Shown: piece by piece, positions 1 through 64,000 of the stretch
How the letters are laid out: each line of letters begins with the position of its first letter
Numbering within the stretch: position 1 is the stretch's first letter
Assembly: GCA_040388095.1 (NCBI GenBank)
Contig: JAZKCM010000001.1
Location: 125,820-189,819 of the forward strand
Source: Patescibacteria group bacterium
Lineage (GTDB): Bacteria; Patescibacteriota; Minisyncoccia; Phycocordibacterales; UBA9973
DNA length: 64,000 nucleotides
Direction of reading: 5' to 3'
Made by a program: the position numbers and the translations under genes
The notes under the pieces: model-generated
The model's input: only the letters and a program-made list of their open reading frames with translations
Told to the model about the DNA's origin: nothing
Databases searched by the model: none

Positions 1-342
1 TAAAATACAACAAAGGATAAGTATTAACCCTTGAAATATGGAATGATATAAAATCATAAAAGATACCATTGCCGTAACCAGCCAAAGAATGACAGTAACA
101 AAAACAAAGGTATCCTCATTTTCAGAAGCAAAAGTTTTCCCTTTCAATTTGTCATGATTTCGATCAAAATAATCATTGGTAAGCATTGTATTCATTGTTC
201 CTAATGCCACGATAAATGTAATCAATAAAACATAACCATCGATAGCTTTGTTCGCTAAAACGAAACTACTGATAACAAGCAAACTAGCAAAAATTGCCAT
301 TTGTATTCTGAGGCTTTCGAGCCATTTTACATATGTCTTCAT
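1..342 (-). CDS. UbiA-family prenyltransferase, N-terminal part (gene runs off the left edge)
   Basis: Own minus-strand translation from the ATG (rc of cat 340-342): MKTYVKWLESLRIQMAIFASLLVISSFVLANKAIDGYVLLITFIVALGTMNTMLTNDYFDRNHDKLKG... It has hydrophobic helices and the Asp-rich motif NDYFDRNHD (NDxxDxxxD) typical of UbiA prenyltransferases. No stop before position 1. Confidence 0.5.
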   Translation of the reverse strand, partial: MKTYVKWLESLRIQMAIFASLLVISSFVLANKAIDGYVLLITFIVALGTMNTMLTNDYFDRNHDKLKGKTFASENEDTFVFVTVILWLVTAMVSFMILYHSIFQGLILILCCIL

Positions 343-473
343 ATTTTCTATTTTTATGTGAGATGTCTAAGAACTTTTCCTAAACTATTTAAACATAAAA
401 TACCACATAAACAGAGTAAAAGCAAATACTTGAAATAATTCATAAAAAAATGTACTATTTGTGGGTATTCTAT

Positions 474-545
474 GCGCGATTAGCTCAGTGGTAGAGCGAC
501 CCCTTGACGTGGGGTAGGCCGGGGGTTCAATCCCCTCATCGCGCA
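474..545 (+). tRNA. tRNA-Val (anticodon GAC)
   Basis: Hand-folded cloverleaf: acceptor GCGCGAT/ATCGCGC, D arm GCTC-AGTGGTA-GAGC, anticodon arm ACCCC-TTGACGT-GGGGT, T arm GGGGG-TTCAATC-CCCTC, discriminator A. No encoded CCA. Confidence 0.9.
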
Positions 546-690
546 CAAGTGCAGAATAAAGGAAACTGCTTTTCTTTATTCGCCTTGTGCGAGGCGGAGC
601 CATATTTTTTCAGCAGAAAAAAATAGCGAGCCAGGGTCGTGAAAATTTTGCTTTGACGAAAGCAAAATTATTCCTGACCACAGTAAACAC
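546..690 (+). ncRNA. Candidate structured RNA fused to the tRNA-Val trailer (copy A of a 2-copy motif)
   Basis: Shares the blocks TTGTGCGAGGCGGAG, GAGCCAGGGTCGTG, AAAATT and TGACCACA with 33433-33545. The three intervening hairpins differ in sequence between copies but stay self-complementary. The frame has no protein-like conservation between copies. Confidence 0.4.
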
Positions 691-703
691 AACAACAAAT
701 TTT

Positions 704-1753
704 ATGAAAATCCTCAGCATTGAAACATCCTGCGATGAAACAGGTATCACTATATTAAATATATCTGGAAATGAAAAAAATCCAGTTTTTGAGGTGATCG
801 CAAATAGCCTCGCTTCACAAATAAAAATCCACGCAGAGTACGGCGGTGTCTATCCTGCACTCGCAAAAAGAGAGCATATAAAAAATCTACCGATACTTTT
901 GGGAAAAACTTTAAAGAAAGTAGGTTTAGAAAAAAATAAAAAGCCTGTCAATATGATCGCTGTGACTTCCGGCCCAGGCCTCGAGCCTGCGCTTTGGACG
1001 GGCATAGTTTTTGCAAAAGAATTAGGTAAAAAATGGAATGTGCCTGTCGTACCTGTAAACCATATGGAAGGTCATATTTTGTCAGTCTTTGCGAAAAAAG
1101 GAAAATTCAAGATTCCACAAATCAAATTCCCTGCGCTTTCATTACTTGTTTCCGGTGGGCATACCGAGCTAGTACTTGTGAAAGATTGGATGAAATATAA
1201 AAAAATCGGTGAGACGTGCGACGATGCAGCCGGCGAAGCATTTGATAAAGTCGCACGAATGCTTTCACTATCGTATCCTGGCGGTCCGCAGATTTCAAAA
1301 TTAGCAGCTTTAGGCAGAAAAAATCTTTCTAAAAATGAGATAACTCTTCCTCGCCCAATGATGTATTCAAAAAATTATGATTTTTCATTTTCAGGTCTCA
1401 AGACTGCAGTACTTTACCTAATCCAAAAAATCGGTAAGCTCGATGATAAAACAAAAATTGCTATTGCAACAGAATTTGAAAATGCTGTCGTCGATGTACT
1501 CACTCACAAAACAATTAAAGCAATAAAAGAACATAAAATACAAACACTCATCGTCGCTGGAGGTGTCGCTGCAAATACAGAGCTCAAGAAAATTCTTAAA
1601 AAGAAGATAAAAGAAAATAAATTAAATACAGAGATACTTTTCCCAAATAAAAGCCTATCGACAGATAATGCAATTATGATCGCCCTCGTCGGCTATTTCC
1701 GCAGGAAAAACAAGAAAACCAACATAAAAGCTGATGGCGGACTTTCTCTTTAA
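704..1753 (+). CDS. tsaD: tRNA N6-adenosine threonylcarbamoyltransferase TsaD (Kae1/Gcp family)
   Basis: ORF 587..1753, with the start moved to ATG 704 (MKILSIETSCDETG is the family N-terminus). Contains the VNHMEGH metal site and SGGHTEL. The upstream GTG extension covers the noncoding motif. Confidence 0.9.
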   Translation: MKILSIETSCDETGITILNISGNEKNPVFEVIANSLASQIKIHAEYGGVYPALAKREHIKNLPILLGKTLKKVGLEKNKKPVNMIAVTSGPGLEPALWTGIVFAKELGKKWNVPVVPVNHMEGHILSVFAKKGKFKIPQIKFPALSLLVSGGHTELVLVKDWMKYKKIGETCDDAAGEAFDKVARMLSLSYPGGPQISKLAALGRKNLSKNEITLPRPMMYSKNYDFSFSGLKTAVLYLIQKIGKLDDKTKIAIATEFENAVVDVLTHKTIKAIKEHKIQTLIVAGGVAANTELKKILKKKIKENKLNTEILFPNKSLSTDNAIMIALVGYFRRKNKKTNIKADGGLSL

Positions 1754-1769
1754 ATGCTAGTATATAAGG

Positions 1770-3926
1770 ATGGAAATCAACGAAAAGCTTTTAAAACCAT
1801 ACGATCCGACCAATACAGAAAAAAGAATTTACGAACTTTGGGAAAAGTCTGGTTTTTTTAATCCTGACAATCTCCCGGATGAAAGGAAGGATGCTTTTAC
1901 AATAATCATGCCTCCACCGAATGTTACTGGTGTACTCCACATGGGTCATGCACTTATGATCACACTTGAAGACATCATGATCCGTTATAAAAGAATGAGC
2001 GGATTCAAAACTCTCTGGCTTCCAGGTACAGACCACGCAGCGATAGCGACTCAATCAAAAGTAGAAAAAGAAATACAAAAAAAAGAAGGACTTTCACGTC
2101 ACGATCTCGGCCGTGAAGAAATGTTAAGTAGAGTACGAACATTTGCACAAGAAAGCCATGACACTATCGTCTCACAAGTAAAAATTATGGGAGCGAGTTG
2201 TGATTGGTCACGTGAAGCATTTACCCTCGATGAAAAAAGAAATCTTGCTGTAAATACAATATTTAAAAAAATGTACGATGATGGACTTATTTATCGTGGA
2301 AATAGAATCGTGAACTGGGATCCAAAAGGACAAACAACAATCTCTGATGATGAAATCGTGTACCAAGAAAGAATGTCAAAGATGTATACATTCAAGTATT
2401 CAAAAGACTTCCCTATTGCTATCTCAACAACACGCCCAGAGACAAAAGTCGGTGACGTAGCGGTCGCTGTGCATCCGGAAGATATTCGTTACAAAGAATT
2501 CGTCGGCAAAGAATACGATTTAGAATTCTGTGGAGTTCCAATTCATATTAAAATAATCGCTGACAGTGCTGTCGAAAAAGATTTTGGTACTGGTGCACTC
2601 GGTGTGACTCCAGCTCATTCGATGACCGACTGGGAAATAGCAGATAGACATAATCTCCTTCGTCCGCAAGTTATCAACGAATATGCAAAGATGTCTGTTG
2701 GTGGAGAAAATCTACTTGGTAAGAAAGTAACTGAAGCGAGAGAGATAGTAGCGGCTTGGCTCCGTGAGCAAAATCTTTTAGAAAAAGAAGAAGATGTGAA
2801 GCAAAACATCGGTACAGCAGAGCGTACAGGTGGTATTATAGAACCACTTCCAAAACTCCAATGGTTCATAGATGTAAATAAACCAATACCAGAAAGAGAA
2901 AATAAAACACTCAAAGATTTGATGCGTGAGCCTTTTGAAAATTCAGAGATACAAATAATTCCTGATTATTTTTCTAAAACCTATTTTCATTGGATAGAAA
3001 ATCTTCGTGACTGGTGTATTTCCCGCCAGATTTGGTATGGTCACCGTATTCCTGTTTGGTATAAAAACGAAGAAATTTTTGTAGGAATTGAAAAACCTGA
3101 TGGAGATGATTGGAAACAAGACGAAGACACGCTCGACACTTGGTTCTCTTCCGGGCTTTGGAGTTTCTCTACGCTCGGCTGGCCAGAGAAAACGAAAGAC
3201 TTGGAAACATATCACCCGACCGATGTACTCGAAACTGGATACGAGATCCTTTTCTTCTGGGTTGCAAGAATGGTACTTATGACAAAATATGCGCTCAACG
3301 AAATACCGTTCAAAAAAGTTTTCCTACACGGCACAGTACGCGATGGACAAGGACGCAAGATGTCGAAATCTCTCGGCAACGGAATCGACCCACTCGATAT
3401 TGCAGAAAAATTCGGAGCTGATGCAGGACGAATGGCTCTCGTCGTCGGCACTGCTCCAGGTACAGACAGTAAAGTATCGGAAGATAAAATCAAAGGCTAC
3501 AAAAATTTCGCAAACAAGATCTGGAATATCACACGCTTTGTTTTAGACAATGTTAGTGAAGATAATTTTGAAAATGAAGTAGAGAATGAACTTACGAAAG
3601 AATTCAAGAAAATTATAGAAGACATTACTGCAGATATGGAAAACTATCGCTTTCACTTAGCTTCAGAAAAAATCTATCATTTTATCTGGCACAGATTTGC
3701 AGATGAGCTCATCGAAGAAAGTAAAGAAATCATCAAAGCTGGCGGAGAAAAAGCAGAAGAAAGAAAAAATACCCTCGTCTCAATCTGGAAAGACTGTTTG
3801 AAAGTACTTCATCCATTTATGCCATTCGTCACAGAAGAAATCTGGTCGATACTTCCTATTAAAGATAGAAATCTCTTAATTATTGAAAAATGGCCCTTCG
3901 ACCATGCTCAGGACAAGCCACAGTAA
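1770..3926 (+). CDS. valS: Valyl-tRNA synthetase (short form, 718 aa)
   Basis: HIGH-type motif PPPNVTGVLHMGHA, KMSKS motif KMSKSLGN, and a CP1 editing-domain region (TTRPETKVGDVAVAV). Confidence 0.9.
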   Translation: MEINEKLLKPYDPTNTEKRIYELWEKSGFFNPDNLPDERKDAFTIIMPPPNVTGVLHMGHALMITLEDIMIRYKRMSGFKTLWLPGTDHAAIATQSKVEKEIQKKEGLSRHDLGREEMLSRVRTFAQESHDTIVSQVKIMGASCDWSREAFTLDEKRNLAVNTIFKKMYDDGLIYRGNRIVNWDPKGQTTISDDEIVYQERMSKMYTFKYSKDFPIAISTTRPETKVGDVAVAVHPEDIRYKEFVGKEYDLEFCGVPIHIKIIADSAVEKDFGTGALGVTPAHSMTDWEIADRHNLLRPQVINEYAKMSVGGENLLGKKVTEAREIVAAWLREQNLLEKEEDVKQNIGTAERTGGIIEPLPKLQWFIDVNKPIPERENKTLKDLMREPFENSEIQIIPDYFSKTYFHWIENLRDWCISRQIWYGHRIPVWYKNEEIFVGIEKPDGDDWKQDEDTLDTWFSSGLWSFSTLGWPEKTKDLETYHPTDVLETGYEILFFWVARMVLMTKYALNEIPFKKVFLHGTVRDGQGRKMSKSLGNGIDPLDIAEKFGADAGRMALVVGTAPGTDSKVSEDKIKGYKNFANKIWNITRFVLDNVSEDNFENEVENELTKEFKKIIEDITADMENYRFHLASEKIYHFIWHRFADELIEESKEIIKAGGEKAEERKNTLVSIWKDCLKVLHPFMPFVTEEIWSILPIKDRNLLIIEKWPFDHAQDKPQ

Positions 3927-3929
3927 AAA

Positions 3930-4622
3930 ATGACTAACGATCCAAAAATCCTAGGGCTCGCACTGTTAGGAGGAGTTCTTCCTGCGCTTATTTGGCTCTG
4001 GTTTTGGCTTCGTGAAAATGACGAAAAACCAGAGCCAAAAGGAACACTCATACTTTGTTTCTTACTTGGAATGATTGCAGTCATTATCGTCCTTCCTATT
4101 GAGAAATTTTTACAAACACACATAAATTCACAACAATTACAGATTGTTTCTTGGGCAAGTGTCGAGGAATTGGTAAAATATTTAGTAATTTTCATAGCGC
4201 TCTTCAACAGCACACAAATAAAAAGTCCTCTTGATTATGCTATTTATATTATTACCACAGCACTCGGCTTCGCTGCACTTGAAAATACATTTTTTCTCAT
4301 CAAGCCACTTTCACTCGACCACTCCACTGTCGGACTTCTGACAAGCCAGCTTCGCTTCCTTGGTTCTACACTACTTCACTCTGTTTCAAGTGGACTCATT
4401 GGTATTTCATTAGGTCTAGCTTTCTATATGGGACAATTTGCAAAGAAAATATATCTTTTTATTGGTATCATCGCAGCGATTGCCTTGCATACTGCCTTTA
4501 ATTTTTTTATAATAGAGAATAACGGAAACAATTTTTTAAGTGTCTTTGCATTGCTTTGGGTCGTCACCGTCATCAATATGCTTCTTTTGGAAAAATTAAG
4601 GAGAATGAGTGGTGAATATTAA
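3930..4622 (+). CDS. PrsW-family intramembrane protease-like membrane protein
   Basis: Polytopic membrane protein of 230 aa. Contains EELVK (EExxK-like) and ALHTAFNF (HxxxN) motifs in hydrophobic helices, as in the PrsW family. Confidence 0.5.
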   Translation: MTNDPKILGLALLGGVLPALIWLWFWLRENDEKPEPKGTLILCFLLGMIAVIIVLPIEKFLQTHINSQQLQIVSWASVEELVKYLVIFIALFNSTQIKSPLDYAIYIITTALGFAALENTFFLIKPLSLDHSTVGLLTSQLRFLGSTLLHSVSSGLIGISLGLAFYMGQFAKKIYLFIGIIAAIALHTAFNFFIIENNGNNFLSVFALLWVVTVINMLLLEKLRRMSGEY

Positions 4623-4649
4623 AATTATTAAATAACTATAAAATATATT

Positions 4650-5108
4650 ATGAAAAAAAGATCATTTTTTGAAAGACTTACAGGAAGTGTCGATATGGAC
4701 GAATACACAGAAGAAACAAAAACTATCTCTGTGCAAGGAAATAAAAAAGAAAATCCTGCATGGATGGAAGAAGAGGAAGATGCAGAGCTCACTGTGGACG
4801 TCTACCAAACTCCAAATGACATCGTCGTACAGACAATGGTCGCTGGTGTGCGCCCTGAAGATCTTGAAATCACGATTACTCGAGATATGATTTCAATTCG
4901 TGGTAAGCGCGAAGAATCCCGCACAATCAATGAAGATAATTATTTCAGTAAAGAGCTTTACTGGGGATCATTCTCAAGAACTATTTCCCTTCCTGAAGAA
5001 GTCGATCCAGAAGAATCAGAAGCGACAGAAAAACACGGCTTGCTCACTATCAAGCTTCCAAAGATAGATAAAGAAAAGAAAAAGAACGTTAAAGTAAAAT
5101 CACTCTAG
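4650..5108 (+). CDS. Hsp20/alpha-crystallin small heat-shock protein
   Basis: Alpha-crystallin domain pattern: VDVYQTPNDIVVQTMVAGVRPEDLEITI...FSRTISLPEEVDPEESEATEKHGLLTIKLPK. Confidence 0.85.
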   Translation: MKKRSFFERLTGSVDMDEYTEETKTISVQGNKKENPAWMEEEEDAELTVDVYQTPNDIVVQTMVAGVRPEDLEITITRDMISIRGKREESRTINEDNYFSKELYWGSFSRTISLPEEVDPEESEATEKHGLLTIKLPKIDKEKKKNVKVKSL

Positions 5109-5113
5109 AAATT

Positions 5114-5138
5114 AAAAAACCGCTTATAGCGGTTTTTT
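5114..5138. terminator. Bidirectional intrinsic terminator (hsp20 / tRNA-Phe)
   Basis: Stem AACCGCT, loop TAT, stem AGCGGTT, flanked by an A-run upstream and a T-run downstream. Lies between convergent genes. Confidence 0.75.
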
Positions 5139-5146
5139 AATTAATG

Positions 5147-5219
5147 TGCCGAGGACCAGATTTGAACTGGTGACATCTCCCTCTTCAGGGGAGCGCTCTA
5201 CCAACTGAGCTACCTCGGC
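5147..5219 (-). tRNA. tRNA-Phe (anticodon GAA)
   Basis: The rc reads GCCGAGGTAGCTCAGTTGGTAGAGCGCTCCCCTGAAGAGGGAGATGTCACCAGTTCAAATCTGGTCCTCGGCA. The anticodon loop is CTGAAGA. Confidence 0.9.
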
Positions 5220-5238
5220 AATGGTAATATTTTTAAAA

Positions 5239-5532
5239 TTATCTCGGCAATTTAGTTCCGAGATTTCTTATATTGTTCAGTTCTGTCTGAGAAGTCTGAA
5301 AAATATTAATCATTTGATCTACATATGGCTGTGCAAATGTATATGCTCCGTAAGAAACAATCAAAACAAGAATCCAGTAAAAAATACGCATTATTGATGC
5401 CATTTTTTGAGAACGACGAATATGCTTTAGCATTTTGTGATTCTCCTGAGAAAGCTCTAGAGTTTCCTCTAACATCTGTTTTTCTTCTGGATTCATAAAA
5501 GTTATATTATCATAAAAAGACACAAAAGCCAA
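5239..5532 (-). CDS. Hypothetical small membrane protein (97 aa)
   Basis: ORF-track ORF with one clear hydrophobic helix (IFYWILVLIVSYGAY). No recognisable family. Confidence 0.5.
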   Translation of the reverse strand: MAFVSFYDNITFMNPEEKQMLEETLELSQENHKMLKHIRRSQKMASIMRIFYWILVLIVSYGAYTFAQPYVDQMINIFQTSQTELNNIRNLGTKLPR

Positions 5533-5540
5533 TAAATCTG

Positions 5541-5612
5541 TGCCCTCGGTACGAATCGAACGTGCATCTATTCCTTAGGACGGAACTGTTCTATCCATTG
5601 AACTACGAGGGC
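5541..5612 (-). tRNA. tRNA-Arg (anticodon CCU)
   Basis: The rc reads GCCCTCGTAGTTCAATGGATAGAACAGTTCCGTCCTAAGGAATAGATGCACGTTCGATTCGTACCGAGGGCA. The anticodon loop is GTCCTAA. Confidence 0.85.
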
Positions 5613-5623
5613 TATACGGCCTC

Positions 5624-5857
5624 CTAGAGGCCTAGTAATTCGACTATCTTCGGTTTGTTGAAGCCGACGATCAAGTCCTCACCGATGACGATGACTGGCA
5701 CGCCCATCTGCCCGCTCTGCTCGATGATCTGTGCCCTTTTTTCCATATCAGCAGCGACATCGTATTCAGTATACGGTACGTTTTTTTCTTTGAAGAATTC
5801 TTTTGCCATATGACAGAAGTGGCAGTTTGGAGTTGAATAAATGGTGACGTCTTTCAT
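5624..5857 (-). CDS. Glutaredoxin-like protein (NrdH/YruB-type)
   Basis: 77 aa with the CxxC redox motif TPNCHFCHMAK and a GVPVIVIG thioredoxin-fold segment. Confidence 0.8.
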   Translation of the reverse strand: MKDVTIYSTPNCHFCHMAKEFFKEKNVPYTEYDVAADMEKRAQIIEQSGQMGVPVIVIGEDLIVGFNKPKIVELLGL

Positions 5858-5904
5858 AAAATATAAAAATTAATAAGTAATATCTCTATTATACTCGAAG
5901 AATT

Positions 5905-6309
5905 TTAAACAACCAAATCATCAAAATTTCCCTCGAATTTACTTGTTTTTACCAGAAGATTGTCTATCCAATGATAGTTCCCTCCTCTTGGTTTGTTGAA
6001 AATGATATTGTGATATTTGAAACCGTGTTCCTCGAGCCATTTCTTTGTTATGTCTCCGTGCTCTACGTCTCTGCGTGAAGTAAAAAATGTAATGATGTTC
6101 CCTGCATCGTACCATTCATTGATGCGCCTTTTTGCATTAGGCATTTCTTCCGCTGTCGCCATACGCTCTGGCTCTTCATTTGGAATGTCATCACAAATCG
6201 TACCATCTATATCGATAATTAGGTTCTGTATTTTTGAAGAAAGAAGCGGGCTTGCATGCCTGCCTTTCTCATCCAATGTGATTTGTAAATCAATTGTTGT
6301 TTCTATCAT
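5905..6309 (-). CDS. HAD-superfamily phosphatase-like protein
   Basis: Contains HAD motif I in IIDIDGTICDD (DxDGT). Small 134 aa single-domain protein. Confidence 0.55.
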   Translation of the reverse strand: MIETTIDLQITLDEKGRHASPLLSSKIQNLIIDIDGTICDDIPNEEPERMATAEEMPNAKRRINEWYDAGNIITFFTSRRDVEHGDITKKWLEEHGFKYHNIIFNKPRGGNYHWIDNLLVKTSKFEGNFDDLVV

Positions 6310-6354
6310 AAGTCTTATAGTAGCAAAATAAAAAATATTTTGGAAGTATTTTTT

Positions 6355-6723
6355 TTATTTAAACAAATTTCTTATTCGCGCCCAAAAAGATAATTTTGTT
6401 TTTTGTGTTTGAGGAGTGTCATCATCCAAAACAACAATTAGTCCCTCCCCGTCTTTCGCAAGAGCAAATTTATTACGAATGTTTTCTTCGACACCGGCAT
6501 CGGTATTAAGCCTTTCTATTTCCAAATTTAGACGATCCTTTTCTTTCTGCAAATTAGTGACTTTCTCTTGCGCTATTACTTTATTTTCTCGTGTTTCGAA
6601 TGCTTTAATAGAAAATCTAATAACGTTATAAAGAAAAAAAACAACAAAACAAAGAAAGATCAATAAAACGATCTTTGAATGTATGAGTCGGTCTATAAAA
6701 CGATCATCTTGAAAATTCTTCAT
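6355..6723 (-). CDS. Septum-formation-initiator (FtsB/DivIC)-like protein
   Basis: An N-terminal TM helix is followed by a coiled coil (VTNLQKEKDRLNLEIERLNTD). Size and layout fit DivIC/FtsB. Confidence 0.5.
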   Translation of the reverse strand: MKNFQDDRFIDRLIHSKIVLLIFLCFVVFFLYNVIRFSIKAFETRENKVIAQEKVTNLQKEKDRLNLEIERLNTDAGVEENIRNKFALAKDGEGLIVVLDDDTPQTQKTKLSFWARIRNLFK

Positions 6724-6875
6724 AATCTGATACTATGATTATACATTAATAGTGATTATTTTATAACATGCTTTTAAACCCAAAACACAAAAAGAAAATA
6801 CAAATTATCTGGGGAGTACTCTGCGTACTCATCATAGCGAGTATGATTATGCTCTATATGCCTTCCTTTCAGTAA

Positions 6876-8678
6876 TTAGTTATCTCCTGAACGCATCATC
6901 TTGAGAAAGACTTCCTGTGGAATATTCACCCTTCCACGCTCTTTCATTTTCTTCTTTCCGCTCTTCTGTTTCTCTCGAAGCTTCATTTTTCGAGTGATGT
7001 CTCCGCCATACATATGCTGAGTTACGTCCTTCATAAATGCTTGAGTCGTACGTGAGGAAATAATTTTCCCTAATGCTTTACCTTGGATCTTGGTAGCGAA
7101 CATCTGTCTTGGCAAAAGCGAATGCAATTTCTCGACTGCTTCTTCCGCATCTTCTTGAACTCTCTTCCTAGAGACAACACGAGAAAATGCTGGCACTATT
7201 TCGTCTGCGACGAGTAAGTCGAGGCGAGTAACATTCGCATCACGCATCTCACCTATCTCATATGAAATTGAAGCATAACCAGATGAAACACTTTTTAATT
7301 CATCAAAGAAATTGCGCATCAGTTCACGCAGAGGCATCTTGAGTGAGACAGATGTTCTGTTGTCTCCAAAACTTTCTGTGTCGCCGACTTCTGCTTCGTG
7401 TATGAAAAGCAATTGCATAATCGGGCCAAGGTAAATGGATGGTGTGATAATTTTTACAAATACCCATGGTTCAAAGACTTCTTTAATATCACCTTCTTCG
7501 GGGAAGAAGTATGGCGAATATATTTTCACTTTCTTTCCATTATTTAGTAATACTTCGTATGTGATAGACGGCGTCGTGACGACGAGACTCAAATTGAATT
7601 CCCTTTTCAATCGTTCAATGATTATTTCCAAATGAAGCATACCAAGAAATCCGCAACGAAAACCACGCCCGAGCGAGCCTGATGATTCTTCTTCGTATGA
7701 AAAAGCAGAATCTGAAAGTTTCAATTTACCAAAAGATGCTTTCAAGTCATTGAATTGGTCTGCATCTTCTGGGAAAACAGAAGCCCAGACGACAGGCCTC
7801 GGTTGCATATATCCAGGAAGCGGTGGGAGCGGATTCTTAAGCATCGTGATCGTATCTCCGACACTCGCAATACCCGGCTTCTTAATACCAGTGACTATGT
7901 AACCTGTTTCTCCTGCAGAGAGGAATTCGCGAGGAGTTTCTTCAGGAGAAAATGTGCCGACTTCGAGAGAAATAAATTTTTCTTTTGATGCAGAGAAAAT
8001 AAGATTTTCATTTTTTGAAATTTTACCGTCGAGCACACGAGCATAGACGATGACTCCTTTATGATTTGAATATTTAAAATCGAAAACGAGTGCACGGAAA
8101 TTATTTCCATCTACATATGTTTCTGTCGGAGGTGGAACACGCTTTACTACTTCAGCAAGCAATTCTGCTACACCTTCGCCTGTACGCCCAGAAACTAAAA
8201 GAATTTCGTCTGGATCACAATTTAAAAGCTTTATAACTTCTTCTTTTACATCTTCGACACGAGAAAGTGGTGAATCGATTTTTGAAAGCACTGGAATTAT
8301 TTTAAGTCCACCTTCGCGAGCCATAGCGAGCGTAGTCAATGTCTGTGCCTGCACACCTTGCGTTGAGTCAACGAGAAGTATCGAGCCTTCGACGGCTTTA
8401 AGTGCACGGGAAACTTCATAAGAGAAATCTATATGCCCAGGAGTGTCGATGAGATTTAATGTGTAATTTTGCTCATCATTTTTGTATTCCATTCTTACAG
8501 GTTGCATCTTAATTGTGATGCCACGCTCACGCTCAAGTTCCATACTATCGAGTACTTGGTCACGCATTTTACGTGTTTCTATAGTGTGTGTAATTTCGAG
8601 CATTCGATCAGCCAAAGTAGACTTACCGTGGTCTATATGGGCGATAATGCTGAAATTCCTAATATGTTTCAAATCCAT
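6876..8678 (-). CDS. lepA: Elongation factor 4 (LepA)
   Basis: Contains G1 IIAHIDHGKSTLADR, G3 DTPGHIDF and a LepA C-terminal region. 600 aa. Confidence 0.95.
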   Translation of the reverse strand: MDLKHIRNFSIIAHIDHGKSTLADRMLEITHTIETRKMRDQVLDSMELERERGITIKMQPVRMEYKNDEQNYTLNLIDTPGHIDFSYEVSRALKAVEGSILLVDSTQGVQAQTLTTLAMAREGGLKIIPVLSKIDSPLSRVEDVKEEVIKLLNCDPDEILLVSGRTGEGVAELLAEVVKRVPPPTETYVDGNNFRALVFDFKYSNHKGVIVYARVLDGKISKNENLIFSASKEKFISLEVGTFSPEETPREFLSAGETGYIVTGIKKPGIASVGDTITMLKNPLPPLPGYMQPRPVVWASVFPEDADQFNDLKASFGKLKLSDSAFSYEEESSGSLGRGFRCGFLGMLHLEIIIERLKREFNLSLVVTTPSITYEVLLNNGKKVKIYSPYFFPEEGDIKEVFEPWVFVKIITPSIYLGPIMQLLFIHEAEVGDTESFGDNRTSVSLKMPLRELMRNFFDELKSVSSGYASISYEIGEMRDANVTRLDLLVADEIVPAFSRVVSRKRVQEDAEEAVEKLHSLLPRQMFATKIQGKALGKIISSRTTQAFMKDVTQHMYGGDITRKMKLREKQKSGKKKMKERGRVNIPQEVFLKMMRSGDN

Positions 8679-8709
8679 AGCATTATCTTAGCAGAAAATT
8701 GGGAAAAAT

Positions 8710-9180
8710 TCAGCTCTTTGGCATTTCTATACCTCGGTCTTCGAGTGTACGCTTGATGTGAATAAAAAGATATATAACACGACCGAGCATAACGCCAGCA
8801 AGAAAACTAAAAGTAAAAGCAGTAAGCAAAACGCCGTGAAGCCAGTTTTCTAAAATGCGTTCTCTATATATACTAAAAATCGTGTATGGAACGAGAATAA
8901 TAAAACCGAGTACATCGATGCGAGCGATAACTTTTTTTTCATTCTGATTCCAACGAATCTTAAATGCTCTTCCTGTTAAAATACCGACTACGAATCCGAC
9001 TACGAGACCAATGCTCGCCAAGAATATTCCTATCTTATTTTCAAAAACATTAAAAATGATGAGTCCTGCCATTATAAGGAAAATTATAATGAAAATCATT
9101 ACTCTAAAAAATAATGATTTATCTAAATGCTTTTTCGCAAAAGTATGATGTTCTTTGATATTATTTAAAATTCTTTTCAT
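8710..9180 (-). CDS. Hypothetical polytopic membrane protein (156 aa)
   Basis: Four predicted hydrophobic helices. No family recognised. Confidence 0.55.
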   Translation of the reverse strand: MKRILNNIKEHHTFAKKHLDKSLFFRVMIFIIIFLIMAGLIIFNVFENKIGIFLASIGLVVGFVVGILTGRAFKIRWNQNEKKVIARIDVLGFIILVPYTIFSIYRERILENWLHGVLLTAFTFSFLAGVMLGRVIYLFIHIKRTLEDRGIEMPKS

Positions 9181-9183
9181 AAA

Positions 9184-10296
9184 TTATTGATATTGAATAT
9201 AGATAGGTTTAGGACGAAGTTTCAATACTTCTTCTGGAGTTAGCATTCTACTTCCCTTTTCCCTAAAATCATTTTTATAAAATAATTTAAAGCCAGTAAA
9301 TTGCACAGGCTGTTTGTATATAACCTCTCTGTAAGTATTTAATTTTCTTGCTTGTATTCCCCAACCATCCATATCCATCACGATTTGTACTTCAGGTAAT
9401 GGTTTTATATTTTTATAATTCGTCACCATCGGCCCAGTAAAACGATGCACGACTAAGATCTTTGGCGTGAGATTATTTTCTTTGACGATTCGTGCTAAAA
9501 ATTCTGCTGCATAATTCACATCAACTGCATCAAAAGTACCTATCACGCTTCCTGGCTTCTTTCCTGTTTTCATTGAAAATTCTGGATCAATACCGAGATG
9601 CACTTCCGGCATCTTTAGATATTTCTCAAGTGGTGGAAGTTCTGAATGCAGATCACTCAGTGCAACCTGAATATCTAAAAAAACAAGTCCATTTACTTTC
9701 TTTGCCATTGCTAAGGCTTTGTCTATCTCTTTGTCAGGCATACGCAAACGGTATTTACCATCTGCTCCTGCACTTCCTTGAGCCGTCACAGCGATGTAAT
9801 GTATTGCTGGTATCGTCGGTGTATTCGGATCAGCTACTTGCCATTTTTTTGCTTCATTGGTGAGTTTCACCAACATTTCATCTTCTGGATATTCACCCAG
9901 AGCTCCCATTTTTTTAGAATAGAAATTACCATAATACGCAACAACTCTACTAAAAGGAAGTATTGCGCCAGCATTTGGATACACGGTCTTCACTGGCCAA
10001 AGGTTCGGCTTTACTTCTACGGTTTTTGCTGGGGCTTTATTTGGATCTACTACGACAGGCGTAGCAGGAGGAACGACGACGGGATTGTTTGCAAGCTGTT
10101 CTAATTTTGCATCATATAAAGCTTTGTCGAGTTGAGGAATTTTTTTTACAATATCATTTTCAAGTAAACCACTTGCTTGGTCGTATTTTATCGGAAAAAT
10201 ATTTCCAAAATAAAATACGACCACTATTACGATAGTAGTGAAAAGAAATATTGATACTAGCCTGACTTTACTGAATTGTTTAAAAAATTTATTCAT
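9184..10296 (-). CDS. Hypothetical membrane-anchored/secreted protein (370 aa)
   Basis: N-terminal anchor (LVSIFLFTTIVIVVVFYF) followed by a large soluble domain. Tightly coupled to the downstream ORF. Family not recognised. Confidence 0.6.
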   Translation of the reverse strand: MNKFFKQFSKVRLVSIFLFTTIVIVVVFYFGNIFPIKYDQASGLLENDIVKKIPQLDKALYDAKLEQLANNPVVVPPATPVVVDPNKAPAKTVEVKPNLWPVKTVYPNAGAILPFSRVVAYYGNFYSKKMGALGEYPEDEMLVKLTNEAKKWQVADPNTPTIPAIHYIAVTAQGSAGADGKYRLRMPDKEIDKALAMAKKVNGLVFLDIQVALSDLHSELPPLEKYLKMPEVHLGIDPEFSMKTGKKPGSVIGTFDAVDVNYAAEFLARIVKENNLTPKILVVHRFTGPMVTNYKNIKPLPEVQIVMDMDGWGIQARKLNTYREVIYKQPVQFTGFKLFYKNDFREKGSRMLTPEEVLKLRPKPIYIQYQ

Positions 10297-10340
10297 ATAT
10301 CTTAAGCATTATAACAGGTCACAGGAAGAATTGAAATTAT

Positions 10341-12083
10341 TTAATTCCTCTCACCCACTTGCTGACGCCACATTGCATTGTAGAGCCCTTTTTGATCAAG
10401 AAGTTCATTATGTGTTCCCTTTTCACTAACACTTCCTTTTTCCAATACATAGATACAGTCTGCATGCATTATAGTCGAGAGTCTATGTGCAATGAGAATC
10501 GTAATATGAGATTTGATTTCAGAAACATTCTTGATTGTCTTACCTATTTCTTCTTCGGTAAGAGAGTCGAGCGATGATGTTGCTTCATCAAAGACAAGAA
10601 TCTTTGGCTTGCGCAAAAGTGCACGAGCAATTGAGAGACGTTGTTTTTCTCCGCCAGAAACTTTCACTCCGCCTTCACCGATAACTGTATCTAAACCTTT
10701 ACCGCCACGCTCGAGCAGATTCTGACACTGTGCTTTGCCGAGTGCATCCAAACATTCTATATCAGTTGCATTTGGACTGACGAATAAAAGATTTTCGCGA
10801 ATAGTACCAGAGAAGAGCTGTGTATCCTGCGTGACGAATCCGATCTGCTTGCGCAATTCTTCTTTATTTATTTCATCATAGCGAACTCCATTGTAGAGAA
10901 TAGCCCCTTCTGTCGGCACATAGAGCCCGACGAGCAATTTCACCATTGAAGTTTTTCCTGATCCGGATGGACCAACAAAAGCAATGGTGTTCCCTCGTTT
11001 TATATTATATGAAATATTTGAGAGTGCCTGGGTCGTAGCTGATTGATACTGGAAAGAAAGATTTTTAAATTCGAGTTCTGTAACTTCACCGATCTCACGT
11101 GGATGTTCTGCGCTCGGTTCAGGAGGAGTCTCCATAAGCTTCTGATAGTTCGCAAGCGAAGCTTCAGTTTCACGATAGGCTGCGATAAATGGTGCGATTT
11201 GTTGGAGCGGAAAAAAGAGCCAGAAACTGTAAATGTTGAGAGAGAAGTATTGGCCGATAGTGATCGTACGGGTGTAGATAAGATACAAGAGAAAGAAAAC
11301 AAGTCCAGCGCGAATCGCATTGGTAATCGTACCTTGTACGAAATCAAGGCTACGGAGATAGCGAAGTTTTTTAAGCTCAAGTTTTAAAATTTTCTCTGTA
11401 GTTGTATTTAAGCGTTCCACTTCCTGCCCAGCAAGGCCAAGTGATTTTACAAGTTCAATGTTGCGAAGCGATTCAGTAGTGGAACCAGCGAGTGCTGTCG
11501 TTTCCGCTACGATTGTTTGCTGGATCTTCTTAATGCGTTTTGACATCAACACACTCACTATGCCAATGACAAAAATCATAGTAAAAAATACTATCGGAAT
11601 AAGCCAATAGATAGTACCCGAATAGATAGCAATAAAAACAAAAATGATAGAGGAAATAAAGATCGTGTTTACAATTTGAATCATCAGATTTTCCGTATCT
11701 TGACGAGCTTTTTGTAATTTACCAAGTGTTTCTCCTGAGCGTTCGTCTTCAAAGATACTGTATGGAAGCGAGAGCGAATGTCGTACTCCCTCTCGGTACA
11801 TATCTGCACCAGTATGCTTACTAATCGTATTCAAATAATAATCCTGAAAATTCTTGGCAACACGAGACACAAGTGCTGTGCCGATGAAAGCAAGGATGAG
11901 AAGCCCAACACCACGCAAAAAAGCCGACTCCGTGTAGTCAATAAAATGGCTCGCGTACTTGTCGATAAGCAATTGCGTGATATATGGCTCAAGCAGTGAG
12001 AAGAATTGATTAATGAGCGCCAATACGAGAACCAAAATACAAAGCTTCCAATATTTCTTAAGGTATATATATAATGTATTCAT
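10341..12083 (-). CDS. ABC transporter, fused permease/ATPase (MsbA-like exporter)
   Basis: Walker A GPSGSGKTS, signature VSGGEKQRLSIARAL, Walker B ILVFDEATSSLD, and an N-terminal 6-TM domain. Start set at ATG 12083 (MNTLYIYLKKYWKL). The ORF track extends to a TTG at 12110. Confidence 0.9.
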   Translation of the reverse strand: MNTLYIYLKKYWKLCILVLVLALINQFFSLLEPYITQLLIDKYASHFIDYTESAFLRGVGLLILAFIGTALVSRVAKNFQDYYLNTISKHTGADMYREGVRHSLSLPYSIFEDERSGETLGKLQKARQDTENLMIQIVNTIFISSIIFVFIAIYSGTIYWLIPIVFFTMIFVIGIVSVLMSKRIKKIQQTIVAETTALAGSTTESLRNIELVKSLGLAGQEVERLNTTTEKILKLELKKLRYLRSLDFVQGTITNAIRAGLVFFLLYLIYTRTITIGQYFSLNIYSFWLFFPLQQIAPFIAAYRETEASLANYQKLMETPPEPSAEHPREIGEVTELEFKNLSFQYQSATTQALSNISYNIKRGNTIAFVGPSGSGKTSMVKLLVGLYVPTEGAILYNGVRYDEINKEELRKQIGFVTQDTQLFSGTIRENLLFVSPNATDIECLDALGKAQCQNLLERGGKGLDTVIGEGGVKVSGGEKQRLSIARALLRKPKILVFDEATSSLDSLTEEEIGKTIKNVSEIKSHITILIAHRLSTIMHADCIYVLEKGSVSEKGTHNELLDQKGLYNAMWRQQVGERN

Positions 12084-12121
12084 AAGTGAACTACAGTATA
12101 GCATACTCAAAACGACAAATC

Positions 12122-12754
12122 TTAATCGCTATTAACTAGAAATTTAATACTTTTTACGATATTCTCCATATCTGTAACTATCATATTTTTGTCGAATTCT
12201 TTGATTCCTTGATCTGGAGAATAATTGCCGATGTTGGTGGAATGAATCGTATATTCGACAACATAACAATCTCCATCGACGATTCCTCTATAGCTCGTTG
12301 TTTCATAAAAATTCCCTGCTCCAGCATCACTTGATAAAATTTTTGTAAATGGATAACCGCCCACATTCACAGTGTAATTAGTAATTTCTTTCATAGGCAT
12401 ATCAGCAGTCGTACAAGATTTAATAGCATTTACATCAGCAGATCTGCCGACAGTAAGTTTTGCACCGCTAAAATTAGTACTTGGCATATATTCTCTTGGA
12501 ACTGAAACACTCGCTAAAATTATCCCTTTTTGTTTTGCATTTAATTTCCAATCTGATGTAGGTGTATTATCCTCTGCACGAGCTGTAAAAAATGAATTGT
12601 AATAAAAAGAAATTACTCCTTCATCATAGTAAGAAGTTTTTGTAGAATTTTCTAATGGGTTAGGAGTACTTTTACCGCCCTTATCTTTGTAAATAGAATA
12701 AAAACCAAACGCTAATAAAAGCACAATAACAACAATAGTTAATATTTTTTTCAT
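12122..12754 (-). CDS. Hypothetical secreted protein (210 aa)
   Basis: N-terminal signal/anchor MKKILTIVVIVLLLAFGF followed by a soluble beta-rich-looking domain. Confidence 0.6.
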   Translation of the reverse strand: MKKILTIVVIVLLLAFGFYSIYKDKGGKSTPNPLENSTKTSYYDEGVISFYYNSFFTARAEDNTPTSDWKLNAKQKGIILASVSVPREYMPSTNFSGAKLTVGRSADVNAIKSCTTADMPMKEITNYTVNVGGYPFTKILSSDAGAGNFYETTSYRGIVDGDCYVVEYTIHSTNIGNYSPDQGIKEFDKNMIVTDMENIVKSIKFLVNSD

Positions 12755-12792
12755 ACTACTATTATACCTTATATCAACAATAATAGATCTAG

Positions 12793-13083
12793 CTAGATCA
12801 AATAAAGCACAATTACAAAAATAGCTACAAAGCAGGCAAAAAAGCCGACAATCTTAAGAAAGAAAGCGAGCGCTTCTTGCTTACGATTTTCGAGGAATAA
12901 TTTTACTGGTTCAGAGAGAAATAAAAATCCCATAATTGCAGCCGATAATACAAACAAGCCGAGCATAATCATCGGAATGATAATAGTTTCCTTTTGTGGA
13001 AAGTGAGTCGTCGCATTTACACCGAGAACTATGAGGACAATATAAGCCACCGCGCCTAATGCAAAATAAATTGGTTTTTTCAT
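12793..13083 (-). CDS. Hypothetical small membrane protein (96 aa)
   Basis: Three hydrophobic helices span the ORF. Confidence 0.5.
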   Translation of the reverse strand: MKKPIYFALGAVAYIVLIVLGVNATTHFPQKETIIIPMIMLGLFVLSAAIMGFLFLSEPVKLFLENRKQEALAFFLKIVGFFACFVAIFVIVLYLI

Positions 13084-13159
13084 ATTTGTATTATAACAGA
13101 CAATCTTAGTTGAAAAAAGACTGTTTTTATTGTAAACTAGCTTTGTTATTGTTTTATAT

Positions 13160-13230
13160 TGGGAGATCGTCTAACGGTAGGACAGAGGCCTTTGAAGCCT
13201 TTAATTGGGGTTCGATTCCCTATCTCCCAG
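13160..13230 (+). tRNA. tRNA-Gln (anticodon UUG)
   Basis: Acceptor TGGGAGA/TCTCCCA (U1-A72 as in E. coli tRNA-Gln), D arm GTC-TAACGGTAG-GAC, anticodon arm GAGGC-CTTTGAA-GCCTT, T arm TGGGG-TTCGATT-CCCTA, discriminator G. Confidence 0.85.
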
Positions 13231-13251
13231 CAAGGAACTTCGTTTAAATTT

Positions 13252-13752
13252 ATGGAAAACAACAAACAAAAAGAAAAAAATTTTCATATTACAGATTTAA
13301 TTAAAAAAATAAACAAATTTTTATCTGAAGAAAAATCAGCCGATATTTTAATTATAAAAGCGCATTTATTGTGTGAATATTACGTAAATCAAATTTTGAT
13401 TTTAAGAGAAAAGTGTTCTCATAAAGAGGTCGAGTCTCTTACTTTCAAAGAAAAAATTACTAAAGCGCTTGATTTAAATGATACTGGGGAAAAATTAATA
13501 TTTGATTATATTAATAAATTAAACAAATTACGTAATAAAGTAGGACATGAACTGGAATATACTTTATCAGAATCAGATGTTGACTCACTGGGATATGTTC
13601 AAGGAAAAGAATATATACTAAATAAATTTGAACACGAAACTGATCTTGAACGACTAAGAAGTGTTCTTAATACAATTGTTATTAAAACTGCTCTGTTACT
13701 AATAAATAGTGTTGACCTGGAGAGAAAAAAAATAAAGCAAGAAACTGTTTAA
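13252..13752 (+). CDS. Small stand-alone HEPN-like protein (Rx4H motif)
   Basis: Start moved to ATG 13252, because the ORF-track start lies inside tRNA-Gln. All-helical-looking 166 aa protein with LRNKVGHE (R-N-x-x-x-H, the HEPN Rx4-6H signature, resembling the RNxxAH of Abi-type HEPN proteins). Confidence 0.55.
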   Translation: MENNKQKEKNFHITDLIKKINKFLSEEKSADILIIKAHLLCEYYVNQILILREKCSHKEVESLTFKEKITKALDLNDTGEKLIFDYINKLNKLRNKVGHELEYTLSESDVDSLGYVQGKEYILNKFEHETDLERLRSVLNTIVIKTALLLINSVDLERKKIKQETV

Positions 13753-13799
13753 AGTAAATAGTTTTAATCTAATGTCTTCTTTTAATACAAGAGAATTTT

Positions 13800-14831
13800 T
13801 TAACTAAGTATTTTTATCAATGCAAGCTCGAGCGGAAGTTCGGAGACAAAAGATTTGTCTATGTTTTGGTAAGCTTCGAGGAGTATTGAAAGCGAAGGTG
13901 AACGCATCATTCCCTCTTTATCTTTCTTTGAAAGTTCTTTAAGGAAAATAACGTCTTCAGGCGAAAGATCGGCAGACATTTCAGCTTCGAGTTTTGGTGC
14001 ATACTTAATGATGATAGCCATACGGAATTTCTGAATTATGAGTTTCATAAAGAGCTTCATATCGAGGTTTTCTTTCGCAGCATTACGCACAGTGCTGATG
14101 CCAGCTTCGAGGTCTTTCTCAGCAATAGCAGAAATAAAATCATTCACCAGCGTCGTCTTTGGCGCGCCAGTGATAGCCTCTATGTCTTCCCTTTTTATAT
14201 TTTTGCTTTCAGAAAAATTAAGCACTTTCTGAAGAGCTCCTAGCGTATCGCGATATGAACCGTCACCAAGTATTGAAATGAGTTCTGCAGAGCCAGCATC
14301 CATTTTAAATCCTTCTTTCTTTGCAGTATCGAGAATCATTTCTTTGAGGATCACATCAGTCGGCTTTTTGAAATTAAATACCTGACAACGAGAAACTATA
14401 GTGTCAGGCACTTTCTGAAGCTCCGTCGTCGCTAAAATAAATATCACGTGCGCTGGTGGTTCTTCGAGAGTTTTGAGAAGTGCTCCCCAAGCATCTTTCG
14501 AAAGCATATGGACTTCGTCGATAATGTAGACTTTGTATTTCGAATCAAAAGGAAGCACTCGTACACCGTCACGAAGTTCACGAATGTCGTCGATGCCTCT
14601 GTTGGAAGCAGCATCTATTTCGTATAAGTCATTGACCGAGATGCCGAGCTTGCTCGCAAATATCCTCGCCATACTTGTCTTGCCTGTACCTCGAGAACCG
14701 ACGAAAAGATATGCGTGAGAAATCTTCCCCGAGTCGATCGAACTCTCCAAGACTTTAGTAATATGGTCCTGCCCGAGTACTTCACCGAAATCTTTCGGCC
14801 TGTATTTGCGATAGAGTGCTAATTCTTGCAT
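13800..14831 (-). CDS. dnaX: DNA polymerase III gamma/tau subunit (short, 343 aa)
   Basis: Walker A GSRGTGKTS, Walker B YIIDEVHML, and the sensor region TLEEPP...ILATTE. Confidence 0.9.
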   Translation of the reverse strand: MQELALYRKYRPKDFGEVLGQDHITKVLESSIDSGKISHAYLFVGSRGTGKTSMARIFASKLGISVNDLYEIDAASNRGIDDIRELRDGVRVLPFDSKYKVYIIDEVHMLSKDAWGALLKTLEEPPAHVIFILATTELQKVPDTIVSRCQVFNFKKPTDVILKEMILDTAKKEGFKMDAGSAELISILGDGSYRDTLGALQKVLNFSESKNIKREDIEAITGAPKTTLVNDFISAIAEKDLEAGISTVRNAAKENLDMKLFMKLIIQKFRMAIIIKYAPKLEAEMSADLSPEDVIFLKELSKKDKEGMMRSPSLSILLEAYQNIDKSFVSELPLELALIKILS

Positions 14832-14843
14832 AGGACTACTATA

Positions 14844-15803
14844 TCAAATTTTCATTAAAAAATCATTTGTAATTTTTCCTACTTCCTCCGCATTTTCTGC
14901 TTCCATAAGCTTCATACGGAGTTCTTTTGCCCCGTCGAAACCGTTGCAATATGCTTTGTAATGTTTTTTCATAATTGCAAAATTTTTATGAGCTCCGAGT
15001 TTCTCTTCAAAAAGTTTTGTGTGCTCGCACATGACTTCCAGTTTTTCTCGTATTGAAATTTGTTTTTTATTTTCATCAAACAGCCACGGATTTCCAAATA
15101 TCGCACGCCCAAGCATCACTCCATCACAACCAGTTTCAAAAATTTTCTTTTTTCCATCTTCAACATTCAAAACATCACCGTTACCAATTATCAAAGTCTC
15201 AGGTGCGATCTTATCTCGAAGTGCGATGATTTGTGACATAAGTTCCCAATGCGCTGGCACGAGTGACATTTCTTTTCTTGTCCGCAAATGCACTGTCAGC
15301 ACAGCAACACCTTCTTTTAAAATTTCTGGTATCCAAGTTTCTATTTCATTTTTGTTATAACCAATACGAGTCTTCACTGATATAGGCAAATGTGGCGCGC
15401 CGGCTTTTGCTGCTTTAATAATTTCTCTCGCATGAGCTGGGTTTTTGATTGCAGACGCTCCTGCTCCTTGCTTTTCGATAGATTTATCAGGGCAACCCAT
15501 ATTGATATCAACACCATCAAAACCAAGCTCTGCGCAGAGTTTGGAAGCTTCACGAATATTGTCTACATTTGATCCAAAAATTTGGGCGACAATAGGATGT
15601 TCATTTTTTTCAAATTTCAAATCAATAAGAAGTTTTTCTCGAGCATCCGGATGTGCGAGCCCGTCAGCAGAAACAAATTCTGTCCAAAACACATCTGGCT
15701 TACCATACTTCGCAATAATCTGCCTAAAAACACAGTCCGTGACATCTGCCATAGGTGCTAATACAAATATTGGCTTATGTAATTTTAACCAAAAATTATT
15801 CAT
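14844..15803 (-). CDS. dus: tRNA-dihydrouridine synthase
   Basis: Contains LAPMADVTD, DINMGCP and VTVHLRTR motifs of the Dus family. Start set at MNNFWLKL (15803). Confidence 0.85.
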   Translation of the reverse strand: MNNFWLKLHKPIFVLAPMADVTDCVFRQIIAKYGKPDVFWTEFVSADGLAHPDAREKLLIDLKFEKNEHPIVAQIFGSNVDNIREASKLCAELGFDGVDINMGCPDKSIEKQGAGASAIKNPAHAREIIKAAKAGAPHLPISVKTRIGYNKNEIETWIPEILKEGVAVLTVHLRTRKEMSLVPAHWELMSQIIALRDKIAPETLIIGNGDVLNVEDGKKKIFETGCDGVMLGRAIFGNPWLFDENKKQISIREKLEVMCEHTKLFEEKLGAHKNFAIMKKHYKAYCNGFDGAKELRMKLMEAENAEEVGKITNDFLMKI

Positions 15804-16641
15804 TGAATTTATAATATATTTTATTTCCAAAACGCAGATCAATATACAAAAGTGAGTTCATATTATTTTTAAAAAGACTCTTGAAAGGTTCTGTAGAAAT
15901 AGTAGCTTGTAGATTTTGGGCGAGCTTATTACTATCAGCAATAGTATTGAAACGGATTTCTGCACCAGAAGGAAGGTACATATTCATATCGCCATTTTCT
16001 TGTTTCAAAAAAGAAACAACTTTCAAATCCATATGTTCTAGCAAATCTTTGAAATGAATAATATTTTCAAAAATATCTGGCATAAAATATGCTCCTATTT
16101 TTTCTTGATTTTCAATCTTACCATAGAACTTGAGATAAATACCATCGGAAAAATATGGGGCTTCATCAAAAATATATCCATCAGAATTTAAGAAATAACA
16201 TTTTTGGTCAATTGTGTTTTCTAGGCGCACATCACCACACCATAAATACTTACCTGCTCTTTCAACTAAAGATATTTCTAAAACTTTATTATCTTTCACA
16301 GTGAGTTTTACTTCTGTCAGGCGTTTAAATTTTTCTAATAAACCTTTTCTAATCTTTTTTTCTGGATAGATAAAAGAATTATTCTTTGGGAAAAGCCAAA
16401 GGTAACTTGGTTGTAATTCTTTTTGCACAAAAGCTTCAACATCTTTTATATCAATAACTTTATTACCTGAAACAACGACCTGGTCTATTCGTATTTTTTC
16501 AATACGAGAAATAAAGGTGCAAGCTATTACTAATGCAACAAATAAAAAGAAAATTATAAGTATTTTTCTTTTAAGTATTTTGCTTTTTTTATTTCTATAC
16601 TCCTCAAAACGAGGAGAATTTAAAATATGTTCTTTCCTCAT
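15796..16641 (-). CDS. FtsQ/DivIB-like cell-division protein (TM + POTRA-like)
   Basis: A basic N-terminus and a single TM are followed by a POTRA-like segment (IRIDQVVVSGNKVIDIKDVEAFV). Its start overlaps the serS stop by 1 nt. Confidence 0.45.
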   Translation of the reverse strand: MRKEHILNSPRFEEYRNKKSKILKRKILIIFFLFVALVIACTFISRIEKIRIDQVVVSGNKVIDIKDVEAFVQKELQPSYLWLFPKNNSFIYPEKKIRKGLLEKFKRLTEVKLTVKDNKVLEISLVERAGKYLWCGDVRLENTIDQKCYFLNSDGYIFDEAPYFSDGIYLKFYGKIENQEKIGAYFMPDIFENIIHFKDLLEHMDLKVVSFLKQENGDMNMYLPSGAEIRFNTIADSNKLAQNLQATISTEPFKSLFKNNMNSLLYIDLRFGNKIYYKFNE

Positions 16642-17909
16642 TATTTAGAGATGCGATCTTTCCCTCCCATATATTTACGCAATACTTCGGGAATAACAAT
16701 AGATCCATCTTCTTGTTGGTAGTTCTCCACGAGCGCTGCTGGAAGGCGTGATGTCGCGCAAGCAGTATTATTGAGTGAGTGAACAAATTGTAATTTTCCT
16801 TCATCGTCTCTATAACGAATATTGAGACGACGAGTCTGGAAATCGTGGAAATAACTTGATGAATGTGTTTCTCGATATTTATCTTGTGAAGGCATCCAGG
16901 CTTCGATATCGTATTTTTTTACTTGTCCGAGCCCAAGGTCTCCTCCGCAGTTTACGACGACATGATATGGGAGTTTCAAATCTTGCATCAATTTTTCTAC
17001 GTGAGCAGTTATTTCTTCATGCCATTTTACAGATTCTTCGTGTGAAGCTTCGGTAAGTATTACTTGTTCTATTTTGAAAAATTCATGTACACGGATGATT
17101 CCTTTGACATCTTTACCATGCTTGCCTGCTTCTGCACGGAAACACGGAGAAAAAGAAATAAATTTCTTTGGTAAATCTTTTTTATCTAAAACTTCATTCA
17201 TATAGTAGCCCATAGTTGCTACTTCAGCTGTACCAGCAAGATACTCATTCTCTCCAACTTTATACAAATCTTCTTCTGATTGTGGAAGCATTCCTGTACC
17301 AATCAATGATTCTTTGCGTACAAGAGAAGGCACGATCATCGGTGTATAGCCAGCCTCGATAAAATAATTTAAAAAATACTGCCAGAGTGCAAAGAAAAGT
17401 GTCGCTCCTTCATTTTTCATAAAGTATCCACGGAAACCTGAGACTTTCACTCCACGATCAAAATCAACCATATCTAAATTCTCCATAAGTTCGATATGGT
17501 TTTTTGGAGTAAAATTAAAAACTGGTTTCTCTCCCCATACACGAACTTCAACATTGTCTTCATCATCTTTGCCGTCAGGTACAGTCATATCTGGAACATT
17601 CGGCACATGGATCATCATCTTCTGCCAAGCTTCCATAATCTCTTTCAATTTTTCTTCTTTTCCTTTTATTTCGTCCTTGACGATGCGCATTTCTTCGATG
17701 AGTTGGATTTTCAAAGCTTGGTCTTGGTCGCGAGCGATGTCATTTGAAACTCTATTTACTTCAGTACGGAGTTCTTCCACTTCTTTGAGGAATTTCAAAC
17801 GCTCGTCATCAAGGGCGATGAGCTTTTCAATATCGATATCGACGTGCTTTTTGACAGCACCTGCCTGGACTATATCCTTATTTTCTCGTATGAATTTAAT
17901 ATCTAACAT
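16641..17909 (-). CDS. serS: Seryl-tRNA synthetase
   Basis: N-terminal coiled-coil arm plus class II motifs (FSPCFRAEAG, TACATSRLPAALVENYQ). Confidence 0.95.
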   Translation of the reverse strand: MLDIKFIRENKDIVQAGAVKKHVDIDIEKLIALDDERLKFLKEVEELRTEVNRVSNDIARDQDQALKIQLIEEMRIVKDEIKGKEEKLKEIMEAWQKMMIHVPNVPDMTVPDGKDDEDNVEVRVWGEKPVFNFTPKNHIELMENLDMVDFDRGVKVSGFRGYFMKNEGATLFFALWQYFLNYFIEAGYTPMIVPSLVRKESLIGTGMLPQSEEDLYKVGENEYLAGTAEVATMGYYMNEVLDKKDLPKKFISFSPCFRAEAGKHGKDVKGIIRVHEFFKIEQVILTEASHEESVKWHEEITAHVEKLMQDLKLPYHVVVNCGGDLGLGQVKKYDIEAWMPSQDKYRETHSSSYFHDFQTRRLNIRYRDDEGKLQFVHSLNNTACATSRLPAALVENYQQEDGSIVIPEVLRKYMGGKDRISK

Positions 17910-17947
17910 AATTTTTATTATATAAAAGTTTTGATATAATTACAAAT

Positions 17948-18814
17948 ATGAAGATAAGGAAACTTTTAGAAAAAGAATTCCCTCAAGCATTACTCGAAAT
18001 TCCCCAGCCACCGAAAGAACTTTGGATTTGTGGTGATTGGCCGGAAAAAGTAGAAGACCAAATATATTTATGCATCGTCGGTTCTCGGCGTTTTACTTCA
18101 TACGGAAAAGATATATGTGAAAAAATAATCGATGGACTCAAAGGCTATCCGATAATCATCGTCTCCGGTTTTGCTATGGGTATCGACACAATTGCACACA
18201 AACGTGCAATGAAAAATAATTTACAAACAATTGTATTCCCTGGTTCTGGTTTATCTAAAGAAGCGATGTACCCAAAAACAAATGTACGGATGATTGAAGA
18301 AATTATAGAAAATGGTGGATGTCTCGTTTCAGAATTCGAACCCGATTTCAAAGCGACGCATTGGAGCTTCCCTATGCGAAACAGACTTATGGCAGGGCTA
18401 TGTAAAGCAACATTGATAATAGAAGCAGAAGAAAAATCCGGCACACTCATCACTGCTCGGCTTGCGACTGAATACAATAGAGATGTCTTAGCTGTTCCGG
18501 GCTCAGTCTTTTCTCCGAGCTCAAAAGGAACGAATAAACTTCTCCGCCAAGGCGCAACGCCGATCACATGTGCAGAAGATGTTTTAGAAGCACTTGGATT
18601 TGATTTGCCTAATGATGAAGATAAACAAATGAAACTTTTTGAAGACTTGTCACCTGAAGAAAAAATAGTCGTCGATCTGCTCCGTGAACCGACAGAAAGA
18701 GATGATCTCATCCGTGCAATGAAAATGCCGATTCAAAATGCAAATTCAATACTTTCAGTGATGGAAATAAAAGGACTTATTAAAGAAGAATTAGGAGAGA
18801 TAAGATTAGCATAA
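17948..18814 (+). CDS. dprA: DNA processing protein DprA (Smf)
   Basis: Rossmann-like DprA core: IVGSRRFTSYG, SGFAMGIDTIAHKRA, SGTLITARLA. Shows the classic dprA-topA synteny. Confidence 0.9.
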   Translation: MKIRKLLEKEFPQALLEIPQPPKELWICGDWPEKVEDQIYLCIVGSRRFTSYGKDICEKIIDGLKGYPIIIVSGFAMGIDTIAHKRAMKNNLQTIVFPGSGLSKEAMYPKTNVRMIEEIIENGGCLVSEFEPDFKATHWSFPMRNRLMAGLCKATLIIEAEEKSGTLITARLATEYNRDVLAVPGSVFSPSSKGTNKLLRQGATPITCAEDVLEALGFDLPNDEDKQMKLFEDLSPEEKIVVDLLREPTERDDLIRAMKMPIQNANSILSVMEIKGLIKEELGEIRLA

Positions 18815-18853
18815 TTTGCTAAAAAGTTATTTGTCGTGTAATACTTGAAGCGT

Positions 18854-21109
18854 ATGAAACTATTAATAGTGGAATCACCAAGCAAAGCAAAGACGATTGA
18901 GAAATATCTCGACGGCGCTTTTACTGTGCGCGCATCTGTCGGACATGTGCGTGATTTACCGAAATCAAATAAAAAAGCTATAGACATTCCTGGTGGATTT
19001 ATTCCTCATTATGAAATCTCAAAAGGTAAAGAAAAAGTCATCAGTGAGCTTCGAGGACTTGCAGAAAAAGCGACAGAAATAATGCTTGCTACTGACCCCG
19101 ACCGCGAAGGAGAAGCTATTTCTTGGCATTTGAAAGAAATTTTAGATGACGACAAGAAAGTGAAAGCTCCTATTAAAAGAGTGACCTTTAACGAAATCAC
19201 AAAAGAAGCAGTCGAAATAGCACTCAAAGCTCCTCGAGACATTGATGCGAAAATGGTCAAAGCTCAAGAAGCACGCCGTGTACTCGACCGCCTCGTCGGC
19301 TATGATCTCTCTGGTATCATTTGGAAAAAAGTCCGTTACGGCCTTTCAGCAGGACGAGTACAATCCCCTGCGCTTCGCATCATTATGGAACGCGAAAGAG
19401 AAATCCGTGCGTTCGTCCCAGAAAAATATTGGGTGCTCGAAGGACTTTTTAAAACAGAAAAGAAAGAAGAATTGAAACTCACTTGCAATGAAGAACCTCG
19501 TGATGAGAAAGTCGTAGAAAATATTTTAGAGATAGGCAAAAAAGGAAATTGGATCGTCTCCGATGTGAAAGAAAGTGAACAGAAAAGAGTTCCTCGTGCG
19601 CCATTTACAACTTCATCACTTCAACAAACTGCATCGACTCGCCTCGGATTTTCTCCTTCACGCACGATGCAAGTCGCACAGAAGCTCTACGAAGCCGGAC
19701 ATATCACATATATGCGTACTGACTCGACCAATCTTTCAAAAGTTGCTCAAGATTCCATCCTCGCACTCGTAGAAAAAAAATACGGAAAAGAATATGCTGA
19801 GGCGCACATCTATAAAGCGAAAAGTAAAAATGCTCAGGAAGCCCACGAAGCTATCCGCCCAACTCACGTCGAAAATCTTTCTGCTGGAATGAATGAGGAA
19901 CAGAGTAGACTTTATAAATTGATTTGGGAGCGTGCTGTTTCTTCGCAGATGACTGATGCGAAATTGCTCAAGACAAAAGTTTCAGCGCAAGTCGAAGGTC
20001 ACGATGAAATTCCAGAATTTTCTGCAAACGGTTCACGAGTACTTTTCCCTGGCTGGCTTAAGGTGGACGCTGATGCACGAGGCGAAGATGTCGAACTTCC
20101 AGAAGTAAAAAAAGGAGAGAAATTAAATTTGATCGACCTCGTCAGTATCGGAAAAGAAACACAACCGCCAGGCAGATACAGTGAAGCAGGACTCGTCAAA
20201 GAACTCGAAGCACGCGACATCGGCCGACCTTCGACCTACGCTTCTATTATGCGCACACTCGAAGACCGTGAATACGTCCGCAAAGAAGGCAGGACGCTCT
20301 TCCCTACAGACACTGGCGAAGTCGTCTCTGATTTCTTGGAAACTAATTTTGCAGAATATATTTCAGACACATTCACTGCAGATATAGAAGATCAGCTCGA
20401 CGCCATCTCTCGAGGAGAACGAGAATATTTGAAAACTCTGAAAGATTTCTATGGTCCATTCCTTAAAGACGTCAAAGAAAAAGACAAACTTGCGAAAGCG
20501 ACAAATATGGGCGAAGCGCCTGACGATATGAAATGCCCAGTTTGCGGAAGTAGTATGATTATCAAGCTTGCTCGCAATGGAAAATTTTATTCTTGCAGTA
20601 GATTTCCTGAATGCAAAGGTGCACGAACACTTGAAGGCTTGGAACTTGAAGGACCGAAAGACTTGGGCCGTCCTTGTCCAAAATGCGGAACACCAGTCGA
20701 AGATTCTGGACTTGATAAAAATGGAAAGAAGAAAAGAAAGAGTACAAAAGTTCCTGAGCTCGGGCACCTCGTCCTAAGACAAGGGAAATTTGGTGCATTC
20801 GTTTCTTGCTCTCGCTATCCGAAATGTAAATATATAGAAGAAGACGAAGAAGAGAAGAAAAAGAAAATGTCTGGTGTCGCCTGCCCTGTTTGTAAAAAAG
20901 GAGAAATGATGGAACGCCGAGGAAGATTTGGAATTTTCTATTCTTGTTCAAATTACCCTGATTGTAAAAACGCTATCAAAGCAAAACCAACAGGCCGTAT
21001 CTGCGACCTTTGCGGATCTCTTATGATGGAAGGCACAAAAACTATCCCTGAACGCTGTTCACTTAAAACTTGCCCGAATCATAATCCGCATAAGTTGGAA
21101 AAGAAATAA
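18854..21109 (+). CDS. topA: DNA topoisomerase I
   Basis: Toprim domain LLIVESPSKAKTIEKYL, active-site region ITYMRTDS, and four C-terminal C4 zinc-ribbon repeats (for example CPVCGS...CSRFPECK). ATG at 18854; the ORF-track start is a TTG at 18845. Confidence 0.95.
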   Translation: MKLLIVESPSKAKTIEKYLDGAFTVRASVGHVRDLPKSNKKAIDIPGGFIPHYEISKGKEKVISELRGLAEKATEIMLATDPDREGEAISWHLKEILDDDKKVKAPIKRVTFNEITKEAVEIALKAPRDIDAKMVKAQEARRVLDRLVGYDLSGIIWKKVRYGLSAGRVQSPALRIIMEREREIRAFVPEKYWVLEGLFKTEKKEELKLTCNEEPRDEKVVENILEIGKKGNWIVSDVKESEQKRVPRAPFTTSSLQQTASTRLGFSPSRTMQVAQKLYEAGHITYMRTDSTNLSKVAQDSILALVEKKYGKEYAEAHIYKAKSKNAQEAHEAIRPTHVENLSAGMNEEQSRLYKLIWERAVSSQMTDAKLLKTKVSAQVEGHDEIPEFSANGSRVLFPGWLKVDADARGEDVELPEVKKGEKLNLIDLVSIGKETQPPGRYSEAGLVKELEARDIGRPSTYASIMRTLEDREYVRKEGRTLFPTDTGEVVSDFLETNFAEYISDTFTADIEDQLDAISRGEREYLKTLKDFYGPFLKDVKEKDKLAKATNMGEAPDDMKCPVCGSSMIIKLARNGKFYSCSRFPECKGARTLEGLELEGPKDLGRPCPKCGTPVEDSGLDKNGKKKRKSTKVPELGHLVLRQGKFGAFVSCSRYPKCKYIEEDEEEKKKKMSGVACPVCKKGEMMERRGRFGIFYSCSNYPDCKNAIKAKPTGRICDLCGSLMMEGTKTIPERCSLKTCPNHNPHKLEKK

Positions 21110-21137
21110 AAAAAACTGAGCAATGCTCAGTTTTTTG
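21110..21137 (+). terminator. Intrinsic terminator after topA
   Basis: CTGAGC-AAT-GCTCAG hairpin followed by TTTTTTG. Confidence 0.75.
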
Positions 21138-21138
21138 T

Positions 21139-21351
21139 TTAGTATGATTTATAATCAATTCGCTTTTCTCCAAAAACAGTCTCGTACAAAAGCTCTTCTA
21201 TTTTAGAAACTAAACGTTCTGCTTTCTTATACTTTTTTTCTCGCAAAATATTTTTCTCAGTGTTTGCCGAAATATTTAATAAGAAAAAATGGCAATCTCG
21301 AATTATTTTTGCTTTTCGATATGCTTTTCTAATTGAAGTTAACATGTCCAT
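21139..21351 (-). CDS. Hypothetical small protein (70 aa)
   Basis: ORF-track ORF in an otherwise empty gap. Basic and helical-looking. No family. Confidence 0.35.
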   Translation of the reverse strand: MDMLTSIRKAYRKAKIIRDCHFFLLNISANTEKNILREKKYKKAERLVSKIEELLYETVFGEKRIDYKSY

Positions 21352-21459
21352 CTCTTATAAAAATTAAATTGTGAATACTACTATTTTTCCTTACATTACA
21401 ACAAAAAGTTACTTTTAGCAAATAATTCACTTTCAATAAATAAATGCTATACTTTTTCT

Positions 21460-22929
21460 ATGCCTACAAATGTACAAGAGATATTTGACCTCGCTGGAGA
21501 ATTAAAAGCTGGAGAAAAAGAGCTTATTGAAAATGCATACCATTTTGCCGAAAAAGCTCACGAAGGACAAAAGCGTCATAGTGGTGAACCATATTTTGTC
21601 CACGTTGTTGAAACAGCAAAAATATTGGCAATGCTTGGTATCGACGCAAAGACTATTGCTGCTGGCCTTATGCACGATGTCTTGGAAGATACAGAAATAA
21701 AAGAAAGTGAAATGGAAGAGAAATTTGGTAAAGATATTGTCTTCCTCGTAAACGGCGTTACAAAACTTGGAACATTGAAATATCGCGGACATGAGCGCCA
21801 CGTTGAAAGTCTACGCAAATTTTTTATGGCAATGTCCAACGACCTCCGCGTCGTCATAATCAAGCTCGCCGACAGACTTCACAATCTACGCACACTGCAA
21901 CACGTCCGTGAAGACAAGCGAAGCAGAATTGCCCTTGAATCTATCGATGTCTATGCTCCACTTGCGAACCGTCTCGGTATGGGAAAACTCAAAGGTGAAA
22001 TAGAAGATGCTGCATTTCCCTACGCATATCCAAAAGAATACGCAGAAGTAGAAAATATGATCAAAGAAAAAGAAAAAAGCTTTCAGAAGAATCTGAATGA
22101 GGTTTCTCTTGGATTAGAAAAAGAATTACAGAAAAATAATATAAAAGTTATCGAGATGGATTATCGTCTCAAACACAAATACAGCCTATATAAAAAATTA
22201 CTTAAATATAATATGGACTTGGAAAAGATCAACGATATCGTAGCGCTTCGCGTCGTTGTTGAAAATGTCGAAGACTGTTATCGAGTGCTCGGTATCGTGC
22301 ACAGCATTTGGAAACCTGTTCCAGGCAGAATCAAAGACTACATTGCCTTACCAAAACCAAACGGTTACAGAAGTCTGCATACGACTATTTTTACCGGTTC
22401 TGGAGGAGTCGCTGAAATACAAATACGCACACTCAAAATGCACGCAGAAGCAGCGTACGGTATCGCAGCACACTTTGCATACAAAGAAGATGGCGATAAA
22501 AAAGCACGTGATGATAAAAGTAAATTTGATTGGATAGAACAATTGCAAGATTTAAAAGAAATTGCTGGCAATCCAGAAAAATTCATCGAGCATTTGAAAA
22601 TGGATTTCTTTAATGATCGTATTTTCATCCTCACGCCCGGTGGAGACGTCGTAGACTTACCTGAGAATTCTAGCCCGATAGATTTTGCATATTCAATACA
22701 TTCAGATATCGGTGACCACATCTCAAGTGTAAAAATAAATGGCAAGATGTCTCCCCTTTCTACTATACTTAAAAACAGAGACATCGTAGAAATAATTACA
22801 AAAGAAAATTCACATCCATCAAGCAAATGGCTCGATCATGCAAAGACAACCGTCGCAAAAAAACATATTCGCTCATATATGGAGAAAAATAGCCTCCTTA
22901 ATAAATTGAAATCTTTTGGTAGAAGCTAG
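21460..22929 (+). CDS. Bifunctional RelA/SpoT homolog ((p)ppGpp synthetase/hydrolase), short form
   Basis: HD hydrolase motif HDVLEDT, synthetase region DYIALPKPNGYRSLHT, and a TGS domain (IFILTPGGDVVDLPENSSPIDFAYSIHSDIG). Confidence 0.9.
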   Translation: MPTNVQEIFDLAGELKAGEKELIENAYHFAEKAHEGQKRHSGEPYFVHVVETAKILAMLGIDAKTIAAGLMHDVLEDTEIKESEMEEKFGKDIVFLVNGVTKLGTLKYRGHERHVESLRKFFMAMSNDLRVVIIKLADRLHNLRTLQHVREDKRSRIALESIDVYAPLANRLGMGKLKGEIEDAAFPYAYPKEYAEVENMIKEKEKSFQKNLNEVSLGLEKELQKNNIKVIEMDYRLKHKYSLYKKLLKYNMDLEKINDIVALRVVVENVEDCYRVLGIVHSIWKPVPGRIKDYIALPKPNGYRSLHTTIFTGSGGVAEIQIRTLKMHAEAAYGIAAHFAYKEDGDKKARDDKSKFDWIEQLQDLKEIAGNPEKFIEHLKMDFFNDRIFILTPGGDVVDLPENSSPIDFAYSIHSDIGDHISSVKINGKMSPLSTILKNRDIVEIITKENSHPSSKWLDHAKTTVAKKHIRSYMEKNSLLNKLKSFGRS

Positions 22930-23930
22930 ACACTAAAATTAGAAATATTATAAAGCTCAGCTTCGTCTTTTACTTCATCTTCTTTACTCGTATCATCTAT
23001 TGGTGCAGTAGATTCTGAAACAATTTCATCTGTAGGAATAGATTCTACACTTTCTGTATTCTGTGCGATAAAATTATCCATCATTTCTTCAGGTTTCTTT
23101 TCACCTTGTGCTTTACCGAGCATATCTAAAATACTTCTCAAATCGTCTGCAGAAAAATAATCGATTTTTATTTGCCCGCCAATTTCTTTTTTCTCTATGT
23201 GCACACGTGTACCAAGTTTCTCTTGAAATTCTTCTTCGAGATCAGTGATCTCAGGGTCAGGCATATATTCTTTCTTGCGAACGCGGTCATAAGCAATCTT
23301 GCGGGCGATCTTTTCTGCTTCACGCACAGTGAGCTTCTTATATAAAATCTCCTTAAACAAAACTATCTGCTCTTCTGGCCTGTCTGCAAGCATCAGGATC
23401 GGGCGTGTATGCCCTTCGCTGATTTTTCCTTCTGAAAGTGCATTCAATACTTCTTCTGGTAGTGTGAGGATGCGGAGTGTATTTGAAACGTGCTCGCGAC
23501 TTTTGCCGACTTTGATACCGACTTGTGCGTGAGTAAATTTAAATTCTTCAATCAAACGGAAAAATGCTCGGGCACGATCGACGACATTCAAATCTTCTCT
23601 CTGTAAATTTTCAATAATCGCAAGCTCGAGCTTCATCATCGAACTGTCACCGACGCGGATGATCGTCGGCACTTGTTTTACTCCAGCAAGTTTTGAAGCA
23701 CGAAGACGGCGTTCTCCGGCAATGAGTTCGTATTCAGTCATAAGCCCTCCTTCTTCTTTTTCAACTTCTACACGAGAAACTGTGAGAGGTTGAAGCACGC
23801 CGTATTGGCGGATAGAATCAGCAAGGTCGCGAAGGCGTGCTTCATCGAATTCCCTGCGGGGCTGATATGGATTTGGCTTGATCTTATCGACATCAACCCA
23901 GAAAATTGAATTGGAATATAAGTTGGACAT
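22926..23930 (-). CDS. parB: ParB/Spo0J-family partition protein
   Basis: ParB box GERRLRASKLAG, an HTH region, and an acidic C-terminal tail. No parA in the window. Confidence 0.85.
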   Translation of the reverse strand: MSNLYSNSIFWVDVDKIKPNPYQPRREFDEARLRDLADSIRQYGVLQPLTVSRVEVEKEEGGLMTEYELIAGERRLRASKLAGVKQVPTIIRVGDSSMMKLELAIIENLQREDLNVVDRARAFFRLIEEFKFTHAQVGIKVGKSREHVSNTLRILTLPEEVLNALSEGKISEGHTRPILMLADRPEEQIVLFKEILYKKLTVREAEKIARKIAYDRVRKKEYMPDPEITDLEEEFQEKLGTRVHIEKKEIGGQIKIDYFSADDLRSILDMLGKAQGEKKPEEMMDNFIAQNTESVESIPTDEIVSESTAPIDDTSKEDEVKDEAELYNISNFSV

Positions 23931-24004
23931 GGAGATATTTTAGCACAAAAGCTTTCTTTGCAATAATTGATTTTAAATCATTTTTTGTGTAAAATGTGTG
24001 AATT

Positions 24005-24086
24005 GCCGGAGTGGCGGAATTGGTAGACGCGCACGACTCAAAATCGTGTATCGCAAGGTGTGAGAGTTCGATTCTCTCCTCCGGCA
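24005..24086 (+). tRNA. tRNA-Leu (anticodon CAA)
   Basis: Class II tRNA: acceptor GCCGGAG/CTCCGGC, anticodon arm CACGA-CTCAAAA-TCGTG, long variable arm, T arm GAGAG-TTCGATT-CTCTC. Confidence 0.9.
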
Positions 24087-24095
24087 CAAGTACAT

Positions 24096-24977
24096 ATGGC
24101 TCAAATTAAAATGCAAAAAGTTATTGTCATTTTAGGACAAACAGCTACAGGTAAAAGTGATTTGGCTGTACAGATTGCCAAGCAAGTTGGTGGAGAGATT
24201 ATCTCTGCTGATTCACGGCAAGTATACACAGACCTCGACATCGGCTCTGGTAAAATCACAAAAAAAGAAATGAGTGGTATTCCCCACTATCTTTTAAATG
24301 TAGCCAATCCAAAAAGGAAATTTACTGTCACGCAATATAAAAAACTCGCTGATAAAAAAATAGAAGAAATACTAAAAAGAAATAAAGTACCGATTATTTG
24401 TGGTGGTACAGGTTTTTACATCGACGCTGTCGTGCACAATATGATCCTGCCGGAAGTAAAACCAAATATAAAACTCCGAAAAGAATTAGAAAAAAAATCA
24501 GAAACAGAACTTTTTAAAATACTAAAAAACCTAGATGCAGAGCGAGCAAAAACTATCGATGCGAAAAATAAAGTCCGTCTCGTGCGGGCAATAGAGATAG
24601 CGCAGGCACTTGGCAAAGTGCCTATGCTAAAAAAAGCACCTATAAAATACGAATTCATAAAAATTGGACTTTGTGCGCCGACCGACATACTTTCAAAAAG
24701 AATTGAAAAACGATTACTCTCAAGAATAAAAACAGGAATGCTCCTTGAAGCAAAAAAACTTCACAGAAAAGGAATTTCTTGGAAACGAATGGAAGAGCTA
24801 GGATTAGAATATAGATTTATGGCACTCCATCTGCAAGGTAAAATCACAGAAAAAGAAATGATAGAGAAATTACAAACTGCAATCATCCAATACGCAAAAC
24901 GCCAGATGACATGGTTCAAAAAAGATAATGAAATTAAATGGTACACTCTAGACCAAATAAAAAAGATTAAAATTTAA
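24096..24977 (+). CDS. miaA: tRNA dimethylallyltransferase
   Basis: P-loop GQTATGKS, then SADSRQVY...DIGSGK. Start moved to ATG 24096, because the ORF-track start lies inside tRNA-Leu. Confidence 0.9.
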   Translation: MAQIKMQKVIVILGQTATGKSDLAVQIAKQVGGEIISADSRQVYTDLDIGSGKITKKEMSGIPHYLLNVANPKRKFTVTQYKKLADKKIEEILKRNKVPIICGGTGFYIDAVVHNMILPEVKPNIKLRKELEKKSETELFKILKNLDAERAKTIDAKNKVRLVRAIEIAQALGKVPMLKKAPIKYEFIKIGLCAPTDILSKRIEKRLLSRIKTGMLLEAKKLHRKGISWKRMEELGLEYRFMALHLQGKITEKEMIEKLQTAIIQYAKRQMTWFKKDNEIKWYTLDQIKKIKI

Positions 24978-25570
24978 TTTTTTCTTTTTCGCATTACTTC
25001 TATAATTGCAGGAACAATAGATAAAATAACAACTGTGATCATAATCACTGGCATATAATCCTTTATCCAAGGAAACGTATTACCGAGAAAATATCCAATA
25101 AAAGTTATAATCGTTGACCACAAGAGAGAGCTCAACAAAGAGTATCGTATAAATAATTTATAATCCATCTTCACAATTCCTGCGACGATCGGCATAAAGG
25201 TGCGCACAACAGGAACAAAGCGTGAGAAGATAATTGCGGACTTTCCATACTTTTCAAAAAATACTCGTGCTTTTTGTATATCTTTTTCTCTGAGAATTTT
25301 TCTAAATAGTGAATAGTGAAGAAGTTTTTCAATATGAGTACCGACATAGTAGCCAAACATTCCACCTAGAAATGTGCTAACAAAAATCATCGGTATGAGT
25401 ATAAAAATATTTAATATACCGCTTGAAGCCAGAATCCCAGTAGAGAAAAGCAAGCTATCCCCCGGCAATGCAAAAAATATTCCTGACTCTAGAAAGACAA
25501 CAATAAAAATCCCAAAGTATCCGTAAGTAGAAATGAGATAGGTTATATTGAAAAGATTTGAGAATATCAT
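24974..25570 (-). CDS. DedA-family membrane protein
   Basis: Contains the DedA/SNARE-associated pattern (FFALPGDSLLF...FSRFVPVVRTF). Confidence 0.8.
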   Translation of the reverse strand: MIFSNLFNITYLISTYGYFGIFIVVFLESGIFFALPGDSLLFSTGILASSGILNIFILIPMIFVSTFLGGMFGYYVGTHIEKLLHYSLFRKILREKDIQKARVFFEKYGKSAIIFSRFVPVVRTFMPIVAGIVKMDYKLFIRYSLLSSLLWSTIITFIGYFLGNTFPWIKDYMPVIMITVVILSIVPAIIEVMRKRKN

Positions 25571-25571
25571 T

Positions 25572-25643
25572 GCGGGCGATGAGGGAATCGAACCCCCACC
25601 AAAGGTTTTGGAGACCTTCGTTCTACCACTAAACTAATCGCCC
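25572..25643 (-). tRNA. tRNA-Trp (anticodon CCA)
   Basis: The rc reads GGGCGATTAGTTTAGTGGTAGAACGAAGGTCTCCAAAACCTTTGGTGGGGGTTCGATTCCCTCATCGCCCG. The anticodon loop is CTCCAAA. Confidence 0.9.
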
Positions 25644-25800
25644 ATACCCCGGCATAGCCGGAGTACAAAGACACTGAAATAATAATTCTAGTGTCCCCTA
25701 GGGTTATCCATAACAGACAACCCTTTAAAACAAAGAACACGCAGTATACTTTTTACTGCGAGTCCATTGTAACATAAGAATCAGAAATTGAGAATTACTT

Positions 25801-25965
25801 TTAGCCAGTAATTTTAGCCTCTTTGTGCTTGGTTTTCTTTCTACAAGTTTTACAAAACTTCAAAAGCTCGATCTTTTTTGTGACGAGTTTCTTGTTTTTA
25901 GTACTGTAATAATTGGCGTTTTTGCAAGTACTGCATTTGAGCCTAAAAAGTCTATCGTTTGACAT
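25801..25965 (-). CDS. rpmG: 50S ribosomal protein L33
   Basis: Not in the ORF track (54 aa). Own translation: MSNDRLFRLKCSTCKNANYYSTKNKKLVTKKIELLKFCKTCRKKTKHKEAKITG. It has the CxxC...CxxC zinc ribbon and the YxTxKNK motif of L33. Confidence 0.85.
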   Translation of the reverse strand: MSNDRLFRLKCSTCKNANYYSTKNKKLVTKKIELLKFCKTCRKKTKHKEAKITG

Positions 25966-26010
25966 AAAGCTATCTTAATATAAAAATCCTAGAAAAGCAA
26001 ATAATTAATT

Positions 26011-26096
26011 TGGTGCGTCGGGAAGGATTTGAACCTTCGTAGGCCGAAGCCGACAGATTTACAGTCTGTTGTAATTGACCACTCTACCACCGACGC
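26011..26096 (-). tRNA. tRNA-Tyr (anticodon GUA), with encoded CCA
   Basis: The rc reads GCGTCGGTGGTAGAGTGGTCAATTACAACAGACTGTAAATCTGTCGGCTTCGGCCTACGAAGGTTCAAATCCTTCCCGACGCACCA. It has a long variable arm. It is the only tRNA in the window with a genomic CCA. Confidence 0.9.
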
Positions 26097-26147
26097 ATAC
26101 AAAAAAGATACCATAAAATTATTTTTTATGCATCTTTTTTATAGTTT

Positions 26148-28838
26148 TTAAACCTTTGATCTGAAACCAGATTTCACACTAATAGGGCTCTTTATCTTTG
26201 CCTTTTTTGTCTCTATCAATAGCTCTTTATTTTTTACAGAGACGAATACTGCGTCATCTTTCTTCACACCATTTGAAATAATATATGAGGCAACTTGGTT
26301 TAATATTTTATTCTGTATCAAGCGATTGAGTGGTCGTGCACCAAAATGTGGATCATATCCCTCTTTGGCGAGATATTCGAGAGCTTCTTCGGAAATTTCA
26401 AAACCAATTCCCTTTCCTGCAAGTCTCTCACGCACGACATTGATACGGATATTCACAATCTGTTTTATAGATTCTTTAGAAAGAATATCAAAGGCAATAA
26501 TCTCATCGAGGCGGTTTAAGAATTCAGGACGGAAGTGGTCTTTCAAGCTTCCAAGTAATTTCTCTTTTGTATCAGTATAATCATCAGCTTCGGTCTTATT
26601 GGAAAAACCAATTGATTCCATTTTTTCTATATATTCAGAACCAATGTTTGAAGTAAGGATGATAATCGTATTTTTAAAATTAACAACTCTTCCTTTTCCA
26701 TCAGTAAGTCTACCTTCATCAAGCATTTGGAGAAGCATATTGAATACTTCAGGATGCGCTTTTTCTATTTCATCAAAAAGAATCACGGCATATGGCCTGT
26801 GTCTGATCGCTTCTGTGAGCTGTCCAGATTCTTCATAACCGACATATCCTGGTGGTGAACCGATTAATTTTGAAACAGTGTGTCTTTCCATATATTCAGA
26901 CATATCGACGCGTATGAGTGCTTTGTCGTCATTGAACATAAATTGCGCCAATGCTTTCGTAAGCTCTGTTTTTCCGACTCCAGTAGGACCAAGGAAAATA
27001 AACGAACCTATTGGTCTATTTGGATCTGAAATACCAGCTCGAGAACGGCGTATAACATCAGATACTCGCTTGATAGCTTCATCTTGGCCGATCACTCGCT
27101 TGTGCAATTCACTCTCCATACGAGCAAGTTTTGCGCGCTCTTCTTCGAGCATTTTTGTCAGTGGTATTCCTGTCCAACGAGCGACAACTTCTGCAATATC
27201 TTCTGACGTAATTTCTTCTTTGAGTATTCGACGAGATTTCTGAAGTTTCTTTAAGCGTACAAGTTTATTTTCTAATTCTTTTTTAAGAGTTGGAATTTTT
27301 CCATAACGAATCTCGGCTGCAAGAGAAAGATCAGCACGCATTTCTGCATTTTCTGCTTCTAGGCGCAGAGTTTCCAAATCCTTCTTAATCGTACGAATAT
27401 CCAAAACAGTATTTTTTTCATTTTGCCATTTGAGTTCTATCTCTTTTGTCTTCTCACGAAGATTACTAATGTCAGTATCGATAGCTTTGACACGTGTCTT
27501 TGTATTTTTAATATCAGTAACACTTGCACTCTCAAGTTCTTTTTTTAATGCTTCTTTTTCAATCTCTAGGCGCATTATTTTGCGATGTGCTTCTTCGAGG
27601 ATTGGAGGTTTATTTTCAAGAGCAATTTTTAAAGATGATGAAGCTTCGTCAATGAGATCAATAGCTTTGTCTGGAAGAAATCTATTAGTTATGTACCGTG
27701 TACTCAAATTCACTGCTGAAATAATCGCATCATCTGTAATGCGCACACCATGAAAAAGCTCATATCTCTCCTTGAGCCCACGAAGTACAGCAATAGCATC
27801 TTCGACGCTTGGTTCATCGACATAGACAGGCTGGAAACGCCTTGCAAGCGCAGGATCTTTTTCAATATGCTTTTGATATTCTCGAAGTGTCGTCGCACCA
27901 ACAGCACGAAGTTCACCTCGAGCAAGTGCGGGTTTGAGCATATTTGAAGCATCAACAGTACCTTCTGCTCCACCTGCACCGACGATAGTATGTATTTCAT
28001 CGATAAAGAGAATTATTTTTCCGTCTGATTTTTGTATTTCTTTCATAATACCATTGAGACGTTCTTCAAATTCACCTCGGTATTTTGTCCCAGCGATAAG
28101 CGACCCAAGATCAAGTGAAACAATCTCTTTGTCACGAAGAGATTCAGAGACATCGCCTTTAGCGATTCTATTTGCAAGCCCTTCGACAACAGCAGTCTTT
28201 CCTGTACCAGCCTCACCGATAAGTATCGGATTATTTTTTGTACGACGAGAGAGAATCTGCATAATACGCATAATCTCTGTATCACGCCCGATGACAGGGT
28301 CGAGCTTATCTTCACGCGCAAGTTTCGTGAGGTTTCTTGTATATTTTAAAAGTAATTTATTTTTCTTTGGTGCACTTAACTCAGACATATCTTGTCCTTT
28401 AAATTCTTCAAAAATTTTAACAACTATATCTTTAGCAATATGGAATTTGGAAAGTATTTCTTTTGCTTCACTTTGTACTTCTAAAATAGAAATAAAAAGA
28501 TGCTCAGTAGAAACAAATTCATCTTTCAATGATTTTGCAACCTTAGCAGAATTTTCTAATACTTGTGCAAGGTCTGGAGTTAAATATATTTGATAAGATG
28601 GTGAAAGTGTACTGCGAGATTCTGGTGATTCTATTGATTCTAAAACTATATCTGTCAGAGCTATTGTATCTATTTCAAGACGATCTAAAATCGAAAGAAC
28701 CATACTTTCATCTTGTAAAAGTAGAGCATAGAGCATATGAGAACTCGAAACATGGTTCTGCCCACGTTCAATAGCGAGCTCGTGGGCTTTTTTTATCGCA
28801 TCTTTTGCTTTGGTTGTAAAATGGTGTAGTGGTGGCAT
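26148..28838 (-). CDS. clpB: ATP-dependent chaperone ClpB
   Basis: Clp N domain, two AAA+ modules (GEAGTGKTA and GPTGVGKTE), and a long middle coiled coil. Confidence 0.95.
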
Positions 28839-28892
28839 ATTTTTATAAAACTATAATAAAACATTTATCACTAAAAGTCAATAATCTGACTC

Positions 28893-29408
28893 TTATAGTT
28901 TTGGTGTTTCGGTAGTTGTACCAGACGTAGTCGTGTCTGTATTTGTTGCATCTGTTTTAGTGAGCTCAATGATAGTAAAATCTTTTTCTTGGCTTATTTT
29001 TGAAACTTTTTGTTCACCAAGAACACTCTTCACAACATATACTTCCCCTTCTTTCGGTTCTGCGATAATTGATGCTATGACAACTTTATCATCTCCAAGG
29101 AACAATCCCGTTCCTAAAATTTTATCTTCTTTTTCAGTTTTCAAAAACAAGGAAACGGTTAATGGTTTAATTGCTTTTAACTCTTCAAGGAGTTTTTGTT
29201 GGTCTGCTGAAAGTGGTTGAGTTTTACTTTCTACTGGTACAACTTTCTCAATGGTCTGTTTTACGATTCTATTTATCGGCACTGTGACAGAGCTCGGTGC
29301 TTGTTGCATCAATGTGACAGTAGAAATCCCTGTCGCAATAGATGTGACAAAAGAAATCAATATTGCTAAAAGTATTAATTGTGATTTATTCAAATCTTGT
29401 ATGTCCAT
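28893..29408 (-). CDS. Hypothetical membrane-anchored protein (171 aa)
   Basis: N-terminal TM (LILLAILISFVTSIATGI), a soluble domain, and a Thr-rich tail. Confidence 0.55.
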   Translation of the reverse strand: MDIQDLNKSQLILLAILISFVTSIATGISTVTLMQQAPSSVTVPINRIVKQTIEKVVPVESKTQPLSADQQKLLEELKAIKPLTVSLFLKTEKEDKILGTGLFLGDDKVVIASIIAEPKEGEVYVVKSVLGEQKVSKISQEKDFTIIELTKTDATNTDTTTSGTTTETPKL

Positions 29409-29411
29409 ATT

Positions 29412-30689
29412 TTAAGTATACCACTTTTTCAATTTGGTCAAAATTTCTTTCAAAGATTTTAAGGTAAAATCTATATCTTCTTTTTTCGTCATACGTCCGA
29501 GAGAAAAACGGATACTTCCAGTCTCTTGATTCGCTTCTGGTTTGATCGCTCGTATGACATATGACTCACCTTCTTCGCCTGATTTACACGCGCTCTTTGC
29601 GGAAACCATTATTCCTCGAGCCGAAAGCTCTATCACGAGTAAGTCACTAGGAATTTTTGGAATCGTGACATTGATATTGTTTGGCAATCTATTTTCCCTA
29701 TCACCATTAATAATAATTTCGCAAAACTGAGAATTTTTTATGGTCTGGCTGACTTCCCCCGAGGACCTAAAAATATTATCGGTTTTCGAAATTATTTCTC
29801 GAATAAAATAATCCTGTAATTTCTTTAATCTTTTAACTTCTTTTTCTTTAATCTTTTCTGTTATTTTCAAAGCTTCAGCAAATCCTGCAATACTCGCAAG
29901 ATTTTCTGTCCCTGCTCGCAAGCCACGCTCTTGATCTCCACCAAATATGATTTTAGATATTGGTGTTTTTCTTTTTATATACAAAATACCGATTCCTTTC
30001 GGGCCGTAAATTTTCCCTGCATTGAAAGACATCATATCGATTCCCAATTTCTCAACATTGATATCCAGATAATTTATCGCTTGCGTCGCATCAATATGAA
30101 AAAGTATTTTTGTATTATGTAATTTATTGTAATGACGAATCTCTTTTGCAATTTCACGAATTGGTTGAATCGTGCCAATCTCATTATTTGCATACATAAC
30201 AGAAACCAAAATAGTTTCCGGTCGCAATGCTTTTTTGATATTTTTCGGATCAACAATACCATTTTCTTCGACTGGAACATACGCCACTTCAGCTAATTTA
30301 TTTTTTTCAAGATATTTGCAAACTTCCAAAACAGAAGCATGTTCTATATTCGTAGTAACAATATGCGGAAGATTTTTTAATGGTCTGGTGACTTTCCCCG
30401 AGGACCTGAAAAAATCTTCCGCATATTTTTTAACTATCCCATTGATCGCCAAATTATTACTTTCAGTTGCTCCGCTTGTAAAAACAATTTCATCACTATG
30501 CGCATTTAAAACCTGAGCAATAGTTTTTCGATAAACTTCAATCATATTCTTACAATGTACACCGAGGTCGTGAATAGCACTTGGATTTGCAAATTCTCCC
30601 CTTAAAGCTTTACTCATAACAGAAAAAACGCTCTTTTCGAGAGGTGTCGCTGAAGCGTAATCCAAATATATTTTCTTTGATTTTTTCAT
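29412..30689 (-). CDS. Cysteine desulfurase (NifS/IscS-like, class V aminotransferase) with two short insertions
   Basis: Contains the PLP-lysine region SFNAGKIYGPKG, the HIVTTNIEHASV motif, and the active-site Cys region SAKSACKSGE. At 425 aa it is longer than typical at two loops, which coincide with a DNA repeat. Confidence 0.85.
   Translation of the reverse strand: MKKSKKIYLDYASATPLEKSVFSVMSKALRGEFANPSAIHDLGVHCKNMIEVYRKTIAQVLNAHSDEIVFTSGATESNNLAINGIVKKYAEDFFRSSGKVTRPLKNLPHIVTTNIEHASVLEVCKYLEKNKLAEVAYVPVEENGIVDPKNIKKALRPETILVSVMYANNEIGTIQPIREIAKEIRHYNKLHNTKILFHIDATQAINYLDINVEKLGIDMMSFNAGKIYGPKGIGILYIKRKTPISKIIFGGDQERGLRAGTENLASIAGFAEALKITEKIKEKEVKRLKKLQDYFIREIISKTDNIFRSSGEVSQTIKNSQFCEIIINGDRENRLPNNINVTIPKIPSDLLVIELSARGIMVSAKSACKSGEEGESYVIRAIKPEANQETGSIRFSLGRMTKKEDIDFTLKSLKEILTKLKKWYT
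29734..29773. repeat. ~40 bp intragenic repeat, copy 1 (inside the desulfurase gene)
   Basis: ttttttatggtctggctgacttcccccgaggacctaaaaa. Near-identical to 30373-30414. Encodes NIFRSSGEVSQTIKN. Confidence 0.8.
30373..30414. repeat. ~40 bp intragenic repeat, copy 2 (inside the desulfurase gene)
   Basis: ttttttaatggtctggtgactttccccgaggacctgaaaaaa. Encodes DFFRSSGKVTRPLKN. Confidence 0.8.
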
Positions 30690-30713
30690 ATAAAAAGTAT
30701 ATACTATCTACTC

Positions 30714-31172
30714 ATGACAGCCAAAATTGAAATCATTTTTCTAATAGTGTCTGGACTTGCTATTCTAGTGGGTATTGTTTGGATTGTCAAAACAGAGAAA
30801 CGCTTAAACAGGTTTTTTATGGGCAAAAAAGCAAGCAACTTGGAGGACACAATAAACCTCTTACAAGAGGAAATTGTGAGCTTGAAAGCAAGCAGAAATG
30901 TCATCGAAAAAGAACTTACTACCGTCAACACTAAATTGAAGCAAAGCATCCGTGGAGTTGAGACCATTAGATTCAACCCATTTCCTGATCAAGGTTCAAA
31001 CCAAAGTTTTGCAATAGCAATGCTCAATGAAGAAAATAATGGTGTCGTCATCTCAAGTCTCTATTCACGAGAGAGAATGAGTATTTTTGCAAAGCCAATC
31101 AAAAATGGAAAATCAGAATACGAATTGACGAATGAAGAGAAAGAAGCGTTGGCAAAATCTGAAATAAAATAA
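30714..31172 (+). CDS. DUF4446-family protein
   Basis: N-terminal TM, a coiled coil, then IRFNPFPDQGSNQSFAIAMLNEENNGVVISSLYSRE, which matches my memory of DUF4446. Confidence 0.6.
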   Translation: MTAKIEIIFLIVSGLAILVGIVWIVKTEKRLNRFFMGKKASNLEDTINLLQEEIVSLKASRNVIEKELTTVNTKLKQSIRGVETIRFNPFPDQGSNQSFAIAMLNEENNGVVISSLYSRERMSIFAKPIKNGKSEYELTNEEKEALAKSEIK

Positions 31173-32680
31173 TGACTCAAAAAAATGAAGAAAAAAATGT
31201 GGTAGAAAGACCACCAATAGTTGCAGTTATGGGTCATATCGACCATGGTAAATCAACATTGCTTGATTACATCAGAAAGACAAATATTGTCGACAAAGAA
31301 GCTGGAGGTATTACTCAACACATCTCAGCATACGAAGTCATCCATAAAGATGAAAATGGAAAAGATAAAAAAATCACTTTTTTAGATACACCAGGACACG
31401 AAGCATTTTCCAAAATGCGCGAACGCGGAGCTCACATTGCAGACATTGCAATACTTGTCGTATCAGCTGAAGACGGTGTCAAACCACAGACAATCGAAGC
31501 ATACAAAGCAATAGCAGGAAGCAATACTCCATTTGTCGTTGCAATAAATAAAGTAGACAAGCCTGGTGCTGACATAGAACGCACAAAGATGAACCTCGCT
31601 GAGAATGAAATCTATTTGGAAAATTATGGTGGTAAAGTACCTTTCGCACCAATCTCAGCGAAAACTGGAGAAGGTATCGACAACTTACTCTCGCTTATTT
31701 TAATTCTTGCAGAGCTTGAAAATTTTACTGGTAATACAGAAGAAAATGCAGATGGCTTTGTCCTTGAATCAAATATGGATTCAAAACGTGGAATACAAGC
31801 GACACTTATCGTAAAAAATGGAACACTGAAAAAAGGTATGTTTGTCGTATCAGAAGAAAGTATTTGTGGAACGAGAATTATCGAGAATTTCTTAGGTAAA
31901 GTCATCGATGGAGCAAGTTTCTCATCCCCTGTCAGATTGATTGGTTTTGATAAAATGCCAAAAGCAGGAAGTATTTTTAAAAGTTTTTCAAACAAAAAAG
32001 ATGCTGAAGAATATGCAAAAAACTGGAAAACAGACAATGCTCCAAATAAAGACAAACAAGAAGAAAGTAATAAAAAGATCATCCCTATTATCCTCAAAGC
32101 TGATGCATATGGTGGACTTGAAGCGATCGAAAAAGAAATCAGTAAAATCGAAAGCGAAAGTGCTGAATTCCGAATCGTCGGAAAAGGTGTCGGTCCGATA
32201 TCAGAATCTGACGTAAAAAATGCAGGTGGAAAAGAACAAAAAGCGATTATCGTCGGTTTCCATGTAAAGATAGATAAGAATGCTATTGATATAGCAGAAA
32301 AAATGGAACTCAAACTTTCTACATTTGACATCATCTACAAAATGACTGACTTCTTGAAAGAAGAAATGGAAAGTCGTAGACCAAGAGTTGAAAGCATTGA
32401 AACTACAGGTAAAGCAAAAATCTTGAAAAGCTTTAGCCAGACAAAAGAACGCCAGATTGTCGGAGGAAAAGTAATTGAGGGAGCTATAGGACTTAATCAA
32501 AATGTAAAGATAATGCGTCGTGATTTTGAAATCGGTCAAGGAAAAATAGTAAACCTCGAAAAAGGCAAAACAAAAACAAGCACTGTCGAAGAAGGAACAG
32601 AATTCGGTATGATGATTGAATCAAAAATAGAAGTTGTCGCTGGAGATGTCATTGAATGTTTTGCTGTATTTCAAAAATAA
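31172..32680 (+). CDS. infB: Translation initiation factor IF-2 (short, 502 aa)
   Basis: GTPase motifs GHIDHGKSTLLD, DTPGHEAF and NKVD, plus C-terminal beta-barrel domains. The long N-terminal region is absent. Confidence 0.95.
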   Translation: MTQKNEEKNVVERPPIVAVMGHIDHGKSTLLDYIRKTNIVDKEAGGITQHISAYEVIHKDENGKDKKITFLDTPGHEAFSKMRERGAHIADIAILVVSAEDGVKPQTIEAYKAIAGSNTPFVVAINKVDKPGADIERTKMNLAENEIYLENYGGKVPFAPISAKTGEGIDNLLSLILILAELENFTGNTEENADGFVLESNMDSKRGIQATLIVKNGTLKKGMFVVSEESICGTRIIENFLGKVIDGASFSSPVRLIGFDKMPKAGSIFKSFSNKKDAEEYAKNWKTDNAPNKDKQEESNKKIIPIILKADAYGGLEAIEKEISKIESESAEFRIVGKGVGPISESDVKNAGGKEQKAIIVGFHVKIDKNAIDIAEKMELKLSTFDIIYKMTDFLKEEMESRRPRVESIETTGKAKILKSFSQTKERQIVGGKVIEGAIGLNQNVKIMRRDFEIGQGKIVNLEKGKTKTSTVEEGTEFGMMIESKIEVVAGDVIECFAVFQK

Positions 32681-32681
32681 T

Positions 32682-33005
32682 ATGTCAGAACGTATAGAAA
32701 AAGTAAATAAATTGATAAAAGGATTGGTTGCAAATTTCTTAAATGAAGAAAGTACTTCTGCTTCTTTGATATCGGTCACTAGTATAGACACATCACCTGA
32801 CCTAAAAAAGGCGACAATATATTTGAGTATCTTACCAGAGAATCAAGAAAAGACTGCTCTTCTTTTCGCAAAAAGGAAACTTCCAGATATACGAGAACAT
32901 TTAAAGAAAAATATGGAAACAAAACATATTCCATTTTTGGAAGTAGCATTGGATATGGGAGAGAAAAATAGACAGAAAATTGACGAATTGCTTCGAGAAA
33001 AGTAA
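32682..33005 (+). CDS. rbfA: Ribosome-binding factor A
   Basis: Start at ATG 32682 (MSERIEKVNKLIKGLVANFL). KH-like RbfA pattern. Shows infB-rbfA synteny. Confidence 0.85.
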   Translation: MSERIEKVNKLIKGLVANFLNEESTSASLISVTSIDTSPDLKKATIYLSILPENQEKTALLFAKRKLPDIREHLKKNMETKHIPFLEVALDMGEKNRQKIDELLREK

Positions 33006-33017
33006 TATGTAAAAGTC

Positions 33018-33089
33018 GGCCTAGTCGCCAAGTGGTAAGGCAAAGATCTGCAAAATCTTTATACGACGGTTCGATTCCGTCCTAGGCCT
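33018..33089 (+). tRNA. tRNA-Cys (anticodon GCA)
   Basis: GGCCTAG-TC-GCC-AAGTGGTAA-GGC-A-AAGAT-CTGCAAA-ATCTT-TATAC-GACGG-TTCGATT-CCGTC-CTAGGCC-T. Confidence 0.9.
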
Positions 33090-33129
33090 CAGTTGTAATT
33101 TTAAAATTTAATATTATAATTTGTTCATT

Positions 33130-33211
33130 GCCCGGATGGCGGAATTGGTATACGCGCACGACTTAAAATCGTGTCTCGCAAGGGATGTGGGTTCGACCCC
33201 CACTCCGGGCA
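33130..33211 (+). tRNA. tRNA-Leu (anticodon UAA)
   Basis: Acceptor GCCCGGA/TCCGGGC, anticodon arm CACGA-CTTAAAA-TCGTG, long variable arm, T arm GTGGG-TTCGACC-CCCAC. Confidence 0.9.
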
Positions 33212-33246
33212 CAAAAATCAATTTTGATTTTTAAAGAATTTAAGAA

Positions 33247-33359
33247 GTTTGCACCCATAAACTTTTGGTAAATAATAGTAAAGTTTGCACCCATAAACTT
33301 TTGGTAAATAATAGTAAAGTTTGCACCCATAACTGTTTTGGTAAATAATAGTAAAGTTT
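33247..33359 (+). repeat. Tandem 36-37 bp repeat (3 full units) that copies the upstream region plus the first ~12 nt of tRNA-Lys
   Basis: Units start at 33247, 33283 and 33319: gtttgcacccataaacttttggtaaataatagtaaa, with the third unit showing ..aactgtttt... A fourth start at 33356 runs into the real tRNA-Lys (gcacccataactcagctgg). Confidence 0.9.
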
Positions 33360-33432
33360 GCACCCATAACTCAGCTGGTAGAGTAGCTCCCTCTTAAGGA
33401 GAATGTCGCAGGTTCGATCCCTGCTGGGTGCA
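33360..33432 (+). tRNA. tRNA-Lys (anticodon CUU)
   Basis: Acceptor GCACCCA/TGGGTGC, D arm ACTC-AGCTGGTA-GAGT, anticodon loop CTCTTAA, T arm GCAGG-TTCGATC-CCTGC. Confidence 0.9.
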
Positions 33433-33545
33433 CAAATTAAAAAGTTTACGGGGTAAAGTTTTTAATTTGTGCAAGGCGGAGGCACGACGGTGCCGAGCCG
33501 GGGTCGCGTAAAAATTCAGTAGAATTTTATATGTGACCACAATTG
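33433..33545 (+). ncRNA. Candidate structured RNA fused to the tRNA-Lys trailer (copy B of a 2-copy motif)
   Basis: Contains the blocks TTGTGCAAGGCGGAG, GAGCCGGGGTCGCG, AAAATT and TGACCACA, plus three hairpins (CACAAATTAAAAAGTTTAC/GTAAAGTTTTTAATTTGTG, GGCAC/GTGCC, AAAATTC/GAATTTT). Homologous to 546-690. Confidence 0.4.
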
Positions 33546-33561
33546 CACAGAAAAATAAATC

Positions 33562-33643
33562 GCTGGAGTGGCGGAATTGGTATACGCGCTAGTCTTAGGA
33601 ACTAGTACCGCAAGGTTTGAGGGTTCGAGTCCCTCCTCCAGCA
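33562..33643 (+). tRNA. tRNA-Leu (anticodon UAG)
   Basis: Acceptor GCTGGAG/CTCCAGC, anticodon arm CTAGT-CTTAGGA-ACTAG, long variable arm, T arm GAGGG-TTCGAGT-CCCTC. Confidence 0.9.
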
Positions 33644-33657
33644 CATTAAATAAGTAC

Positions 33658-33686
33658 TTGACTTTTAAAGTCATATATGCTATACT
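33658..33686 (+). promoter_or_regulatory. Near-consensus sigma70-type promoter (TTGACT-N17-TATACT)
   Basis: The -35 TTGACT is at 33658-33663, followed by a 17 nt spacer and the -10 TATACT at 33681-33686. The ATG at 33693 lies about 7 nt downstream of the -10, so the mRNA may be leaderless. Confidence 0.5.
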
Positions 33687-33692
33687 TTATGT

Positions 33693-34436
33693 ATGATGAA
33701 TAAAATACAAAACAAAAAAATAATTTTAACCTTATCTCTACTAGTTATTTTAGGCACAACAGTACTTATCGCCCCACAGAAAGCGAGTGCTCTCAATGCC
33801 TCTTATAACATAGAAACTGCAGGTTCAAGTACACAATCAAATACAAATAATAATTACAATAATAACCAAAATGTTACTTATTATAACGATACTACAAATT
33901 ACAATACTACACCTATTATCTATTCTATTAGCCCAAACAGTGCTGTATCAGGAAATAATACAGTCGTAGCGACTATCACTGGTGCAAACTTTACACCAGG
34001 ATCTACAGCAAGATTTAACGGTGCTGATAAAGAAACAAGATATTATGATTCTAGACACCTCGGAATGGTTCTCTCTCCTATCGATCTTGATGGAAAAGGA
34101 ACTTATTTTGTAACAGTCTATAATCCTTCAAATGGAAGTATTTCAAATGGAGTATCATTTACACTTAACAAAACAGTAGCTACTTCTTCAGGAAGTGTTA
34201 CAAAAAAGGTAACGAAAAGTACTACATCTACAGTAGCAAAAGCAAAAACATCATCTACAAGTACTTCTAATAATTCAAATGCTTTAAGTGCAAATGCATT
34301 ATCTGGATCAAATGGATTCTTTCCATCAAGTCTTATAGAATGGTTATTGCTCGCAATTCTTATCTTCCTAGTCGTCATATTGGTTCGTAAGACATATATG
34401 AGTCACGAAGAACACGCACCACTCAAACATGCTTAA
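33693..34436 (+). CDS. Secreted IPT/TIG-domain protein with C-terminal membrane anchor
   Basis: Signal peptide ending APQKASA, an Asn-rich linker, an Ig-like IPT/TIG-type segment (PIIYSISPNSAVSGNNTVVATITGANFTPGSTARFNG...VTVYNPSNGSISNGVSFTL), a Ser/Thr-rich stalk, and a C-terminal TM (LLLAILIFLVVILV). Confidence 0.6.
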   Translation: MMNKIQNKKIILTLSLLVILGTTVLIAPQKASALNASYNIETAGSSTQSNTNNNYNNNQNVTYYNDTTNYNTTPIIYSISPNSAVSGNNTVVATITGANFTPGSTARFNGADKETRYYDSRHLGMVLSPIDLDGKGTYFVTVYNPSNGSISNGVSFTLNKTVATSSGSVTKKVTKSTTSTVAKAKTSSTSTSNNSNALSANALSGSNGFFPSSLIEWLLLAILIFLVVILVRKTYMSHEEHAPLKHA

Positions 34437-34455
34437 AATATAAGCTAAAATGTAC

Positions 34456-34488
34456 AAAAAAGTCAGGCAGAAATGCTTGACTTTTTTG
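34456..34488 (+). terminator. Intrinsic terminator after the IPT/TIG gene
   Basis: AAGTCAGGC...GCTTGACTT hairpin followed by a T-run. Its 3' half overlaps the -35 of the next promoter. Confidence 0.7.
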
Positions 34489-34505
34489 TTTGTTTATGCT
34501 ATACT
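34477..34505 (+). promoter_or_regulatory. Near-consensus promoter (TTGACT-N17-TATACT) for the SPFH operon
   Basis: TTGACT at 34477-34482, a 17 nt spacer, and TATACT at 34500-34505. Confidence 0.5.
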
Positions 34506-34550
34506 TGTATTAGAAAATGTAATATTAACAATTAAATAAAAAACAAAAAA

Positions 34551-35495
34551 ATGACAGCAACAACTCCAACAACAAAAATGAACATCCCGAAAACACCGAC
34601 TGGCGTAGGAATATTACTTACAAATCTTTTAATTGTATTGCTATCTATCTTTCTAGTCAACATCAAACTTCCATTATTAATAAGTATTGGTATAGTACTC
34701 ATAGCATTAGCATCAATTCTTAAAAAATACTTTTTGTTTGAAGTACTAGCTTATCATGCAATAGTAATGACTAACGCATTTACTGGTGCAAGAAGAGTGC
34801 TCTTCCCTGGATTAAATATTATTCTTCCATGGGAATCAGCTGAGGAAAAAGAAGATAATGATGAATTAAATTACATTGATTTGAAAAAATCTATTCCTTG
34901 TATATGTAAAGGTAAAATTTTTCAAACAAAAGATTCGACAATGGTGGTAGATTATCTTATCGCGATGCATTTAAACATTTCAGGAAGCTACCATGATGCA
35001 AGTACAAATGTTTTAAATTTTGATTCTATAAAAGAAGAAGCTTTAAAAGAACTTGCGGAGAAAAAAATTACAGGAATATTTTCTGGATATTACTCTACGC
35101 ATGAACTTAATAACCTTATCGACGAATCAGCTGTTATGCAAGAAATGTTTGAAAAAACTTCATCAATACCAGATATAGCAAAAAGAAATAATGCTATAGT
35201 ATCAGAAATAGAATCCAACTATGGAGTAAAAGTTACAATAGTTCTAGAAAACAGTAATCCTGACAAACTAGTTCAAGAATACTACGATACCGTTGCTAAG
35301 GCTGATGCTTTTGATAAAGCAGTAGATGTATTAGTAAAAGGTGGGATGGACAGATCAAAAGCGGAGTTGAAAGTAGAAAAAATGATGACTGACATGAACA
35401 CTACTGAACAAATCTTTACTATAAAAGGTTTAGAAAAACTTACTAGTCTTGTAATGCCAAATGTAGGAGGAACATCAACAAAAAAAACTAAATAA
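34551..35495 (+). CDS. SPFH/Band-7-like membrane protein
   Basis: Two N-terminal TM helices are followed by an SPFH-like pattern (VLAYHAIVMTNAFTGARRVLFPGLNIILPW...QTKDSTMVVDYLIAMHL...NYGVKVTIVLENSNP) and a helical tail. Confidence 0.5.
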   Translation: MTATTPTTKMNIPKTPTGVGILLTNLLIVLLSIFLVNIKLPLLISIGIVLIALASILKKYFLFEVLAYHAIVMTNAFTGARRVLFPGLNIILPWESAEEKEDNDELNYIDLKKSIPCICKGKIFQTKDSTMVVDYLIAMHLNISGSYHDASTNVLNFDSIKEEALKELAEKKITGIFSGYYSTHELNNLIDESAVMQEMFEKTSSIPDIAKRNNAIVSEIESNYGVKVTIVLENSNPDKLVQEYYDTVAKADAFDKAVDVLVKGGMDRSKAELKVEKMMTDMNTTEQIFTIKGLEKLTSLVMPNVGGTSTKKTK

Positions 35496-35497
35496 AA

Positions 35498-35947
35498 ATG
35501 AGCGATACACATGGAACGAGTTCTGGAACTCCTAAAAAAACCAAAACGGCTGATATAATCAGCAAAATCATTTTGTATGTTGGAATAATTGCTATTTCTT
35601 ATGGTCTTTGGTATTACTTTTCAGATAAATGGAATGTTAATATAAATAAAGAAACAGGAAATATTGAAGTATTTAGCACAGAAGGTAACGGATACGCTAC
35701 AAAAAACAATCCTGTTAAAGCATATCTAGATCCAAAACTTAGCTACACAAGACACCGGCACGGAAATGGAGCACCAGGAATAGCTAAAGCAAAGTATGTT
35801 CTTGCTTCAAATCATCATTTGTTTTTTATTTCATCTGATGCACCCGAAGATACTTCAAACATAAATGCTTGGGCAGAAATGCCAGCTGGGAATTACCTAA
35901 TTTATCCTATAGATGAAGAAGGAATAACTTTCTGGTGGTATAAGTAA
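35498..35947 (+). CDS. Hypothetical membrane-anchored protein (149 aa), coupled to the SPFH gene
   Basis: Starts 3 nt after the SPFH stop. One TM (IILYVGIIAISYGLWYYF) and a small soluble domain. Its position resembles the NfeD-type partner of SPFH proteins (inference). Confidence 0.5.
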   Translation: MSDTHGTSSGTPKKTKTADIISKIILYVGIIAISYGLWYYFSDKWNVNINKETGNIEVFSTEGNGYATKNNPVKAYLDPKLSYTRHRHGNGAPGIAKAKYVLASNHHLFFISSDAPEDTSNINAWAEMPAGNYLIYPIDEEGITFWWYK

Positions 35948-35969
35948 AACGCACAAAATGTGCAAAACA

Positions 35970-36004
35970 AAAAGGCAGTTCGCAAAGCGAACTGCCTTTT
36001 TTTC
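35970..36004. terminator. Bidirectional intrinsic terminator
   Basis: AGGCAGTTCGC-AAA-GCGAACTGCCT flanked by an A-run and a T-run, between convergent genes. Confidence 0.8.
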
Positions 36005-36021
36005 TTTATAAAATGTATCCT

Positions 36022-36378
36022 CTAGTCTTTAAGGAAAGGATTTGGATTACTCGGATTATAGTCCTGCAATTCAACTGTACCTTCCTTTGGATTTATTCCT
36101 GTGATATTGAGCGTATTCATAATAATACTGAGGATACTCCATACAGCAATCATAATAAATATACCAATGACACCAAAGAGCATATGTTTCTTGCCGATGG
36201 TTCGTGCTTCTTCATTTTCAGTATTTGAAATAAATTCAAAGATACCCCAAAGAAAATAAACGACCGCTAAGGCAAACAAAAGTATGATGATTGGGTTGAT
36301 GATCAACCTATCAACATTACTAATGAAAGCATCGAGGCTCTCACTTGCATATGCAACATTTGTAAAGAATACATTCAT
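36022..36378 (-). CDS. VirB2/TrbC-like (T4SS-pilin-like) small membrane protein, paralog 1
   Basis: Two hydrophobic helices flank a charged loop: ILLFALAVVYFLWGIFEFISNTENEEARTIGKKHMLFGVIGIFIMIAVWSIL. Same core as paralogs 2-4. Confidence 0.65.
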   Translation of the reverse strand: MNVFFTNVAYASESLDAFISNVDRLIINPIIILLFALAVVYFLWGIFEFISNTENEEARTIGKKHMLFGVIGIFIMIAVWSILSIIMNTLNITGINPKEGTVELQDYNPSNPNPFLKD

Positions 36379-36384
36379 AAAGTA

Positions 36385-36798
36385 TTAACAACTTCCTGGA
36401 ATACAAGGCACTTGAATACTTGCGTTGTTTGTAACACCGAAAGTATCCTTGAGGATAGTAACAAGTCCCCAGATAGAAACGATAACAGCGAGACCGATAA
36501 GACCATAGATCATCTTGTCGCGTCCTGCAGTCTTTGCTTCTTCTTCTTTTGCAACAACATAAGAAACAACTCCCCAGATAAAGTACACAACTCCAAGACC
36601 AATGAGTATTGGAATTATGAGGTTAATAAATTCACTGATTTTACAAATGATATAACCTAAAGTAACACCGTTTGCACCAGCTACGATAGATGATGATGCA
36701 CATGTTGCAGTTGATGTTCCAATTGTTTGAGCGAAAGCTAAAACAGGAAGGAGTAATGCTGAAGCGAAACCTGTCAAACCAATAATTTTCTTTTTCAT
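36385..36798 (-). CDS. VirB2/TrbC-like (T4SS-pilin-like) protein, paralog 2
   Basis: Start set at MKKKIIGLTGF (36798). Signal peptide ending VLAFAQ. Core IPILIGLGVVYFIWGVVSYVVAKEEEAKTAGRDKMIYGLIGLAVIVSIWGLV. Confidence 0.7.
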   Translation of the reverse strand: MKKKIIGLTGFASALLLPVLAFAQTIGTSTATCASSSIVAGANGVTLGYIICKISEFINLIIPILIGLGVVYFIWGVVSYVVAKEEEAKTAGRDKMIYGLIGLAVIVSIWGLVTILKDTFGVTNNASIQVPCIPGSC

Positions 36799-36911
36799 AT
36801 ATAATTTTATATTTAATAATAATAATTTAAACCCAGCGACCTTTTTTAAAATAAATTCCCTAAACAAATAGGCTTCCTACATTATATCGTGTACTGAAAA
36901 TAGGCGCAATA

Positions 36912-37391
36912 CTATGGCGTCGTCTCCAATTGTGGACCAGCAGATTGTATACCAAAGGTATCACCCAATATCTGTACCATCCCATAGATCGATACAATGA
37001 CCGTAATAGCTATCAACCCCCATATGATAAACTGTCTGCCCTTTTCTCTCTTTGCTTCTTCTTCTGCTCCTGCGATGTATTGGACGACGCCCCAGATGAA
37101 GACGACGAGAGCCATACCCATAATGAGCGGAATAATAGAATGACTGATAATACAAGTCGCATAATTTATGATATCTTGTGCTTTTGAATCACCAGGAAGT
37201 GTGCAAGCAATACTCGGTACTGTAACACCTGTACCTGCTTGCTCGGGATCAGTCTGTATATTATCGACTGAAGGAGCAACAGGTACTTGATGCACACCAA
37301 AAGGATTACCATTATACTGGATGGGTAATTGCGCAAAAGATATTTGCGTAGAGAAGAAAAACAAAAAAAGAAAAATAAATAATTGTTTCAT
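36912..37391 (-). CDS. VirB2/TrbC-like (T4SS-pilin-like) protein, paralog 3
   Basis: Start set at MKQLFIFLFLFFF (37391). Signal peptide ending ISFAQ. Core MGMALVVFIWGVVQYIAGAEEEAKREKGRQFIIWGLIAITVIVSIYGMV. Confidence 0.7.
   Translation of the reverse strand: MKQLFIFLFLFFFSTQISFAQLPIQYNGNPFGVHQVPVAPSVDNIQTDPEQAGTGVTVPSIACTLPGDSKAQDIINYATCIISHSIIPLIMGMALVVFIWGVVQYIAGAEEEAKREKGRQFIIWGLIAITVIVSIYGMVQILGDTFGIQSAGPQLETTP
37012..37105. repeat. 94 bp block identical to 37493-37586 (pilin paralog 3 versus 4)
   Basis: atcaacccccatatgataaactgtctgcccttttctctctttgcttcttcttctgctcctgcgatgtattggacgacgccccagatgaagacga occurs at both sites. Confidence 0.9.
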
Positions 37392-37392
37392 A

Positions 37393-37728
37393 TTAATTGT
37401 TGACATGAACTCTAGGTACAACAAATGGCACACCAAATGTATTATTGAGAACTCGTACAAGACCCCATACAGAAATCATTGCAAATATTCCGATCAACCC
37501 CCATATGATAAACTGTCTGCCCTTTTCTCTCTTTGCTTCTTCTTCTGCTCCTGCGATGTATTGGACGACGCCCCAGATGAAGACGAGAATCGCTAAACCA
37601 AAAATAAATGGTGTCACAGAAGAACCGATAATACAAACGACATAGCTAATCAGATGATGAAACTGTGGATTTACTTGAAGTACACAACCAGCGAAAAGAA
37701 TATTTGTGTTGTTTAGTTTAAAATTCAT
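37393..37728 (-). CDS. VirB2/TrbC-like (T4SS-pilin-like) protein, paralog 4 (atypical N-terminus)
   Basis: ATG at 37728 (MNFKLNN...). Core FGLAILVFIWGVVQYIAGAEEEAKREKGRQFIIWGLIGIFAMISVWGLV. Shares a 94 bp identical DNA block with paralog 3. No clear signal peptide. Confidence 0.6.
   Translation of the reverse strand: MNFKLNNTNILFAGCVLQVNPQFHHLISYVVCIIGSSVTPFIFGLAILVFIWGVVQYIAGAEEEAKREKGRQFIIWGLIGIFAMISVWGLVRVLNNTFGVPFVVPRVHVNN
37493..37586. repeat. 94 bp block identical to 37012-37105
   Basis: Same sequence as above. The flanks are diverged. Confidence 0.9.
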
Positions 37729-37729
37729 A

Positions 37730-38176
37730 TTATAGAGCAAGTATTGTTTCTGATATAAGCTGTGCTAAAGCCCATGAACCAAGAAGTATTGCAGCACCAA
37801 TACACGTATACAATAATGCATCTTTTGCTGTTTTTAATTTCTCACTATTTCCTCTAGCAGATACGAAAAGGAAACCAGAGTAAATAATAGCGAGTGCAAT
37901 GATAGGTATACCAATCTTCAGTACCCCAGCAAGAATAGCCTTGATGAAAGAATTGATATCATTATATTTAATAGGATTAGTAATCTTACCGTCAGAAGAA
38001 ACTGAATTTTGTCCTGTAGGATTTGTACCGCCCGTATTAGAACCTGATGTATTAGAAATTACAGGATTCGTACCACCACTTTGTGCAAAAGAATACACAG
38101 GAGAAAATAAAACTAGAGAAAATAAAAATACTGAAAGGAAAAAAGAAATTCGTGTTGTTTTATTTATAGAATTCAT
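37730..38176 (-). CDS. VirB2/TrbC-like pilin-type protein, paralog 5 (second subfamily)
   Basis: Start set at MNSINKTTRISFF (38176). Signal peptide ending YSFAQ, a Gly/Thr/Asn-rich linker, and the core IGIPIIALAIIYSGFLFVSARGNSEKLKTAKDALLYTCIGAAILLGSWAL. Confidence 0.65.
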   Translation of the reverse strand: MNSINKTTRISFFLSVFLFSLVLFSPVYSFAQSGGTNPVISNTSGSNTGGTNPTGQNSVSSDGKITNPIKYNDINSFIKAILAGVLKIGIPIIALAIIYSGFLFVSARGNSEKLKTAKDALLYTCIGAAILLGSWALAQLISETILAL

Positions 38177-38195
38177 TTTTATATTATACATTATA

Positions 38196-38603
38196 TTAAA
38201 AACCAATCCAAGAGCCATCGTAGCCAAGCGTATCGAGCACCAGATGGACGATGAGCCAAGCGGCGGCGGCAAATATAAGCCCCATAACAACTCCCCCTGC
38301 TATTGATTTGGCTTTATTTCGTGCACCAGCACTCTCATCTCCAGCAGTAATCATCAAGAACCCCGCATAACAAAACATAATAGCAGCGATAGGAATCGCT
38401 AATTTAAATAAAATAAAATTTAAAACTTTATTTATGAGATCCATCAAATCATCCCAACCACATCCAGCCTTAGGACAAGGCACACTGATACCTTCCCCTT
38501 TCGTAGAAAGATCTATCGTAGTATCAGCAAAAGAAAAAACCGGTCCGAGTAAAAGACAAAGTATCACAAATACGAAACAAGATTTTAGAAAAATTTTATA
38601 CAT
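38196..38603 (-). CDS. VirB2/TrbC-like pilin-type protein, paralog 6 (second subfamily)
   Basis: Signal peptide ending FSFAD. Core LAIPIAAIMFCYAGFLMITAGDESAGARNKAKSIAGGVVMGLIFAAAAWLIV, the classic TrbC/VirB2 two-helix layout. Confidence 0.7.
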   Translation of the reverse strand: MYKIFLKSCFVFVILCLLLGPVFSFADTTIDLSTKGEGISVPCPKAGCGWDDLMDLINKVLNFILFKLAIPIAAIMFCYAGFLMITAGDESAGARNKAKSIAGGVVMGLIFAAAAWLIVHLVLDTLGYDGSWIGF

Positions 38604-38608
38604 ATAAA

Positions 38609-39916
38609 TTATTTTGATAAAAGAAGGTTGAGTTTCGACGAAGCATCACTGATACTATTTTCAATTGATAAATTGTTTGATAAAACATTTTCTACCATTC
38701 TCTGGAAGACTGCATCAGTTTCTGCTGGTGCAGGGTCGAGCCAGCTTCGAGCAAATAATGCGGAATTATAAAAAACTGGGAAATACGCATCCGTGGGCTT
38801 TGTATTTAAAAGGTCTCTTCTCGCTGGAGCGAGAAGTAAGTTGTTGGCAAATTGTTTAGAAAAATCTCCTGTTGCTAAAAGTCCTGCAACGGTAAAAGCG
38901 ACAGTTGGATTTTTTGTCGATGCAGATATTGCGACAGCTTGTGTATGCCCAAAAGTAAGTTTGAAATTTGAATTTTTAATCTGTGGTACTGGAGCAATAT
39001 AAAAATTCTCATTTGGGTTACGCGCAGTGAGGTCAGCGAGTTCGCTCGCAAAACCAAAATAAAAAGTTAATTTTTCAGAAGAAAAAGCATCTCGAGAATT
39101 TTGTAAAGATCTATTCCAGGAATACAAAGAATTTGCAGGATCTGCAAATGAAGTATAGAAACGAAGCACTGAGCTCAGATTTCCACCAAGTGTATTTTCT
39201 CCATCATTGTTGAGAACAGACAACAATGTACCATTTTTTTCACGAACAATCGGGTTACCTAATTGCATAAAAATCATAGAAATAATGTCTTTCGCGTGTA
39301 AAATATTACTAAATTGTCCGAGAGCAAAAGCACTTTTTGTAATCTTTCTATCTTGATCTTTTTTTGTAAATACTGGTACGAGACTTTCCAAATCATTCCA
39401 ATAGACTGGAGGAGTCACAATGCCTTCAGCATCAAGATGGCTACGATTGTAATACATAATCATAGGATCAATAGAGAGTGGTAAAGCAAGTGTTCCCTTT
39501 TCACTTAAATAAATCTCACCTGCTCCAGCAAAAGTATTTTGGAAAGTTGCCTGCGGGAAACTTGCATAAGGTATAGGCATAATTTTATTTCTGAAATGAA
39601 CGATCATATCATCGGGTAAGATGAAAAGGTCCGGACCTGTATTTGTAGCAAGTGCTTCAAGTAAATCTTGGTCAAAACTTGCTCTATTTTTCTGTACATA
39701 TTTGACCGTCAGTGTTTTGTTTTGAGAAGTAAAATTATTAATCAAATTATTCATCATATCAGCTTTTGCTGTACCCCAAAGGACAACACTACCAGTGACG
39801 ACAGCCTCATCTTTACCTCCGATTTTTACAATACCTGCAAAAACCAAAACACCAAAAACTGCCAAAGCGACAAAGACGATCAAAACAATGAGTTGAAAAT
39901 TTCCTAATTTTTTCAT
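38609..39916 (-). CDS. Extracellular solute-binding protein (ABC-type, family-1-like), orphan
   Basis: N-terminal anchor followed by an SBP pattern (VVLWGTAKADMMNNLINNFTSQNKTLTVKYVQ...GPDLFILPDD...PLSIDPMIMYYN). No permease or ATPase genes adjacent. Confidence 0.7.
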   Translation of the reverse strand: MKKLGNFQLIVLIVFVALAVFGVLVFAGIVKIGGKDEAVVTGSVVLWGTAKADMMNNLINNFTSQNKTLTVKYVQKNRASFDQDLLEALATNTGPDLFILPDDMIVHFRNKIMPIPYASFPQATFQNTFAGAGEIYLSEKGTLALPLSIDPMIMYYNRSHLDAEGIVTPPVYWNDLESLVPVFTKKDQDRKITKSAFALGQFSNILHAKDIISMIFMQLGNPIVREKNGTLLSVLNNDGENTLGGNLSSVLRFYTSFADPANSLYSWNRSLQNSRDAFSSEKLTFYFGFASELADLTARNPNENFYIAPVPQIKNSNFKLTFGHTQAVAISASTKNPTVAFTVAGLLATGDFSKQFANNLLLAPARRDLLNTKPTDAYFPVFYNSALFARSWLDPAPAETDAVFQRMVENVLSNNLSIENSISDASSKLNLLLSK

Positions 39917-40434
39917 ATCTTTCTAAATATCATACCATAATGGTGCTCACCAACGTCAATATCTCTATCGAAAACAAATTTTTGAGCTTTAAACATATCT
40001 CGAGCGACTGTCGGCATAATCAAAGCTTCTTTCTTTGGGCTGAAAGTAGAGACCTCAGACCAATCGATAAATAAAATCCTACCACCTATTTTGAGGACTC
40101 TATATGCCTCTTCTAAAACTTTCTCTTTGTGTATTGCTTGGAATAAAATATTTGAAATAATAACGACATCGACAATAGAATCGTTTAATTTTGTCCCGCC
40201 AGATTTTTCTATATCAGCCCAAAGTATTTCTATATTTCTGACATTTTCTTTTTCTGCTTTGTCTTTAAGAGTAGTTAAAAAATCTTTTTGTATTTCTATT
40301 GCATAGACTTTACCATTTTGTGCAAGTTTTGCAGCTGGAATAGAATAAAATCCAGACCCTGCGCCAAAGTCAGCGACAATCATCGTATCAGCAATACCAA
40401 AATTTCTTAAAATTTTTACTGGATCAGCAAACAT
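39913..40434 (-). CDS. Class I SAM-dependent methyltransferase
   Basis: Motif I VADFGAGSGFYS, with the post-I acidic residue in YAIE, and GGRILFIDW. 173 aa. Overlaps the SBP start by 4 nt. Confidence 0.8.
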   Translation of the reverse strand: MFADPVKILRNFGIADTMIVADFGAGSGFYSIPAAKLAQNGKVYAIEIQKDFLTTLKDKAEKENVRNIEILWADIEKSGGTKLNDSIVDVVIISNILFQAIHKEKVLEEAYRVLKIGGRILFIDWSEVSTFSPKKEALIMPTVARDMFKAQKFVFDRDIDVGEHHYGMIFRKI

Positions 40435-40461
40435 GATTTTATTATAGCAACAAGTGAGAAT

Positions 40462-42924
40462 TTATGCACAGGTGAGAGATGCAATACCATCACCAGCGCG
40501 GAGACGCATAATAGTCACTCCTTGAGTTTGTCTGCCAAGCGAAGGAATATCTTTGAGCGCTGTGCGGATGACTTGTCCTTTCTTTGACATAGCGATCAAT
40601 TCTTCTTCATCACCCATCAAAACTTTTGCAACAATGAGCTTGCCTGTTTTTGGAGTGACTTTTGCAGTCTTGATACCAGAGCCACCACGATTTTGAACTT
40701 TGTATTCAGAAAGTTTTGTCTTTTTACCGAGTCCATTTGCAGACATAATAAGGAAAGAACCGTCGCCATGACCTTTTTTAATAACATCTACACCAATAAT
40801 CTCATCGCCTTTGTCGAGTTTCATACCACGCACACCTCCTGCAGTACGGCCCATTTCACGTATATCGGATTCTTTGAAACGAATAGATTGACCACTTGAT
40901 GTCGCAAGCATAACTTCATCGCCTTTTTCTACGAGAAGTGCTGAAGCAAGCTCATCGCCTTTGTCGAGACGAATAGAAATAATTCCACTTCGACGAACAT
41001 CTTTAAAACTCTCACCTGACATTTTCTTTGCTGTACCATTTTTTGTGACAAGCATAAGAGATATTGCAGATTTCTTTGATTCTTTTGTCATCGGCAAAAT
41101 TGAAGTGACTTTTTCTTCGGATGTGAGAGAAAGGAAGTTCATAATCGACTTACCTTTCGTCGCGCGACGACCTTCAGGAATATCGTACATTTTTATCTGA
41201 TATGCCTTGCCAAGGTTTGTGAAGAAAAGAAGATCACTATGCGTAGAACCTGAGACTAGCATAGTGACGAAGTCCTCTTCTTTCGTCTCAAGATCAACAA
41301 CGCCGACACCACCACGCTTCTGAGCGCGATATTCTGATGGGTCAGTACGCTTTACATAGCCACCCGCAGTGAAGACGAGCATTGTTTCTTTTTCTGGTAC
41401 GAGATCTTCTTCAGAAATTTCTTTCACTCCGCCTTTGATGATTTTTGTACGGCGATCATCTGCATATTTATCTTTTATCTCAGCAAGCTCTGTAGAAATA
41501 ACTTTAAGCATTTTCTTTGGACTTGCGATGAGCTCTTGCATTTCTTTTATGAAATTTTGTTTTTCTTTCAATTCTTCTTCGATGAGTTTTCTTTCGAGAC
41601 CAGCGAGCTTCTGGAGCTTCATATCGAGAATAGCCTGTGCCTGAAGATCTGAGAATTTAAATTCTTTCATTAAGGCGAGCTTTGCTGTCGCTCCGTCTTT
41701 GGATGCGCGAATCGTCTTGATAACTTTATCGATAAAATCGAGTGCTTTTTTCAAGCCGAGCAAGATGTGCTCACGCTCTTGTGCTTTGCGAAGATCGTAC
41801 TCTGATCTTCTTCGGACTATTTCTTTTCTATGTAAAATAAATTCATCAAGGATTGATTTGAGAGAAAGTGTCTGTGGCACGCCGTCGACAAGTGCGACCA
41901 AGTTGTAGTTGAAATTCTGTTCGAGCTGAGTGTTTTTGTAAATATAGTTGAGAACTTTTTCTGGATATGCGCCAGCTTTCAAGTCGATAGCAATACGAAT
42001 ATCTTTTGTAGATTCATCACGAAGTCCTTTGATACCTTCTATCTTTTTCTCTTGGACGAGTTCAGCGATAGACATAATCAAGTTTGATTTGTTTACACGG
42101 AAAGGGATAGAAGTAATGATGATTTGAAATATTCCACCTTTCTGCTCGACAATTTCCGCTTCACCACGACAGACAACGCCTCCACGACCAGTCGAATATG
42201 CATGAAGCATATCCTTGTATCCGTAGACGAGACCACCCGTAGGAAAATCTGGACCTTTGATGAATTGCATCAAGTCTTCTGTCGTCGCATCTGGATTGTC
42301 TATAAGATGAAGTGTGCCTTCGATGACTTCAGCGAGATTGTGTGAAGGAATATTTGTTGCCATACCGACAGCGATACCGAGTGTGCCATTGAGCAATAGT
42401 GATGGAACAGCAGAAGGAAAAACAATTGGTTCTTTGCGTGTCTGGTCATAGTTTGAACGATAGTCGACTGTCTCTTTTTCAAGATCACGAAGAAGCTCGC
42501 CTGAGACTTTTGACATCTTTGCTTCGGTATAACGCATCGCTGCGGCATTGTCGCCATCGATAGAACCGAAGTTACCCTGACCGATGACGAGCGGATAGCG
42601 ATATGAGAAATCCTGTGCCATATTGACCATTGCATCGTAGACAGATGCATCGCCGTGCGGGTGGTATTTTCCGAGCACATCTCCCACTACGAGCGCTGAT
42701 TTTCGGAAACGTGCAGACGATGTGAGGCCGAGCTCGCTCATCGCAAATAAAATTCTCCTGTGCACTGGTTTCAAACCATCACGGACATTTGGCAATGCTC
42801 TATCGGTAATGACAGACATAGCATAAGAAATGAAAGAGTCTTTCATTTCTGTGACAATATTGACTGGGAGTATCCCGTCGCGTCTTTCTATTATTTCTTC
42901 TGGTTCTATATCTTTCTTCGCCAT
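40462..42924 (-). CDS. gyrA: DNA gyrase subunit A
   Basis: Contains GKYHPHGD, the active-site Tyr region [10 protein letters not shown], and C-terminal beta-pinwheel repeats. Confidence 0.95.
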
Positions 42925-42929
42925 AAAAT

Positions 42930-43178
42930 TTATCTTACCACATCAGGAGAGTCGCTGGAAATATTTTTGTATCCATCGACAACACTGGCCTTAAGAACTG
43001 TGAACGGTTCTAAATCTTTTTTAACAGAAACTTGCGTTTCTTTTTTACCAAGCGTTTGATCGAGACTATACACCCAAAGAAGAACGAGGATGGTTGTAAA
43101 AACAAGCATAGATATATGCAAAATTTGTTTTCTTACGTGTTCTGGTTGTGTCCTTAATTGTCGGATAAATTTTCTCAT
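42930..43178 (-). CDS. Hypothetical small membrane protein (82 aa)
   Basis: Start set at MRKFIRQL (43178), directly after the upstream stop. One TM ([16 protein letters not shown]). Confidence 0.45.
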
Positions 43179-43179
43179 A

Positions 43180-43815
43180 TTATGATTGTTGTAATACAAT
43201 GACTTCCCCTTCTTTGCCGTCGAGATCTTTTCTCTTGAGTGTAAGTTTATCGACTTTTTCTGCACTCTCAGCACCTTCTTCTTTAAGAAAAGCTTTGAGT
43301 GATTCTATATCGTAATCCATTGGAATGATGAGCTTCGGTTCAAGTGATGCAGAAAGTTTTGATGCATTTTTTGCATCGAGCACATCCTTTCCTCCGACTG
43401 GAATAAAAAGAATATCAGGATTGCCTATCGCTTCGATTGCTTCTTTTGGAAGAGTTCCTTCTCCAAGTGCTCCAAGAAAAGCGATATTGATATTGTCCAT
43501 CGAAAGCGTATAAATAGTATTGATATATTTCTTACCACCGAGAGTTGCATCGGACATGATACCTTTGACGAAGATCTCTCGAACTTCATAATCTCCAGGG
43601 CCTGAGATGATAAATGGCTCACGCTCGCCATGAGAAAGCTGAGCGACGCCATTGTAGTCTGCATGGTTTGTCGTAATGAGTGCTATGTCAGAGCCGAATT
43701 TTGTACCAGAAGAACTTTTTGAATCTTTACTGATCGGATTGAAAGCAACGGTCAATTCCCCTTGTTGAATCTTGAAAAACTGCTTGCCGAAATATGTGAT
43801 TATCATAGGTTGCAT
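43180..43815 (-). CDS. MBL-fold metal-dependent hydrolase (UPF0173-like)
   Basis: The pattern ITYFGKQFFKIQ...VAFNPIS...ALITTNHADYNG...FIPVGG resembles the UPF0173 beta-lactamase-fold family. Confidence 0.6.
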   Translation of the reverse strand: MQPMIITYFGKQFFKIQQGELTVAFNPISKDSKSSSGTKFGSDIALITTNHADYNGVAQLSHGEREPFIISGPGDYEVREIFVKGIMSDATLGGKKYINTIYTLSMDNINIAFLGALGEGTLPKEAIEAIGNPDILFIPVGGKDVLDAKNASKLSASLEPKLIIPMDYDIESLKAFLKEEGAESAEKVDKLTLKRKDLDGKEGEVIVLQQS

Positions 43816-43906
43816 TATAACAAAATTTTTGATAGAGTGGAAGTATTAAAAGTATGGATTTAGGATAACACCGTGAGACACGAGTCAAGCGACGCCTAGA
43901 CCTGAC

Positions 43907-43931
43907 AATCCGCTTTTTATGCGGATTTTTT
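43907..43931 (+). promoter_or_regulatory. Terminator-like hairpin plus T-run immediately upstream of the rpsA start
   Basis: AATCCGC-TTTTTAT-GCGGATT followed by TTTTT, ending 9 nt before ATG 43940. Could be an attenuator or the end of a small RNA. Confidence 0.4.
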
Positions 43932-43939
43932 AATTTATT

Positions 43940-45034
43940 ATGAAAAAAGATATAGAAGAAGTAAAAGTAGACGATTCACCACTCAAGATCATGCTTGATA
44001 AAAGTATGAACTGGCCAGAGATGGATTCTCTTATAGAAGGACCGGTTATTCTCATTCAGAAATCATCTGTCTATGTGGACCTTGCACCTTTCGGTACAGG
44101 TATCATATACGGCCGTGAATTCATGAATGCGAAAGACATTATCAAGAAGATTGCTATCGGTGATACGATCAAAGCAAAAATCGTCGACCCAGAAAACGAA
44201 GACGGTTATGTCGAGCTCTCTCTCAAAGAAGCAAAGCAAGCCCTCATCTGGTCTGATGCTGAAAAAGCAATCAAGTCAAAGACGATAATGAGCCTCGAGA
44301 TCAAGGATGCCAACAAAGGCGGACTTATCTTGGAATGGCAAGGTATCCAGGGCTTCCTCCCCGCTTCACAGCTCAAGCCTGAGCACTACCCTCGCGTAGA
44401 AGATTCTGACAAAGATAAGATCTTGAAAGAATTGAAGAAGCTCGTCGGAACAAAAATTTCTGTCATGATCATCTCAACACTTCCAAAAGAAGGCAGACTT
44501 ATCTTCTCTGAAAAAGAAAACAATCCTGAAGAGAAACAAGAAATCATTAGCAAGTACGCTCTCGGTGAAGAAATCGAATGCACTATTGCAGGACTCGTCG
44601 ACTTCGGCGTCTTCCTTAAATTAGAAGAAGGTCTTGAAGGTCTCGTCCACATCTCTGAACTCGACTGGGGCCTCGTAGAAGATCCTCGTACGATGTTTAA
44701 AGTCGGCGACAAGATCCGTGCAAAGATCATCGACATCAAAGAAGGCAAGATTTCCCTTTCAATCAAAGCTCTCAAGGAAAATCCTTGGAAAGAATATGAA
44801 GGCAAGTTGAAGAAAGGAGACATCATCAAAGGTGTCGTCATCAAGTACAACAAGCACGGCGCATTGGTTTCTATCAAAGAAGGTGTTGCTGGACTCGTCC
44901 ACAATTCTACTTTCGGTACAGAAGCAAAGCTCCGTGAAAGTTTGGAACTCGGTAAGACATACAGTTTCCAAATCACGCTCTTTGAGCCAAAAGATCACAA
45001 GATGACTCTTGCATTCCTCGAAGAAAAGAAATAA
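43940..45034 (+). CDS. rpsA: 30S ribosomal protein S1 (four S1 domains)
   Basis: Repeated S1/OB motifs (for example GFLPASQL, GLVDFGVFLKLEEGLEGLVHISEL, GVVIKYNKHGALVSIKEGVAGLVH). Confidence 0.85.
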   Translation: MKKDIEEVKVDDSPLKIMLDKSMNWPEMDSLIEGPVILIQKSSVYVDLAPFGTGIIYGREFMNAKDIIKKIAIGDTIKAKIVDPENEDGYVELSLKEAKQALIWSDAEKAIKSKTIMSLEIKDANKGGLILEWQGIQGFLPASQLKPEHYPRVEDSDKDKILKELKKLVGTKISVMIISTLPKEGRLIFSEKENNPEEKQEIISKYALGEEIECTIAGLVDFGVFLKLEEGLEGLVHISELDWGLVEDPRTMFKVGDKIRAKIIDIKEGKISLSIKALKENPWKEYEGKLKKGDIIKGVVIKYNKHGALVSIKEGVAGLVHNSTFGTEAKLRESLELGKTYSFQITLFEPKDHKMTLAFLEEKK

Positions 45035-45042
45035 TCTTCATT

Positions 45043-45070
45043 AAAAAATCCCTCATACGAGGGATTTTTT
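45043..45070 (+). terminator. Intrinsic terminator after rpsA
   Basis: AAAAAATCCCTC-ATAC-GAGGGATTTTTT. Confidence 0.8.
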
Positions 45071-45144
45071 AATTTGACAGAAGTATTAGGAAGAGTACAT
45101 TTATATTAAACACGCTTTATGTCTCACCTTTAATTCTTTGTAAA

Positions 45145-45498
45145 ATGGAAAATAATAAAATCCTTACCTTGAAAAAATTAATACCTCTAATAGAAATTCT
45201 TAAAGAGAAAGATTACGTTGCAGACATTTTACCTTCTAAAAATGAAGAAGAATATATATTTTTTGCACACTTAGATGATAAAAATACAAACATTAAGTCA
45301 TTGTATTACATAACTTTACATTTTTTTCAATACGACAATTATAAAATAATAAAAAAAACAAAAAAAAGAATTGTTTTATGGAAAGAAAATATTGACCTAG
45401 AAATAACAATGTATCCTTACTTTTTATTTAGCAGGAATATTAGTTTTAGTAATTTTTTTGAAGGTTTTATAACAAAAATAAAATTATTCAAAAACTAA
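45145..45498 (+). CDS. Hypothetical protein (117 aa), AT-rich
   Basis: ORF-track ORF flanked by two terminators. No family recognised. Confidence 0.45.
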   Translation: MENNKILTLKKLIPLIEILKEKDYVADILPSKNEEEYIFFAHLDDKNTNIKSLYYITLHFFQYDNYKIIKKTKKRIVLWKENIDLEITMYPYFLFSRNISFSNFFEGFITKIKLFKN

Positions 45499-45527
45499 AA
45501 AACAGAAGCAATGCTTCTGTTTTTTTA
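45497..45527. terminator. Bidirectional intrinsic terminator
   Basis: AAAAAACAGAAGCA-ATGCTTCTGTTTTTTT between convergent genes. Confidence 0.8.
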
Positions 45528-46049
45528 ATTATACAAACTCATCGCTTTGCCTAGACCGTCTGAATAAAAAGTATCTATGGCTTCAACTATTTTCTTTGAA
45601 AGTTTTTTCAATTCTGCTAATTCTTCTTTTTTGAATTCTCCGAGTAGGAATTTGAGCACTGCATCTTCCCCTTTCGGCTTTTTCAATTTCCCTGTCGGCG
45701 TCGAGGGACAAATACCGACGCGAATGCGAACGAATTCTTCTGTCTTTAATGACTTGATAATCGAGCCGACGCCATTATGACCTCCAGCAGACCTATTGAA
45801 AGAGATTTTCATTTTTCCAAGAGGTAAATCAATATCGTCATATATAACAATAAGATCACTTAAATCTTTTTTGGATTTTATAAGTGGGGCTACAACTTTA
45901 CCAGAATTATTCATAAAACTATCTGGCATAACAAATTTCACTTTAGCTTGTATTTTTTCTTCAATAAAAGAAATCATAATACGCCCAGTATTATGGCGTG
46001 TTTTTTCGTATTCTACTCCGGGATTTCCAAGTCCGACAATATATTTCAT
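45525..46049 (-). CDS. pth: Peptidyl-tRNA hydrolase
   Basis: Contains IVGLGNPG...YEKTRHNTG, the GGHNG motif, and a family-typical length. Confidence 0.9.
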   Translation of the reverse strand: MKYIVGLGNPGVEYEKTRHNTGRIMISFIEEKIQAKVKFVMPDSFMNNSGKVVAPLIKSKKDLSDLIVIYDDIDLPLGKMKISFNRSAGGHNGVGSIIKSLKTEEFVRIRVGICPSTPTGKLKKPKGEDAVLKFLLGEFKKEELAELKKLSKKIVEAIDTFYSDGLGKAMSLYN

Positions 46050-46159
46050 GTTTATATGATACCATCAAAAAAAAATTAAAGAATTATATATCAACAGAAA
46101 ATAAATTAGAAAACATATTTGTCCTTTGTGTCAATGTTGTTTTGTGGTAAAATAGACCA

Positions 46160-46738
46160 ATGGAACAACAAAATGAATTGAAAAATCTAGATAAAAAACA
46201 AACTTTCAAAGAATCCTTCTGGGAGCTTGTTCGTTTTGCATTAATCGCAATTGCGATAGTACTACCCGTCCGCATATTTATCGCTCAGCCATTTATCGTC
46301 TCAGGATCTTCTATGGTTCCGACATTTCAAAATGGTCAGTATTTAATCGTCGATGAGATCAGCTACCGATTTGAAGATCCAAAAAGAGGTGACGTGATAG
46401 TATTTCGTTACCCAAATGACACAAAGAAATTTTTTATAAAAAGAATCATCGGACTTCCTGGTGAAACTGTCGATGTGAAAAAAGAAGAAACGATAATTAC
46501 AAATAAAGAAAACCCAAATGGTTTTGTTCTCGATCAATCATATGTCGTAAACCATTCACAAGATAATGCGCATAAAGTCTTAGGGAGTGATGAATACTTT
46601 GTGATGGGAGACAATAGATCAGGAAGTTCAGATTCAAGATACTGGGGCCCAGTACAGAAAAAATTATTAGTCGGTCGTGCATTTTTACGTTTATTTCCAG
46701 TAAATCAAATCGATGTTTTACCAGGAGCATATAATTAA
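46160..46738 (+). CDS. lepB: Signal peptidase I
   Basis: Catalytic Ser box SGSSMVPT, Lys box KRIIGLPGE, and GDNRSGSSDSR. Confidence 0.9.
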   Translation: MEQQNELKNLDKKQTFKESFWELVRFALIAIAIVLPVRIFIAQPFIVSGSSMVPTFQNGQYLIVDEISYRFEDPKRGDVIVFRYPNDTKKFFIKRIIGLPGETVDVKKEETIITNKENPNGFVLDQSYVVNHSQDNAHKVLGSDEYFVMGDNRSGSSDSRYWGPVQKKLLVGRAFLRLFPVNQIDVLPGAYN

Positions 46739-46740
46739 TT

Positions 46741-48045
46741 ATGAAAAAAACAACAAGTACAAAAAAAGCTGCAAGCAAGAATTTAGGATCACCGAAAGGA
46801 ATGAGAGATATTATGAATGAGGAGTATTACAGCTTCCAAGGCTTTTTTGAAAAAGCGCAAGAGGTGGCTATCTACTACGGTTTCAAACCAATAGAAACAC
46901 CAATGATGGAACATGAAGAAGTATTCACATCTGGTATCGGTGAAGGCACTGACATTGTCGATAAAGAAATGTATACACTCAAGACTAAAGGTGGTGACCA
47001 TCTTGCACTCCGCCCAGAACACACAGGTTCCTTAATGCGTGCATATATCGAGCAAGGTATGCAAAATATGCCTCAGCCAGTAATGTTCTATCAATACGGC
47101 CCAGTATTCAGACACGACAATCCTCAGAAAGGACGTTACCGACAATTTTGGCAATTTGATATGGATTCTCTAGGTAGTGAAAAAAGTATTATGGATGCGC
47201 TTGTCATCAAGGCTGGTATGAGTATCTTAGAAGAAGCAGGAGCATCGAACCTTTCAATCGATATCAACTCTATCGGTGACAAAGAATGCCGATCAGGATA
47301 TATAAAAGAGCTCGTCAGCTACTACAAAAAACATATGAATGACTTGCCTGCGATCGACCGAGAAAGATTAAAGACTAATCCCCTCCGTATTCTCGATTCA
47401 AAAGATTTAAAAACAAAAGAAATAAATGAGGGAGCTCCTGATGCAGTTTCATTTCTCTGTCCTGCGTGCAAAAAGCACTTCAAAGAAGTTTTAGAATATC
47501 TAGAAGAAATGGGAATCCAGTACAACTTAAACAAATGTTTAGTGCGTGGACTTTCATATTACACAAGAACTGTTTTTGAAATTATCGATGAATCAGATAG
47601 TGAGACAAAAGGTATGGCAATCGCTGGTGGAGGTAGATATGATTATCTCGGCAAACAACTTGGTAGCAAAAAAGATGTCCCAGCAGTCGGACTTTCTCTT
47701 TCTGCAGACCGCGTACTCCTTATGCCTTGGTACAAAAAACTTTCTCCGAGAATTCTGAAAAAACCAAAAGTATATTTTATTCAGCTTGGTAGTGATGCAA
47801 AATTGAAAAGCTTAAATGTTATAGATTTGTTGCGCAAAGCGCATGTGCCAATAGCGCAATCACTTTCAAAAGACACACTCGGTGCACAGCTCGCTATCGC
47901 TGAAAAATTGCAGATCCCATATGCGCTCATCTTCGGACAAAAAGAAGCCCTCGACAATGCAGTCATCGTCCGTGATATGTCTAATCGTTCTCAAGAAACC
48001 ATCAAACTCTCCAGATTGCTCGAATATTTAAAAGAAATTAAATAA
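46741..48045 (+). CDS. hisS: Histidyl-tRNA synthetase
   Basis: Contains LRPEHT, RQFWQFD and GGGRYD motifs, plus an anticodon-binding C-terminal domain. Confidence 0.95.
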   Translation: MKKTTSTKKAASKNLGSPKGMRDIMNEEYYSFQGFFEKAQEVAIYYGFKPIETPMMEHEEVFTSGIGEGTDIVDKEMYTLKTKGGDHLALRPEHTGSLMRAYIEQGMQNMPQPVMFYQYGPVFRHDNPQKGRYRQFWQFDMDSLGSEKSIMDALVIKAGMSILEEAGASNLSIDINSIGDKECRSGYIKELVSYYKKHMNDLPAIDRERLKTNPLRILDSKDLKTKEINEGAPDAVSFLCPACKKHFKEVLEYLEEMGIQYNLNKCLVRGLSYYTRTVFEIIDESDSETKGMAIAGGGRYDYLGKQLGSKKDVPAVGLSLSADRVLLMPWYKKLSPRILKKPKVYFIQLGSDAKLKSLNVIDLLRKAHVPIAQSLSKDTLGAQLAIAEKLQIPYALIFGQKEALDNAVIVRDMSNRSQETIKLSRLLEYLKEIK

Positions 48046-48049
48046 CACT

Positions 48050-48628
48050 ATGGTAAAAGAAATTCTCCAAAGAAATGAAAAAGTTCTACGAGAAGTTGCA
48101 AAAGCTGTACTGATAAAAGATATCGGTTCTCTCAAGATTAAAAAAGTTCTCAAAGATATGGCTATCGCTCTTGAAAAACAGCCAGATGGCGTGGCTATTG
48201 CAGCACCACAGATAGGTTCGTCCCTTCGTATTTTTCTCGTTGCTGGAAAAGTTTTTGACGAAAATTTTTTGAAAGATGAAGATGAAAAAACATCTGATAA
48301 AAAAACTGTTATAGATAGTCTGGAAGAGAAAAAAGGAAATCATAATCTTGTTTTTATTAATCCAAAAATTCTAAAATTATCAAGAGAAAAAAAATGGGTT
48401 CCTGAAGGATGCCTTTCTGTGCGATGGCTGTATGGTAGGACGCATCGTTCTACTAAAGCAACAATAGAAGCACACAATGAAAAGGGAGAGAAATTTATCC
48501 GTGGAGCAAGTGGATTGCTCGCACAGATCTTTCAACACGAGACAGATCACTTGAATGGCATTTTATTCCACGATCACGCAAAAGATTTAAAAGAAGAGGA
48601 AGATCCACAAAATCAACATGCCAAATAG
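48050..48628 (+). CDS. def: Peptide deformylase
   Basis: Contains the motifs APQIG, EGCLS and HETDHLNG. Confidence 0.9.
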   Translation: MVKEILQRNEKVLREVAKAVLIKDIGSLKIKKVLKDMAIALEKQPDGVAIAAPQIGSSLRIFLVAGKVFDENFLKDEDEKTSDKKTVIDSLEEKKGNHNLVFINPKILKLSREKKWVPEGCLSVRWLYGRTHRSTKATIEAHNEKGEKFIRGASGLLAQIFQHETDHLNGILFHDHAKDLKEEEDPQNQHAK

Positions 48629-49454
48629 AAAAGATTTAAATTTTGTGTTTTTTGGAACACCGGACGTCGCAAATGAGACACTTACGATATTAAAAAATTC
48701 TGGATATATTCCCACACTCATTGTCACTGCTCCAGATAAACCACAAGGAAGAAACCTTGTACTCACTGCCCCGCCAGTGAAAAATTGGGCAATAGAAAAT
48801 AATATCCCATACATACAACCAGAAAAAATAACTCTTGAAGAATTAAAAATTACTTCATCTGATCTTTTTATTGTTGTTGCATACGGAAAAATACTACCAG
48901 AAAATATTATTATATTCCCTCAAAATGGTTGCTTAAATATTCACTACTCTCTCTTACCGAAATACAGAGGAGCTTCACCTGTCGAATCAGCAATTTTACA
49001 CGGCGATACAGAAACAGGTGTCACTATCCAAAAAATGGAATATAAAATGGATTCTGGTCCGATCGTTGCACAAGAAAAAACAATAATTCCACCTGATGAA
49101 AAAGCATCTGATTTAAAAAAACGATTGATACAAATCGGTGGTGATCTCTTAGTCAAAACCTTACCTGATTTTATAGATGGAAAGATTGAATGTGTGAAAC
49201 AAAATGAAGAGCAATCAACATACTGCGCAAAAATCAAAAAAGAAAATGGCCTAGTAGATTTAGAAAAAGATTTACCAGAAAATATCTACAACAAATTTAG
49301 GGCATATGCTACATGGCCAAGAACGTTCTTTTTTAAAGATAATAAAAGAATTATCATTACCGATGCGGTAATGGAAGATGGTAAGTTTACAATAAAAAAA
49401 GTCCTTCCTGAAGGCAAAAAAGAAATTGACTACTTGCTCTTCCTTTCTCAGTAA
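48618..49454 (+). CDS. fmt: Methionyl-tRNA formyltransferase
   Basis: Contains NIHYSLLPKYRGASPV. Shows def-fmt synteny with an 11 nt overlap. Confidence 0.9.
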   Translation: MPNRKDLNFVFFGTPDVANETLTILKNSGYIPTLIVTAPDKPQGRNLVLTAPPVKNWAIENNIPYIQPEKITLEELKITSSDLFIVVAYGKILPENIIIFPQNGCLNIHYSLLPKYRGASPVESAILHGDTETGVTIQKMEYKMDSGPIVAQEKTIIPPDEKASDLKKRLIQIGGDLLVKTLPDFIDGKIECVKQNEEQSTYCAKIKKENGLVDLEKDLPENIYNKFRAYATWPRTFFFKDNKRIIITDAVMEDGKFTIKKVLPEGKKEIDYLLFLSQ

Positions 49455-49538
49455 ACCTTTCTTCCCTATATCTTTCATATTTAGTATAATAAAGAGTATT
49501 AACAATATATATTAATATTAGTAAATAGAATTTATCAT

Positions 49539-51227
49539 ATGAATAAAAAATTGAGTGTAGGTGTTGTTTTAGGAACCTTAATCGTGCTTGGTGTACTTAT
49601 CGGAATTGTTTTCAATAGAAATTTAATTACTGATACAAACAACCAGCTTGCAAGTGTCATCGGTCCAACAATTACAAATATTAAGGTAAGTAACATTACT
49701 GCAACAGGAGCAATTGTTACTTGGACAACCAGTAAAGCTTCATCGACAAGCGTAGAAACTAAAGAAAATTTCTTGTCAGTCTGGGTAGTAGCTCCATATA
49801 ATGTTGGCAATATCAATGGTTTAACAACACACAAAGCTATCATTACTGATCTTAAATCAAATACAAAATATTCTTACCGTGTGACTTCTTGTGATAGTAC
49901 AAATAGCTGTAAAACTTCAAGCAGTAATTCATTTACAACAATCAAAGCTATCGATACTACAGCACCATCGACTCCTACAGATCTCGTAACAACAAATATT
50001 ACTGATACAACAGCGACTATTTCTTGGTCAGCATCGACAGACAATGTAGCAGTTGCAGGATACAATATATATAAAAATGGATCTACTATTGCGAGTAACA
50101 GTAGCCTCATCACAACAACAAGCTACCTCGCAACAGGACTCATAGCTGGTACTTCCCGTACATATGCAGTGAGTGCTGTTGATGCTACAGGAAATATGTC
50201 AGCACGAAGTACAGAATTTACATTTACAACAACAGGAGGAGTTTTAGCGACAGATACCTGTCCGAATGCAGTTACCAATCCTTCAGATGCGAGAGATGTC
50301 TGGGCATGGCATTCAAATACACAACTCGTAACACCAAACTCAACATATCAAAATCAATTCTTTGCTTTTGCTGATTCACATAAAGTGAAGACTATCTATC
50401 TCAATGCAAATCCATCTTTCCTATCTGGAAGTTCCGCAAACAATATAAAAGATTTCTTAAATAAAGCAAAGACACACTGTATGGATGTCGAAGCACTCGG
50501 TGGTGCTGAGAATTGGGTCGCAACTCCAGGTAATCCTTACTTTACTAAAGGGGTAACAACAACAGCTGCAGTTGATTTTGCTAATGCAGTCAAAAATTTC
50601 AACAATAGCATCGTCAGCCCAAATGCTAAATTCTCAGCAATACAACTCGATGTAGAGCCACACACAATCAGCTCCACTGATGGATATTATCCTTACTGGA
50701 ATATGGCTGATGCAACATATACAAAAGAACAATCAAACATAGCAATTGCAAATGCACTCATTGATATGCTTCACGAAGTCAGAGGTGTCGTTGGAACAAG
50801 TGTAAAAATAAATCTCGCTCCTCCACGCTGGTATGATACAAATGCTACTCTTCAATCATTCAATCGTACAGGTGCTGGCATCACAGGCAAAAATGCTATG
50901 CAATATATGTTTGATGAAGTAGATACAATCACTCTTCAGGATTATGTCACTACAGCAGACTCTATTTACACTTATGCAAAAGGTGAATTAGATTATGCAG
51001 TAGCAAATGGTAAAAAAGTAAAAATTGGTCTTCTCCTCGATCAAGATACAAGTGCTCCAACAAGTACATACTACGGCAGTACTTGTACAAAATTAAATAC
51101 TGATATTGCATCTTCATATGCAATGATGACTTCAGCACAAAAAGCAGTATTTGATGGATATGCTATCGAACAGTATGATACATCTGCTGGCTATCCAAGC
51201 TCATGGTCTAGTTTCTGTCCGCAATAA
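49539..51227 (+). CDS. Surface protein: N-terminal anchor + 2 FN3-like domains + ~330 aa Cys-bracketed C-terminal domain (paralog A)
   Basis: Anchor LSVGVVLGTLIVLGVLIGIV. FN3 signatures AIVTWTTSKASSTSVE and ATISWSASTDNVAVAGYNIY. The C-terminal domain runs from CPNAVTNPSDARDVWAWH to SSWSSFCPQ and contains AIQLDVEPH. It matches the C-terminus of 51350..55051. Confidence 0.75.
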   Translation: MNKKLSVGVVLGTLIVLGVLIGIVFNRNLITDTNNQLASVIGPTITNIKVSNITATGAIVTWTTSKASSTSVETKENFLSVWVVAPYNVGNINGLTTHKAIITDLKSNTKYSYRVTSCDSTNSCKTSSSNSFTTIKAIDTTAPSTPTDLVTTNITDTTATISWSASTDNVAVAGYNIYKNGSTIASNSSLITTTSYLATGLIAGTSRTYAVSAVDATGNMSARSTEFTFTTTGGVLATDTCPNAVTNPSDARDVWAWHSNTQLVTPNSTYQNQFFAFADSHKVKTIYLNANPSFLSGSSANNIKDFLNKAKTHCMDVEALGGAENWVATPGNPYFTKGVTTTAAVDFANAVKNFNNSIVSPNAKFSAIQLDVEPHTISSTDGYYPYWNMADATYTKEQSNIAIANALIDMLHEVRGVVGTSVKINLAPPRWYDTNATLQSFNRTGAGITGKNAMQYMFDEVDTITLQDYVTTADSIYTYAKGELDYAVANGKKVKIGLLLDQDTSAPTSTYYGSTCTKLNTDIASSYAMMTSAQKAVFDGYAIEQYDTSAGYPSSWSSFCPQ

Positions 51228-51232
51228 GCTAC

Positions 51233-51270
51233 AAAAAAAGCCTCGCAACCTTTGGTTGCGAGGCTTTTTT
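51233..51270 (+). terminator. Intrinsic terminator
   Basis: AAAGCCTCGCAACC-TTTG-GTTGCGAGGCTTTTTT. Confidence 0.85.
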
Positions 51271-51349
51271 ATTTCACCTTTATTTCCCTTGCAGTAAAAT
51301 ATTTAGTATTATATAAGTATTAATAATATTATAAACTAGAATATTTTGT

Positions 51350-54300
51350 ATGAATAAAAATTTAAGACTTGGCGTTGTATTAGGGAGTTTAATTTCGCTC
51401 GTCGTACTCGGTGTTATCGTTTCTAATAAAAATTTAGGTAATACAAGTAGCCAGCTCGCAAGCCTCGTTGGTCCAACAATTACAAATGTCAAAGTAAGTA
51501 ACATCAGTACAACCAAAGTAAGTATTGATTGGAAAACTGACGTACCAAGCACCACAAAAATAGAAATCAAAAAAGCTTGGACGGTAAGTTGGGTCATTCC
51601 TTCAGGTAGTGGAACTAGCACAAATCTCACCACTGATCATACTGTTGATATCGACAACCTTATTTCGAATACAAAATATTCTTACCGTGTGACTTCTTGT
51701 GAAGACACCATCGGTTGTAAAACATGGACATCAAGCACACGATTCACAACACTCAAAACAACTGGCACTGACCCTACTGATACAGAAAATCCAACAATAC
51801 CGACAAATCTTAATGTCTCAAATATTACACAAACAAGTGCTACAATTTCTTGGACAGCAAGTACAGATGATGTCGCAGTCTCAGGATATAATATCTATAA
51901 AAAAGACACATCTGGCGTTGTTACTAAAAGTAATACTTCCCTAATCACAGGAACGACTTATAATGCAACTGGTTTAACTCCTGGTATTACAAGAAGTTAT
52001 CAAGTGGAAGCAGTAGATACGTCAGGTAAACTTTCTGGATTAAGTAATGCTGTTGTTTTTGCAACAACAGGTGGTGTGACTAGTGACACCACCTCCCCAA
52101 CCTCTCCTACAGGACTTTCTTCTTCAAATATTACACAAACAAGTGCCACAATTTCTTGGACTGCAAGTACTGATAATATTGGAGTTACTGGATACGATGT
52201 GTATGTTGGTGGAATTTTAAAGACTAGTGTTACAAGTACTACTGCTTCTCTTACAGGGCTTACTGCTGGTACTACATATAGTGTTACAGTGAAAGCTAAA
52301 GATGCTGCGGGAAACCCTCCTACTGCGAGTACTGCTCTGTCTTTAACAACCCTATCTTCAATAATAATTCCTCCTGCTGATATGCAAGCGCCAAGCATAC
52401 CAACTTTAACTCTTATTTCAAAAACAGATGTAAGTGCAGCAATACAATGGACAGCAAGTACTGATAATGTCGCTGTTGCTGGTTATCATGTTTATAACAA
52501 TGGAGTTGAAATAGGTAATACATCTACTGCAACTTCAATCACAGCTAATGGCCTTAGTCCTGCAACCACATATAATTTCACTGTAAAAGCTTTTGATACA
52601 GCGACACCAGCAAACTTATCTACAGCAAGTAATATTCTTACTATAACTACAGATGCTTTACATGATGTTACGCCTCCAACAGCTCCAAGCAATTTAACTT
52701 CTTCAAATCTAACTCCACATTCAGTAGATATTGCTTGGACAGCAAGTACAGATAATGTCGGAGTTATCGAATATCAAGTTTATGTAAATGGAACACTTGT
52801 AGGTGGTACAACTTTAGCTACTTCTATACATGCTTCAACTCTTTTCGAAAATACAACATATACTTTTACAATCAGTTCAAAAGACGCAGCAAACAATTAC
52901 TCTCTACTAAGTACTCCTTTAACGATAACAACACCACAAGACAATCCATCTGCACCGACAAATCTAATCCTAATTTCTAAAACCCATAACTCAGCAGCAA
53001 TGCAATGGACTGTTCCCGTAGTAACAGGAGGATTATCACCTATCGCTTCTTATGAAATTTATGTAAACGGTACATTAATAGGATCAACACTTTCTGCAAC
53101 TTCAATCACAGCTAATGGCCTTAGTCCTGCGACCACCTATGTATTCACAGTAAAAGCAAAAAATAGTTTAGGTCATCTTTCATCTTCAAGTAACTCTCTT
53201 TCTGTTACAACAGATACAGCACCCGATACTCAAGCACCAACTGCTCCTACAGGACTCAATGCTCCAGCCACAGAGATTACGACAAATTCTCTCAATCTCT
53301 ATTGGACAGCAAGTACTGACAACGTTGGAGTAGTAGAATATCAAGTATTCAAAAATGGAGTTCTTATTACCGGAACAGTAACAGCAACATCAGTACCAAT
53401 CACCAGCCTTACTCCTGCGACCACATACACATTCACAATCAAAGCAAAAGACGCTGCGGGGAATCTCTCTCCTCTTAGTACTGCCCTTTCAGTGACAACA
53501 AAAACTCCAGCCGACACCACCTCCCCATCAACACCTACAGGACTTACAACTTCAAACATTACACAAACAAGTGCAACAGTTTCTTGGACAGCAAGTACTG
53601 ATAATATTGGAGTTACTGGATACGATGTGTATGTTGGTGGAATTTTAAAGACTAGTGTTACAAGTACTACTGCTTCTCTTACAGGGCTTACTGCTGGTAC
53701 TACATATAGTGTTACAGTGAAAGCTAAAGATCTTGCGGGGAATGTTTCAGTGGCAAGTAATGTTTTGTCTGTGGTGACAGTTAGTGCTGACACAACAGCA
53801 CCGACTATTTCTGCAATTAGTTCAATACCAAATGATACTGGTGTGACGATAACTTGGACGACGAACGAAGCATCTGATTCACAAATCAGTTATGGTTTAA
53901 CGAGCTCCTACGGTACAACAAGTGTCCTCAATACAAGTCTCGTTACATCACATTCTGTCACTGTCACAGGACTCACTTCAGGAACACTCTATCACTATAA
54001 AGTTACTTCAAAAGACGCTTCATTAAATAGTGCTTCATCTGCCGACCAAACATTTACCACGACAACTCCTGCCCCAGTGTGTTTGAATGCAATTACGAAT
54101 CCTGCAGATGGCCGAGATGTCTGGGCATGGCATGGTAACACAGTCCTCATAACACCAAATTCTACTTACCAAAATAATTTCTTTACCTATGCTGATTCAC
54201 ATAAAATACAGACAATATATCTTAATGCAAACGCATCTTTTGTTAATAACAATGCAACAAATATCAAAGACTTCTTAAACAAAGCAAAAACACATTGTAT

Positions 54301-55051
54301 GAGTGTCGAAGCTTTAGGCGGTGCTGAAAATTGGGTAGCACTTCCAGGTAATCCATACTTCACTCAAGGCGCGACAACGACAGCAGCATTGGATTTTGCT
54401 ACAGCAGTAAAAAATTTAAACAATAGTATCACAGGAAATAATGCAAAATTCTCAGCGATACAGTACGATGTGGAGCCTCACACAATCGGTTCGACAGACG
54501 GTTATTATCCATATTATGGATTAAGTGATGCAAACTATACACCATTACAAGCAAACACAGCCATACTAAATGCATTGATAGATATGACTCAAGCAGTAAA
54601 AGCAATCACTGGATCAAGCGTGAAAGTAAATCTTGCTCCACCACGATGGTATGACACTTCAGCTAACCTCAACCCTTTCTCTCGTACAGGAGTTGGAGTG
54701 ACAGGTAAAAATGCAATGGAATATTTATTTGATAATGTTGATATTCTTTCGATTCAGGATTATGTAAATACTGCTAGCAATATTCATGACGATGCAGTCG
54801 GTGAATTAAATTATGCTGCAGCTCATAATAAAAAAGTAAATATTGGAATCCTACTTGATAACAGTGCCCCAGCTTCATCAAACTTCTTTGGTAGTACCTG
54901 TGCAAACCTTAACTCAACACTCCAAGGAGCGTACAACCTGATGACCGCAACAGAGAAAAGTGGCTTTGGTGTATTCTCTATAGAACAATACGATACAGGA
55001 GCTGGTTATACTGCTGGTACACCGAGTTCTTGGACTGGTATGTGCCCATAA
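51350..55051 (+). CDS. Giant surface protein: N-terminal anchor + ~9 FN3-like domains + the same C-terminal domain (paralog B)
   Basis: The W-T-A-S-T-D-N-(V/I)-G/A-V-x-G/E-Y signature recurs about 7 times, plus 2 divergent FN3 domains (VSIDWKTD, VTITWTTNEASDSQISYG). The C-terminal domain runs from VCLNAITNPADGRDVWAWH to SSWTGMCP and contains AIQYDVEPH. Confidence 0.8.
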   Translation: MNKNLRLGVVLGSLISLVVLGVIVSNKNLGNTSSQLASLVGPTITNVKVSNISTTKVSIDWKTDVPSTTKIEIKKAWTVSWVIPSGSGTSTNLTTDHTVDIDNLISNTKYSYRVTSCEDTIGCKTWTSSTRFTTLKTTGTDPTDTENPTIPTNLNVSNITQTSATISWTASTDDVAVSGYNIYKKDTSGVVTKSNTSLITGTTYNATGLTPGITRSYQVEAVDTSGKLSGLSNAVVFATTGGVTSDTTSPTSPTGLSSSNITQTSATISWTASTDNIGVTGYDVYVGGILKTSVTSTTASLTGLTAGTTYSVTVKAKDAAGNPPTASTALSLTTLSSIIIPPADMQAPSIPTLTLISKTDVSAAIQWTASTDNVAVAGYHVYNNGVEIGNTSTATSITANGLSPATTYNFTVKAFDTATPANLSTASNILTITTDALHDVTPPTAPSNLTSSNLTPHSVDIAWTASTDNVGVIEYQVYVNGTLVGGTTLATSIHASTLFENTTYTFTISSKDAANNYSLLSTPLTITTPQDNPSAPTNLILISKTHNSAAMQWTVPVVTGGLSPIASYEIYVNGTLIGSTLSATSITANGLSPATTYVFTVKAKNSLGHLSSSSNSLSVTTDTAPDTQAPTAPTGLNAPATEITTNSLNLYWTASTDNVGVVEYQVFKNGVLITGTVTATSVPITSLTPATTYTFTIKAKDAAGNLSPLSTALSVTTKTPADTTSPSTPTGLTTSNITQTSATVSWTASTDNIGVTGYDVYVGGILKTSVTSTTASLTGLTAGTTYSVTVKAKDLAGNVSVASNVLSVVTVSADTTAPTISAISSIPNDTGVTITWTTNEASDSQISYGLTSSYGTTSVLNTSLVTSHSVTVTGLTSGTLYHYKVTSKDASLNSASSADQTFTTTTPAPVCLNAITNPADGRDVWAWHGNTVLITPNSTYQNNFFTYADSHKIQTIYLNANASFVNNNATNIKDFLNKAKTHCMSVEALGGAENWVALPGNPYFTQGATTTAALDFATAVKNLNNSITGNNAKFSAIQYDVEPHTIGSTDGYYPYYGLSDANYTPLQANTAILNALIDMTQAVKAITGSSVKVNLAPPRWYDTSANLNPFSRTGVGVTGKNAMEYLFDNVDILSIQDYVNTASNIHDDAVGELNYAAAHNKKVNIGILLDNSAPASSNFFGSTCANLNSTLQGAYNLMTATEKSGFGVFSIEQYDTGAGYTAGTPSSWTGMCP

Positions 55052-55065
55052 AAATTATTAATAAA

Positions 55066-55103
55066 AATAAAAAGCCGATTCGCATTTTGCGAATCGGCTT
55101 TTT
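55066..55103. terminator. Bidirectional intrinsic terminator
   Basis: AAGCCGATTCGC-ATTTT-GCGAATCGGCTT flanked by an A-run and a T-run. Confidence 0.85.
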
Positions 55104-55119
55104 TAATTAGCTTTTCTGA

Positions 55120-55779
55120 TTAATGATCTTTATCTAGTTGTTCACGTTCATTAACAATTACTCCTTCGAGGATAATATGTTCAGGTTTTGAAGGCTGTGG
55201 AGGTGCTCCATCGAATACAAGATAAACACTTCTGTATTTAACATTAATCAAACAAGTTTTGTTGTCGTATTTCAAAGCAACTTCTCCTGCTTTATTTTCT
55301 TTACCCGTTAAAAAAAGATAATACTTACCATCTACTGGTTTATATTTAAAAGGTAATAATGCAGTAAAACTTTTTTTTGTGAAACGAACATTCAAAGTAG
55401 AAAGATCTTTACTATAACTCTCCACAACACCTGGCGTAAGATTATTAAGATCGGCTATTTGGCTATCTCTTTTTTTACCATACACAAGTACACCATCTGT
55501 AATTTTTTTTACATTTGTATCCTCATAAAGAACCAAAACAGCAGGACCGGCATTATAAAATTGGAAAATTTTTGTTTCTTCTCCAGTTATATTAAATGTA
55601 TCTCTAATTGCTGTTGTCCAAGGAATTTTTGCAGATTTTTGCTGTGTTTCATTATTGTAACCCGTACTTTCTTTTGAGCTTTTGCATGACCCAAGTGACA
55701 ATATAGCTAAAAAAATAATAGCTCTACAAACTTTTTTCTGTATTTTTGGATCCAAAGATTCCAAATCATTATTTTCCAT
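55120..55779 (-). CDS. Hypothetical lipoprotein-like protein (219 aa)
   Basis: Signal with a lipobox-like sequence ILSLGSC, followed by a beta-rich-looking domain. Confidence 0.6.
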   Translation of the reverse strand: MENNDLESLDPKIQKKVCRAIIFLAILSLGSCKSSKESTGYNNETQQKSAKIPWTTAIRDTFNITGEETKIFQFYNAGPAVLVLYEDTNVKKITDGVLVYGKKRDSQIADLNNLTPGVVESYSKDLSTLNVRFTKKSFTALLPFKYKPVDGKYYLFLTGKENKAGEVALKYDNKTCLINVKYRSVYLVFDGAPPQPSKPEHIILEGVIVNEREQLDKDH

Positions 55780-55843
55780 TTGTTTTATATTTAAGGTTTA
55801 TATTTCAAAGATATTTATTCCCTATTATCTTAGCATAAATGAT

Positions 55844-55872
55844 TTGACAAGTCAAGCTAATTTTGGTAATAT
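55844..55872 (+). promoter_or_regulatory. Consensus-like promoter (TTGACA-N17-TAATAT)
   Basis: TTGACA at 55844-55849, a 17 nt spacer, and TAATAT at 55867-55872. It drives a transcript of ~280 nt ending at the 56127-56157 terminator. Confidence 0.55.
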
Positions 55873-55939
55873 TTAAATAGGATTTGTTCATCAAATTTCG
55901 ATAATAAATAATAAATTTAATCTTTAAAAATCTAATTTT

Positions 55940-56053
55940 ATGGCTAAAAGAAGCATTTCTAAATTACCAGTCGGTAATCCATTTCCAAGTATTATATTTG
56001 GTAAAAATGTTCCCGGAATAACTGAACAAAAAAATCAAAAACTATCAAGCTAA
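55940..56053 (+). CDS. Candidate small ORF (37 aa): MAKRSISKLPVGNPFPSIIFGKNVPGITEQKNQKLSS
   Basis: The only ATG-initiated ORF in the promoter-to-terminator unit. Below the ORF-track cutoff. Coding status is uncertain and the unit could be an sRNA. Confidence 0.25.
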   Translation: MAKRSISKLPVGNPFPSIIFGKNVPGITEQKNQKLSS

Positions 56054-56126
56054 AAACGATTTTTACAAAACACCTTTAATCAAAAAACTAAAAAGCCACG
56101 TCAAGAAATAACGGTTAAATTACAAA

Positions 56127-56157
56127 CAAAAAAACTCTGCAATTGCAGAGTTTTTTT
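56127..56157. terminator. Bidirectional intrinsic terminator
   Basis: A-run, CTCTGC-AATT-GCAGAG, T-run. Confidence 0.8.
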
Positions 56158-56172
56158 AATTTAAAAAGAAAA

Positions 56173-56298
56173 TTATTTCTTTTTCTTTTTTGCAGCTTTT
56201 TTATCAAGCATGACTTTCTTAACAGCCAATCGCTTTTTAGTTTTCTTTGAATGCCTTGATGGTTTCTTCGGGCTCAATGTTGTACTTCTTTTTGCCAT
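56173..56298 (-). CDS. Candidate small, very basic protein (41 aa): MAKRSTTLSPKKPSRHSKKTKKRLAVKKVMLDKKAAKKKKK
   Basis: Own translation. Has its own consensus promoter (TTGAAT-N17-TATAAT) and the shared terminator. Composition is ribosomal-protein-like, but I cannot assign a family. Confidence 0.45.
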   Translation of the reverse strand: MAKRSTTLSPKKPSRHSKKTKKRLAVKKVMLDKKAAKKKKK

Positions 56299-56332
56299 AT
56301 AAATTTATTTTAATTATTGATAAGATAGTTTT

Positions 56333-56361
56333 ATTATACTTGATAAATACAAAAAATTCAA
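56333..56361 (-). promoter_or_regulatory. Consensus promoter on the minus strand (TTGAAT-N17-TATAAT)
   Basis: The rc of 56356-56361 is TTGAAT and the rc of 56333-56338 is TATAAT, with a 17 nt spacer. Confidence 0.55.
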
Positions 56362-56396
56362 ATGCTATCATCCTTAGAATTTGATAAAATCACTAT

Positions 56397-56648
56397 ATGA
56401 TTAAAAAAGTGATTTCTCACGGCATAACACACAAAACACCAGCTGATTTACAGAAAGCTCTTATTTCTGCTCCGAGAGCTCTAGCGATATGGGAAAACAT
56501 TACTCCCCTAGCCCGCAATGAATGGATATGTTGGGTAATATCTGGCAAGAAAATAGAAACGAGGGTTATACGCATTAAAAAAGGAATATCGAAATTAAGT
56601 GGCGGAATGCGCCGCCCTTGTTGCTGGGCTGGATGTATTCATAGATAG
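56397..56648 (+). CDS. YdeI/OmpD-associated (OmdA) domain protein
   Basis: PADLQKALISAPRALAIWENITPLARNEWICWVISGKKIETRVIRIKKGISKL matches the YdeI/OmdA C-terminal domain pattern as I remember it. Confidence 0.65.
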   Translation: MIKKVISHGITHKTPADLQKALISAPRALAIWENITPLARNEWICWVISGKKIETRVIRIKKGISKLSGGMRRPCCWAGCIHR

Positions 56649-56692
56649 AATATGGTAAAATTATAAGTAATTATAATTAACTAAATGATTCT

Positions 56693-58642
56693 ATGAAGCA
56701 AAAATATTTTATTTATTTTCTCGCACCTATAGTATTTTTAGGTTTTATTCAAATAGTAAATTCGCAAACAATCGATAGCCAAAAGCTCGATCCTAATCCT
56801 CCAGTAATTACAAACATAAGTGTCACGCCTTTCTCATCTACTTCTGTAATAATCACATGGACTACAGACGAATTAAGTAATTCAAAAGTTTTATATGGTA
56901 AAGGCCGAACCAGCAAAAACGAAATTGATCAAAATGATGTAATTTCGCATTCTATTAAATTAGAAAATTTAGATATTGCTACTGAATATGTTTTTTGCGT
57001 CGAATCACGTGATAAGGTACAAAACATAGGGCAAAGTTGCGACCACACTTTTACTACGAGCACTCCTATTCCAGCTGACACAACTGCACCAATAATTACT
57101 GATGTAATCGCAGAAGATATTTCAACTTCAACAGCCACTATTTCTTGGGTGACAAATGAAATAGCTACAGGCCAAGTAGAATATGGGCTCACATCAACAT
57201 ATGGATTACAAAGTCCATATGATCAGACCCTCAACTTGAATCACTCAATAAGACTAACCGATCTTACAGAAGATACAACTTACCATATACAAGTAGAATC
57301 CAAAGATAATTCTAATAACTCATCAAAATCTCAAGATATTACTTTCAAAACACTTAAGAATGAAATTGTGATTCCGCCTTCCACTGCTCTTCCTATCATC
57401 ACAAATATAACTTCACACAATCAAACATCTTCAAGTGTTTCAATATCGTGGACAACAAACAAAATAACTGATGGCCAGATCGAATACGGAATAAATACAG
57501 ACTACGGAACAACAACAAACTTAGATAGTGATCTTATAAAACATCATACACAAATAATCACTGGACTTGAAGCAAATACTGCCTACTATGCACGAATACA
57601 TTCACACGATAACGAAGGTAATGAAGCCATATCCGAAGACTTTATTTTTCAAACGACGAACGGTACGACCATCACACCTCCAGATGAAAATCCACCACCT
57701 GTCGAAGAACCTGGTGATGGTTCTGATAATGGTTCTGGTGGAGGTGATACCAATACACCTAGAGATGAAAATCCGGCAGATGCAACTACACCAATAAATA
57801 ACACAGAAGGTGTATTTAAAAATGGTTCTGGTACTATACAAATCAATCAAGTATCGGGTGTTACTGCATATGGACTCAATCACACAATTCTTATACTTTG
57901 GAACAAAGCAAATGAAGCTGATCGTACTGGAATTAAAATTGTCCGTAGTAAAGAAGATTATCCAACAAATCCAAACGATGGTGACCTATTGTATCAAGGC
58001 AACGGTATGATATTTAGTGACGTAAACCTAACCAACAATAAGACGTATTATTATTCAGTCTTCGCATATAAAGAAAACTCAATTTATTCAGAACCAGTCC
58101 AGCTCTCTATCGCCCCTGTTGAAGACCCATCAAAATATACTTCAGTTCAAATTGATAATGGAAAAATACAAATACTTACGACTCGTGACTTTGGTCTCGG
58201 TACACGAGGATTTGTCGTTAATTATCTACAGAACCTTCTAGCTTCTGACCCTACCCTATATCCTGAGGGATTGGTAACTGGATATTTTGGACCATTAACA
58301 AAATCTGCAATCATAAGATTCCAAAAAAGACACGGGATACCAGAAACAGGGATAGTCGATGCAAATGTCCGAGCTATCACACGCGACTTAACTGTCCCAC
58401 AAAACGTCAAACCTGAATTATCACCTCGTAGCAATATGTCACTTGGTTCAACAGGTGACAATGTAAAAGTTTTACAGACTGCATTAGTTCAACTTGATTA
58501 TTTAGATGAAACTTTTATTGATGGAAATTTTGGAATAGAAACACAACAAGCTGTACTCAAATTCCAAAAAGATAACAATCTTGTAGTAGACGGAATAGTA
58601 GGACCAGTCACTCGAGCAAAAGCAATCTTGAAAGTGCACTAA
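56693..58642 (+). CDS. Secreted protein: 3-4 FN3-like domains + Pro/Gly/Asp linker + two peptidoglycan-binding (PG_binding_1-like) repeats
   Basis: Signal peptide. FN3 signatures VIITWTTDELSNSKVLYG, ATISWVTNEIATGQVEYG and VSISWTTNKITDGQIEYG. C-terminal repeats GYFGPLTKSAIIRFQKRHGIPETGIVD and GNFGIETQQAVLKFQKDNNLVVDGIVGPVT. Confidence 0.75.
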   Translation: MKQKYFIYFLAPIVFLGFIQIVNSQTIDSQKLDPNPPVITNISVTPFSSTSVIITWTTDELSNSKVLYGKGRTSKNEIDQNDVISHSIKLENLDIATEYVFCVESRDKVQNIGQSCDHTFTTSTPIPADTTAPIITDVIAEDISTSTATISWVTNEIATGQVEYGLTSTYGLQSPYDQTLNLNHSIRLTDLTEDTTYHIQVESKDNSNNSSKSQDITFKTLKNEIVIPPSTALPIITNITSHNQTSSSVSISWTTNKITDGQIEYGINTDYGTTTNLDSDLIKHHTQIITGLEANTAYYARIHSHDNEGNEAISEDFIFQTTNGTTITPPDENPPPVEEPGDGSDNGSGGGDTNTPRDENPADATTPINNTEGVFKNGSGTIQINQVSGVTAYGLNHTILILWNKANEADRTGIKIVRSKEDYPTNPNDGDLLYQGNGMIFSDVNLTNNKTYYYSVFAYKENSIYSEPVQLSIAPVEDPSKYTSVQIDNGKIQILTTRDFGLGTRGFVVNYLQNLLASDPTLYPEGLVTGYFGPLTKSAIIRFQKRHGIPETGIVDANVRAITRDLTVPQNVKPELSPRSNMSLGSTGDNVKVLQTALVQLDYLDETFIDGNFGIETQQAVLKFQKDNNLVVDGIVGPVTRAKAILKVH

Positions 58643-58656
58643 AAGTTATTTTTTAC

Positions 58657-59247
58657 TTATCTACTTTCCCCTTCAAAATTCTGCTCAACAACACCAAATT
58701 GCATTGTCTTTGGGTTAAGTTTTAACCAAATACTTTTTCCAACCGATGGTGCCACAGTAAAACTTTCTCCAGGATTTCTATCTGCATAATTTACAACAAT
58801 AACATTCTGTCTATTGGTTCCATTCGTTGTTTTTCCTTCGTCTATATTAATTGTTTGTGGAGCAATTCGATCTCCCAATAGTACTCCATCTGATCCAATA
58901 GGACCACTTACTGTATCAAGTAACGCTACTACATAATAAAATGTGCCACTACCACCTGTATCTTGTGTTACTAAAAAAACCTTATCTACCCTACCATCTT
59001 CATTTAAGTCATGTTTTAAATCATTACCGAAATATTTAGTAACTATCTTTGAAGCAGAGCCAGGAGCTGCTTCAATTTCTGAAATGCCGTTCTTTAATGT
59101 AATTTTCTGCCCAGCTATCATATATGTACCATCGTGTGAAAAATCCTCTTTAACTGCTTGATTATTAATACTTGTATTATTTTTATATATCGAAAATCCT
59201 ATAATTATCAAAACTATGGCTACCAAAATTACTGATGTTTTTTTCAT
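58657..59247 (-). CDS. Hypothetical secreted protein (196 aa)
   Basis: N-terminal anchor MKKTSVILVAIVLIIIGF followed by a soluble domain. Confidence 0.6.
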   Translation of the reverse strand: MKKTSVILVAIVLIIIGFSIYKNNTSINNQAVKEDFSHDGTYMIAGQKITLKNGISEIEAAPGSASKIVTKYFGNDLKHDLNEDGRVDKVFLVTQDTGGSGTFYYVVALLDTVSGPIGSDGVLLGDRIAPQTINIDEGKTTNGTNRQNVIVVNYADRNPGESFTVAPSVGKSIWLKLNPKTMQFGVVEQNFEGESR

Positions 59248-59337
59248 ATATTAAGTATATACCTATCTACCAAATTACCTAGGACTAAAACAGCATAAAA
59301 AACCTTGACTTGTAAAGTTATTTTAAATACTCTAAAT

Positions 59338-59353
59338 GTGGGACAATGTTCGA
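59338..59353 (+). repeat. Island intergenic motif, copy 1 (GTGGGACAATGTTCGA)
   Basis: Matches GTGGG-N5-T-N-TTCGA, which also occurs at 59891, 61329 and 61891, all in the same orientation. Confidence 0.6.
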
Positions 59354-59374
59354 GTAGCGACTTTGAGTCGGAAA

Positions 59375-59406
59375 TAAAAAAACAGTTCGTTGTAAACGAA
59401 CTGTTT
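59375..59406 (-). terminator. Intrinsic terminator (minus strand) after 59434..59748
   Basis: The rc reads AAACAGTTCGTT-TACA-ACGAACTGTTTTTTT. Confidence 0.75.
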
Positions 59407-59433
59407 AAAATAAACTTTCTTATTCCTTGTTAC

Positions 59434-59748
59434 TTAAAAAACGAAATCTAATCCACCATTTGATGAGCATCCTTTAAGGATCACCAAATCTTTTGGATTT
59501 TTTTCATCTACATACGCTTTCATTTGTGGCAATAGCTCAATACTGTGTTTGAAAGATTTACTACAAATTTTAGGTATAAATATAGCCAATGAACTCTTAA
59601 AAAGATTTTGTGTAGCTTTTTTTCCAAGGCCTTTTCTAAAATAGAATCTTTTAGGAAAAGACATTTTGAAAATGGTCCATAATACTAAATGTGTTATCCT
59701 ATACAGAAAAACAGGAATATTTAAAGTAAAAACAATTATTTTTTTCAT
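59434..59748 (-). CDS. Hypothetical basic protein (104 aa)
   Basis: ORF-track ORF. Preceded by a possible 26-37 aa hydrophobic mini-ORF (59755-59870 region) and a TTGACT-N16-TATACT promoter on the minus strand. Confidence 0.45.
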   Translation of the reverse strand: MKKIIVFTLNIPVFLYRITHLVLWTIFKMSFPKRFYFRKGLGKKATQNLFKSSLAIFIPKICSKSFKHSIELLPQMKAYVDEKNPKDLVILKGCSSNGGLDFVF

Positions 59749-59870
59749 TTTTTAATTATTAAGTTTTTGCATTATTGCTTTTTGAAAACCAGTAAACTGA
59801 CGCCCAAAGAGCAATATGCAAAGCAAAATAACCAAACATATCAAAGAACCTATACTGAATGTAGTATATC

Positions 59871-59910
59871 ATATATAGTCAAAAAGTCAATGCTACGAAC
59901 GTGGGAGGAT
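59871..59910 (+). repeat. Island intergenic motif, copy 2 (40 nt unit)
   Basis: aaaaagtcaatgctacgaacgtgggaggatgttcgaatga is 38/40 identical to 61308-61347. It contains CGAAC-N10-GTTCG and, on the minus strand, a TTGACT -35 box. Confidence 0.85.
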
Positions 59911-59934
59911 GTTCGAATGATTATTTTGGGGAAA

Positions 59935-59966
59935 TAAAAAAAGCCGCTCCTTATTAAAAGCGGCTT
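59935..59966 (-). terminator. Intrinsic terminator (minus strand) after 59987..60613
   Basis: The rc reads AAGCCGCT-TTTAATAAGG-AGCGGCTTTTTTT. Confidence 0.75.
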
Positions 59967-59986
59967 TATAAAATTTCTAAAACTTA

Positions 59987-60613
59987 TTACAAACCACCAA
60001 CAAAAGTACCAGCGCTATAACTCTTTTCTTTACATTTTTCGCAGTAAGCTTTTCCTGGTTGGCAATTGAGTGACCCATCATCTATTCCGATATGCATAAT
60101 TTTACTCATAATTTCTTGTGTAGTTAATTTTTCTCCACAATCGCTACAAATTATCTGCTCAATATTTTTTAATGAGAGTTCTTTCTTTGATTGCATTACA
60201 AAGAACATTGAGTCCTCAAGTAAATGCTTGCGATCGGTATCATTTCTCCACGGCTCAACAAAGAAATTTCCATTTGGATTTTCCCCTGTAGTATAGGTTC
60301 CCTTAGACCATGCATGCACGTGAACCCAATGATAAGTATTATAGAGATCACATTTCCTTAAGAAGAAAAGGTTCTTGCTGGCAAGCGATTTATCTTCCAG
60401 GAAGAATTTATTTTTTGTCATAAGCTCTTCAAATACACCGTGGAAAGAAATAGATTCCAGGGTGACATTATTCGATACAGGAAGATCATTCATGATGTCA
60501 CCATATGTAGAAGGCACAGCATTTTTAATAAGCTTGTAACCTTTTACAGCAATAAGAAGCGATGCTTTGGGTATCTCAAGAGAAAAACCCATTGCTGGTT
60601 GTAAATACTGCAT
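59987..60613 (-). CDS. Hypothetical protein with C-terminal zinc-ribbon (208 aa)
   Basis: Contains CSDCGEKL...CQPGKAYCEKCKEK (a CxxC..CxxC-like pair). The rest is unrecognised. Confidence 0.55.
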   Translation of the reverse strand: MQYLQPAMGFSLEIPKASLLIAVKGYKLIKNAVPSTYGDIMNDLPVSNNVTLESISFHGVFEELMTKNKFFLEDKSLASKNLFFLRKCDLYNTYHWVHVHAWSKGTYTTGENPNGNFFVEPWRNDTDRKHLLEDSMFFVMQSKKELSLKNIEQIICSDCGEKLTTQEIMSKIMHIGIDDGSLNCQPGKAYCEKCKEKSYSAGTFVGGL

Positions 60614-60695
60614 TTTGTTTCAATTTTCCCCTGACTAGCGGAGCGCTAATAAATTAATTATTTTATAGAAGACGTTTATTTAGTTACTTACATTC

Positions 60696-61169
60696 CTATA
60701 AGTAAACCGTAACCCTAGGGATTGATTTTTGAATTGCCCCTAAAATTAGAGAACTGTTGTCCTCTTCTTTATTCATTACTTCTTTCCCCAAACGAAAAGA
60801 AACAGGATTTTTTGTTTCTCTCGCTACTTTATTTAAGCACTCCTGAATAGAAACAGAAGTTTTATTTCGGAGCTTATCGCTCAAATCGTAGCAAACAATA
60901 CCCCAATAGACATGATCCTTTTTCTCAAATTTAATAATATCACCAAAAGTTTTTCTTCCAATTTGAGTTAATTCAGGAATTATATTATAACGAGAAAGGA
61001 ATCCAGCAAAACTCTGTACTGCATCATTTGTATAAAATTGACTACTCAGATCATTGAAGCCACAAGAGAGGTACGTATAGGTACTATCTGTGTTCAACGA
61101 AATGATAATATCCTTATTTAAGGTTAACGCAATCGACTCGATTGAATTATTTTTTTTATGTTCTATCAT
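60696..61169 (-). CDS. Hypothetical protein (157 aa)
   Basis: ORF-track ORF, co-oriented and probably co-transcribed with 59987..60613. No secure family. Confidence 0.55.
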   Translation of the reverse strand: MIEHKKNNSIESIALTLNKDIIISLNTDSTYTYLSCGFNDLSSQFYTNDAVQSFAGFLSRYNIIPELTQIGRKTFGDIIKFEKKDHVYWGIVCYDLSDKLRNKTSVSIQECLNKVARETKNPVSFRLGKEVMNKEEDNSSLILGAIQKSIPRVTVYL

Positions 61170-61307
61170 AATTTTATATTTATTTGTTTATAGTTTATTG
61201 AAACACTCACCCTGGCCTCCAAAAATGAAAAACAAAGCGAGTAATTCAATAAATAAACAAGAGTTGTGAAAGACCAAATACTTTGCTTAAAGTACTATAG
61301 TAAAGAT

Positions 61308-61347
61308 AAAAAGTCAATGCTCCGAACGTGGGAAGATGTTCGAATGA
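61308..61347 (+). repeat. Island intergenic motif, copy 3 (40 nt unit)
   Basis: aaaaagtcaatgctccgaacgtgggaagatgttcgaatga. Confidence 0.85.
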
Positions 61348-61358
61348 ACATAATCAAA

Positions 61359-61880
61359 TTAATTTGCAACTCTTTCTAATTTGATATTTTCATGTGTACC
61401 TATAAAATAGGCGTCTTCACTTTCATCGACATATATAACCGAACCATTTAGTATTTTTCCTCCTCCTGCAATTTGAAACATAAAACAACCAAATCCGAAA
61501 CTATTCCGATCTTTTTCCTTATGAGTAATGCGCACAAAACCATCTTTTATTTCTCCTTCAAAACAATATTTATTTGTATCTATTATTTTTATTTCTTCTG
61601 AGCTAGTACTTAATTTTTGAATAGACTCAACCACCATCTCGCCTTTAACCTTATCACCTGTTTGATTAAGAGTCATATTAAATGTAAATGATTTTGTTTT
61701 ACCATTCCATTTTCCACCAATTAGTGTTGATTTATATTTTTTTGAGAAATACCAAGGTAAAATTATTTTACTGAATAATTTGTCAAAAATCAAAACATAA
61801 CAAACCGTAGAAATAATACCAATAACTATTGGGTAGAAAAAGTACTTTGATAAAAACAGTATCGTCCAATTAATATTCAT
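61359..61880 (-). CDS. Hypothetical membrane protein: N-terminal TM hairpin + beta-rich soluble domain (173 aa)
   Basis: Two hydrophobic helices (ILFLSKYFFYPIVIGIISTVCYVLIF, then a weaker second) are followed by alternating-pattern segments (GGKWNGKTKSFTFNMTLNQTGDKVKGEMVV...FGFGCFMFQIAGGGKILNGSVIYV). Confidence 0.55.
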   Translation of the reverse strand: MNINWTILFLSKYFFYPIVIGIISTVCYVLIFDKLFSKIILPWYFSKKYKSTLIGGKWNGKTKSFTFNMTLNQTGDKVKGEMVVESIQKLSTSSEEIKIIDTNKYCFEGEIKDGFVRITHKEKDRNSFGFGCFMFQIAGGGKILNGSVIYVDESEDAYFIGTHENIKLERVAN

Positions 61881-61890
61881 GCTCGCTCTA

Positions 61891-61906
61891 GTGGGCGACT
61901 TTCGAA
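61891..61906 (+). repeat. Island intergenic motif, copy 4 (GTGGGCGACTTTCGAA)
   Basis: A divergent copy between the divergently transcribed 61359..61880 and 62001..62408. Confidence 0.5.
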
Positions 61907-62000
61907 CTATAAATTGGGTGGACGAATACCATTTCCCTAGTATAGCATTACAGGAAATTAAGTCATTATTGGCTTAAAAAGGCTGAAACATTTTAATATT

Positions 62001-62408
62001 ATGAAAACATCACGACCCACAACTACTCTAAAACAAAAGAAGGTCCTCAAGCTTTTAGGGGAAAATGGGGGAAATTTAAGAAAAGCTATCAAAGAAGCTG
62101 GCTACTCTCAGAAGTATGCTGATAACCCTCAAAGACTAACTACTACACAAACATGGCAAGAAATTACAGACGAGACATTCCCTGACGCATTACTAGCCCT
62201 TGTGCACCGTAAACTTTTAGAAAATGAATATACAGCACTTAAAGCACTCGACCTCGCTTATAAGCTCAAAGGAAGATACAAGGAAGCTGAAAAGCCAGTG
62301 CTCGAGAATAAGCAAATCATAGTTGAGATAATGCACTATGGAGACAGGAACAAAGAAAAGAAAATAATAGAGGAAGAAGTAGCTCACGCTCTTAAGTCAG
62401 ATGACTAA
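62001..62408 (+). CDS. Phage small-terminase-like HTH protein (135 aa)
   Basis: N-terminal KQKKVLKLLGENGGNLRKAIKEAGYSQKYADNPQRL resembles the HTH region of small terminase / Terminase_2-type proteins. Translationally coupled (ATGA overlap) to the next gene. Confidence 0.45.
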   Translation: MKTSRPTTTLKQKKVLKLLGENGGNLRKAIKEAGYSQKYADNPQRLTTTQTWQEITDETFPDALLALVHRKLLENEYTALKALDLAYKLKGRYKEAEKPVLENKQIIVEIMHYGDRNKEKKIIEEEVAHALKSDD

Positions 62409-62790
62409 ATTAAACACAAAACAAGAATTATTTTGTAAATTATACTCTGGTCCTAGAGAGTTCTTTGGAAATGCGACTCAGTCTTACATTGAAGCATACA
62501 AACCAGATCAGAAACCTAAAAACTGGTATAAATCGGCTCAAGCCTCTGCGTCTCGATTGTTATCAAATGTTATCATTTCTGAGCGTATTAAGGAGTTGTT
62601 TGAAGAGCTGGGGCTGACTGACAAGATGGTTGATACTGAATTGGCTTTTGTAATAATACAGAGAAAAGATCTTGGAGCTAAGATACGTGCAATAGCTGAA
62701 TATAATAAGATCAGGCAACGTATAGAAATAAAAGAATACGAGGTCCCTGTAATAACAGGAATGCAGATTATTTATGAGGGAAAAGAATAA
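62401..62790 (+). CDS. Phage terminase small subunit (Terminase_2/P27-like)
   Basis: KQELFCKLYSGPREFFGNATQSYIEAYKP...KSAQASASRLLSNVIISERIKEL matches the KQxLFxxxY...GNATxAY...AxxxASRLLxNVxV signature of Terminase_2 as I remember it. Confidence 0.65.
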   Translation: MTKLNTKQELFCKLYSGPREFFGNATQSYIEAYKPDQKPKNWYKSAQASASRLLSNVIISERIKELFEELGLTDKMVDTELAFVIIQRKDLGAKIRAIAEYNKIRQRIEIKEYEVPVITGMQIIYEGKE

Positions 62791-62821
62791 GTGTTTGGTT
62801 TAAAATATCTTTATTTATCGC

Positions 62822-63898
62822 TTATTTACCTCTAGCAATATCTAATTGCAACTGTTGTTCTTCCTCCCATTCTTCAGCTGCTCTGATTATAAAAGACTCT
62901 ATCATTTCAAGTGGAGTGTTAAGCCGTTCGTAAGTTCTTAACGTTTCGTGCATATTTTTAGAATTTTTAATCTTTTGAATACTACTCTTTAACTTTATAA
63001 AAGTTGTAAATCTTATATTTGGAGTAAAATTTGTTCGAGCTTTTAAATTTTCTGTCTCGAGGAGACCCATCTCTTTTTGAAAGTCAGTCTTACTAATTGA
63101 TTGGTCATGAATTTTATATCTTAGCCCATACAAGCGTTTCGTCAGTTCCTTAAATTCGTTCGTTTGTTCGAATTCATACATTTTAAACAAAAAATCTAAA
63201 TCCTTGTCTTTATTTTTAAGTTCTGGTAAGTCGTATTCAATCATTCGATCAACTTCTTCTAGACGATTCTGTAGATCAAAAGCGAGATCATTTTTTACTG
63301 AATTTAAAGAAACCCTGATGCCTTTACTGACTTTCAAAACAACCACTTTTGAAAAATCTCGATAATTTACATGATTACCTGAAATATATCTAGATGCCCA
63401 TGATGGCGTACCATTATAGTATGCACTATGTCCCTTATTTTGAAGTCTCACAAAAAAATCACATACAACCTGAAAAAGTATTTTTGCAAAGACTATTATA
63501 GTTTCAGGATTGTGTTCATCATTATGTTGAGCACCATTCCTATAAGAATGACATATTGTAACTATTGTTTCTTCCTTTTTTGTAAGCTTTTTTATTTTTT
63601 TTCTTAAAACTTTAATTTTTCCTTGAATGCTATCTTTTGCGTCAGAAATTTCTTTTTCCGAGAACTCTGGAGGCATGATTCTCATTGTAAATTCATCATA
63701 ACTAAATTTTGAGAGACAATATCTGTGCATGAGAATATCTATTAAGTTATCTAGAAGTATAATTGCCATCCTTGATTTTAAAGGGCTTTTTGATTTAATT
63801 AGCTCTGAAGAAACTTCAAGTTGTTCAATAATTAGGGCTAGTTTTTCGTCACTATTTTTTGTGTAATCAAATTTCGACATATTATTTAAAGTATTCAA
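62822..63898 (-). CDS. HEPN-like protein with Rx4H motif (358 aa), possibly Abi-type
   Basis: Helical protein with CHSYRNGAQHNDEH (R-N-x-x-x-H). Size is similar to AbiD/AbiF-type HEPN proteins. Convergent with the terminase-like genes. Confidence 0.5.
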   Translation of the reverse strand: MNTLNNMSKFDYTKNSDEKLALIIEQLEVSSELIKSKSPLKSRMAIILLDNLIDILMHRYCLSKFSYDEFTMRIMPPEFSEKEISDAKDSIQGKIKVLRKKIKKLTKKEETIVTICHSYRNGAQHNDEHNPETIIVFAKILFQVVCDFFVRLQNKGHSAYYNGTPSWASRYISGNHVNYRDFSKVVVLKVSKGIRVSLNSVKNDLAFDLQNRLEEVDRMIEYDLPELKNKDKDLDFLFKMYEFEQTNEFKELTKRLYGLRYKIHDQSISKTDFQKEMGLLETENLKARTNFTPNIRFTTFIKLKSSIQKIKNSKNMHETLRTYERLNTPLEMIESFIIRAAEEWEEEQQLQLDIARGK

Positions 63899-64000
63899 TC
63901 AACTACAAACGCAACATTATATCTAGCCTGTTTTAATAACATTATAAATGTAACGTATCAAAGAGGAACAAAAAACTAATTTTAGAGTGCCAATAACTTT

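Follow-up and report, generated by a model that had tools for sequence, protein, structure and literature searches.

A conserved 26-nt intergenic motif as a probable arm of large serine recombinase attachment sites in same-orientation gene arrays of Patescibacteria

Small genes and motif copies in the window

The window, i.e. the whole 64-kb stretch of DNA that was analysed, contains a series of small minus-strand genes separated by copies of a short motif, hereafter called motif A. On the plus strand the pattern GTGGGA-NN-ATGTTCGA occurs exactly at 59338, 59901 and 61328 (n = 3), compared with 0.17 occurrences expected by chance; at least three occurrences were seen in 0 of 100 shuffles, and the three copies are clustered inside 2 kb of the 64 kb. 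Written on the gene strand, motif A reads AT-TCGAACATC-N-TCCCAA-GTTCGGAGC. An earlier note on this DNA had described four same-strand copies under the pattern GTGGG-N5-T-N-TTCGA. The spacing of that pattern is wrong and yields 0 matches, the scans reported here used the corrected spacing, and the positions given for copies 2 (59891) and 3 (61329) were off by 10 and 1, respectively. Three of the four copies are exact, whereas the fourth (61891) is divergent, one base shorter and fails both the pattern and the matrix scan; translation of the plus strand nonetheless identifies it as a relative belonging to another subtype of this element. Copies 2 and 3 have a 40-nt unit in common, which was recovered at 59881–59920 and 61308–61347, and the repeat search stretches it to 47 nt at 89% identity. 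Both of these copies contain the inverted repeat CGAAC-N10-GTTCG and adjoin a minus-strand TTGACT, as had been described; copy 1 is without the inverted repeat.

Read in the direction of the genes, the first of the four copies is copy 4, which together with the sequence after it on the plus strand (61882..61977, +) is a long-type 3' fragment of a large serine recombinase (LSR) gene (LALVGDFRTINWVDEYHFPSIALQEIKSLLA*), the translation of which can be aligned in frame to native C-terminal extensions of LSRs, e.g. P0027 LPLVDKFRAVNWRVIERELQFSQIFSLLKC. Directly past this junction lies the start codon of a cassette gene (61359..61880, −) for a 173-aa protein with a hydrophobic N-terminal stretch and without family match. 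Copy 3 (TCGAACATCTTCCCACGTTCGGAGCA, 61318..61343, −) reads LRTWEDVR on the plus strand, directly followed by the tail MNIIKLICNSF* (61344–61379, +), and has its TTGACT at 61312–61317. Between copies 3 and 2 there is a two-gene unit (ORFs at 59987..61169, −; 157 aa and 208 aa), and a Ca. Nomurabacteria genome has a 63%-identical homologue of the 157-aa protein inside one motif array. Past the second gene of this unit (59987–60613) on the minus strand, and past the recombinase-gene fragment on the plus strand, lies the terminator-like hairpin T1 (59940..59967, −). The fragment ends in the tail codons and stop MIILGK* (59917..59937, +), which correspond to the string GGAAATAA of the earlier note. 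Copy 2 itself (TCGAACATCCTCCCACGTTCGTAGCA, 59891..59916, −) again translates as LRTWEDVR on the plus strand and is a putative P'-type LSR half-site; a tblastn search with the LSR C-terminus gave a match at 59893–59928. Immediately past copy 2 there is a promoter-like site (TTGACT, 16 nt, TGATATACT; 59863..59890, −), and this promoter-type flank is also found after tRNA-Asn in other genomes (L146, L152, L156).

The unit between copies 2 and 1 consists of a gene for 104 aa (59434..59748, −). Ahead of copy 1 the hairpin T1 is again terminator-like (59380–59406) and follows, on the plus strand, the recombinase-frame tail VATLSRK* (59354–59377, +). Translation marks copy 1 (TCGAACATTGTCCCACATTTAGAGTA, 59328..59353, −) as decayed, its plus strand reading L*MWDNVR. 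The final unit past copy 1 encodes 196 aa with a signal-peptide-like N-terminus (58657..59247, −), and this gene is probably leaderless since TATACT lies 6 nt before its ATG. The string GGAAATAAAAAAA followed by a hairpin was seen past copies 1 and 2, as noted previously. The proposed minus-strand order of gene, terminator, motif, promoter and next gene is found at these same two copies; copy 3 has no terminator ahead of it. Over 156 copies, the motif consensus carries a T-run at positions −30 to −12.

None of the five cassette proteins of the window had a match in Pfam, PHROGs or PADLOC. The 64-kb window contains no recombinase gene and no tRNA-Asn, and linkage to an LSR gene is not found inside the window; a search of it for recombinases matched only 12 C-terminal residues at each of copies 2 and 3. 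Four putative junctions are present in the window (three short-type, one long-type), each pair one to two small genes apart.

Motif A and the 3' end of a large serine recombinase gene

The reverse complement of motif A encodes LRTW(D/E)DVR, a short tail and a stop codon, which is the C-terminus of a conserved LSR. In five loci (L150, L225, L131, L183, L236) a convergent LSR gene reads through the reverse-complemented motif and ends in ...LRTWDDVR plus 4–9 aa. The LSRs that read through the motif, L284 also, carry Resolvase and Recombinase (and Zn_ribbon_recom) domains, and real LSR genes end in the same type of tail (MSLL*, MSLIK*, KVIIEEK*) as the window copies. The free positions of the motif (0, 6, 9, 15 and 18) are third codon positions in the recombinase frame. 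The third-position pattern fits one sense-strand frame equally well; the antisense frame was chosen because it is the one used by real genes. Recombinase-frame stop codons are present in copy 1 of the window and in 19 of 267 copies.

LSR relatives are alike as far as ...PNW and diverge beyond. Among 71 metagenome LSR loci with sequence past the gene, the gene runs into antisense tRNA-Asn in 31, into tRNA-Gln in 3 and into tRNA-His in 1, and the remaining loci have a native extension (LPLVDKFRAVNW...) with in-frame alignment to LRTWDDVR. In the LSR islands the neighbours of the recombinase are an HTH_17 gene and a type III restriction-modification pair. When motif flanks were searched with a profile for the 3' end of the recombinase, gene remnants were detected in only 3 of 254, and most units are therefore without any trace of the enzyme; for the same reason we rejected the idea that the hairpin and a second motif (motif B) after A arose by decay of recombinase coding sequence.

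Distribution across genomes

The earlier note had proposed a search of related genomes for cassettes bounded by the motif. Our scan of species genomes yielded 118 stretches with the motif, compared with about 4 expected, nearly all of them from Patescibacteria, and the near-invariant 26-mer is kept in more than 100 species genomes. The matrix scan gave 295 copies, with 0 in shuffled sequence. In all of the multi-copy loci (73/73) the copies lie on a single strand. Neighbouring copies are a median of 847 bp apart, roughly the length of one small gene, and arrays comprise up to 10 junctions within 8 kb. Most copies are intergenic (137/156). The cargo of the arrays includes NYN, Fic, NUDIX, HIT, glyoxalase-like, toxin-like and restriction-modification proteins and many unknown small proteins. 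Viral contigs were covered by two scans, of which one gave no match and the other only single matches at chance level. Literature searches did not turn up an account of the motif or of these arrays.

Different species share units at 92–99.5% identity, and homology is lost exactly at the edge of motif A; such breaks in between-genome homology are seen at both edges, although at the edges of a universally conserved 26-mer they are also expected from homologous recombination or from lost alignability. No clean presence or absence of a motif-bounded unit was found among the species representatives, where the one candidate between collinear flanks lay away from the motif. With its position at the seams of single-gene units and in same-orientation arrays headed by tRNA-Asn, and with homology breaks at its edges, the motif bears out the earlier suggestion of a recombination site of a cassette system.

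tRNA-Asn at the head of arrays and the geometry of the putative attachment sites

tRNA-Asn accounts for 27 of the 39 tRNAs in motif loci, and in 24 of the 26 loci containing it, it is located on the motif strand upstream of the array, i.e. at its head. One type of flank follows both tRNA-Asn and motif A (92% identity over 95 nt within L186), with motif B at a constant 49–50 nt in this common flank. At the junction A and tRNA-Asn have only GAGC(C) in common. From TTCGA to the end of GGAGC the distance in A is 26 nt, and to the end of the matching GAGC at the 3' end of tRNA-Asn it is 21 nt. In serine integrases the position of the zinc-ribbon motif is shifted between attP and attB (PMC3783163), and the +5 bp offset of TTCGA between A and tRNA-Asn matches this reported shift.

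The repeats of the arrays are not copies of the tRNA 3' end, as A has 6 nt inserted and 1 nt deleted relative to tRNA-Asn. We likewise rejected a true tRNA 3' half, since the T-stem could not pair and the loop would be 10 nt. A true repeat is found only in tRNA-type islands, as in L239, where a 19-nt repeat of the tRNA-Asn 3' end is present at both ends. Outside the window, the motif is linked to the edge of LSR genes. The distal motif that A and tRNA-Asn have in common is displaced by 5 bp. Elements bounded by a recombinase-side junction and by a far junction with the other arm were found in L206/L225 and L239. The former locus has the order tRNA-Asn, LSR1, motif A, LSR2, which places a second element at the far junction of the first. 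Altogether, a recombinase element lies precisely in an A junction in L206/L225, L236, L143 and L284.

Proposed origin of the arrays

From the coding of an LSR C-terminus, the 5-bp offset, the tRNA-Asn at the head of the arrays, the common flank and the homology breaks, we consider it probable that motif A is one arm, an attL-type junction, of the attachment site of a Patescibacteria-wide LSR family, and that far junctions were reused into same-orientation arrays. The crossover would lie inside the recombinase gene, right after the codons for ...P-N-W. In the un-integrated attP form, the gene would run on through L-R-T-W-D/E-D-V-R and a few residues to a stop and a terminator. Integration, mostly at the 3' end of tRNA-Asn, would sever a gene tail of about 70 nt, which would end up at the far end of the island, beside the sequence formerly 3' of the tRNA. 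On the strand of tRNA and cargo, the far attL-type junction would read terminator T1, tail codons and motif A, then the former tRNA flank, a promoter and the next gene. As this junction resembles tRNA-Asn plus its flank, it could be used again as a landing site, and its reuse would give rise to arrays of one orientation. If another junction were chosen during excision, entire units would be lost or gained, which may be why near-identical single-gene units are found in unrelated contexts of different species. Tandem attL-type junctions, each with its own tRNA flank, do not arise from standard serine-integrase chemistry alone. The cassettes may still be mobile.

The same modules could instead be passive scars, inert leftovers of integration whose boundary modules of about 100–130 nt (tail, A, tRNA-type flank, promoter) act as homology arms, with units being swapped by homologous recombination after DNA uptake and no site-specific enzyme taking part. 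This would agree with the length and similarity of the modules in L186, with the lack of a recombinase near most arrays, with breaks at both edges of A, as if it were just a conserved island of alignment, and with the recombinase-frame stops in copy 1 and in 19 of 267 copies. We nevertheless regard it as rather unlikely. The 26-mer is near-invariant in more than 100 species, and its changes cluster at synonymous positions, for which a recent origin from working recombinase genes is a better fit than neutral decay; recombinase elements also sit precisely in A junctions in the loci named above.

The earlier note had also considered an operator. Taken as an operator or activator site, CGAAC-N10-GTTCG just upstream of the −35 box would be bound by a dimeric regulator in control of the island promoters. 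The repeat does adjoin TTGACT in copies 2 and 3 and HTH proteins are encoded close by, but the motif is not fixed with respect to the core promoter, as in different genomes it lies anywhere from 0 to about 15 nt away from the −35 box. In 52% of copies what comes next is a terminator-like hairpin instead of a promoter, and 24 copies are flanked by convergent genes. Moreover, conservation of the 10-nt spacer equals that of the arms, the repeat is missing from copy 1, and the top protein clusters of the 118 motif loci include no recurrent HTH family, among them none of the terS-like proteins suggested as binders, so that we judge an operator highly improbable. The same low probability is assigned to the third role raised in the earlier note, a structured RNA, which would be either a 3' UTR hairpin whose loop is C-rich or a small RNA that stops at the next terminator. 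The loop contains UCCC, a terminator often comes next, and the frequent changes of GTTCGG to GTTTGG and of T0 to C keep G-U/G-C pairing on the gene strand only; these one-sided changes are, however, equally explicable as synonymous or conservative codon changes. For the six stem pairs, 173 distinct sequences gave 2 compensatory doubles compared with 124 mismatched cells, the loop is conserved to the same degree as the stem, and no Rfam match at the gathering score or at E ≤ 10 was found over the motif. A mimic of the anti-Shine-Dalgarno sequence, with CCUCC in the loop, was discarded as the position that makes CCUCC is freely variable. Least likely is a selfish repeat of the REP/MITE type or an integron attC, for all that the motif is short, partly palindromic and intergenic, lying past gene ends in same-orientation arrays of small genes. 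The units have their own promoters, and the motif is common to many species and clustered, where a REP/MITE would be species-specific, dispersed and of high copy number. Sites of attC type have an imperfect palindrome inside and boxes of the consensus RYYYAAC (R'') and GTTRRRY (R'), which TTCGAAC and GTTCGGA both break, so that the earlier note was right to set the motif apart from attC. Of the protein clusters found in the 118 loci, the 20 that recur most include no tyrosine integrase, and the recurrent recombinase is a serine enzyme.

Comparison with known systems

Read as an LSR attachment-site arm, motif A resembles the serine-integrase sites of phiC31, Bxb1 and A118/LI in its associated enzyme (Resolvase, Recombinase and Zn_ribbon_recom domains), in having a proximal and a distal motif, the latter displaced outwards by 5 bp in the element-type arm compared with the host-type arm, in the short crossover identity (GAGC) and in the recombinase gene adjoining the site. 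Here, unlike in those systems, the predicted crossover lies within the recombinase frame, so that integration would swap the last 10–35 residues of the enzyme; the main target appears to be the 3' end of tRNA-Asn, and the hybrid far junction is apparently reused. Composite SCC arrays (CcrAB/CcrC at rlmH) likewise involve LSRs, tandem insertions at one chromosomal site, same-orientation repeats of the integration site between units and many units without a recombinase of their own. In contrast to SCC, the anchor is a tRNA instead of rlmH, units are mostly of a single gene and about 0.85 kb, and the repeat is a fragment of a recombinase gene.

Integron arrays (IntI, attI, attC) also consist of small, mostly single-gene units in one orientation with a recombination site at each unit end, carry diverse accessory cargo and share the same cassette among unrelated arrays. 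They differ in that here the enzyme belongs to the serine recombinases, conservation of the site is at the level of sequence and not of a single-stranded fold, the R''/R' boxes are not matched, units bring promoters and terminators of their own, and the array is anchored at a tRNA instead of attI. The tandem accretion of islands at tRNAs and the cis-mobilizable elements (CIMEs) of ICESt-type elements of Streptococcus thermophilus are similar in that islands are stacked at a tRNA 3' end with direct repeats between them, and recombinase-less units flanked by att sites could be mobilised by a related element. Those systems, however, use tyrosine integrases and repeat the 3' end of the tRNA itself, whereas motif A is a look-alike from a recombinase gene, expanded by 5 bp. 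The pdif modules of Acinetobacter plasmids (XerC/D) share the one-to-few-gene modules, the short conserved recombination sites and the occurrence in many contexts; the pdif sites, for their part, are targets of the host's Xer tyrosine recombinases, alternate in orientation and have no link to tRNAs.

Implications for Patescibacteria

Patescibacteria are host-dependent bacteria with tiny genomes, and little is known about how they gain and exchange accessory genes. In combination with tRNA-Asn and a single recombinase family, the 26-nt motif provides a conserved landmark for variable gene arrays in hundreds of uncultured genomes, and single-gene units with 92–99.5% identity across species are evidence of exchange. 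Since the crossover would lie inside the recombinase gene, the target site would complete the enzyme. The recombinase family may also supply serine integrases whose natural attP/attB pair is defined. Only tentatively, and with the chances rather against it, do we suggest that the arrays form a working 'serine-recombinase integron', anchored at tRNA-Asn, with single-gene cassettes that each end in a copy of the C-terminal coding segment of the recombinase and are taken up, lost and traded between species as the recombinase pairs alternative attL-type junctions on excision. The cassette beside the enzyme gene would then provide the final residues, the stop codon and the terminator. Active arrays of this kind would represent a second, mechanistically independent invention of an integron-like cassette-array system.

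Motif A in the window and across Patescibacteria

The repeat noticed earlier in this Patescibacteria MAG is real: GTGGGA-NN-ATGTTCGA occurs in three exact copies on the plus strand of the 64-kb window, at 59338, 59901 and 61328, compared with 0.17 expected by chance; 0 of 100 shuffles gave as many. Relaxed searches of the window gave no further copies. The earlier note had described a repeated same-strand motif, which holds for these three copies, but the spacing in its title was wrong, that pattern giving 0 matches, and two of its copy coordinates were slightly off. The 40-nt unit common to copies 2 and 3, the minus-strand TTGACT abutting the motif, the GGAAATAAAAAAA strings and the terminator-like hairpins it had reported are present. 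Because all genes neighboring the window copies lie on the minus strand, we read the motif on this strand, as a 26-nt repeat called motif A.

The cassette gene at 60696-61169 has a 63%-identical homologue in a Ca. Nomurabacteria genome, which carries the motif three times, intergenically and in gene sense. A scan of one genome per species with a degenerate 24-nt pattern matched 118 stretches (L-numbers), compared with about 4 by our own estimate of chance, nearly all from Paceibacterota, Nomurabacteria and related MAGs. The motif has the consensus AT-TCGAACATC-N-TCCCA-A-GTTCGGAGC-A, and the positions left free by the search pattern are almost invariant too, with the exception of position 9. 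A weight-matrix scan of the motif loci yielded 295 copies, compared with 0 in shuffled sequence. All copies share one strand in 73 of 73 multi-copy loci, with as many as 10 copies within 8 kb and a median spacing of 847 bp; 137 of 156 copies are intergenic, and the median position is 66 nt past the same-strand gene and 78 nt ahead of the next. Matches were also noted on contigs labelled Smithella, Gammaproteobacteria, Woesearchaeota and Methanomassiliicoccales (L119, L159, L168, L182). L119 is probably mis-binned, because it is 99.5% identical to the Patescibacteria contig L148, and the match in L182 lies within a long ORF and is probably due to chance.

Proteins flanking the motif are small and very diverse, every family being found in at most 12 loci. 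The YdeI/OmdA family is second most recurrent (12 loci) and large serine recombinases (LSRs) are third; other recurrent cargo comprises NYN-domain proteins (12 loci), Fic/DOC, NUDIX, HIT, peptidase S51 and glyoxalase-like proteins.

Motif A and the 3’ end of recombinase genes

In L150, L225, L131 and L183 the motif is overlapped by a convergent LSR gene, and the proteins (4/4) end in ...LRTWDDVR plus 4-9 residues. The reverse complement of the motif reads CTC CGA ACT TGG GAN GAT GTT CGA; its variable positions 0, 6, 9, 15 and 18 are third codon positions, with Thr as ACN (all four bases), Asp/Glu as GAN and Arg as CGA/CGC/CGG, and the semi-conserved stretch ahead of the motif corresponds to tail codons, stop and terminator. 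The window copies translate on the plus strand like LSR C-termini: L*MWDNVRVATLSRK* in copy 1 (decayed), KKSMLRTWEDVRMIILGK* in copy 2, DKKSMLRTWEDVRMNIIKLICNSF* in copy 3 and LALVGDFRTINWVDEYHFPSIALQEIKSLLA* in copy 4, a divergent, long-type relative.

Relatives of the L225 enzyme number more than 1800, at 67-98% identity for the best 120; they are conserved up to ...ASPFNLVLELAxxPNW and carry divergent tails beyond. Of 80 metagenome loci, 71 extend past the LSR gene, which there runs into antisense tRNA-Asn (31 loci), tRNA-Gln (3), tRNA-His (1) or motif A (1); TGG in ...NW is the CCA of the tRNA. The other 35 have either sequence that looks like a tRNA-Asn 3’ end or a native extension, LPLVDKFRAVNW...; the latter can be aligned in frame to both LRTWDDVR and window copy 4. 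This alignment and the tRNA read-outs point to a crossover inside the LSR reading frame, at NW|L, with motif A as the putative element-side arm beyond. Motif A itself resembles the tRNA-Asn 3’ end, TTCGA(T/A)C...CCCAAG...CGGAGCC, its distal TTCGA lying 26 nt from the GGAGC end versus 21 nt from the matching GAGC end in tRNA-Asn. In serine integrases the zinc-ribbon-domain motif is placed 5 bp further out in attP than in attB (PMC3783163), and the two TTCGA spacings have that 5-bp outward shift.

The LSR gene is the last in a module of HTH_17, type III methylase, ResIII and LSR. Such conserved islands, with a type III R-M methylase and a ResIII helicase-restriction subunit, span 4988-11557 in L236 and 5227-11542 in L239; res shares 4 nt with the recombinase gene. 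Many Patescibacteria carry the module at tRNA-Asn, where its integration swaps the C-terminal residues of the recombinase for antisense-tRNA-encoded ones.

tRNA-Asn anchors and junction flanks

tRNA-Asn heads the arrays, and the junctions carry copies of its flank. It makes up 27 of 39 tRNAs in motif loci, and in 24 of 26 loci it shares the strand of the motif and precedes the array. Motif A and tRNA-Asn have like flanks: ...GAGC, a hairpin (T2), tACCtt..TAG.A-GTTCGAACC (motif B) and a -10 box, with an ATG 6-8 nt past it. The hairpin follows 52% of 246 copies versus 10% of random positions, motif B lies at a fixed 49-50 nt in 29% versus 6%, and TTGAC within 45 nt in 17% versus 2.5%. Within L186, the 95-nt sequences downstream of tRNA-Asn and of A share 92% identity and the genes differ; L146, L152 and L156 have the TTGACTTTT flank of window copies 2 and 3 behind their tRNA-Asn as well. 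That the flank is decayed recombinase sequence is ruled out, as a recombinase 3’-end profile matches only 3 of 254 flanks. A flank common to A and tRNA-Asn and not derived from the recombinase argues that each A|flank is an attL-type junction, element arm joined to host flank.

In L206 and L225 the order is tRNA-Asn | LSR1 ... A | LSR2: the second element sits in the far junction of the first, which has hence been used again by at least one further element. In L239 a 19-nt stretch of the tRNA 3’ end is repeated at both ends of a tRNA-type island. At the far end of a tRNA-Asn island in L239, two near-identical terminator hairpins (AAAATTGCC....GGCAATTTTTT; 1781-1825 and 2040-2075), 259 bp apart and each followed by GGGCTCCGT, form a miniature tandem junction.

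Motif B is an 8-bp palindrome, GTTCGAAC(C), with tACCtt..TAG.A ahead and an extended -10 box directly downstream, and looks like a degenerate tRNA T-arm; its fixed distance of 49-50 nt applies past tRNA-Asn as well as past motif A. Examples were seen in L118-L235 (L232 ~2090-2185, minus; L138 2489-2580), and none in the window. Past the copy-2 and copy-3 promoters a short hairpin over the -10 box (TATACTACATTCAGTATA) is followed by GGTTCTTTGATAT or GGTCTTTCACAAC (window 59838-59862 and ~61263-61292, minus; L115 9293-9330) and a 5’ UTR of ~115 nt. These strings, which we take to resemble rrn/lambda boxA antitermination boxes, are conserved in L118, L133, L137, L138, L204 and L226, with similar ones after tRNA-Asn in L146 and L156.

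Layout of the window locus

Read 5’ to 3’ along the minus strand, the locus comprises the long-type fragment (61977-61882), a gene (61880-61359), copy 3, two genes (61169-60696 and 60613-59987), a terminator-like hairpin (T1) and copy 2, a gene (59748-59434), T1 and copy 1, and a gene (59247-58657), all genes being on the minus strand. Many unit genes appear leaderless, having a TATAAT-like box 6-8 nt ahead of their ATG and lacking a Shine-Dalgarno sequence; for the last gene listed, box and start codon read TATACT-TAATAT-ATG (59247-59262, minus). A YdeI/OmdA-family gene (56397-56648, plus) adjoins the array, whose downstream border holds two large secreted-looking proteins (51350-55051 and 56693-58642, plus) with many fibronectin-type-III-like repeats, the second ending in peptidoglycan-binding domains.

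Neither a recombinase nor tRNA-Asn was found in the 64 kb. At least a HEC-01B defence-type gene, described next, lies past them, and we predict the recombinase and tRNA-Asn further out in the same direction. Two adjacent terminase-small-subunit-like HTH genes (62001-62790, plus) are followed by a 358-aa protein without family match (62822-63898, minus) and, just past the window end, a DUF4276 protein (L321 256-945; PADLOC candidate defence family HEC-01B, E = 1.4e-79); these may belong to the interior of an island that carries a recombinase.

Modularity and growth of the arrays

Where units are 92-99.5% identical between species, their homology stops precisely at the 5’ edge of A (L119/L148, L154/L186, L144/L160); in other pairs it stops directly past GGAGC (L197/L213, L139/L176). 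In L129, L142 and L191 a variable stretch containing A (1.5, 2.4 and 5.4 kb), with no tRNA-Asn in view, is framed by common syntenic housekeeping flanks and may represent a second kind of hot spot.

An operator is rejected on three grounds: a promoter spacing that is not constant, copies placed between convergent genes, and conservation of the ‘spacer’. A structured RNA is rejected as well, with 2 compensatory changes versus 124 mismatched cells and no Rfam match, and so are attC and REP, whose defining features are absent. The comparisons identify motif A as a putative recombinase-gene-derived arm of an LSR site, an attachment-site arm at cassette seams. It is a variant akin to serine-integrase sites, tRNA-anchored accretion and SCC-like or integron-like arrays; our literature search found no description of motif A cassette seams.

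With motif A as an LSR-site arm, arrays would grow by repeated integration into tRNA-Asn or an A|flank, and on excision the recombinase-side junction would pair with a nearer or farther A|flank, so that whole units are shed or captured. The main rival of this route is homologous recombination that uses the boundary modules of ~100 nt, which could yield the same pattern. Shedding and capture would explain the recombinase-less arrays, an array head with its tRNA|flank restored, the common orientation of the copies and the shared units with breaks at A.
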